From: Octopus vulgaris
Taxonomy: Eukaryota
Assembly: GCA_951406725.2 (NCBI GenBank)
Contig: OX597823.1
Span: 13,392,001-13,456,000, forward strand
DNA: 64,000 nt
Direction of reading: 5' to 3'
Positions 1 through 64,000 of this stretch are shown here, piece after piece. Within the stretch, counting starts at the first letter, position 1; each line of letters opens with the position of its first letter. The translations under genes were made by a program, and so were the position numbers. The notes beneath the pieces were generated by a model. It saw nothing but the letters and a program-made list of their open reading frames with translations. It did not search any database and was not told the DNA's origin.

Positions 1-997
1 ACGAACTTTCCGGACAACCCAATATATCCGTATGTATGTATGTATGTATGTATGTATGTATGTATGTATGTATGTATGTGTGTGTGTTTTATGTATGTTT
101 GTATTCATGTATGTATGTGTGTATCTATGTCTGTATATGTATGTAAAGAAGGAAATATTTTATGAAGCGCCGGTGGTTAGCCAATATTTTAACACACCTC
201 TTCAGTTAGCTGCTTAAATTTAACAATCTGTTTGCTAAGCTATAACAGTTTAAACCTCGATTTATGTATAGCAATATCGGCAATAAAAATATCAAAATAT
301 CACTTCATTAAAATATTTCATTAATATAATATAAGCTAAAATCTGATAACCAAATTAGTATGGTATATGTTTGAAAAAGTCAGTCTCAGAAATTGACAAA
401 GAATTTTTTTTTCTCGAGTGTATTAATGAAAGTAACGTTTCAATGTTTAAGACGTTAACTTAATGTAAGGAAGTTTAGCGTAAGCCTGCAGTTTGTTAAC
501 TGAATTGGTGGATCTGGAGTAACTGTCAAGGAAGACACTTTTGGATCAGAAGGTCAGGAAGCGACTACACGAGGTGATGAATATGAAGTTCCAAATCAGT
601 TCATGGATATAATCTTCTATGATGAGCTGCGGGTAATGTGACATTAGCATTGCAAGAACAAATGAAGTCGAGGGTTAGGCAGGGCGATAGATAAGTTACA
701 TGAAATAACCATAATTAACCGCACTATACAGATGGAGGTTAAAATATCTGTGGATAGAAAACGAAGGAGGAACGTGCAGAAATTGTAGTATGGGGGAAAA
801 TAAGAGATAAGCGTACATACGTAAATGAGCAGTTCAACCGATACATAACTCTATGCACACATATATTTCGATTCTTTCTGCATGTATTTATATACATATG
901 TATGCATCAATCTACACACATACACACGCACATATAATGTATATCTATATAAAATGTGTATATGTTTATGCATATATATATATATATGTGTGTGTGA

Positions 998-1200
998 CCT
1001 CGCGAGTACCGCCAGCGATTTTTTTTCCTTTGTCTTCCCTTCTCGGGATCTTTCCTTCTCCTATGTTTCCGACGAAGAGCTCCGCTCGAAACGTTAAACA
1101 CTCCTTCTTCCCTTCTTTCCTGAGCGTCCAATAATACTTTATTTGTTCCACGTCCTCGCGGTGCTGTGTATTTTTTTGTGTTTTCTTGTTTGGATTAACT
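998..1200 (+). mobile_element. PLE-type terminal (pLTR) fragment with minimal hammerhead motif
   Basis: Between TA/TG microsatellites; contains tgttt-CCGACGA-A-gagc-tcc-gctc-GAAA-cg-TT-aaaca at 1064-1100. Confidence 0.6.
1064..1100 (+). ncRNA. Minimal type-I hammerhead ribozyme motif (U4C, extra A after A9)
   Basis: Helix I tgttt/aaaca, helix II gagc/gctc, GAAA, palindromic AACGTT helix III. Confidence 0.6.
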
Positions 1201-1217
1201 ATATATATATATATATA

Positions 1218-1370
1218 TTCATTCGCCATGTTGGACTGTTTTTCCTTCTGTTGAAGAGCGTAGGCCCGAAATGTGAAAGACTTATTCATTTTTCCCGAGC
1301 GTCAAACATATTCACTTGCTTGTTGTTCATACACCTGCCTTTGTCTTTCGTTTTTCTATAAATTTCAACT
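1218..1370 (+). mobile_element. PLE-type terminal fragment, same family as 42500-42685, degenerate HHR
   Basis: CTGTTGA-A-gagc-gtag-gccc-GAAA at 1248-1271; aligns by eye with 42541-42660. Confidence 0.5.
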
Positions 1371-1488
1371 ATATACATACATACATACATACATGCATAC
1401 ATATATTTTTATATTCATGCATATATATTTATATATATACTATAATTACATATATGTGTATATATGTATATATGTGTATATATATGTA

Positions 1489-1558
<70 letters not shown>

Positions 1559-1559
1559 A

Positions 1560-1594
<35 letters not shown>

Positions 1595-1957
1595 TATGTA
1601 TGTATGTGTGTATATGTGTGTATATTTGTGTGTAAATATTGCGTATATTTGTGATTGTCTATATTTATACGTGTGTGTGTGTGAATTACATGAGGTAGAT
1701 TAAGGGCATTGTTTTGTTATAGAAATATAGATATTAGGAAAGCCTTATTAATGCGAAAAAATTTCTGATTTCTTTTTTTATACTTGAAATTTATGTCTTC
1801 TCTAAATAGTATTGTATTAAACTGCTGTTCGTTTCTAGTCTCTGAAGGGCAAATATAATCTTCTTGTCTCGTAATATTTTTCTCCATGTCTTTCTACGTT
1901 ATTGTCAGTTCACCATCTGACAAAAAAACTGAATAATAAGAATAGCGAGAAAAAAAA

Positions 1958-2335
<378 letters not shown>

Positions 2336-3799
2336 TTTCCCGGCGAGATGGCAGAATCGTTATCACGCCTAGGACACCCAGGGCTTGCTCTAGATAGACA
2401 TTCTCTTAGCTTATATTTAGTTCTATTTTTGATCTCGTGACGGTAGAAGAGAGACAAGAAAAACGATGCATGTGTACGAACAAGTACAGACTCCTCGATA
2501 CTTATATGCGTGCATGGGCACAAACACACACACTCACACACACAACACACACACACACACGCACACGTACACACACGCATGCTTGCCTGTGCCTAACCGT
2601 GCATGCAAACGCAAGTGTCGTTGAATTTGCATGTGTTCATCTGTGCACGTGAATATGTATATATGCGTATACGCATAAGACAGCTTGTCTGCACTCCTTT
2701 GGCTCCTTTTTCCTGTCCATCTTCCCGCCTTCGAGACTTGCATAGTTACATACAAGCGTGATTGTCTTGTGTTTTTAATCACGTCTTTGCATGTCTGTGC
2801 ATCTCTGCGTGAGGCGCACATACGTGCATTTGTGCGTGAGGTGTACTTGTGAGCTGTGTGTGTGTGAGAGAGGCCGCCTCTGCGTATATCGATCCGCGTA
2901 CCTGTGTCTGACTACGCCTCTCTGCGAACATCCACATTCTTTGTTATTAGTCTTGTCTACAATTGACACCAGCCAGAAGGCTGAGATATAAGCTGAGTCA
3001 ATATCCTACAGAAATTCATCAATTTTTGGTGTCCTAATACCTCTTCGATCTTGCGTCAGATTATATCTCTCCCTCCGGTAGCGAGGAACCGATCGCACGC
3101 CGCAGAAACAGCAGAGTATAAAGCCACTGGAGCGGCCTATATTAACCATTACATTCTACATCTGCACTGAGTACTTCTCTCGGTCAATACTTACCAATAT
3201 ATTCATACATTATAAGTCATATTTGTTGTAATGAAAGGATGTAGAAGCGATGGAATTCAGCCAATAATTTGAGTATAAATTAAACGTAATTATATACACA
3301 TGACAATCGTAAAAGTGCGTTGATAAAGATATATGGCTATGTATGGTTGAATAAGTTAGGAAAAGTAAGGGGGTTTGTATGGAGAAAGAAGTGCTACAAT
3401 GCTAGAATAAGGATGTAAACAGAAAGGAAAAGAGGAGAAAGGATGAATTAAAAAGATGAGCGTTTATGCGTACAAGATAGAAAACAAAGAGAAAAGTAAG
3501 AAAGTTACAATTCTGGTTGGACAGGTTTCAGTAGATTAGCTGGCACTACATAAGCGTCTAGTTCTTAACTTGGTTATATGTAGTGTAGGAAAGTAGTGAT
3601 TAGTTGTATATTATTGTTTTGGTTCATTTAAGCTTGTTTGAAAACACAGAGGCGGGGGATTAGATTTACATGCTAACACAAGGTTTTCTTGGACACAAAT
3701 TTGAATGCAACCCACAAGCCTACATTGGAAATTTGTATCGAAGCAAATCTTCAGCTGAGCAAAAGTTTTATTTTTAAACACTAGCTTTCTAGATAAATG

Positions 3800-3843
3800 T
3801 ATAAATAGATAGATAAATAGATAGAAGACAGACAGACAAACAA

Positions 3844-3936
<93 letters not shown>

Positions 3937-3938
3937 CA
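3800..3938. repeat. (AGAT)n microsatellite
   Basis: Directly visible. Confidence 0.95.
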
Positions 3939-4723
3939 GGTAAGTAAATAATAATTCCCTGTCGTATTCACTCCACTGTTTCTCAGAATTTTACTCAGAC
4001 AACACACCTTTAGGAAACATTGTGTGATTAAAAGATAAGGAATTACTTGGTGACTGACGTTGCACTTGTAAAGTGGCTTCTTATTTATTTGTTCTTAATC
4101 TCTGGTAAAATTGGTCATATATATTTAACTTATTACTACACTTAATTTATGTTACTGTGGCATGCATTACCGCTACTTTTAATCTAATATACGTTACAGA
4201 AGCAAAATTTAGGACTATCCACTACGACAGTAATAATTGTAAAAGCCTATTTTGGTTGATGTAAATCCGATTTTATAGACAATATTTTAAAGAGGTTTAT
4301 AATGGAAAATTATTTGTAACCATCTTTATCGACATTCCTTCTGATGACACTGAGATGAAGCTGGTTATAATCTGGAGATATTAACCGCGATAGAATATCA
4401 AATAGCAATATCAATATTTTTCAACGTTATTAAAATACATGGTGGTCTTTGATCACTATGTTTCCATATGAAAGGTAAAACAGGTGACGAATTTTTTCCT
4501 ATCCCATGTACTGAATGTATATAGATGTTGAATGAAATGGACATTGAAAGTGTTTGCTGTTAGACTCACATATTTCCTTTGAATAACTCCCGAAGTTATA
4601 ATAGTTGCACTTTATAGAAATGTTTCTGATCCTCAGAGTAGATATGCAAATGGAATTCGTCAACTTCAGGATAGAGGATGCATTGATAGTTGTATGAGTA
4701 TGCACTTGTAGTTTTAAACTTGG

Positions 4724-4760
<37 letters not shown>

Positions 4761-6289
4761 TTTATATAAATATACACACATACGCACGCACACACACATA
4801 CACATACATACATACGTGTGTGTGTGTATTTAGATGCATGTATACCTGTGTGTATTCTTGAGTAGGTTTCTAAAAGAAGTATAGTTACATTTGCCACTCA
4901 CACATTCAGCTATATTTATTTTGTTTATGGTTATACATATATGTGTGTACTACTCTATGTGTGTGTGTGTGAGCCAGAACATATGCTCACGCACATTTGT
5001 CAGGGTGTATATGTGTGTGTGTATGTTTATATACACATATGCATATACATCTATGCGTATCTCGGTATGTATATGTGCACGTACCTATGAGTGTGTGCGC
5101 AGTAATTTCCCTTAAGAAAAGTGACAATTACTCAGCTGCACATAACAAGAAAATGAGTTAGAAAAATCTAATAAAAATAACAGCCATCTTTAAAAGAAAA
5201 CAACTAAATTTTACTGAAATATGAGACTAGTGAACCGTAAAGCATTAAACTATGCAACTTGTTTCTTCGTTGATGCTATTGATCTCGCAGCCACCTGCAA
5301 AGAATTCTTATTAGCAATGTGAAACAAAAAAATTAATACTAAAAGAACAAATAATATGCAAACACAAATGAATATCATTTTCTTCAGAGAAAAAAAAAAC
5401 GTATATATGAAGCAAACATTCTTTATCTCGCAATACTTGATGTAAAACTATTATAAATTAGCTATTCTTCAAAGAGCTGCTATAAAGTAAGATGAGTTAG
5501 CACGAGGTGAACGATTTTATACTTACATTTTACACTAATATCGTTAATAGAAAAGGAAAGAGAAAATAACAGAAAATAAAAATGTATAGATTGTTACCGA
5601 CGCACTTATTTTAAAGGTAATATAATTAAAATATTTCTTATGCTTATTATAAACTCTTGGACGTTTAATATTGATATTCTTGCATAGGCATAAGCCAACT
5701 CTTGATGTTTGATTATTCATGACATTAGGAATAATTTCTTGTCGCATTTTTTTGCTTCGGTGTTTTACATTCTGGGTTCTAAACCCATCCCATCAAAACT
5801 GATCCCTTTGCGGAGTCGGTGAGATATTTATTAGAAAGGGGCTGTTTGGAAGAGTCATTACAGTCTCGGGTATGATTTTTTACAATAGTTGTGAAAGCTT
5901 AATATACACTGAGTTAAAATTCTACCGAGGTAACATTGCTTGCATCATTTGGGGATTGATAAATAAGTATCAGTTCCGCAGAGAGATAGATTCTTCTCTT
6001 CAGTTCACTCTTTCTTTCTCTTTATCGGTCTCTGTGATTTTTACTGCTGGAATAAAACGAAGCAAGTGAGGGTTGGGCTCCATCAGTTCTAAAATTGCCG
6101 GTGAGACGTTTCTTACGACGGTGCCTCTACACCTCCCTCAGGAATTGAGAATCCATCACATTTCTATATAATACTTAACCTAGTACTGGAAATTGATACG
6201 ATAATGATATAAAATTCCTTTTTCAATTTGATTTTAGCTCTTGGCGACATCCACTTGAGATTTATTTTCCGGAGAACGATATATATAAT

Positions 6290-6618
6290 ACAATTGCAGC
6301 GTGGAAGGTGTTTGTAAGCCATTTAAGAAACACACAAAAGCCGTTCGATTCACTTCAACATTTAAGTTTAATTGGTCAAAATATTTTCGTGGCTTTAAGA
6401 CCGCGACCTGTTCATAGATGCAGCACGGATTTTTGTCAGTGAACAGGTCGCGGTCTTAAAGCGACGAAAATATTTTGACAAATTAAACTTAAATGTTGAA
6501 GTGAATCGAACGGATTTTGTGTGTTTCTTAAATGGCTTACAAACACCTTCCACGCTGCAATTGTTTTCGTTTCAGCACACGATCTCAGATCAAATCACTT
6601 GCTATGCAAGTACATCTC
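6290..6618 (+). mobile_element. Foldback PLE-type non-autonomous element with 13-bp flanking direct repeat
   Basis: Inverted arms 6290-6414 / 6440-6564 (about 125 bp, few mismatches), unique 3' tail 6565-6618, flanked by cgatatatataat at 6277-6289 and 6619-6631. Confidence 0.8.
6432..6482 (+). ncRNA. Minimal hammerhead ribozyme, G3:C8 variant
   Basis: tttgtca-GTGAACA-g-gtcgc-ggtcttaaa-gcgac-GAAA-atat-TT-tgacaaa; 7-bp helix I, 5-bp helix II, palindromic AATATT helix III. Confidence 0.7.
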
Positions 6619-7819
6619 CGATATATATAATGGAGCAGACGATAAGTTGGAATATTTCAGGTTGTGACTAAATTCCTTACAGTATTTAATTATGAATTTT
6701 AGCATTCTGATTTGATGTTGACTTGTCCTGTACATGTAATCTGCTAGTGGGATTTTTTTCTTTTACTTCACAACATCATTCTTATGCTAGAGGTTAACAT
6801 AAATAACCATCCTGGACCAGCTATATTTTTCCGAGAACAAAATATTAGACACCATTTCGATACTCGATTCAATTCGTTTTATTCTTGGTAACGCTAGCAT
6901 ATTCTGAAAAAGTCATTAATACAATATTTAATTTTCTCTTTTAAGTGGTCCCGTTATAAATATATACATATTTAATTTTTCTGCAAAATGGAAACAACTT
7001 TTCTTATGCTTAATATGTTCATTTCTCCATTCTCTGTCCACTTTGCCCATATTAAATTCCCTATGCAAATAAACAAATGTGAATATAATCTATCTCACGG
7101 ATATTTACTTTCCAAGAACTTATGGTGGAAAAGCACCAATACCCTCCAACACGACTACACTCTCTACTATTGAAATACTATTTAAACACTAAATTCATAA
7201 TCCTAATAATGATATAAAATTGCGCAAATTTTAAATATCATTATTTCTAAAATAATAGTGATATTTTATAGTGACATCAGCTGAATTTTTAACTCAGACC
7301 TGACTGGCACAGAATTTTTTTTAAATTCTTTGACACAATCATAGGAATAAACGCGGTGCATATTTTTATTTTTATCTATGTATTTATTAATTCCTTTTTG
7401 TCTGAGCCTAAATGTTATGTGAAAAGAAAAAAAAAACGTAATGCCAAGAGCGGATCTGTCAACCAATATGTGCAACTAAATGGATTCTGGTAAACATGAC
7501 CAAGGCTAGATTTTGGTGATAAAACAGATAACTGGTTACGTTTACCAACCAAAAACGTAGCCGGCTCACAGACAGTGTGTATCTAGCAAATTTTACTTAA
7601 ATGACTTCGGTCAACTGGAGAGACGGATAGAAAATATTTGCAAAAGATGTCATAGAGATGATGTGAAATAGAACCTGAAAAAGGCAGCAGTAACAATGAT
7701 AATATACTTTCTAACTAGTCAGGGTCATTCTTTTTTCATATCTCTTTCCATCTCTCACTAATAGTAACATTCTTGTTGGCTTCTGTGTTCTGTTATATAT
7801 ATGTCTTTATATATAAATA

Positions 7820-8412
<593 letters not shown>

Positions 8413-9127
8413 CTAATAACATCTATTAATCATGTAAGATAACAAGAAACAATGCAGAAGGAAGTGAGAGTCAGAGATAGTAAGAGAGTTAAGAAAAGTA
8501 ATTAAAGCAAAAGGAATAAATAAGGAATGAAACAAAGTAAGATAGATATAAAACAAAACAAAAAAATTAGATGAATGAAAGAAGTCTAGAAAAAAAAAAA
8601 AGAAAATTAAGACAGGAGACAGAGAATATGGAAGTCGATCAAAATCGATGATGGAGCGAGTAAAATGAAAAGACACGGTGATGAATTGGCAGCTGAAAAA
8701 GATCAGTAGAAGTTACCAGAGAAAGAGTAGTAATGTTTTTGTAGAGGTTCACTACGTAAGGAAATGATCTTATTTGTCTCGGCATTGTGGCTTCCAATAG
8801 GAAATTATGGTTATTCTCAGTCTCCAAACATCGATTGTATGTGCGTCCTATTCAAGTGTTGTTTCGGCAGATCCTAAAATATGACGTAAGACAGACAGAC
8901 AGTAAAGAAGATTTCTCTCCAAGTCTTCTCTCCAAGAATTTTTCTTCCAACTGTGGAAAAAAAATATCTTGCCATTGTTAACGTAGAGAAAAAAAAAAAG
9001 TTTTAGCGTTTTTTTTGTGTGTGTGCGCGTGTGTGTGTTTGCGTGTTTGTGTGTGTGTGAGTTTGTGTGAGTGTGTGCGTGCGTGCGTGTGTGTGTGATT
9101 GCTCTTGCTCTTGTTATTGGCCAAGAT

Positions 9128-9128
9128 A

Positions 9129-9189
<61 letters not shown>

Positions 9190-9399
9190 TGTGGTTGTGG
9201 TGGTGGTCGTCGTCGTAGTGGTGGTGGTGATGGTGGTGGTGGTGATAAGCGACTCCATCATTTTCGATTTGCTGTTTTCTCTTCAGTTTATTCTACTACC
9301 TTGCTTTTTTCTTCTAGATCCTTCTTTCTCTGTATTTATCCACCTATCTATCTGCCTATCTTTCTATCTATCTATCTATATATCTATCTATCTATCTAC

Positions 9400-9430
<31 letters not shown>

Positions 9431-9739
9431 CCTATCTATATATCTATCTATCTACCTATTTATATCATATACTTCTTTCTCATTTCATCGTCCTCTACTT
9501 CTCATACAGATGTCACATGATGCGATTTTATTCGTCATCTCTCTATATTTCGCTCTTTGTTTTTTTCTTTTCTGAGTGCCACTTTTTTCTTCCTATTCTT
9601 CTTCTTCCTCCTTCTTTTCTTCTTTTTCTTCTTCTTCTTCTTCTTCTTCTTCTTCTTCTTCTTCTTCTTCTTCTTCTTCTTCTTCTTCTTCTTCTTCGTC
9701 TTCTTCTTCTCCTTCTTCTTCTTCTCCTTATTCTTTATC

Positions 9740-9771
<32 letters not shown>

Positions 9772-9850
9772 TTATTTCTTCTTCTTCTTCTTTTCTAACT
9801 ACTACTACTACTGCTGCTGCTGCCTCTACTACTACTACCACCACCACCAT

Positions 9851-9913
<63 letters not shown>

Positions 9914-10400
9914 CACTACTTCATTTTTTTTTTTACTTTTTCAAATTCTTGCTCTTGTTCTTTATCCTCTGGCTTTTTTCTAACGTCTTTTCCAATCATC
10001 GCCTTCAGCTTTTTCTCTTACTTGATTGATTACCCGTTGTTTGTTTCAAACATGTACTCCCCATACCCGACTTCTATTTCTATTTTCTTATCTCCATACT
10101 TTACTTCGCTGTTTTTTTTTTTTTGTTGTTTTTTCTCATCAACCATCATCAACAACAACAGCAGCAGCATCTTTATTCTCAGCATCCCTCATCGTCATTC
10201 TCATGAATAGCAGCATCTCTCTCATTACCAGCAGCATCATAATCACATTCTTCACCCCCCACCCACCCCCACCACCAGTACCACCACTATAGGCAGCAAA
10301 TTCGTCTCCACCACCACCACGAACACCACGAACACCAACACCAACACCACCATCACCATTATCACCACCACAACTAACGCCACTAACATGTTCATCTTCA
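9128..10400. repeat. Cluster of (GTA)n, (GGT)n, (TCTA)n, (CTT)n, (CTA)n, (CAC)n microsatellites
   Basis: Directly visible. Confidence 0.9.
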
Positions 10401-10955
10401 TCTTCCGTGTCTTCCTTCAACGATTAGATGGGATATATATTTTTTTCTTCCTTTCTTTCTGTGTAAATGTTGCTGTACACGGTTGCCACACAACGAAATA
10501 TGACATCTCAATACATATCCTGCTTCAATTCACTCACTTTAATTGGCAAGAGAATTTGTTTATGACAATAAAATTTCATAAATGAAAAATACCAAAATGC
10601 AAAATACAAAAACTAATGCAAAGGAAAACTAAATATTATGTAAAGATCACATTGAACAGCAAAGATTCAGCCAAGATTTTATTGCCAATTCCATTTCTGA
10701 CAACCATTATGAGCGAAAATGATTTTCCTTCGAAATGTAAGATGGAATGTAATGTTTTCTGATTTACGGAACTGTCAGAATATCTAGCCAGCAGCTGATG
10801 CTTGAACGCTTGGTCATGTGCACGTTTTCAGTGCACATAAGTAGTTTAGTGACCTATCCATTCCTAAAGAATTTAGATATCACCTTACTAAAGACAGTCT
10901 CACTATTACTGTCCTATGTCTGTATCCATCACTAAGGGAAACATGCACACACACA

Positions 10956-11080
<125 letters not shown>

Positions 11081-11753
11081 TATACATATGTGTGTATATA
11101 TATATATGTGTGTATATAAGTTGTGTACAGAAATTCGGGGTGAGTACTTGATAATTGCAAGCACCTGTATATACCCTTTGGTGGTGTAGGTGGTGGAGTA
11201 AATTAATCAAAATAAAAACATGATACCAAGGATTCAGCGGTACATATGTTTCGGGCCTTTATTAGACGGATTTATAACAATGCATAATGTGTGCCTGTGG
11301 CCTTCTTCAGCCGCGCACAACTACTTCCTCAAGGACATGTATTACATCAAAAATTCTTGGTTGGGGATGCAAATCCTCTCATTCGCGTACGACATAATGC
11401 GGCAACAGCATAAAAATGAAGCGTCCATCTCGTTCTTCTCTCAATGTAGAATGAGGAAGTTTGGATGTTGAGGTAATATAAATAAATGAATAAATAAATA
11501 TATACATATATAAATACAGACAGACGTGAAGGAACCTGGTAATAAGAGCAAAAAGAGATAAAGATGGAGGAGCGAGAATTCAGGACGAAGGATAAAAAAT
11601 ATATAAAAAGTGTAAGTATGTGTGTATATATATATGTGTATATATATATGTATATATATAATTAAATTTATAAATGAGGGTGAAAAATTTGATATTAATT
11701 TAATAATACCATCAATTTAACACCAAGTGGCTTAGCACATACAAACCAAGGCA

Positions 11754-11819
<66 letters not shown>

Positions 11820-11844
11820 GCATGTATGTATGTATATGTTTGTG

Positions 11845-12045
11845 TGTTTGTGATTGTCCCCCCAACATCGCTTGAAACCGATTCTTTTTTTTTTTTGCGT
11901 CCCCTTAACTTAGCTGTTCGGCAAAAGAAACCGATAGAATAAGTTATAGGCTTACAAAGAATAAGTACTGGGGTCGACTTACACGACTAATGGCGGTGCT
12001 CCAGCATGGTCGCAGTCAAATGACTGCAACAAGTAAAAGAGTATA
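11845..12045 (+). mobile_element. SINE family B, 3' half
   Basis: Matches 54470-54628; ends gctccagcatggtcgcagtcaaatgactgcaacaagtaaaagagta. Confidence 0.8.
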
Positions 12046-12842
12046 TCTGTGAGTATAGGTGCAGTAGTCATGACTCTGTGGTTTTGGGTTTGATCCTACT
12101 GCATGGCATCTTGAGCAAGTGTTTTCTTCTCTAGCACAAGGCTGTGAGTGAAATTTAGTAGACGCCACGCAGGAGCTCAGTTTTGTATACGTGCAAGCAT
12201 GTACGCGTTTTTTGTCTTTATACGCGGAGAGCTGTGACACTATGCCTAACATAACCAGAATCTGGTACCTCAGATTTTAGACATGCATAGATGTTGAAAC
12301 TTGTGGTTGACATCATGACATCCTGTCACAGAATACTGCATCAATGGAATCTTGCTCAACTAATAAAAGCATATAAAAATGTAGGCGTAAAATATGATAA
12401 AAAGAAAATTTTTGCATTTTGTGTGTAGATAAGCGGGTATATGTATTCACGTACATATACAGTCAAATTTTCACTTGCTTCACTAATTGAACAGCGACCA
12501 TGCACTGTCTTAGCGATTCTTAGTCATTGATATAAACCTCAGTAGCTATTTTAATCCAGTTCCTGTTTTCGTGATGCTATTTGTCAAACTGCAAAGTTAT
12601 GGGACATAACTTAAACATAAATCGTTAGATGGGTACAAGAAATCAAGCACACGCACACACACACACGCACACACACACACACACACATCCATAGGTTTCT
12701 GAACGCTTTGTAGACCAATTTCTACTTTAAAGATATTGTTTAAGACTGCAGTAGTATTGAACCTAGAATCACATGTTTGCAAAATTGAGCTTTTAACCCA
12801 AGTCATAGTTGTGCATATATACATATACATATACATACATAC

Positions 12843-12931
<89 letters not shown>

Positions 12932-13139
12932 CATATATATGTGTGTGTGTGTATGTATGTATGTATATATGTATGTATATATATGCATGAATGTATGTAT
13001 GTATACATATGTGTCTGTGTCTCTGTGTGTGAGTGTGTGTCGCTTTGCAGAGTAAAGAATACCTGAGGTGATTTTTTTATGATTTCCTTCATCCTTTTTC
13101 GTTTCTGTACCATTTCTTTTTTCTTATTTGTGCCCATGA

Positions 13140-13790
13140 GAATTTTCCCTCAGGCTCCCTCTGCCTCGCAGTTCTCCCCTTCGCCATGCAGCTTTTAATT
13201 TTCTGGACCAGTGAAATGTAATCACATCGGAGGTTCTGACACACTGATTGTTTATTAAGATATGCAGAGACGTTTTTCTCTCTAAGTACTTTCATCATGA
13301 TCCCCGCTCGTAGCAAGTGAAGATTGCTGCCTGTGTTGAATGGCTCTGTCACCGAGACGTCTGCAGTATTCGCAGTTTGTTGACCAGGATATAGTCAATT
13401 TCATTCTTGAACTGGACGTTTGAGGCTATCGAGGTCCATCTCCTAGATTGTTTCCTGAATGGGCTGTTACCAATAAAAAGTCTTCGTCTCCCTTCGATGG
13501 AAACACATATAATTATCTTTCGTTTCTCTCTCCCTATCCAATCTTGCCAACTTATCTCTCCCCCACCCACGTTCTTATCCAATCTTTGCATTGAAATCTC
13601 CGATTACTACGATGTAAGTGGATTTGTGAGCTAAGGTTAGGGTTTAGGGCTAGCATTTTCTCTAGCTCTTCAGAAAACACTTCCACTTCGCTAGCATTTG
13701 TGGGGATATAGATCTAGATGATCTTCTTCGTGGTATTTCGTAAGAGATGGAGGTTTAGCACTCAAATATGAGAAGAAGACAATTGACAGG
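13140..13790 (-). mobile_element. Decayed RTE-like LINE, apurinic endonuclease fragment
   Basis: Minus-strand LFIGNSPFRKQSRRWT...NEIDYILVNK resembles the APE motif NTFF..K....TW...NEIDYIL. Confidence 0.65.
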
Positions 13791-14769
13791 AGACAAGTTT
13801 AAGCCTTGTGACTGAGTTTAGATATACAGAAACTGTATAGAAGTCTTTCACAGTTTGTAGGTCCAGACCTGTCGCATTTGTATCATGCTAACTCTGACCG
13901 ACAGTTACGTTCATGTTTCATGTGTCATCCATTTCACACACTATTTCAATTAGTGGATCGTTCAAATCATCGAAAATCTAGGTGCACATATGTTGAAATC
14001 AACGTGAGAATCGATTCTGTCATAATACAAAGAATGGGAATGTAATCCATAGGATGCGTCTTTGATTATAGACCCACTCAATCACGAATGATTTACTGTT
14101 TAATCTTAGAGCTAAAGAATCAATTGAACGACTCACAACTTATTATAAAGAATGCCCCACGATATTCTAATATCTAGAAAGTCTGTCTGATTTGTGACAT
14201 AGCTATAGGTGATGGCTAAAATTTACTAGGATTATATTAATTATGAATCCTTAATTTATTAAGTATCCACTTCATTTTCCTTGAGAGTTACAAATAGTAC
14301 AACTAATGGCTCTTTGCTTCGTTAATTGATAAGCCATAGTTTCGTATCTTGTTACTGCTGATGCACAGACTTATCATTATACTATCTATGTTCCTTTAGA
14401 TATTGAGTACAAATATCGGTGATGTAATATTTCCTTTCATTTTCCCGAAGTAGTTAAAATAATTGACAGTCATGTCATACTGTCAGTTTTATGTGACTTT
14501 AGCCAATTTGAAATCAATAGTTCAATAAAATATCAATTAAGATAATACAAAGCTTGCTAATCGATCTTCGTTGTCTATAATGAGTCTCAAAAGGAACGAT
14601 GATTATCTACCTTTGGCTTTTTCAACCTCCACAGACTGGTGCTGTGCATGGGGTTGTTACTGAGCTTCAACTTCTTGACGTCAATGTTTGTTGGAAGGCC
14701 TATTTCAGCTGGAATGAAGGAAGTACTAGTCTCGTTAATTCAGAGAATACCATTCAGTGAATTGCTTAA

Positions 14770-15165
14770 TCTTTATATATAAAAGTGAGGTTGTGTGCTG
14801 TCTGTCTCCTACGATTTAGATTCCTAACTACTCCCACATTTTGCGGTGCAGTTTAACCAAAACCAGGTATCTTATAGTCGTGATTCATATCGAGCCCTTC
14901 TGGGTATTAGCGCGCGTCTACGATGAGTCTACGATTTAAAAAAAAATTACCATCAATTTTTCCCATTTTTAATGCATTTTTGGCATATATAAGGGAAGTA
15001 ACTCTCTAAAAATGTATTATTAAATCTCAGAACGTAAAAAGCTACAGTAACACCCCTCCCTTTGTGGTTAGCCATATTGAGATGGCTATTATACTTTACA
15101 TCTCTAAAAATGCTTATATAGTTATTTCCCTTACAAATCCGAGCAACGCCGGGCGATACTGCTAG
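14770..15165 (+). mobile_element. Non-autonomous Helitron-like element
   Basis: 5' TC (A|TCtttatatataaaa), 3' CTAG|T, GC-rich subterminal hairpin-like ccgagcaacgccggg about 12 bp from the end; inserted in an AT dinucleotide without TSD. Confidence 0.75.
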
Positions 15166-16079
15166 TATGATATATAACTGTGGCAGTTCTGGTGAAACGA
15201 AACAGGCGTATAAGTCGATTCAGTTTGAGCAAGGGTGTAGTTCATTTACTAACTTCACAGAATTTTTATAGTTGTACAACTTGCGAAAGAAACAATAAAA
15301 TCTTTTTGCATGCCTTTTATAATACATTAAGAATGTTGGTACAGTAGTTAAATATACGTTGGTATCAGAAAAGATTTTAAAAGCTTTTTAGCACACGGTA
15401 TAAACTGATATAAAGTAAAAAATGTTAAGAAAGCCACATCTTTTCCTTCCAGAATGCAGTTAGCTGTTAGTTATGATAATTGCGATTGCTATTTAAGGAA
15501 AAGAATTCGACAAACACAGAGGTTTATAAATTAAAAATCTTCCCAGGAAAACAAGGAATTAATTCTATACGAGTAGAAAAATGAAGAAAATGGAAATAAT
15601 CATCACCGAAATAAACTGTATGCATTTTTATTTTTTATTCTTTAGTTTTGTTTGTTGTTTTTTTTTTACCAAATATTACTATCAAATGTTTGAGTTGCAA
15701 AAGACGGAGAAAATATTTTTTTATTGCTGAGAATTAACATTCGAAAAGTTTACTCGCCAAATTGTAGCAATGAAAGCTAATGGTAAAAGACACCTTAAAA
15801 GCTTTCCTAGCTGAGAGTGAGACAGACAGGGATGTCATAATATTAGCGAGAATTTCGAGAGTTATTAACTGGATATAACTGGAGTAAGAAAGAAAAATTC
15901 TAACACGTAAGGATGGAGCAGGCGTTTGAACAGAAGAGAAAAGCAGCAATAAAATTGTTTCGTGCGTAAATCTAAATAAATGTTCAGTGACATCATAATG
16001 CTTCGTGTGTACATATGTGTGTATAGATACATACACATACTCACACAGACACATACATATGAATATCTGTAATTTTTTT

Positions 16080-16085
16080 ACGTAT

Positions 16086-16116
<31 letters not shown>

Positions 16117-16161
16117 ATATATATATATGTTGTATGTATACGTATATATATATGTATATAT

Positions 16162-16206
<45 letters not shown>

Positions 16207-16306
16207 ATATATGTTGTATATATATATATATGTTGTATGTATACGTATATATATATGTATATATGTATATATATGTTGTATATATATATATATGTTGTAT
16301 GTATAC

Positions 16307-16359
<53 letters not shown>

Positions 16360-16412
16360 CATATATATATACGTATACATACAACATATATATATATATG
16401 ATAGATATGTAG

Positions 16413-16446
<34 letters not shown>

Positions 16447-16610
16447 AAATATATATAAGTATGTATATTGTAATGAAATGCATACATATGTGTTCGTACG
16501 CATATGCATGTATATATATATATAAATATATATGCATGTTTATTGTAATGAAATGCATACATATGTGTTTGTATGTATATATATATATGTATATATGTAT
16601 ATATACATAA

Positions 16611-16672
<62 letters not shown>

Positions 16673-16688
16673 GTGTGTATGTATACAC

Positions 16689-16745
<57 letters not shown>
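16080..16745. repeat. Long degenerate (TA)n tract with internal duplications
   Basis: Directly visible; tgttgtatgtatacgta and attgtaatgaaatgcatacatatgtgtt units repeated. Confidence 0.9.
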
Positions 16746-16747
<2 letters not shown>

Positions 16748-16748
<1 letters not shown>

Positions 16749-17100
16749 TTCTGGAGAGATTTCACCAAAATTGCTTCAGGTGTAGCTTGGGAGTGAAGTG
16801 GGGTTGTTTCGTACCAGATACAGAGGTTTTGAGAATGGCGCGTTGTAACTCAACTGAACACGTCACCTTCGCTCAAACGAGATGGGCTGGACATGTTATG
16901 AGAATGAAAGATGAGCGATTGCCAAAGCATCTTTTGTGTGGTGAACTGGACTCTGATAAGTGACCACAACATACGTCAAGGAAAATGTATAATAACTGAA
17001 GAATCCAGATATGAACAAAGTGATTAGTAAACTGATGCTTTGGTTAGAACAAGTGGAGAGGTGCTGTTAGCACTGGTTGCAACGGCTGGGAGGAAAGATG
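16748..17100 (+). mobile_element. RTE-clade LINE C-terminal fragment
   Basis: ERFHQNCFR...EVLRMA...[23 protein letters not shown], typical RTE/BovB-like motif. Confidence 0.8.
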
Positions 17101-17729
17101 ATTCTGCGTTTTGTGCTTAAAAGGGCCTGTCAGAAAGGATCAATTGGGATTGAAATCAGCGGTGAATAATAGATATGTATTGTATGCGATCGTGTTCTGT
17201 TGTCAAAATGTAGCATACGTGAATCATATGAAGTCACGTGAAAATCGAAATGTCCAGACAAGTAATGATCTTGAACCTGAACCGCCTCTTACGACTTGTA
17301 ACATAGATCATAAAACTGGTATTACAATATCTGGATTTAACATACATATGCTAGTTCATAAAAACATTCCTTCAGAATCAGATTCCATCGGGCAAAGATG
17401 TAAAAGGAATTTGAGTAATATCTATCACTTTTGTCTTAAAACTTATCAGTGAGCAGCCGTTCGTAAATGTCATCTGAGGCCCTATCAACGGCGGGATTAT
17501 GTTCCGTGGTGGGCTATGATGTGCGTGTTGATCGTACGGCTATCATCTGTCAAGCTGAAGCAATCATCATACGTGCGTGTGTGTGCGTGTGTGTATGCGT
17601 GCGTATATGTATGTGTTTGTGTTTGGTATTATTCTCCAGGTCTGATAAAGTCCTTCACCCAGGTTCCATGGCGAATGAGTGACCGAGATCATACTCCCAT
17701 CCAGAAAGGTACGCCAATTTTTGTGAAAA

Positions 17730-17900
17730 GTTATTAAGTCGACTACATCGACCCAGCGTGAATTATAGCGCAGCTCATCAAGCCCCCCGGGGGTGGGAGA
17801 GTAATAAATCGGTAGAAGTTTAATTTAGAACGCATAGAGCCGGGGAAGATGCTACTGAGCATTTTGCCCGAAGCACTAACGACTCTGCCAGCTCACCTCA
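17730..17900 (-). mobile_element. Degraded SINE family A
   Basis: taagtcgactacatcgacccag and ctaacgactctgccagctcacc resemble family A reverse complement. Confidence 0.5.
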
Positions 17901-18208
17901 TAAATATGTACGTGTGTAAGTGTGAGATATGTGTGTGTATGTGTGTATTGGTGTATGTGTATGTATGAGAATATTAATGAGAAATACTCGGAAGCCTGTG
18001 CTATCGTAGTACTACAACACTACAAAATCCTTCATGTGTTCAGTAAATTAGAAGCGATGCACCATGAAGCTGAGACTAAATCGGTTTACATGTATGTATA
18101 AATGCATGTATATATGTATGATTATAAGCATGTATATTCGAATACATGTTATTGCATGCGTATATATGTGAAATTATGTTGTTTTTTTTTTTTTTTGATT
18201 TCGGCAAT

Positions 18209-18248
<40 letters not shown>

Positions 18249-18572
18249 ATTTGGCTCAAAAGCAAATAGCAAGGCCATGTAGGGGGACATGGAGTTAAGT
18301 ACAGGGTGGTGTTCATGTAAAGAGTTCAGGCCACTTGAGGTCCAGGGAGGCTTTGAACAAAGCGGTCGTCGGCATCTTCACCATCTCGTCTGGCAGCTTG
18401 TTCCACGGATCCGCAACCCGGACGGAGAAAGCTCCTCTCCTTCGATTGAGATGAAATCGTCGCAGGTAGAGCTTTTCGGAATGACCCCGCAGCCGACGCT
18501 CCGGAGCAGGAGTGAAGAACAGCTCTTTCGAGAGGTTACACTTCCCGCTTATGATGTTGTGGGCGAGAATGA
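18209..18572 (-). mobile_element. 5'-truncated CR1-like LINE 3' end with (TAAC)n tail
   Basis: RLRGHSEKLYLRRFHLNRRRGAFSVRVADPWNKLPDEMV; near-identical to 55850-56190 in opposite orientation. Confidence 0.9.
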
Positions 18573-19493
18573 ACCAAACCTCACCCTCTTTCAGCCTCTG
18601 ATTTTCAATGAAGCTCGTAGTGTTATTTTTTTTCCTGGACAATCTGACATACAATCTGACTGGGATCAACAGCTTGTGGTTATACGTTTTTACAGAGGCT
18701 ACACAACATGGTTTAACCGGTTATAGACGTTTGGTGTGGTACCCAATAAAACAAAGTTTCTAGATATCATTAAATTTGCCAAGAATGTCCATCATACAAC
18801 AATCATTTCATTTGCGTTTTTTTCCGTCCCCATCTGATTTCATCATATAGACCAACGATCAAAGTGTTTCGCACCAAATCTATCCAAAGAAAATACTCCG
18901 AACTTCATTGAAGATCAGAGCCTGAAGTTTGGTTCATATTGTCTAAATCAAATAAAAAAGCAGCCAAATCTAATTTCACATATATACTCATACAATAACA
19001 TACAGGTAATTCTTTGTATTCAAATATAGATGCATATAATCATACTTATATAGTTGCGTTTATACTTAAATGGAAACCGATTTTGCCTCTTTCAGCTTTC
19101 TTGGTGCACCGTTTTTAATTAAACCTTTTTATCAAGAAATGCCACTTCTCCCTTTCTAAATACATACTACATACCTGAATTATTATTTGTATGCGAAACA
19201 CCGAGTTCAATGTTTTTAGACTGATCGCTATGAATTATTTCCTTTATCATTCATCTTCATATTAGATACTTATGCGCAGGTTTAAAATCTTTTAACTGAC
19301 TCATTGATACTACAAAAAATAATTTCTTGCAAACTTAGTAAAGCGGAGAAATACTTTAGCAGAATGATCTCTATTGTAAGTATTCGAAATATGGTTCTCT
19401 TAGGTATACCTTGAATGAGCGGCATTCGCATCCACACCACTGGTCAGCAAATGTTGGTAATAATAGCTAGCACTGCTATTACTGAGTAGATGA

Positions 19494-19726
19494 AAGGCGA
19501 CGAGCTGGCAGAAACGTTAGCACGCCGGGCGAAATGCGTAGTCGTATTTCGTCTGCCGTTACATTCTGAGTTCAAATTCCGCCGTGGTTGACTTTGCCTT
19601 TCATCCTTTCGGGGTCGATAAATTAAGTACCAGTTACGCACTGGGGTCGATGTAATCGACTTAATCCGTTTGTCTGTCCTTGTTTGTCCCCTCTGTGTTT
19701 AGCCCCTTGTGGGTAGTGAAGAAATA
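19494..19726 (+). mobile_element. tRNA-derived SINE family A (Meta-like central domain), full length with 17-bp TSD
   Basis: A-box-like tggcagaaacg, B-box gagttcaaattcc, gcctttcatcctttcggggtcgataaattaagtaccag; TSD tattactgagtagatga at 19477-19493 and 19727-19743. Confidence 0.92.
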
Positions 19727-20867
19727 TATTACTGAGTAGATGAGGGAAGACTGACTTTGAACACATGAAATATAATTTGAAATGTTCTACTAAATTAGTA
19801 TTGTATAAAAATATGTACTACTAGTCTACTATAATTACTAATATTTAATGCAATTTCGACTCGAAACTTCTTAACAACACGCGTTATCTAGACTGAAGTG
19901 ATCCGATATTTGTCGCAAAATATCAAACTTCATACATTTTATGATATTTACATACTTCAATATTTTCCCGTTATAAGCGGTTTTATAGTTATTTATCGAA
20001 GATGCAACGGGAATAGAAAATTCAAATTATGTCCAATTTCCTATTTATCATTAATGAGATTTGACATGACATGATGTGAAGGAAATTTATGTATAAAAAT
20101 ATATTTAAACGCATACAGATACACACAAGTGTATGTATAAATTCCTATTCATAAAAATATATATAAATACATTATGTATGTGTGCCTTGACGTGTGTGTG
20201 TGTGTTAATGTTACATACTGCAAAAATTAGTTTTTACAAGTCGTTTATATCTGACCGATATACTATGGTTGATTTATTGGTATGCACACAATTTCATACT
20301 CGCCAATGAACAAGGAATGTCACTTAGTACATGCACCGCATCGACTCACATTTATATACATACACACACAGATTCATATATATGTGTGTGTATGTGTGCG
20401 TATGTGTATTAACATATATGTGTGAGTGTTTTTGTGGTTCTGTTGCTATAAATTGTATTTCACTGAAGTATATTCTATCTAAGTGTATTTATCAGTCGTA
20501 AATATTAGTTTAATGACATTTTAGCATTAATATTGCAATTTCATTTAGTGTAGTGAGTTTCTGGTCGTAACCATTTTCCCGTTTTGGTAGTAAACACTTA
20601 TTTTTATGCAGTTGTTGATTTGCCATAGTATGTATTGTCTCATTTTGTGGGAAAGAATGTGTTCTGTCACAAATATATACTCGTAGGGTTTCTTTTCGAT
20701 CCGTCTGCTAATTCTCAAGCCACATTTAAATATTATTTTTGTCGCTGCTGTTACGGTCGGATTTCGATATCGAAACTACAATGATTTCTAATGAAGCAGC
20801 TAATGATCAAATATCTGTTTATTTAGACAATTGTTTTGTTTTTTCTGTTTCTATAACTGCTTTCGTT

Positions 20868-21175
20868 GTGCACCCGGTATCCGCCTCCCTAAGGAGGGTG
20901 ACGTACTGGGTCCTCACACCTTGTTTCCTGAGAGCTTACAGTATTGCGCTGATTTCGACGCTGTCGAAGGCTTCCTCATAATCAATGAACGCAACGCACA
21001 GTTGTGGAAACGCTCGTTTCAGCCACTGCGTTAGAGTAAATATATTATCTTTAGTGCTGTACTTCTTTCTGAACCCTGCCTGTTCTCCTGGCTGCCGCTC
21101 ATCCAGATGGTGATTATCACCATTTCGAACTGCAGTGCAATAAACACGAAGATTCTAAACAACTTTAGACATGCC
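20868..21175 (-). mobile_element. RTE-like reverse transcriptase fragment
   Basis: Minus strand reads CAFIDYEEAFDSVEISAIL, the RT motif FID..KAFDSV. Confidence 0.7.
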
Positions 21176-21910
21176 TCTTTTAGATTATACGAATGGATTT
21201 TGTTTTCTGAACAGTTGGCGCAGAAAGCAGACCATATAAGCTGATACATTTAAAATGTAAGATCTCTTGAAGATACTTCAATTCAAGTTATACAGATTGA
21301 GATAAGGTAACGCATAAATAGATCATTATAGAACAAACACCTGTTACACTGATTCTAAATTATGTATACACCAACTCAAATCTCAATAATGCAGTTCACA
21401 TCGCTGGCTTTAATCTGCCCTCCAGGAACCCCTGAAGCGAGTAGCTCTAAGCCGATTACCGAATACGCGTTAAAAAACATGAAGGCATCTTTAAACCACT
21501 CTTTACTCTCATACTGAGACTGTTGGAGGAGAAACATATTCGGTAAGAAGTGAAGAAAACATCATATACCTGTCGTATCCATTCTAATATTTATATAGCC
21601 TCTCAATGATTAAAGGTGTGCGCGAAAAGTGAGATATACAGGCAGGGCCGGCTTTAGGAGGCGCGGGGCCCAGTTGGGAACAATTTCAGTGGGATCCAGA
21701 TTTCCATTCAACTTGAACCAAGGTCTATAGAATCATAAAAATATAAAAATGTATATTATGCCAAACCAGACGGGTGCCAGACGTAGCCCCTGGTTTGCTG
21801 GCTAACCCATGCCAGCACGGAAAACAGCCGTTTAATGATTATGACGATCATGATGATATGCATATATATTCACACACATATTATGTTTATAGTTATATGT
21901 CTGTGTATAC

Positions 21911-21944
<34 letters not shown>

Positions 21945-22384
21945 TAACTGTCTGAAACATGGATAATTTGTTAATGAAATTTTCTACATATACATCTCAG
22001 ATGGTGTGGATTACAATTATATCAGAATTTGTTGTGTAAAGCATTTTTCTCTGTTTTAAATAAACTCAAAAGTAACCGGTCCTCAATGAGATTGTTTAGT
22101 ATGCTAAAAATAGCAGTCATTAGGCATAAAAAAGCCACTATTCTTATCTCCTAATACGCCACAATGGGAAGAAAGTCCTTTGCAGTATATTATGGGCCGA
22201 GATTACTTGATAGTACAAGAAAAAAATCAAACGAAGAAAACAAACAACTCCGAAGATGGGGTGTGGAATTCCGAGGGCCCATTCCGACTCCTATTTCAGT
22301 GGAAATAGGACATTTGCGGTATATTAGGAGATGAGATTAGTTGATAGCACAAGAAAAAAGAAACACGAGGAGAAAAAATTATTT

Positions 22385-22500
22385 CTTATCGAAATATAAT
22401 GAGTGCCTAATAATCGACGTGACAGCGCCAGGAGACCAACAGATTATCATGAAAGAAAGAGAAAAGATTGGTGAATACGAAGACCTGAGAAGACTTGAGA
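22385..22500 (+). mobile_element. RLE (R4-like) endonuclease fragment
   Basis: CLIIDVTAPGDQQIIMKEREKIGEYEDL resembles the restriction-like endonuclease of R2/R4/NeSL elements. Confidence 0.6.
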
Positions 22501-22572
22501 TAGACGGACGGACAGACAGACAGATAGGTAGCTAGCTAGCTAGCTAGCTAGCTAGCTAGCTAGCTAGCTAGC

Positions 22573-22668
<96 letters not shown>

Positions 22669-22711
22669 TAAATAGATAGATAGATATATAGACAGACAGA
22701 CAGACAGATAA

Positions 22712-22768
<57 letters not shown>

Positions 22769-22773
22769 CAGAC

Positions 22774-22858
<85 letters not shown>

Positions 22859-22910
22859 GACAGATACATACATACATACATGCATACATACATACATACA
22901 CATACATATA
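22500..22910. repeat. (GCTA)n/(GATA)n/(GACA)n/(CATA)n microsatellite
   Basis: Directly visible. Confidence 0.95.
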
Positions 22911-23660
22911 TGAACAAAGATAAATTAAACTGAGATGAGTGAATATAAATGTCTCTGTGTGGCTGGTGGCATATATATGAACAACATAACAGATACTGAT
23001 TTATCAAATGCAATATAGCATCAGTTCTTGATTTACAATAGTTATTTCCACCAATAGAAGATGTGTCTAAATTACCAAACTGACCTTTGAACTTTTCTCT
23101 TCGCATATGCAGATGGTATTCTTAACCATCTGGTAATTGCAACACACAATCTAATCTAATAGTCAAATTTTTATTCTGATTTCTTTATTATCCACTAGGG
23201 GCTCAAGTATTTATTCTGTATGGTATTTGATATATCTGCATTTGTCTGTGATTGTCATACAAATGTCATTAGCTACTCTTTGTTATTTTCTTAATTTATG
23301 GAAATTACCTTGCTGATAATTGTTGCGAATTTCCTAGCTAGCTCGTTAATGTTTTATTTTCGTTTTGACTGCTGCGGAAAAAAGGGCAGGAAAAGTGACA
23401 TGCTGTTGACGGTTATTAAAGCGGAAACTCGTACCCACAGCAAGCCTCTTATCTCCAAACAATATGCGCATCCTTTTCTTTCTTGAGACGACCACGTCTT
23501 CTCATATGGAGCTAATCCCAATCGTCATTTTCTGATTGTGAAACGTCTACCAAGTGTGGAGAAAAGTTAAATAAACGGAAAATATTTGTTTCTTTGGAAT
23601 TTGACTTAACTATATTGGTAAATATATGTATATACACACACACATACATACATACATACA

Positions 23661-23705
<45 letters not shown>

Positions 23706-23820
23706 CCGTATATATAAAAAAGTTTTATTCCCATTCTTTATACATATACATATATATATGTATGTTTGTGTATATATATATATATATAAATAGGAAAAAA
23801 GCAACAAGAATGGATTAAAA

Positions 23821-23908
23821 TCTCGGTACAATTGTTTCGTACGAGGACATCTTTAATAAGCTACAAAAAATGCAGTGAATATAGATGGCTCGTACTCGTC
23901 AGCCGAAA
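23821..23908 (-). ncRNA. Minimal hammerhead ribozyme, canonical core (inverted copy)
   Basis: Reverse complement of 25398-25485 with about one difference in the helix II loop. Confidence 0.8.
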
Positions 23909-25397
23909 AAAACATCAGAGAATTCCCAAACATCAAAAGGGGTAGATACAAAAGAGGGTGTAAGATTAACTGCATTGAAGAAAGTTCGATTCCTGGACAT
24001 CCGATGAAAGGTTTTAAACTTACAGAATAGCTTACATATAGCTCATATTGAATTGCTAATCAAGTTGTGTGAAGAAATTTGAAATACTAATGTATAGAAA
24101 TAATAGAGAAATTTCATTAAACAGCAGAATTGAACTTGGAAAATCTTGTATACACGGTCGAACTAAGACTCTTAAATATTTTAAATGATATTTTAATTGA
24201 CAACTGTATATTAAAATCACTCTGTATAAAATCACTTTGACTTATATATTACTCCTACATAGTATATTATATATTTAACTAGACAGATACGATCTAACTA
24301 GCTATGATTATATTCTCTCTCTAATTGTACTATTTAATACTAATTGATTTAAATTATTTGATTTATTTCTATTAGACTATATAAATAATTTAAATTTTGC
24401 TCTATTTTTATCTCCATTTCTTAGTCTATTTCCTTTTAACCCATATATAAAAATTAGTTAGTTAAATCTCTTAGTTTATTTTACACTAATAATTAATTCT
24501 GCTAATCCCAAACCTATTGTAATGTATTATAATATAATATAATATAATATAATATAATATAATATAATATAATATAATATAGTATAGTGTAATATAGTAT
24601 AGTATAATAATAATATAATTGTTTGGTTTCATTAAAAAACAACCCCTTTTTTCTTTCCTTTCTAATGACCTCTCATTGTAACCTGACAATCTATTAATAG
24701 TAACATTTATAAATAAAGAAATAAATTGTTGACCTCAGTTCGAATTTTGCACTAAACAAGCTTAGATTTTCTTGTAGTATCAACTTGTGTCCATCCCCTT
24801 AGCTTCCCGTTCCCTTCTCTTTGATAGCATTAATAGCAGTAACTGATTAAATTCTACTTCCTTCCTCCTCCCTCTGTGATTCTTGTAAATTTCATTAACA
24901 ATCTGCCCCTCTACAGAATAAGACTGTCATTTTGCTTCTCATTCGGATTCCCTGATATTTTCGCATGATTGTACCCAAAATTTCTTCACAAAACTGGATT
25001 ATGAACTATAAGGACATGCACATATTCTGTAAGTTCAAGACTTTTCATCGGATCTCCAAGAATCGAACTTATCTGCGATTCTTGTAAATTTCAATAACAA
25101 TCTGTTCCTCTACACGATATGACAGTCACTTTGCTTCTTACTCGGATTTTCCTCTACACGATATGACAGTCACTTTGCTTCTTACTCGGATTTTCAGAAA
25201 TTTTGCATGACTGTATCCAAAATTTCTTCACACAACTTGATTAGCAATTCAATATGAGCTATATGTAGACATGCACAAATTCTGTAAGTTTAAGACCTTT
25301 CATCGGATCTCCAGGAATCGAACATTCTTCAATGCAGTTAATCTTACACCCTCTTTTGTATCTACCCCTTTTGATGTTTGGGAATTCTCTGATGTTT

Positions 25398-25485
25398 TTT
25401 CGGCTGACGAGTACGAGCCATCTGTATTCACTGCATTTTTTGTAGCTTATTAAAGATGTCCTCGTACGAAACAATTGTACCGAGA
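25398..25485 (+). ncRNA. Minimal hammerhead ribozyme, canonical core
   Basis: tttcgg-CTGACGA-gtacgag-[long loop]-ctcgtac-GAAA-caattg-TA-ccgaga; GUA cleavage triplet 25477-25479; palindromic ACAATTGT. Confidence 0.85.
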
Positions 25486-25634
25486 TTTTAATCCATTCTT
25501 GTTGCTTTTTTCCTATTTGTAATCACCCCACTTGTCGTATGGTTAACATCATATAGATTTCCGGTGCATCCTAGTTAAGGACCATATTCATGTGAATTCA
25601 TTAGAATTCACTTGAATCTCAATTACTTAAACCG

Positions 25635-25679
<45 letters not shown>

Positions 25680-25724
25680 TATATAATGTGTGTATATAAC
25701 ATTCAATTCACGATGTAATATAGC

Positions 25725-26700
25725 CATCAACAACTTCCCTTCCTCGACATCTTCATTAAGAAATCTAGCAAAGTAATAGAAACAGATATATGCTATAATC
25801 TCACGGACTCCAAGCAATATCTACCGTTGAACTCGTGCTGCCCCAGGCACACCAGAATGAATATCCCCTTCAACCTAGCAAAAAGGATATGAACTTTAGT
25901 TTCTAATGCAAGCACCTGGGGCACACGACTACATAAACTAAAGAATACACTCATCACCAGGAACTATCCACCTTCACTAATTGACATATACATTCAACGT
26001 GCCCTACAACTCAGCATCCACGAACTCAGACATCCCAAATTAATGGTTTTACAACAAAAATCCCTACCTTACATCTCCAGAACAACCCTTTTAACAATGA
26101 AGCATTCGACACCAGCCTTCAAAGCATTCCCCTGCTAAAAAAGGACCACAGAATGAACTTAATCCTCCAAACACACACCCGCATAAAAAGCAAAAGACAG
26201 CCCAAATCTATGAAAAGTCTCCTAACACAAGCCCGAAAATGCTCAACAACAAAACTGAAGCCAGCAGTAAGAAAATGTGGAAGACCCAACTGCGGGATAT
26301 GCCTCAATTTAATTGAGGGATCAGAGTTCTCTTTCAAACATCTACAACGTTTCACAGTGAAAAGCAACTTCACATATGCTTCGGAGAACCTAATATACGC
26401 ACTAACTTGTTCAGAATGTCAGGAGCAAGACATAGGCCAAACAAAAAACAGTCTACGTCAAATGATGGCTTGGCACAGATCCCAGATCAAAATTCCAGAA
26501 AACAGAAAAATAGCATTCAGCCAACACATCGACATTTGCGCCAATAACAAACAAAAATCCATGCTTCAGAATTTTCCCCCTCTACCATTTCAGGGACGAT
26601 ACAACCTGTAGCCGACGAATTAGTAGACTCTCTTTATTACAAAATACAACCCCTTTTGAACGCATCTCCAACAAACGACATATCCACCACGGTCCTAGAA
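25725..26700 (+). pseudogene. Penelope-like element ORF remnant (RT thumb + GIY-YIG endonuclease)
   Basis: LPFLDIFIKK...TDICYNLTDSKQYL...CPRHTRMNIPFNLAKRI, then CGRPNCGIC...NLIYALTCSECQEQDIGQTKNSLRQMMAWH; stops and frameshifts present. Confidence 0.9.
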
Positions 26701-26728
26701 TAACATGGACACACACGCAAATGTTAAA

Positions 26729-26759
<31 letters not shown>

Positions 26760-26869
26760 CTTCTTCTTCTTCTTCTTCTTCTTCTTCTTTTTCTTCTTCT
26801 TCTTCTTCTTCTTCTTCTTCTTCTTCTTCTTCTTCTTCTTCTTCTTCTTCTTCTTCTCTGCCAAGAATT

Positions 26870-27104
26870 CACAACGACCTCGAACCCACAAGAGTAAACA
26901 AGAGACACAGAGACAGGCAGAAACATGGACAATGCCCCTTGTATTCGAATACTATGTAAATATTCTTTTAAGAAACTTTTCATTTAATTTTTCCAAAATT
27001 GAATTTTTTTCCATACTTACAATTGAAAAAATCTCAATGACTGAAACCGGTACTGAAATGTTTTTTATAAAATTATTTTAGCATTTTCTACCTTGACCTT
27101 TTTT

Positions 27105-27108
<4 letters not shown>
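26870..27108 (+). mobile_element. pLTR of the Penelope-like element, with U3:A8 hammerhead motif at 27018-27057
   Basis: Follows the GIY-YIG ORF; caa-TTGAAAA-aatc-tcaat-gact-GAAA-ccgg-TA-ctg; homologous to 29945-30176 inverted. Confidence 0.7.
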
Positions 27109-27151
<43 letters not shown>

Positions 27152-27244
27152 CTTGTGTGTTCCTTTTCAACTTTCTACATATATATATTGTATATATATA
27201 TGTGTGTGTGTGTGTATATATGTTTTATATATATGTATATATAT

Positions 27245-28945
27245 AGGTCTTTATTAAAAATGAAACAGCCTGTGATCAAGACAACATATATTTGTTAACA
27301 AAATTTCCATTGCTTTCTAGAACTTCAGTCCATTAGTCAACAAGCTTATAAATGCTACGCTTAAAAAATTGTTTAGGTTTTGATAAGAAAAATAAATTTC
27401 ACTCATCTTCAACCTCCTCTTTTGATGTCAGCCTAAGACCAATCAAATGGTTCTGTAGTCCCCGAAACAAGTGATAATCAGAAGGAGAAAGATCTGGAAA
27501 ATATGGAGAACGAAGCAATATCTCACCACCATAAGGTGGCGAGGTTGCAGAAACGTTTGCACGCCGGACGAAATGCTTAGCGCTATTTCGTCTGCCGTTA
27601 CGTTGTGAGTTCAAATTCCGCCGAGGTTGCCTTTGCCTTTCATCCTTTCGGGGTCGATTAAATAAGTACCAGTTACGCACAGGCGTCGATGTAATCGACT
27701 TAATCCGTTTGTTTGTCCTTGTTTGTCCCCTCTGTTTAGCCCCTTGTGGGTAGTGAAGAAATAGGTATTTCGTCTGCCGTTACGTTCTCAGTTCAAATTC
27801 CGCCGAGGTTTCCTTTGCCTTTCATCCTTTCGGGGTCGATTAAATAAGTACCAGTTACGCACAGGCGTCGATGTAATCGACTTAATCCGTTTGTTTGTCC
27901 TTGTTTGTCCCCTCTGTTTAGCCCCTTGTGGGTAGTGAAGAAATAGGTATTTCGTCTGCCGTTATGTTCTGAGTTCAAATTCCGCCGGGATCGTCTTTGC
28001 CCTTCATCCTTTCGGGCTCGATAAATTAAGTACCAGTTACGCACTGGGGTCATTGTAATCGACTTAATATCTTGGTCTGTCCTTGTTTGTCCCCTCTGTG
28101 TTTAGCCCCTTGTGGGCAGTAAAGGAATAAGCAACGTTAGCACGCCGGACGAAATGCTTAGCGCTATTTCGTCTGTATTTACGTTCTCAGTTCAAATTCC
28201 GCCGAGGTCGACTTTGCCTTCCATCCTTTCGGGGTCGATTAAATAAGTACCAGTTACGCACTGGGGTCGATGTAATCGACTTAATCCGTTTTTTTGTCCT
28301 TGTTTGTCCTCTCTGTGTTTAGCCCCTTGTGGGTAGTAAAGAAATAGGTATTTCGTCTGTCGCTACGTTCTGAGTTCAAATTCCGCCGAGGTCGACTTTG
28401 CCTTTCATCCTTTCGGGGTCGATAAATTAAGAACCAGTTGCGTATTGGGGTCAATGTAATCGACTGGCTCCCTCTCCTAAAGTTTCGGGCCTTGTAACTA
28501 GATTAGAAAAGAATTCTTCCAAACCAAGCTCTTCCAAGTGATCTTTGGTCAAACGAGCTGCGTGAGGATGAGCATAATTATAATGAAAGGTGACACCCTT
28601 TCTGTGGACGTCTTTCAAACTCAAATCCTCACTTCTGAACTGAGAAAACCTTCTCCTGCAATTTCTTTTACTCACCCCATCATCCTCATAAACTCTCTGA
28701 GGAGATTTTGCCACTGTGCTTGCATTGTCAGATTTATGAAGATCAGAGTAAAACATGTCTAATGTTATCTTTAGATGGGACGAACATGGGAAAGAATATA
28801 ACAGAAGATTAGGGCCAATACAATCAGAATCTGAAAGAAAAATGTGTAAATCACTCATTCTACAAACATAGCAAGAGGCACAATTTTAAAATACTCTATC
28901 CAAAAATATTTTCTAAAAAATCTGCCATTACCTTTGCACCAACCT

Positions 28946-28948
<3 letters not shown>
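27245..28948 (-). mobile_element. Decayed, internally deleted mariner interrupted by a SINE array
   Basis: TIR-like caggttggtgcaaaggtaatggc on the minus strand at about 28923-28946; RVYEDDGVSKRNCRRRFSQFRSEDLSLKD; HYNYAHPH; PYFPDLSPSDYHLF. Confidence 0.85.
27534..28510 (+). mobile_element. Tandem array of about five SINE family A units
   Basis: Repeated gttcaaattccgccg...gtcgat...agccccttgtggg units joined head-to-tail, most of them 5'-truncated. Confidence 0.92.
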
Positions 28949-28985
<37 letters not shown>

Positions 28986-29249
28986 TGCTTTTTAAAAAAA
29001 AATTATTATTAATCCAATTTACATCGAATGTACTTTTAACGATTACAATAAGTAAAGATTAGAAAATTGAGTTTTTTCTTTCAGAAATTGCATTAAAAAA
29101 CCAGATTAAGCCATTTGACAGCTTTGCTGATTTAGACAAGTTGGTAGGAGGTAAAAATATAAAAGGTAAATAGGTCAATATTTATAAAAAAAAAGAGACA
29201 TTCTTTGCATGCAAGTAAAAGGAGCAAGGTCCTTATCGATCCATCGGGT

Positions 29250-29630
29250 CATAAAACCGGTTTCACGGATTCTGTAGTGTAAATAATCCCCTCTGAACCT
29301 GACGTCGATGCGTCGCAGAATTACTCATTTCTACCAGCTGAGTGCTGTGCACCAAAATGTAATGAACTGTTTTCCTCCAGAACAAAATACATCCTCCTGC
29401 CCAGGAATTGAAACTAGAAACGTTTGGTCTTCAAGTGCTACACTCATGATCGTAAGATTGTGGTTTCGATACCTAGACCAGGCGATAAGTTTTCTTTTCA
29501 GTAAAACATTTCATTTCACATTACATCACTCGACTCAGCTGGCAAAAGTGTATAAGCCTGCGATGGAATGAGATCGCCTTCAGAGGTGAATATATATGCA
29601 ACAGAACTCGGGAAATCGGTTTATGAGCAT
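29250..29630. mobile_element. Two degraded head-to-head tRNA-SINE remnants (family C-like)
   Basis: Plus copy has gtggtttcgatacc and cctgcgatggaa...gggaaatcgg; minus copy has aaccggtttcacgg...cgtcgcag...caggaattgaaact. Confidence 0.45.
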
Positions 29631-29670
29631 ATTGTTCGGGAAGGACCTTTGATCCTCTGTCTGTGTGTGC

Positions 29671-29702
<32 letters not shown>

Positions 29703-29871
29703 ATGTGTGTGTGTGGGTGTGTGTGTGTAGATATATATATATATATATATATATATATCTGATCACGTGACCGACCAGTTCATCAGATGTAGTTAGACAT
29801 CGGTGGTCACAATGCGTTTGCATTGTCTTAGCCTTCGAATGACGCCACCCCGCTGGCTAAGCGAGCAGGCC

Positions 29872-29937
<66 letters not shown>

Positions 29938-29944
29938 ATGTATT

Positions 29945-30176
29945 TGTAAAAATGTCAAGGTAGAAAATGCTAAAATACTTTTATAAAAAACATTTCAGTA
30001 CCGGTTTCGGTCATTGAGACTTTTTCAACTGTAAGTATGGAAACCAATTAAAGTTTGGAAAACTTAAATAAAAAGTATTTTAAAAGAATATTTGCATAGT
30101 ATTCAAATACAAGGAGCATTTTCTTTGTTTCTGCCTGTCCCTGTCTCTCTTGTTTACTCTTGCGGGTTCGAGGTCA
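29945..30176 (-). mobile_element. Solo pLTR homologous to 26870-27108, with U3:A8 hammerhead at 29994-30034
   Basis: Minus strand ttacag-TTGAAAA-agtc-tcaat-gacc-GAAA-ccgg-TA-ctgaa. Confidence 0.75.
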
Positions 30177-30189
30177 TATATATATATAT

Positions 30190-30408
30190 ATTCAAATAAG
30201 CAACAGGTATATGTAAGGTTGTGTAGTACAATCGTTTCATGCTACTTCATCTAAGGATGAAACGATCGTACTACACTACCTTGGATATCCCTTGTTGCTT
30301 ATTTTGATTATAATCACCCCATTTAATTTATATGGATAATACCATACAAAACTCTGCTGCCTTTAACTTAAGAACCATGTTCATCTGAATCAAAATTTTG
30401 GTGAACTT
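30190..30408 (+). mobile_element. Short foldback PLE terminus, related to 23786-25635 and 43650-43984
   Basis: Imperfect palindrome 30190-30308 containing GAAAcgatcgTA (3' half of HHR), then tail ataatcacccc...ttaagaaccat. Confidence 0.65.
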
Positions 30409-30424
30409 ATATATGTATATATAT

Positions 30425-30478
<54 letters not shown>

Positions 30479-30874
30479 GTGTGTGTGTGTGTGTGTGCAT
30501 GTATGCATAAAGAGAGACAGAGAGGGGTAAGGGGAAATAGATAAGTATAATTATTAAAGCAGGTCTAGTGCCTTGTCACTCTGGAATCTTCACGTTGCTC
30601 ATCTGCTTCTTCAGACGTCTTGCGAAACCCATGGTTGTCTGAGGTCGCTGATGCATTATGTCAAGTCCAGAGGAGAAGGCCACCGATTTGCTAGAATAAA
30701 TTACTGTAATATGTTTATAGATTAATTCTCTGGGACATTATTTATTATCGAATATATGGTGGAAAGCCCAGAGACAAACTCTGTCCATTTGTGAGACAAG
30801 GTTAGTCTTTTTAATCAGTCTTCTGTGTATGATACACACACACACATACATGTATGTATTCACATTTAAATACC

Positions 30875-30934
<60 letters not shown>

Positions 30935-30983
30935 CACGTATATATACACAAACATACACACACATATACACACACACACACAC

Positions 30984-31020
<37 letters not shown>

Positions 31021-31699
31021 CAGTATGTGTTTATGTGTACGACATCCTCTCAACAATACAATTAACAAGCTGCATATTGAGGGAAGTAGATAATGTAAAA
31101 TACATAACGAAGAGGTGTCGGAGGATGGAGAATGTGTGTTTTAATGACAACCAACTCCTAAACATTTCCATTATCTGCGCTAATTGGTCATGTGGTGTCA
31201 ATCAGCACGCAGAAAGATGTCTAATATATGGAGCTTCACGCGGTGAAATATATGTTGACGACATTTTACATAAACGAGACTGTAAGAGATCCAACTCATT
31301 ATATTTAATTACTACTATTTTATGTTTATATATTTATTTTCTGCTGACTTGGGTTTTTCGCTGTGTCTCTATTTGTTACTGTTGTTTAGCTGTATTCATA
31401 TGTGGTTACTACACTAAATACATTCTTTGAATAAAGCGGGACACAACCAATTTAAAATGTGTTTGCTGGTATGCGCTCGCTTTTCTTTTGCAGACTTTAT
31501 CTTCCTTTTAGTATGAAGATCTTTATTTTAGTTTTTGTTGTACTGTCACAAATATCTTGCATTTCAGATTTTTAGGATCTCTCTCTCTCTCCCTCTCTCT
31601 CTCTCTCCTTCTCTCTCTCGATCTCTCTCTCCAACTTCACTTGAATTTACAATGCAATCTACATAAAACTGACTATTACTAAGTATCACTGCATCTGGT

Positions 31700-33150
31700 A
31701 GTGGGTCTTTGGTTCGGGAGTTCCGATGTTTCAAAGAATCTGTAACCACCTTTTAGTCATTATTGTTCCCATGTTTATTCTGACCCGGAATACTTACATC
31801 TGTCAGATCCCAGCTGTGGGTTAATCGGCCTATAAATAGAGCTCACCAATGAATTAAGAAATGATGAACCACAGAACAAATCACTGATGGTCCATCAGAG
31901 TCAGGTTAACTACGTGTCCGTCCCGATCGGTTAACTACGCGTTGGTGATTTTCTTTCCACTTCACTTCTTCACCATTCGAGCTCATTAGATGACTTTAAG
32001 TTCCATCGTGGCTGAGCGTACGGACCTTGGCTTTGATAACGCAGCCTTCGTGTTTCGCCTCATAAAGATCGCCAACGGACATTCTCGCCGCTTAGTCGCG
32101 ATACGTTTGCCAATCGTCTTTTCAAGTTTACTAATTCTCTCACTAATCTTTTACTTTCTATTGCTAACTATTTACTAAACACTATCGATTTTATTCTAAT
32201 CACTAACTTCAGGATGCTCCACCACCGGTTGTTGACAATTGTTCTCCTCAACTGCTTACCAAATTTGTTAATCCAGTCCCGGTAGTTCTTGGATGCTGGA
32301 AATTACGCGTTCGACTTCCAGTAACTGGGTTTCTATCTACGGGTCCTGTCTAAATCGACTGTGCAGATCACAAATTTATGATCTGTTATTTCTTTATTGC
32401 CCACAAGGGGCTACACACAGAGGGGACAAACAAGGACAGACAAACGGATTAAGTCGATTATATCGACCCCAGTGCGTTACTGGTACTTCATTTATCGACC
32501 CCGAAAGGATGAAAGGCAAAGTCGACCTCGGCTGAAGTTTCTACCAGCTCGCCACCTTTATGATCTCTGTAGCTAACTAATTTGATTATCTCTATTTGCT
32601 GACCTAAAAATTGCTCTTTCTAAATACGAGCTAGAGACCACGTTGTGGTTGATCCATATCCACTCTACCAAATTATGGAAATCTAGTTGATACCTGTCAG
32701 ACAGCTGGTATTCTCTGAGACGGTTTTCGAGTCTTTTGCACCTACTTCTACCATGTACTATACCCACACGGTCCTTCCAGTGCCCTTCTAAGAAATTGCG
32801 AGACGTTCCCAAGAATGATTCTTGATACCTGAACATGTCTATCCTTCCAGCCCTAATCCGAAGGCACCACCTTCGCTGCCTAAGACCTATAACCTACCGT
32901 CTGAGATGTGCAAGTAATGATAGCCATTCTTCTGGATTTTTGCTCGCTGCTGCATGTAGCAGCTACCCACCTGTATTGTTTGCTTTTATGAGTACTGAGT
33001 GTTGCACATCATTTAGACATTTTTCTGTCTCTGACACCGTAAGAATTTAAGTTTCCTGTCTTTAAGAGAAACAGGTTTACACACAATGACATGTCGAACA
33101 AAGGGTTTCTTTTCTTCCTCACACCTAGTTTCACAATGAGATTTTTATAC
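31700..33150 (-). mobile_element. Decayed Tx1/L1-like LINE (endonuclease and linker region)
   Basis: Minus strand DRVG...QLSDRYQLDFHNLVEWIWIN...SYLER, then DHKFVICTVDLD...YWKSNA; resembles Tx1 APE motifs (WTW, SYLDR, SDH, YWKLN). Confidence 0.65.
32385..32556 (-). mobile_element. SINE family A (internally deleted) nested in the Tx1-like LINE
   Basis: Matches family A; tttatgatct duplicated on both sides. Confidence 0.85.
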
Positions 33151-33212
33151 TAGAGGGCTTTACCTTTCAAATCTTGTACCGAATGCATAGTTCACAGTCT
33201 AACTGACGTTCG

Positions 33213-33478
33213 CTTCTTCTTCTTCTTCTTCTTCTTCTTCTTCTTCTTCTTCTTCTTCTTCTTCTTCTTCTTCTTCTTCTTCTTCTTCTTCTTCTTCTTC
33301 TTCTTCCTCACCTTCTTCTTCTCCTTCTCCTTCTTCTTCTTCTCTTCCTCCTTCTCCTCCTCCTTCTTCTTCTTCTCCTCCCCCTCCTCCTCCTCCTTCT
33401 TCTTCTTCTTCTTCTTCTTCTTCTTCTTCTTCTTCTTCTTCTTCTTCTTCTTCTTCTTCTTCTTCTTCTTCTTCTTCG
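33213..33478. repeat. (CTT)n/(CCT)n microsatellite
   Basis: Directly visible. Confidence 0.95.
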
Positions 33479-33734
33479 TCAACAATGCGATTTATGTAGA
33501 GGCTGACACATTCTATGCGAGTTGTACATGTTTATTCTCTTGAAACAATAACTTTTTTAATGTCGTCTGTCGTTCATATTTCATAAACAAATGTTTCCCT
33601 TGAACAGACGATATTTAATTGCGTGCGTTAAGGGAGTAAAGGGAGGTAATTTCGAAAATTAAAAGATACGTAAAGAAAACTTCGGTGTCCGCTGTCAAAT
33701 CACCAACAAGGTTCAGTCCGAGTTGTTTGCCAAT

Positions 33735-33965
33735 ACTTTTTTACCCGTTTCAGGCATTTGACTGCGGCCAGGACTTAATCTTTGTAAGCGTAGTACTTAT
33801 TATATCGGCCTCTTTTGCTGAACCGCTAGGCATCGGGGACTTAAACACACCAGCATCGGTTGTCAAGTGATGGTGTGGTGGTGGTGAGTGGACAAGCACA
33901 GGCACCAAGATACAAACGCCTACATACATATGATCGTAGACCCGCTACCAGAACCCTTTCTGTTT
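33735..33965 (-). mobile_element. Degraded SINE family B, 3' part
   Basis: catttgactgcggcca...taaacacaccagcatcggttgtcaag. Confidence 0.7.
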
Positions 33966-34331
33966 GTCGGGTATGTTTTGCGTCTGCGCAATGGTCTGAA
34001 AAGTTAGAGAATGCAAGTCGGTAGAACCGCACATGCTTCTAACGATATGTACTTCTAGGATAACAAAGGCTGCTTACTGAAGAGTCTAGCCTTGGCAGAT
34101 AAATTATATTTACTGCTAAAAAAAAGACGAAACTGCAGTATAAGATGAGCCGAGTTTGTAAACGTTTTTGATTTTCATTTCATTGAATTTATCCACTCTT
34201 TGTGTATCTAGTACTTGCTTCTTCTTTTAGAGGCCTTTTAATGTACTTATATATGAATAACATATAGCCTAATGGCTAATTTGTCTTTTGTGCTAGATCA
34301 CCGGTAATAATAATTTATTTTATTACCTTTT

Positions 34332-34377
<46 letters not shown>

Positions 34378-34382
<5 letters not shown>

Positions 34383-34545
34383 CGACGGGATTCTTTCAGT
34401 TTCCATCTACCAAATCCACTCACCAGGATTTGGTCAGCTCGAGGCCATAGTAGAAGACGCTCGCCCTAGTTGCCACGCCGTGGGACTTATCCCGGAACCA
34501 TGTGGTTGGGAAGCAAGCTTCCTACCACACATGGCATTCCTACCT
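34378..34545 (-). mobile_element. SINE family B, 5' part
   Basis: ctttcagtttccatctaccaaatccactcac...cccggaaccatgtggttgg. Confidence 0.8.
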
Positions 34546-35373
34546 GCGCCAATAGAGAATATTTTCATTTCTTTTCATTTCATTACAGTTCAGTGACCTA
34601 TCTATTTGTATATCTTTTAATATATCAATCTATCTGCATACATGGCCACAAGTTTTGGTCTGCAACACACAAAGGACAAAACTGTACCTTCTATAGCAAT
34701 TTGCTAAGTTCATTTCACTTTAATTTAACTACTTACCGATATATCTATCATTTCAAGCATAAAGTTATGATCTCCATGACACAGTTTCATTATGTTAAAC
34801 GCTTCAATGCAATCAATCGGACATGTATTCCTTAACAAGCGGCGAGTTCGCTTAGGTGCTACGCTGTCAGTTAACATGTCACATGATATTTTATTTTAGC
34901 TCTGCATTCAGCGTTCAAATTCCACAGGAGTCAGCTTTGCCTTTCAGCGTTTTGAGGTCGATAAACACAGAACCGATTAAATCTTCTGCATTTGTGCTCT
35001 CTCTTTCCTTCTCTGCGGAAGAAATCAGCTGCAATAAAATCTGGTGAGTTACGAGTCTTGCCATTTTGAAAGTACCCCAAATACGTGGTACGCCTAAGAT
35101 TACATGTTAAAGTAAGTGAGAGACATGGCATTGAATTATCTTATTTTGTTGCATTAGAACTTCTCTGGATTATTACAGCAACCAATATATTTACACTCAA
35201 ATGTGGCTACGACTAGATTTTACAAATTTTGTATATCCTGAGAGTTTTTAAAATAATGTTATTATATACTTTGTTTTTGTAATTATGTTTTCAGGTTAGG
35301 CCAGGTCTAGTACACCTATTATAAAATACGTTCCAGCACTGATTTTTCAGCTTATTTGTATACATGTATACAT

Positions 35374-35712
35374 AGGCGCTTGCTAACCAACCACATGGTT
35401 CCGGGTTCAGTCCCACTGCATGGCATCTTGGGCAACTGTCTTCTGCTATAGACCCGGGCCAACCAATGCCGTGTGAGTGGATTTGGTAGACGGAAACTGA
35501 AAGAAGCCTGTCGTATATATGTATACATATGTATGTATGTATGTGTGTTTGTGTGTCTGTGTTTGTTTACGTCCCCGTCACTTAGCGGTTCGGCAAAAAG
35601 TGACCGATAGAATAAGTACTGGGCTTACAAAGAATAAGTCCTGGGGTCGACTAAAGGCGGTGCTCCAGCATGGCCAGAGTCAAATGGCTGAAACAAGTAA
35701 AAGAGTAAAAGA
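35374..35712 (+). mobile_element. tRNA-derived SINE family B (CORE-like)
   Basis: ccgggttcagtccc B-box, tcttgggcaa CORE-like segment, tail gctgaaacaagtaaaagagtaaaagag. Confidence 0.9.
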
Positions 35713-36548
35713 GATTAGAGTATGTGTATGTGTGTGTGTTTGTTTATTTTTTAGCACTGCTTCTATTGTGTCCTTTCATTAGGTTCTGTTCTGTAGTACT
35801 AAGGAGAAAGGGTTAAGTGAACGAAGATGACCAGTTGCAAGAGAATGTCAGATATACTAACATTTGGCGATGAATCAAAGAGAGAGATGTGTGAATAAGA
35901 AAAAAATGTAGACTATAAATACCATTTTAAATTGGCTATTTTTCGACTAGTTCTTGAACATTAAAAAAATCAACTGCTGCTCTTGATAGAAAAATCTGTA
36001 CGCTGCACCAAAAATCGATAGAATTTCACATTACTCTGACAGTAAAATCATGATTTTCTATATTGGTGACATTAGTAGACTAAAGGTAAGCTCAAAGCCA
36101 ACCGATTATTAGCTTTTAGTGGTGTAAATGAAGGGAAATTGAGTCGGTTGGGAATAAAAAAAACTGATAGCAAATTTAACATACTGTGGACTTTATATCT
36201 AATGCACCTGAAAATATTGATTTATCTTTGAAGAGACATAAATCTTTAGATATATACCTGAAAGAAAATTAATATTTTTTTTGTCTTACGTTATGCTGCG
36301 ACTGGAAGTAAACTGTAATAGCTTCAATAATGAGATGAAACCAGGTCGTTGATTAACCTTCAGTGATATCCAATGTGAATTCCTCTTTTTTCTTTTTTCT
36401 TTCTTTCATGATGGTAGAGTCTAATACTAGGAAGGTTTGGTTGTTATATCTAGTAGGCTGCGTACAGGCTCCTTAACTCACTCCTTGATATTCTAGAGAG
36501 TTTCAAACGTACCATCTCCAACGGGTAAAATCATTGAATGAATAAGTC

Positions 36549-36550
36549 AT

Positions 36551-36585
<35 letters not shown>

Positions 36586-36651
36586 TGATGATGATGATGA
36601 TGAAGATGGTAGTGGTGGTGGTGGTGGTGGTGGTGGTGGTAGTAGTAGTAC

Positions 36652-36695
<44 letters not shown>

Positions 36696-36722
36696 ATAAT
36701 AATAATAATGATAATAATAATG

Positions 36723-36813
<91 letters not shown>
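36549..36813. repeat. Compound AAT/GAT/GGT/AGT microsatellite
   Basis: Directly visible. Confidence 0.95.
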
Positions 36814-36815
<2 letters not shown>

Positions 36816-37036
36816 GATGCTTGTGATATTTTATCATGTCTATGCCTTCACTTAAGCTATTAACGTCACAAGTCATAGCATAGCATCAAATAGGTTTCAG
36901 CCTAATCCGTGATTTGGTTTTGAATCCGTAATAAAAGTTTGACTTCATAATAGATGCCTTACGTTACGGCATGATGCTAATATAACCTCAATTCCTCTCA
37001 TTTTCTATTCTAAATCTGAAGAAATATGCACCTTAT

Positions 37037-37446
37037 ACTCTTTACTCTTTACTCTTTTACTTGTTTCAGTCATTTGACTGCGGCCATGCTGGAGCACCGC
37101 CTTTAGTCGGGCAAATCGACCCCGGGACTTATTCTTTGTAAGCCCAGTACTTATTCTATCGGTCTCTTTTGCCGAACCACTAAGTAACAGGGACGTAAAC
37201 ACACCAGCATCAGTTGTCAAGCAATGCTAGGGGGACAAACACAGACACACAAGCACACACACACACACACATATATATATATACGACAGGCTTCTTTCAG
37301 TTTCCGTCTACCAAATCCACTCACAAGGCATTGACCGGCCCGGGGCTATAGCAGAAGACACTTGCCCAAGATACCACGCAGTGGGACTTAACCCGTAACC
37401 ATGTGGTTGGTTAGCAAGCTACGTACCACACAGCCACTCCTGCGCC
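37037..37446 (-). mobile_element. SINE family B, full length
   Basis: Head ggcgcaggagtggctgtgtggt on the minus strand, (gagtaaa)n-like tail. Confidence 0.92.
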
Positions 37447-38456
37447 TTATAATTAAATATCGAAAATTATTTTGGGTCGTTTCCATTGTATATGGAAACC
37501 ATTACATGCATATCTAACTCATAGGGAACTTGATATTTGTCGTAAAGTGTTTGACACATTAGTTCAAATTTATCGAACTAAAAGTGTTTTTAAGTGATTA
37601 TTTGGAATTTCAAATTAGTTGAAATAAGTTAAACACATTTGGGAATAGTCTTCAAACTTATATTTTGTTTAATATCGCTTTTGACTTACCACCATGCTTG
37701 TTTTATTTAAATATGCACTGTTATTGTCTTGGGATTATATTTTTTGTTTTTTAGTTTTCATTTGTGTTTGTGCGTGTGTATGTATATATATATATATATA
37801 TATACATGGTTGTTTATGTGTATTTGGCTTGTGGATTCATATATATGAAGTCATAACTGTGTGACTCCGCATGTGTAAGTGTGTGTGTAAAGCGAATGTG
37901 CGTGACATTCTAACATGTTTGTTTGTATGTGCGTTTAACTGTATGTTAGTTTAAATAGCTGAAGGGGAATTTCTAAACGAAATCGAAATAAAATTACAAG
38001 AGAAATATATTTTAAAGGAAACAGTTTTTTTTTTTCTTATTCTAAATATTAATAAATAAGGAAACAGAGAGGAAATAAATAGAAATAAATGATGGTAACA
38101 GAGAAATAAACAACACAAGCTATGAAACAATAAAAGAAACAAAGAAATAATGCGATAAAGAAAAAAAAATCAAAAAAAGCCAAAATTGAAACATATAAAG
38201 GAAGAGAAAGAAATTAAGAAAGCGACAATGAAATAAAGAAACGAAGAAAGGAAGAATGAAAGAAAATAGAAAGACAAGAGATAGACAATGAAATACAATA
38301 ATGAAATTAGAATAGTAAAATGTGATTAGAAATTGGAGAAAGCCATAGACAAGAAAATGAGTAGGAAAAAAAAAACGGTGAAAGCCGCCAACCAAAGTTC
38401 GAGATAAATTAATCAATTCTTTCAATGACCTTGTACAATGTATGTGCGCAAGGAAC

Positions 38457-38860
<404 letters not shown>

Positions 38861-38863
<3 letters not shown>

Positions 38864-39247
38864 TTAGAAAAATTGAGGTAATCAGATCAGATGGTTCATA
38901 TTTGTAGATATTTATTTATATATTACATTTTTTACATATATATCATATCATTCGGATTAGCGCTTGCTCCCATTCTAGTGGGTTTTCAAATATCAACACA
39001 CAAAAATATTTTTTCTTCTCCACTTCCTCCCTTATTTTTATTTTTATTTTTATTTTATTTTTTTATTTTTTATTCTTTATATTTTTATTTATTCTTTATA
39101 TATTTTTTTATTTTATTTTTTATTTTTTGTTTTTATTTTATTTTATTTTTTTTTATTTTTTAATTTTTTTTTTTTATTATTATTATTTTTATTTTCCCTT
39201 TTCTCTTTTTGTCTCTCTCCCCTTCTCCAAACACACAGACACACACA

Positions 39248-39287
<40 letters not shown>

Positions 39288-39489
39288 AAAACACACACAG
39301 ACACACAGAGACACACACACACCTCCACAGAATGATCATAGAAAGTGTGACCCCAAATGACATTTGCCAGGCCAACCTATGCACAACACACACTCAGTGA
39401 CATTGAAATGGACAGCCAAAGTTCTTATAAAACCACAGGGGGTCCAGCAGACCAACGGAAATAACACTTCTTCACTCTCAGATATAAAT

Positions 39490-39559
<70 letters not shown>

Positions 39560-39808
39560 ACATATTTTCTCTCTGTCTCACTTCCTCCTCACCCACTACT
39601 ACGAAACTATAAAAAGGTTCAAACTACCCACAACTGATTTGATTTGAAAACCCACTAGAATGGGAGCAAGCGCTAATCCGAATGATATGATATATATGTA
39701 AAAAATGTAATATATAAATAAATATCTACAAATATGAACCATCTGATCTGATTACCTCAATTTTTCTAATATATAATACCTGTACATCATCTCCAAACCT
39801 TCCGATAC
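38861..39808 (+). mobile_element. Foldback PLE-type element with ~131-bp perfect inverted arms and atypical HHR-like motif
   Basis: 38861-38991 is the reverse complement of 39642-39772; gat-TTGAAAA-ccca-ctagaa-tggg-a-GCAA-gcgc-TA-atc at 39641-39678; flanked by (TA)n. Confidence 0.7.
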
Positions 39809-39820
39809 ATATATATATAT

Positions 39821-39853
<33 letters not shown>

Positions 39854-39914
39854 CATACATATATATATATATATATATTAACACATACACACACACATAC
39901 ACACATACACACAT

Positions 39915-39954
<40 letters not shown>

Positions 39955-40433
39955 TGCATGTGTATGTATGTATCTGTGTATGCATGTGCGTAGATGAATA
40001 TATTTCGCTGTAAACCACTTAGTGACAATTTGATGCCGTATATGGTAAAGCTGTCATGAGACCGTGTAAGGACACATAAATACACATACACGCACCAAAA
40101 CACATGAACATTTCTTACCACTTTTCTTATCTGTACTAGTCTTCTGTGTGTGTTTGTGTGAGCGTCCCTGTGTGTTTCTGTGTAAATATGTGTGTTTGTG
40201 TGTGTGCGCACGTTTGTTTTTGTGTATGTCTGTGTTTATGTTTGTGTGTCTGCCTTTGTCCCCCTCCACTGACTGACAACTGATTCTTGGTTGCGTCACT
40301 AAAATCTAGCGTTTCGTCAAAAGAAGCCAACAGAATACTTACTTGAGTGGGGTTGATTTGTCCCACTAAACCTTTCAAGGAGCTACTCTAGTATGACCGC
40401 AGTGCAAAGAGGGATAAAAATAAGATAAAAATA

Positions 40434-40527
<94 letters not shown>

Positions 40528-40558
40528 GTATATATATATATATATGTATGTATGCATG

Positions 40559-40591
<33 letters not shown>

Positions 40592-40723
40592 GTATATATA
40601 TATATATGTATGTATATATATATATATATATGTATGTATATATATATATTCATATGTATGTATATATATATATATTCATATGTATGTATATATATATATA
40701 TATTCATATATATATGAATATAT

Positions 40724-41334
40724 AAGCCGCCTGGACTACTGCTCCCAACTGTGGTCACCGCATAGTGTCAAACTAACCACAGAGCTCGAGACAATCCAAA
40801 GACATTTCACCAAGAGGATTTCCACCATGAAAGAAAAGAACTATTGGGAGAGGCTTAGGGAACTCAATTTGTACTCCTTGGAACGAAGACCAGAGAGATA
40901 TGCAGTGATATACATATGGAAAATCCTGGAGGGACTAGCACCAAATTTTGGAATTGAGAGCTGTTCCAATCCCCGTACAGGACGTCACTGTGTGGTGCCA
41001 AAGGTCCCGTCTTCCACATCCAGGGTAAGGAGCAGATACTGTAATAGCCTGGGGTTGAGGGGCCCTCAGCTTTTCAACAAACTGCCAAGAAAACTAAGAG
41101 ATCTACATGATGCGGATGTGGACATTTTCAAAAAACATCTAGACAAGCTGCTTTCCGGGATCCCAGATGAACCCACTGCAAGGTACGAAGGTAACCTAAG
41201 GGCAGCAGCTACAAACTCTCTCTTAGATCAGTGGCCAGCCACGGCAAACTGGACTTGGAGAGGGTAGCAACAAGGGCAGTGCCCCAGCATGGCCTCAGCC
41301 GGATGGCTGAAACAAGTAACAGAGTAAAAGAGTA
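40724..41334 (+). mobile_element. 5'-truncated CR1-clade LINE, second family
   Basis: [12 protein letters not shown]...IQRHFTKRI...[16 protein letters not shown]...GPQLFNKLP...FKKHLDKLL; tail cagcatggcc...gctgaaacaagtaacagagtaaaagagta. Confidence 0.92.
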
Positions 41335-41378
41335 ATATGTATGTATATATATATATATATATATTCATATGTATGTAC

Positions 41379-41515
<137 letters not shown>

Positions 41516-41520
41516 GTATA

Positions 41521-41611
<91 letters not shown>

Positions 41612-41612
<1 letters not shown>

Positions 41613-42035
41613 GTGAAATAGAAAGATGAATAATCTTGTAGTAGATTAATCAAAAGTTTAACCGATACCTTAGTAGCAAAAATCACAGCAGTAAAACAGC
41701 ACGGTTGGAGGTACAACCATATGGTGTTGCAACCGTGCGTTGGTGCGGATAATTGAAATTAGAACATTATTGGTGAATTGAAGAAATGGAGCTGAAATGA
41801 AGAGTTTCGCCATGGGCTCTTAGGAGCATAGTTCGATATGTTTTTGCTCCGCCTCTGTTCTGTTTTTGTTTTTCCAACGGATTTCCTATTTTCTTCCTGA
41901 AGAGAAAGACACAATATGGTCCCATTATTCCATCGGATTTTGGTAATTTGTGCCTTTCGAAACACGTGTAGAATGAAATAAAACGATTTCTGTTCAATCT
42001 GCGTTCAGCTCCATTTCTTCAATTCACCAATAATG

Positions 42036-42037
<2 letters not shown>
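41612..42037 (+). mobile_element. PLE-type terminal element with 34-bp inverted repeat and canonical HHR
   Basis: 41763-41796 inverted to 42004-42037; embedded in (TA)n. Confidence 0.7.
41892..41975 (+). ncRNA. Minimal hammerhead ribozyme, canonical core
   Basis: ttc-CTGAAGA-gaaagacacaa...ttgtgcctttc-GAAA-cacgtg-TA-gaa; palindromic ACACGTGT; GUA triplet 41968-41970. Confidence 0.8.
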
Positions 42038-42077
<40 letters not shown>

Positions 42078-42093
42078 ATGTATATATATATAT

Positions 42094-42490
42094 AGGCACA
42101 GGAGTGGCTGTGCAGTAAGTAGCTTGTTTCCTAATCACATGATTCCGGGTTCAGTTCCACTGTGCGGCACCTTGGGTAAGTGCCTTCTACTATAGCTTCT
42201 GAGCGGATTTGGTAGACGGAAACTCAGAAAAAGCCTGTCGTATATATATATTTGCGTATATATGTGTGTGTTTATGTGTGTATATTTGTGTGTCTCTGTT
42301 TAGCCCCTCAACATCACATGACAAACGATATTGTAGTGTTTACGTTCCCATAACTTAGCTGTTCGGCAAAAGAGACCAAAAGAATAAGTACTAAGCTTAC
42401 AAAGAATAAGTTCTGGGGTCGATTTGTTCGACGAAATGCAGTGTTGTAGCATGGTCGCAGTCAAATGACTGAAACAAATAAAGAATAAAA
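42094..42490 (+). mobile_element. SINE family B, near full length
   Basis: ggcacaggagtggctgtg head, caccttgggtaag, tail gactgaaacaaataaagaataaaa. Confidence 0.88.
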
Positions 42491-42499
42491 TATAGATCG

Positions 42500-42685
42500 C
42501 TTGCCACTACACATTCTTTATTTTCTCTCCTTGTTTCTTTCTGTTTTCCTTTCTGTGGAAGAGCGTAGGCTCGAAACGTTAAAGACTTTCACACTTCCCA
42601 AGCGTTATACTAATACATCTGTTTGTTGTCTACACCACCTGTCTTCGTCTTTTGTTTTTTGTTTGTTTATGCGTGAATTCTCTCC
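42500..42685 (+). mobile_element. PLE-type terminal fragment with U6-variant HHR at 42549-42584
   Basis: cttt-CTGTGGA-A-gagc-gtag-gctc-GAAA-cg-TT-aaag. Confidence 0.6.
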
Positions 42686-42704
42686 CCCTCTCTCTCTCTC
42701 TCTC

Positions 42705-42794
<90 letters not shown>

Positions 42795-56749: not shown

Positions 56750-58250
56750 ATGTCAGCGATCAGTGGACAAGGAATGAGTCTCACAAGAGGGTGAAAAAGC
56801 TATGGTCATCTGGCCTCTGAGCTTATAACATACATATCGCCTGCAACACCTAGGTAGTGATTCACCTCTGGCCCTCATTCGGTTTTCTAAACTCAGTGAG
56901 ATAGATATACGAAGTCGCAAGCTGCTCAGTGCTACAGAGAGCGTCAGCATCAATGAAGGCGAAGATAGTTGGCACTTCCCACACAAGAATGGTAGTCGTG
57001 GTCTTAAATCTGTATAGACATCTTATGAAGCACGTATTATGGCAATGAATCAACATCTGCATCAGAGGAAAGAGGCTTGTAAAAGTTTGCGACTATGAAA
57101 TCAGCAACATAATTAGGAGAGCTAATGAAGACCAGGAGATGCATGGAGTTAGAACTGGTATTGATCTCTCCCTAATGGGCATTGTTAAAATCTATTCATC
57201 AAAATAACAAAATAAAACAGATGGACAAATTAATTCATTGAGAAGAGAGTGCATGGCTACTTCAAACGAAAGACACAAACCATAGACAAAATTCATCATA
57301 TCAAATTCTAGGTACGGAGTACCAACATGTTTATGATATCCCACTTCGAAGGGTTTCTCCATATAATTCAAGAAGAATAGGGCTCACTTGCTGCATAAAA
57401 TGCTAAAAATATTGGCAGACAATAAATGTGGGTTGTTGGAAACCAAGACTGCGAATATCGACCACATATTTGCCAAATGCGAAGGAATAGCTTCCAAATA
57501 TTTTCATCCCGTGGAGCATGATGCGTTAGCTGGAGCAGTTTTGAACGAGATAACAAACAGGAAACCATCATCACTTGAAATTAATTATAGTGATTATAAT
57601 TAATCGAAAGAATATTGATGGGACTTAAGAATTAAAATAATCTCCAAGTTAAAACACAATCGGTCAGATATATTTGATTGGAACAACAAGATAAAGACAT
57701 GCTCTGGTGTTTTTTGTTTGTTTCTTCCCGATAGATAAGGGCCGGCTTCCCGGTTTCTTGGCGTATAGGTTCCCCACCTGGACGGGATGCCGGTCCGTCG
57801 CAGGTGAGCTGCAAGATGCAGGAGGAAATAGTGAGAGAAAGTTGTGGCGAAAGAGTCGGCAGAAGTTTCGCCATTACCTTCTGCCGGAGCCGCGTGGAGC
57901 TTAGGTGTTTTCGCTCATAAACACACATATCGGCCAGTCTGAGATTCGAACCCGCGAGTCCGCTGCTCTAACCACTAAGCCATGTGCCTCCACCATGCTC
58001 TGGTGTGGAAATCAACGACTCTCTGCATACCTATGTGGTTAGAAAAATAGAGGTGAAAGAGGACATTTATGAACCATTGATAGGGAGTTTGCAAATCCAT
58101 TGGCCAAGATAGTCTTTCAGCTTCACACCAATTAGTATTGGAGCTACAAGATACGTACCAACGCACCTGGAGCAAAGTATGACTGAAATTAGGTTCTTAC
58201 TTAAACTGATCGCAATAACTGGGGCTATAAAATCTGAGAAGGCTTTTTCG
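56750..58250 (+). mobile_element. Decayed R4-like LINE 3' region (zinc knuckle + restriction-like endonuclease)
   Basis: NKCGLLETKTANIDHIFAKCEGIASKYFHPVEHDALA; WDLRIKIISKLKHNRSDIFDW...TCSGVEI...KEDIYEPL...PISIGA read across the SINE insertion. Confidence 0.75.
57711..57993 (-). mobile_element. tRNA-derived SINE family C (V-domain-like) with 13-bp TSD
   Basis: A box tggcttagtgg, B box ggttcgaatct, cctgcgacggaccggcatcccgtccagg; TSD catgctctggtgt at 57698-57710 and 57994-58006. Confidence 0.9.
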
Positions 58251-58477
58251 GATTTAACAAGATGCTTTCCTTCACACGCTTGTTACCGAGCAGGTAACCT
58301 GTAAAAATCTATTCTAAATTGAAAAGAGAAATATGAAAATGCATGCATGCATACACACACATATACATACATACATGCATACATACATGCATACATACAT
58401 ACATGCATACATACATGCATACATACATACATACATACATACATACATACATAATCATAATATACAGGATATTGTTA

Positions 58478-58880
58478 TTCAGGTCAGAGGGCAAATATAT
58501 GTACCGTCATAGAGGTTAGCAGCCCTGCATATATAATGATATATCTTTGAAAATCAAAGAAAAAGAGGATATCTATGGACAACTGCTTCGAAACCTCCAG
58601 TTTCTATATTCAGATTATGAATTCATATTCATACCAATAATAATTGGAGCACTAGGTTTTGTTAGTAAATACTCAAAGGAGAATCGTGATAAACTGGGAT
58701 TTACAGTAATACAATCGACCGGTTAATTCATACATTACAAGTGCCATCTGAGAGTGGAACAGTAAAAATATGCAAGACTTTTCTTAAGTTCCAAATATAG
58801 CTATGTTCGTGTCAACTACATCCCAAAGATGGAGCCGTGTATCGTTGTTGCAAACCGTTCCCTCCTCAATGGAAGATTTA
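58478..58880 (+). mobile_element. Second R4-like RLE 3' fragment
   Basis: CTVIEVSSPA...LKIKEKEDIYGQLLRNLQFLYSDYEFIFIPIIIGALGFV. Confidence 0.7.
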
Positions 58881-59261
58881 TAATGATATAAAAATAGAAG
58901 ATACATACATAGATACATACATACATACAGGTGTAAATTCAGAGACGTACTTGCAAATATGTATTCTGCAAAGATTTTTGTGCAAAGAAGTGCACAACTA
59001 ATGTGCATTTTACATATACAGTCTCTAAGATAAACAACAAAATGATGTAAAGCATTTCTAACACATCATTGTTGTTTTCCAAATTCCAATGATAGAGCTG
59101 GTTTAATTTGTTAGAAAACAGCCCCTTTTTTTAAGAGTTCAATTAGGAATATAAAAGAGAGAAAAATGCTTATATTCCCACATTTATACATACATACATA
59201 CATACATACATACATACATACATACATACATACATACATACATACATACATAGATATATAC

Positions 59262-59319
<58 letters not shown>

Positions 59320-59378
59320 AATATATACGTAATAAACTCATATATACGCATAGAAACGCACATGCATAAAAACATACA

Positions 59379-59424
<46 letters not shown>

Positions 59425-59813
59425 TATACGTGCTCATAAAGATAGACAAGCATTTATACACGCAGTCAAGCAGAGATCTACAGATACAAAGATACATACA
59501 TGTAAAAAGTATAGAGGAAAATACGATATAAATGGATAGACTAGTAAACAGGTATATAGATAAGAGATATGTATATGCATTGATAATTATTTACATAATT
59601 ATCTATGGTTGTAATTTTGTGTATATGTGTGTATGTCTATTGCAAGTGTCTGTTTGCAGAAGCAAACTGAGAGGGGGAGAGAGAGAGCGTGGGGGACAAG
59701 AGAGAGTGTTAGGGAGAGAAAGAATAATGACAGCATGAAAACGTATAGAGTAATATCTAGAGCAGAATAGGGAAATAGACGTGTTATCAAAAAAGAAAGG
59801 ATAACCAATATCA

Positions 59814-59862
<49 letters not shown>

Positions 59863-60295
59863 GCTCACACACGCATACGCATACAGAGGCAGGCAGAGCA
59901 GAGTGTGTAAGTGTGTGAGTGAATAGATAATATAGTTAGGTAAGCAGTCAGGTAGATGAATAATTAGTTACACTGATATATGCACTAGCAGACACACAAA
60001 CTAGGCAAATAAATAAACAAAACTTAAGTCCAGCAGATGGTATCAAAGATGAATTTACTATGTAAATAATTCATGGAGAGAGAAAGATAGGAAGAAAGGC
60101 AGAATTCGTAATGGAAGTACACATCTATTACATGATTTGTTAGAAAAACAAATTGGTATACTAAAATAGGTATATTTAATTAGCTTCGACAAACATTGAA
60201 TTACATATGTACGAATGTACGTGTGTACATGTGAATATGTACGCATGTAAAGCCATAAAATCTTGTGGGATGGGTGATGAATATATAACTATATA

Positions 60296-60342
<47 letters not shown>

Positions 60343-60352
60343 ATATATATAC

Positions 60353-60483
<131 letters not shown>

Positions 60484-60909
60484 GTATGTATATATATACA
60501 CACTTATATACTGGTTCATCCCATAAATAATGCGGTTTTTTTCAATTGCATGAACGAAAAGTCGGAGGAGGCGGGCTAAACTACCTGTATTAATTTGCTA
60601 TAAAAGCTGGTAGTGATTTTACCTTGCACTTACTCTTAGTGCAAGTTTTGAAGAGTGACGTTCGATTTTAACACTTGTGTTTTTCAAAGCTATAAACGGA
60701 AGTGACAAAGGTACATATTCGACATATTTAGCTTTATGAGTTCAATAAAAGGCAACAGCGCAACGGATCGAACAATAAACCTAAGCCAGTGTCAACGGTG
60801 GTTCCAGAAATTCCTAGCCGGAAACTACAGCCTTGAAAACAAGACCCGTCCTGGAAGATGTGTAGAGCCCGCCGAGGCCATCCTGCAAAGTCTGGTGGAA
60901 CAAAATCCT

Positions 60910-61328
60910 CATTTCTTTATTGCCCACAAGGGGCTAAACATAGAGGGGGCAAACAAGGACAGACAAACGGATTAAGTCGATTGCATCGACCCCAGTGCGT
61001 AACGGGTACTTAATTTATCGACCCCCGAAAGGATGAAAAGCAAAGTCGACCTCGGCGGAATTTGAACTCAGAACGTAATGGCAGATGAAATACCTATTTC
61101 TTTATTACCCACAAGGGGCTAAACACAGAGGGGACAAACAAGGACAGACATAGGTATAAAGTCGATTACATCGACCCCAGTGCGTAACTGGTACTTAATT
61201 TATCGACCCCGAAAGGATGAAAGGCAAAGTCGACCTCGGCGGAATTTGAACTCAGAACGTAACGGCAGATGAAATACCGCTAAGCATTTCGCCCGGCCTG
61301 TTAACGTTTCTGCCAGCTCGCTGCCTTC
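60910..61328 (-). mobile_element. SINE family A dimer with a single 16-bp TSD
   Basis: ggtggaacaaaatcct at 60894-60909 and 61329-61344. Confidence 0.93.
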
Positions 61329-61728
61329 GGTGGAACAAAATCCTATTGAAACCTTTAACAAACTCACAGAGCAGCTTGGATTTCGTCGTTCAACCCTGCA
61401 TCGACAAATTGGGTCAATAGGTTGCTCACAAACTTTCCGAATCTAATTGCCGGCAGAGAGTGTATGTGTGCTCTTCTTTACTATCACGTCTCACGAATGA
61501 ACCTTTTTTGGACCGAATAGCAACTGGTCACGAGAAATGAAATCTCTATTAAAATATCAAGGGGGTAGCGATAGGAGAAACACCACTCTCCCAGGCTAAC
61601 GAAGGTCTTTACCCACGTAATGTATTGCTATTTGTTTGGTGAGATATGGAAGGTTTTATCCACATTGAACATTTAAACCCAAACCAAACAATAAAATATG
61701 AGATCCACGACGAGCATCTTTGGTTTCA

Positions 61729-62713
61729 TCATCATCATCATCATTGTTCGACCGTGGTCGAGACAATGGAATTTACCATGCTACGCCAGACTTCACGGTC
61801 CATCATGGCATTACGGAGGTCCTGTTGCTGGATGCCTGTATCCCTGGAGATTACATCAGGGTAGGAGAGTGTGCGCCCTCTGGTATTGCGAGTAGATGGC
61901 TTCAAGAGGAGAAGAGTAGAAATTGCCTCGTTTTCAGCTCTACAACAATGTCCAGCAAACTGGACTCTTCTGGTCGAGACAATGGAATTTACCATGCTAC
62001 GCCAGACTTCACGGTCCATCATGACATTACGGAGGGCCTGTTGCTGGATGCCTGTATCCCTGGAGATTACATCAGGGTAGGAGAGTGTGCGCCCTCTGGT
62101 ATCGCGAGTAGATGGCTTCCAGAGGAGAAGAGTAGAAATTACCTCTTTTACAGCTCTACAACAATGTCCAGCAAACTGAACTCTCTTACGTTTCACAAGA
62201 GATGACACAGGTGGTAGTTTCCCATATATTTGCATTTTGGTTGGATGGCGCTTCCAAGAGAGATTTTGTGCTCTCATAAGGAGGCGAGTGCAGGTTCCAT
62301 CCAACCGCCTCTCAAGCTTCTTTGGTTTCAAGATGAAAGTTGTTCTTCCACCAGAATTATGCTCGGCCACGTACAACGAGGATGACATTCCTACGCCAGA
62401 CTTCACGGTCCATCATGGCATTACGGAGGTCCTGTTGCTGGATGCCTGTACCCCTGGAGATTACATCAGTGTAGAATAGTGTGCGCCCTCTGGTATTGCG
62501 AGTAGATGGCTTCCAGAGGAGAAGAGTAGAAATGATCTCTTTTTCAGTTCTACAACAATGTCCAGCAAACTGGACTCTTTTACCTTTCACAAGAGATGAC
62601 ACAGGTGGTAGTTTCCCATATATTTGCATTTTTGGTTGGATGGCGCGTCCACGAGAGATTTTGAGCTCTCATAAGGAGGCGAGTGTACGTTCCATCCAAC
62701 CGCCTCTCAAGCT
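61729..62713 (-). mobile_element. RTE-like LINE 3' end with (GAT)n tail, locally triplicated
   Basis: RLDGTCTRLLMRAQNLSWK...RVQFAGHCCR...AMMDREVWR; TSD tctttggtttca at 61717-61728, 62319-62330 and 62714-62725. Confidence 0.88.
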
Positions 62714-63097
62714 TCTTTGGTTTCAAGATGAAAGTTATTCTTCCATCAGAATTATGCTCGGCAACATACAACGAGGATGACATTCGAACGGATGGAGTAG
62801 TTTGAATGGGAAACGATGCCAGACCGACCATATTCGCCGCACATTGACCCGTCTGATTATTATTTATTCTGCAGTCTTCAAAATCATTTGGAGGGAAAAA
62901 ATATGAATTCTGTAGACGAGGTCAAAACAGTAGTGGAGGAGTATTTTTCGTCACAGATAAGTGAATTTTGGAAGACCTTTGTAGGAAATGAAGGAGGGTA
63001 TATTTTAGAGTAAAAATATTTTTGTTTATTTTAGTTTTTTTGAAAAATGAAAGAGGTATAAAAAGAAACCACATTATCTTTAGGATAACCCAATATA

Positions 63098-63237
<140 letters not shown>

Positions 63238-63292
63238 TACATGCATGTACATATATATACTTATATATGCATATATGTATGTGTATGTTTAC

Positions 63293-63326
<34 letters not shown>

Positions 63327-63328
63327 GC

Positions 63329-63363
<35 letters not shown>

Positions 63364-63399
63364 TATATATATATATATATGCATGTATATATGTATGTA

Positions 63400-63948
63400 A
63401 GGTCACTTTCGAGTGCTACTGGCAATATGTAACCCAGTACGACCGGTTGCATGGTCGGGTCGTCGGCGACTAAACCGGCAACCCCACCAAGCTTGTTTTG
63501 TGAGGAGGGTGCTTATTGGACAACCTGCGGGATGAAAAACAAAACCCGTCAAACGACGGAGGAACTCTTGAGAGTCAAGGACCATCCAATAAATATCTTA
63601 AGGATGTATCATGCGCGGGGACATAGAAATAATCGGACTGAATACCCGACCGCGCGATTAAAACATTGGGAGTGAAGGACTCCTAGCCTTTGTTAGGGCA
63701 TCCTTCTAGGAGAAGGTAACTCAGGAAACTGGGATAACTCCGACATAAAACCTGCGGCTCAGTGGTTACCGATGATGTTGACTTGTTCTTCTTTTCGGAT
63801 TATGGCTGCTGTTGCTTATTGAGTGGGATTGACTCAGTGCACAGCCTTTCCTCAGTTTAAAAAAATCTCTTGCACAGGCATTGCACGATAACAACATTGA
63901 TTAAGCTTCGCGCAATGGCCATATTCGATAACGAGGGGGCAGCCACAG
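63400..63948 (+). mobile_element. Probable RTE-type 5'UTR / non-autonomous element in a (TATG)n tract
   Basis: GC-richer insert with gggcatccttctaggagaaggtaactc...taaaacc, resembling RTE leader motifs; no coding remnant. Confidence 0.4.
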
Positions 63949-64000
63949 TATGTATGTATGTATGTATGTATGTATGTATAAACTAGTATTAAGTATGAGA

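What the first reader, a model, noticed from the sequence alone, without database searches (positions are those of the whole stretch)
6277..6631. 329-bp foldback element with 13-bp target duplication and a G3:C8 hammerhead
Seen: ~125-bp inverted arms, a unique tail, flanking cgatatatataat repeats, and an HHR with perfect 7-bp helix I and 5-bp helix II whose core GTGAACA swaps C3:G8 to G3:C8; predicted cleavage after UUU at 6475. The inverted arm stops at U4, so only one orientation has a full ribozyme. Inference: a clean recent insertion of a PLE-derived unit with an uncommon natural core variant.
Basis: partly seen in the sequence, partly recalled or inferred. Interest (0 to 1): 0.75.

Follow-up and report, generated by a model that had tools for sequence, protein, structure and literature searches.

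The report
Penelope leader foldback with swapped hammerhead
This is one of thousands of short copies of the front end of a Penelope-type jumping gene, here two copies joined head to head; the family carries a hammerhead RNA motif whose central base pair is swapped (G3:C8), predicted but not shown to cut, and the copy ends suggest that both cut DNA strands likely prime copying during insertion.

Summary
Observation confirmed. 6416-6620 is the 5' leader plus the first 89 coding bases of a Penelope-like retroelement (PLE) whose RT/GIY-YIG copies lie elsewhere in this 2.8-Gb genome. 6290-6414 is an inverted shorter copy; the 13-mer is a normal target duplication for the family (12-14 bp in 24 of 37). 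G3:C8 is family-wide: 5,534 exact 22-mers and 52 of 52 ORF-linked repeats. A sister PLE keeps C3:G8, so the swap is derived. I found no natural G3:C8 in the papers I could search; cleavage is untested. Family statistics point to a mechanism: 100 of 100 arms end at one of two sites, 51 of 52 foldbacks pair one long with one short end, and 5' ends pile up at one base, often with an extra G (79 G, 21 C), never at the cleavage site. Likely both nicked strands prime cDNA on uncleaved, capped RNA and the cDNAs are joined. 'Recent' needs qualifying: the site is filled in other runs and no empty allele was listed.

The parts
6277..6289 (.). left copy of 13-bp target-site duplication
   Evidence: family TSDs 12-14 bp in 24 of 37 non-microsatellite foldbacks
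6290..6414 (-). inverted short arm: unit positions about +25 to +149, ending at the family's 'short' 3' site
6416..6620 (+). direct long arm: PLE 5' leader + ORF start, ending at the family's 'long' 3' site
6416..6416 (+). fixed 5' boundary of short copies; inferred transcription start (capped)
   Evidence: 41 of 100 arms start at -3..+4; extra G in 79 of 100 listed solos in AT flanks
6432..6482 (+). type I minimal hammerhead: helix I 6432-38/6476-82, helix II 6447-51/6461-65
6439..6446 (+). core with G3 (6439) and C8 (6444), A9, extra G before helix II
   Evidence: 50 of 62 unbiased arms carry this exact 8-mer
6467..6476 (+). perfect 10-nt palindrome giving an intermolecular helix III; predicted cleavage after 6475
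   Evidence: cleavage inferred from hammerhead numbering, untested
6532..6620 (+). first 29-30 codons of the PLE ORF (start codon 6532)
   Evidence: 39% identical over 104 aa to the N-terminus of an intact 1309-aa sister ORF
6565..6620 (+). PLE 'tail': stretch between the two 3' end sites, present on one arm only
   Evidence: PMC11167929, PMC8557442
6619..6631 (.). right copy of the target-site duplication (first 2 bases shared with the element end)

Best explanation
The feature is two head-to-head copies of the 5' leader of an abundant Penelope-like retroelement, with a family-wide G3:C8 hammerhead that is predicted (not shown) to cleave only as a dimer, and it was likely made in one insertion in which both nicked DNA strands primed reverse transcription. 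SHOWN: family membership, link to an RT-GIY-YIG ORF, two fixed 3' ends (ORF nt ~30 and ~90), one fixed 5' boundary, long+short pairing, AT-rich 12-14 bp duplications, derived G3:C8. INFERRED: the endonuclease makes a ~13-nt staggered cut; one strand primes at the long site and the other at the short site; each cDNA runs toward the capped 5' end of an uncleaved RNA that starts at 6416, so a transcript begun in the repeat yields only its own leader; the two cDNAs are then joined, here with the short one stopping at 6440. LESS CERTAIN: at least some insertions use two RNA molecules, and the helix III palindrome would be the natural place for them to pair. The inserted foldback itself is likely inert as a ribozyme, because a transcript through both arms folds into one long hairpin.
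For: Link to ORF: 29 of 30; read-through into ORF; GIY-YIG PF01541 E 1.6e-5 in a 1000-aa frame. 3' ends: 37 at +145-155, 63 at +198-210, 0 elsewhere of 100; the sister family ends at homologous ORF positions (~26 and ~82). Long+short in 51 of 52 unbiased and 83 of 94 of all foldbacks, against ~47% if ends were chosen independently. 5' ends: 41 of 100 at -3..+4, 0 of 100 at +58..63 where the ribozyme would cut. Base before the boundary: G 79, C 21 of 100 listed out of 164, whereas the element's own upstream base is C or T in 12 of 12; contig loose ends at 6416 also end in G in three runs. Arms from different subfamilies (loop II types A and B) in 5 of 22 pairs by strict match, 7 of 28 with six rows assigned by eye. 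No core or helix III column has >10% minor alleles; 5 of 9 loop II columns do. PMC11167929 (parts 1-2 read): a PLE protein cleaves and extends both strands, starts RT at two sites that bound the tail, uses unprocessed RNA, and engineered C3G/G8C partly rescues cleavage. Hairpin sequestration: P(helix I), P(helix II) = 0.00 in 6290-6620 versus 0.76 and 0.99 in 6416-6620.
Against: No cleavage data. About 41 of 100 listed copies with G3 and non-C8 carry G8 (A 16, T 43; 379 in all), both arms do in L250 and L267, and read-through copies L228 and L232 do too: a mismatched G3.G8 core seems to have transposed. The sister family has C at position 9. In 8 long ORF-bearing foldbacks only 1 of 14 arm differences was shared with other copies, so no two-template signal there; mixed short pairs mostly differ only in loop II and are fewer than the ~48% free mixing would give. 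All 52 ORF-linked repeats seen have loop type B; the window copy is type A, and no intact type-A source was found. Conservation of core columns (3.2% minor alleles) is only a little above the 3' leader (5.6%), and no covarying pair was seen within the helices. The 5' boundary also looks like a splice acceptor. Sense-strand RNA, its start and its cap were not observed.
Confidence: 0.78

Rival explanations
1. Snap-back: one cDNA reaches the RNA 5' end, folds back by microhomology and copies itself, giving the inverted arm; only one priming event on RNA.
For: Arms share loop type in 21 of 28 pairs; arms of long foldbacks are nearly identical; many junctions show microhomology.
Against: The short arm ends at the same site as solo short copies and either arm can be the one that reaches +1; 5-7 pairs have arms of different subfamilies; a purified PLE protein extends both strands (PMC11167929).
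Confidence: 0.15
2. The G3:C8 motif is a relaxed or non-catalytic structure (RNA pairing or translation signal); cleavage is not needed for the element's spread.
For: G3.G8 copies are in excess and appear in source-like copies; no 5' end at the cleavage site; sister core has C9; HHR mutants did not affect insertion in vitro (PMC11167929).
Against: A double transversion that restores the 3-8 pair is fixed in the young subfamilies; subfamily changes fall in loop II, not in core or helix III; engineered G3:C8 cores retain activity (PMC11167929; PMC3884650 passage, data not shown there).
Confidence: 0.4
3. The fixed 5' boundary is a 3' splice site, not a transcription start; short copies come from spliced RNA with a tiny or variable first exon.
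For: Upstream of 6416 in long copies is a branch-point-like heptamer, a pyrimidine tract and YAG; D. virilis Penelope has a 5' intron ending at helix I (PMC4209133, PMC2377424 passages).
Against: Short copies keep the AG itself; 0 of 70 copies with AC before the boundary show the one candidate upstream exon tested; no shared sequence precedes the extra G.
Confidence: 0.2
4. A DNA-transposon foldback/MITE, or a tandem circular-RNA retrozyme.
For: Terminal inverted arms and a duplication; small size and a type I hammerhead.
Against: Arms are unequal, most of the variation is at the centre, many copies are solos, and the unit is part of an RT-EN element; no tandem array at the site; ends do not map to the cleavage site.
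Confidence: 0.02

Closest known systems
Poseidon_Ac (PAc) of Anolis, PMC11167929 (parts 1-2 of 4 read)
   Same: Hammerhead next to the ORF start; two RT start sites inside the ORF that bound the tail; AT-rich targets; both strands cut and extended; uncleaved RNA is the template.
   Different: PAc has natural C3:G8 (G3:C8 only engineered); its ORF starts in stem II, here 50 nt after the motif; tail ~57 nt; this ORF has a Cys-rich linker. Fixed 5' boundary, extra G, strict long+short pairing and mixed-subfamily arms are not in the parts read.
Minimal PLE hammerheads, PMC4209133 (parts 1-2 of 4, supplement file 2 parts 1-2 of 3 read)
   Same: Extra base between 9 and 10.1, G10.1-C11.1, palindromic helix III, U17 common; most copies solo or in close opposite-strand pairs.
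   Different: None of the 56 representatives has G3:C8 (nearly all C3:G8; a few U3 variants); helix I here is 7 bp.
Neptune/Nematis-type EN+ PLEs, PMC8557442 (passages)
   Same: C-terminal GIY-YIG with a CX2-5CxxC linker; inverted 5'-truncated copy; tail at one end; (TA)n targets.
   Different: Clade not tested by a tree; tail longer than the 30-40 bp given there.
Sister PLE family in the same genome (P0003, named Octopus vulgaris hypothetical protein by NCBI; L314)
   Same: 54% identical protein; same layout; 3' ends at homologous codons.
   Different: C3:G8 core with C at 9 in 36 of 38 motifs; many unbroken 1,300-aa frames.
Non-LTR retrozymes (PMC7229834 passages; bioRxiv 2026.07.22.740005 part 1 of 5)
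   Same: Short non-coding units with type I hammerheads, related to PLE repeats.
   Different: Retrozymes are head-to-tail tandems made through circular RNA; these are dispersed solos and foldbacks with target duplications whose ends ignore the cleavage site.

Membership tests
EN+ Penelope-like element | single ORF with RT and C-terminal GIY-YIG | tested here: met
   1025-aa open frame in L160 with DKSG and YVDD motifs read directly; GIY-YIG E 1.6e-5, no Pfam RT hit for L160; weak RVT_1 hit for the relative P0003. The window holds only the first 30 codons.
EN+ Penelope-like element | pseudo-LTR shared by both ends of the ORF | tested here: met
   unit after the ORF in 29 of 30 and before it in L221, L222 and others
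EN+ Penelope-like element | tail at one end; inverted 5'-truncated copy | tested here: met
EN+ Penelope-like element | RT groups with PLE RTs in a tree | not tested
   no named reference PLE proteins were on hand; homologues are mostly unnamed
Neptune/Nematis clades | CX2-5CxxC linker before the GIY-YIG | tested here: met
   C-x3-C-x2-C read in L061 and L160; definition from PMC8557442
Neptune/Nematis clades | clade placement by phylogeny | not tested
   none
minimal type I hammerhead of PLEs | helices I and II, extra base 9/10.1, G10.1-C11.1, palindromic helix III | tested here: met
minimal type I hammerhead of PLEs | consensus core C3 ... G8 | tested here: not met
   G3 and C8; pair kept by a double swap
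minimal type I hammerhead of PLEs | self-cleavage after N17 (as a dimer) | not testable with these tools
   only assembled contigs were available
non-LTR retrozyme | head-to-tail tandem monomers, ends set by the cleavage site | tested here: not met

The most novel reading that the evidence does not exclude
A thriving octopus PLE family runs on a natural, active G3:C8 hammerhead whose palindromic helix III pairs two element RNAs; a protein dimer then primes one RNA at the long site and the other at the short site from opposite strands of one cut, so every foldback records a two-RNA integration ending at the caps.
Probability: 0.27. Interest if true: 0.78.

Novelty: new variant of a known kind. 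Interest (0 to 1): 0.52.

Why it matters
The 3-8 pair of the hammerhead core is known to covary to U-A in nature, while G-C was found only as an engineered rescue in the papers searched; here it is fixed in thousands of copies, next to a close sister with the usual pair and a minority with the mismatch, which makes a natural series for testing how much cleavage a PLE needs. How PLEs finish integration and why they leave inverted copies and one-sided tails is open; the near-strict long+short pairing, the fixed 5' boundary with an extra G and the mixed-subfamily arms give sharp predictions for the existing in vitro system. Consensus-based hammerhead searches would miss this family.

Tried and rejected
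Rfam: nothing at gathering score; E-value hits are hairpin artefacts. A 70-codon open frame across the unit found no homologue and is not the ORF frame. Canonical C3:G8 inside the family: 0 of 19 double-changed copies (2 of the 19 are not family members); a looser pattern gave 6 hits, of which 2 are family copies with the canonical core. Spliced copies with one candidate donor: 0 of 70. G3.G8 as a single tight subfamily: not supported, the 20 copies fetched span older loop types like the T8/A8 controls. Two-template test on long foldbacks: negative or uninformative. Expression: no RNA holder listed; contigs cannot show starts or cleavage. Empty site: none among 15 of 98 joints shown, which does not exclude one. 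Earlier findings of this scan: none returned. Luense et al. 2017 and Przybilski and Hammann 2007 are not held, so not read. No tree was built.

Full report
Observation. The window shows arms at 6290-6414 and 6440-6564 with 3 mismatches in 125 bp, an exact 13-mer at 6277 and 6619, and a hammerhead-shaped stretch at 6432-6482 with 7-bp helix I, 5-bp helix II and core G3 U4 G5 A6 A7 C8 A9. Rfam does not detect the motif.

Family. The genome is 2.8 Gb in 227 contigs. A 22-mer across the core has 5,534 exact matches, a 22-mer further 3' has 7,166, and reversed controls have 0. A stretch of a protein that NCBI names as from Octopus vulgaris matches this genome at 100%, so the animal is likely an octopus.

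Autonomous partner. Two pattern hits 2.5 kb apart enclosed a GIY-YIG frame (L061). Searching with it gave 150 scored matches of 7,830 candidates; 29 of the 30 loci fetched have the unit within 1.5 kb. L160 holds a 1025-aa open frame with RT motifs, a C-x3-C-x2-C linker and the GIY-YIG domain. In L221, L222, L231, L232, L235, L237 and others the unit runs straight on into the ORF. The start codon is window 6532, and this N-terminus is 39% identical over 104 aa to that of an unbroken 1309-aa sister ORF. The finding is therefore the element's leader, hammerhead and first 30 codons. L163, which holds a near full-length copy of this family, has a stop and a frameshift; no unbroken full-length copy of this family was seen.

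Ends. I took all 100 listed matches of the 3' pattern (contig C1, first 40 Mb), a sample blind to the ribozyme. Their 3' ends fall at +145-155 (37) or +198-210 (63) and nowhere else. The sister family stops at the homologous codons. This is the two-site tail signature that PMC11167929 (parts 1-2 read) traced to two RT start sites. 5' ends: 41 at -3..+4, 49 scattered further in (10 of them at +16, probably alignment clipping), 10 further upstream (2 look like microsatellite artefacts), and 0 at +58..63 where the ribozyme would cut. Where eight A/T bases precede the boundary, the intervening base is G in 79 and C in 21 of the 100 rows listed out of 164 (counted by eye; three C rows look like one duplicated locus), while the element's own upstream base is C or T in 12 of 12. 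An added G at the end of a cDNA is the known trace of copying a cap (my knowledge, no call). A splice acceptor reading is possible from the upstream sequence, but 0 of 70 copies show the one upstream exon tested.

Foldbacks. Of 94 distinct head-to-head junctions 83 pair a long with a short end; in the unbiased loci 51 of 52 do, against about 47% for independent choice (a few loci are duplicates of one insertion). Of 37 with non-microsatellite flanks 24 have a 12-14 bp duplication, 10 a 6-10 bp match and 3 none; 84% of the letters are A or T. The arms carry different loop II types (A and B) in 5 of 22 pairs by strict match and 7 of 28 when six unclassified rows are assigned by eye. Against this, such pairs mostly differ only in loop II, and in 8 long foldbacks only 1 of 14 arm differences is shared with other copies. 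I conclude that both strands prime (likely), and that two RNAs are used at least sometimes (about even odds).

Core. 50 of 62 unbiased arms have the exact G3...C8 8-mer, as do 52 of 52 repeats next to ORF sequence, from 40 of 42 loci, some overlapping. Canonical C3:G8 is absent from 19 double-changed copies and present in 2 family copies under a looser pattern. The sister family (54% protein identity) has C3...G8 in 37 of 38 motifs, with C at position 9 in all 38, so G3:C8 is derived. Subfamily changes concentrate in loop II (5 of 9 columns above 10%) and spare core and helix III (0 of 17), but the core's mean minor-allele rate of 3.2% is only slightly below the 3' leader's 5.6%. 379 copies have G3 without C8; among 100 listed, 41 have G8, 43 T, 16 A (counted by eye). 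G8 is on both arms of L250 and L267 and in read-through copies L228 and L232. A mismatched core thus seems to have been copied, which fits either an evolutionary intermediate or relaxed need for cleavage. I put activity of the G3:C8 dimer at about 55-60%.

Literature on G3:C8. Searches for hammerhead with G3-C8 (1 paper), C3G and G8C (2 papers), the core 7-mers (none relevant by listing) and octopus (1 paper) gave only engineered cases: partial rescue in PMC11167929 and a passage in PMC3884650. PMC3088659 (passages) and PMC4209133 report natural U3-A8; none of 56 representatives in the latter's supplement has G3:C8. Luense 2017 and Przybilski 2007 are not held; figures and supplements of PMC3088659 and PMC8557442 were not seen and may hold a natural case. 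Searches listed no paper on two-template or cap signatures in PLEs; the library lacks most subscription journals.

This copy. The direct arm has no private difference from the family's commonest letters outside 16 diagnostic columns, the inverted arm has 2. Contigs from runs X16 and X15 enter the element from both flanks and X17 from the left; the right flank differs from the window at 16 of about 560 bases. The insertion is thus young but shared with other individuals or close species. No empty allele is among the 15 of 98 joints shown. A transcript through both arms would be one hairpin that hides the ribozyme, so the copy is probably a dead product. Both its arms have loop type A, for which no intact source was found.

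Verdict. An ordinary product of PLE mobility whose family has an unusual core and unusually clean end statistics: new variant of a known kind, interest 0.52.

Noticed in passing
L314 (G000:C17:6329000-6338900) and L289-L319: A very young sister PLE family with many unbroken frames of about 1,310 aa in ~4.6-kb tandems; its hammerhead has C3:G8 but C instead of A at position 9 in 38 of 38 motifs.
   Followed up: partly
genome-wide, e.g. L250, L267, L228, L232, L234: Excess of a mismatched G3.G8 core (41 of 100 listed among 379 non-C8 copies), including both arms of some foldbacks and copies that read into the ORF.
   Followed up: partly
L046:1579-2121 (+), also L154 about 6.3 kb away: An uninterrupted 180-aa dCMP-deaminase-like ORF (PF00383, E 5e-28) begins about 40 bp from a family copy on the opposite strand; the same insertion flank recurs in L154.
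   Followed up: partly
L234:1-1333: At least eight short units, each with a TA run, repeated head to tail next to an ORF start.
   Followed up: no
L041, L043, L075, L076, L078, L079: The same foldback junction recurs at several places on contig C1, probably inside a larger duplicated repeat.
   Followed up: no
L160:1900-2900 and L061: The element's 3' UTR is about 1 kb and largely (CATA)n/(TA)n microsatellite, ending in a branch-point-like, pyrimidine-rich YAG just before the unit.
   Followed up: partly
window:6417-6626 (+): A 70-codon open frame covers the whole unit in a frame other than the ORF's; no homologue found.
   Followed up: yes
L034, L058, L096: Several foldback junctions contain short repeated pieces of the unit's first bases, as if priming or joining had been tried more than once.
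   Followed up: no
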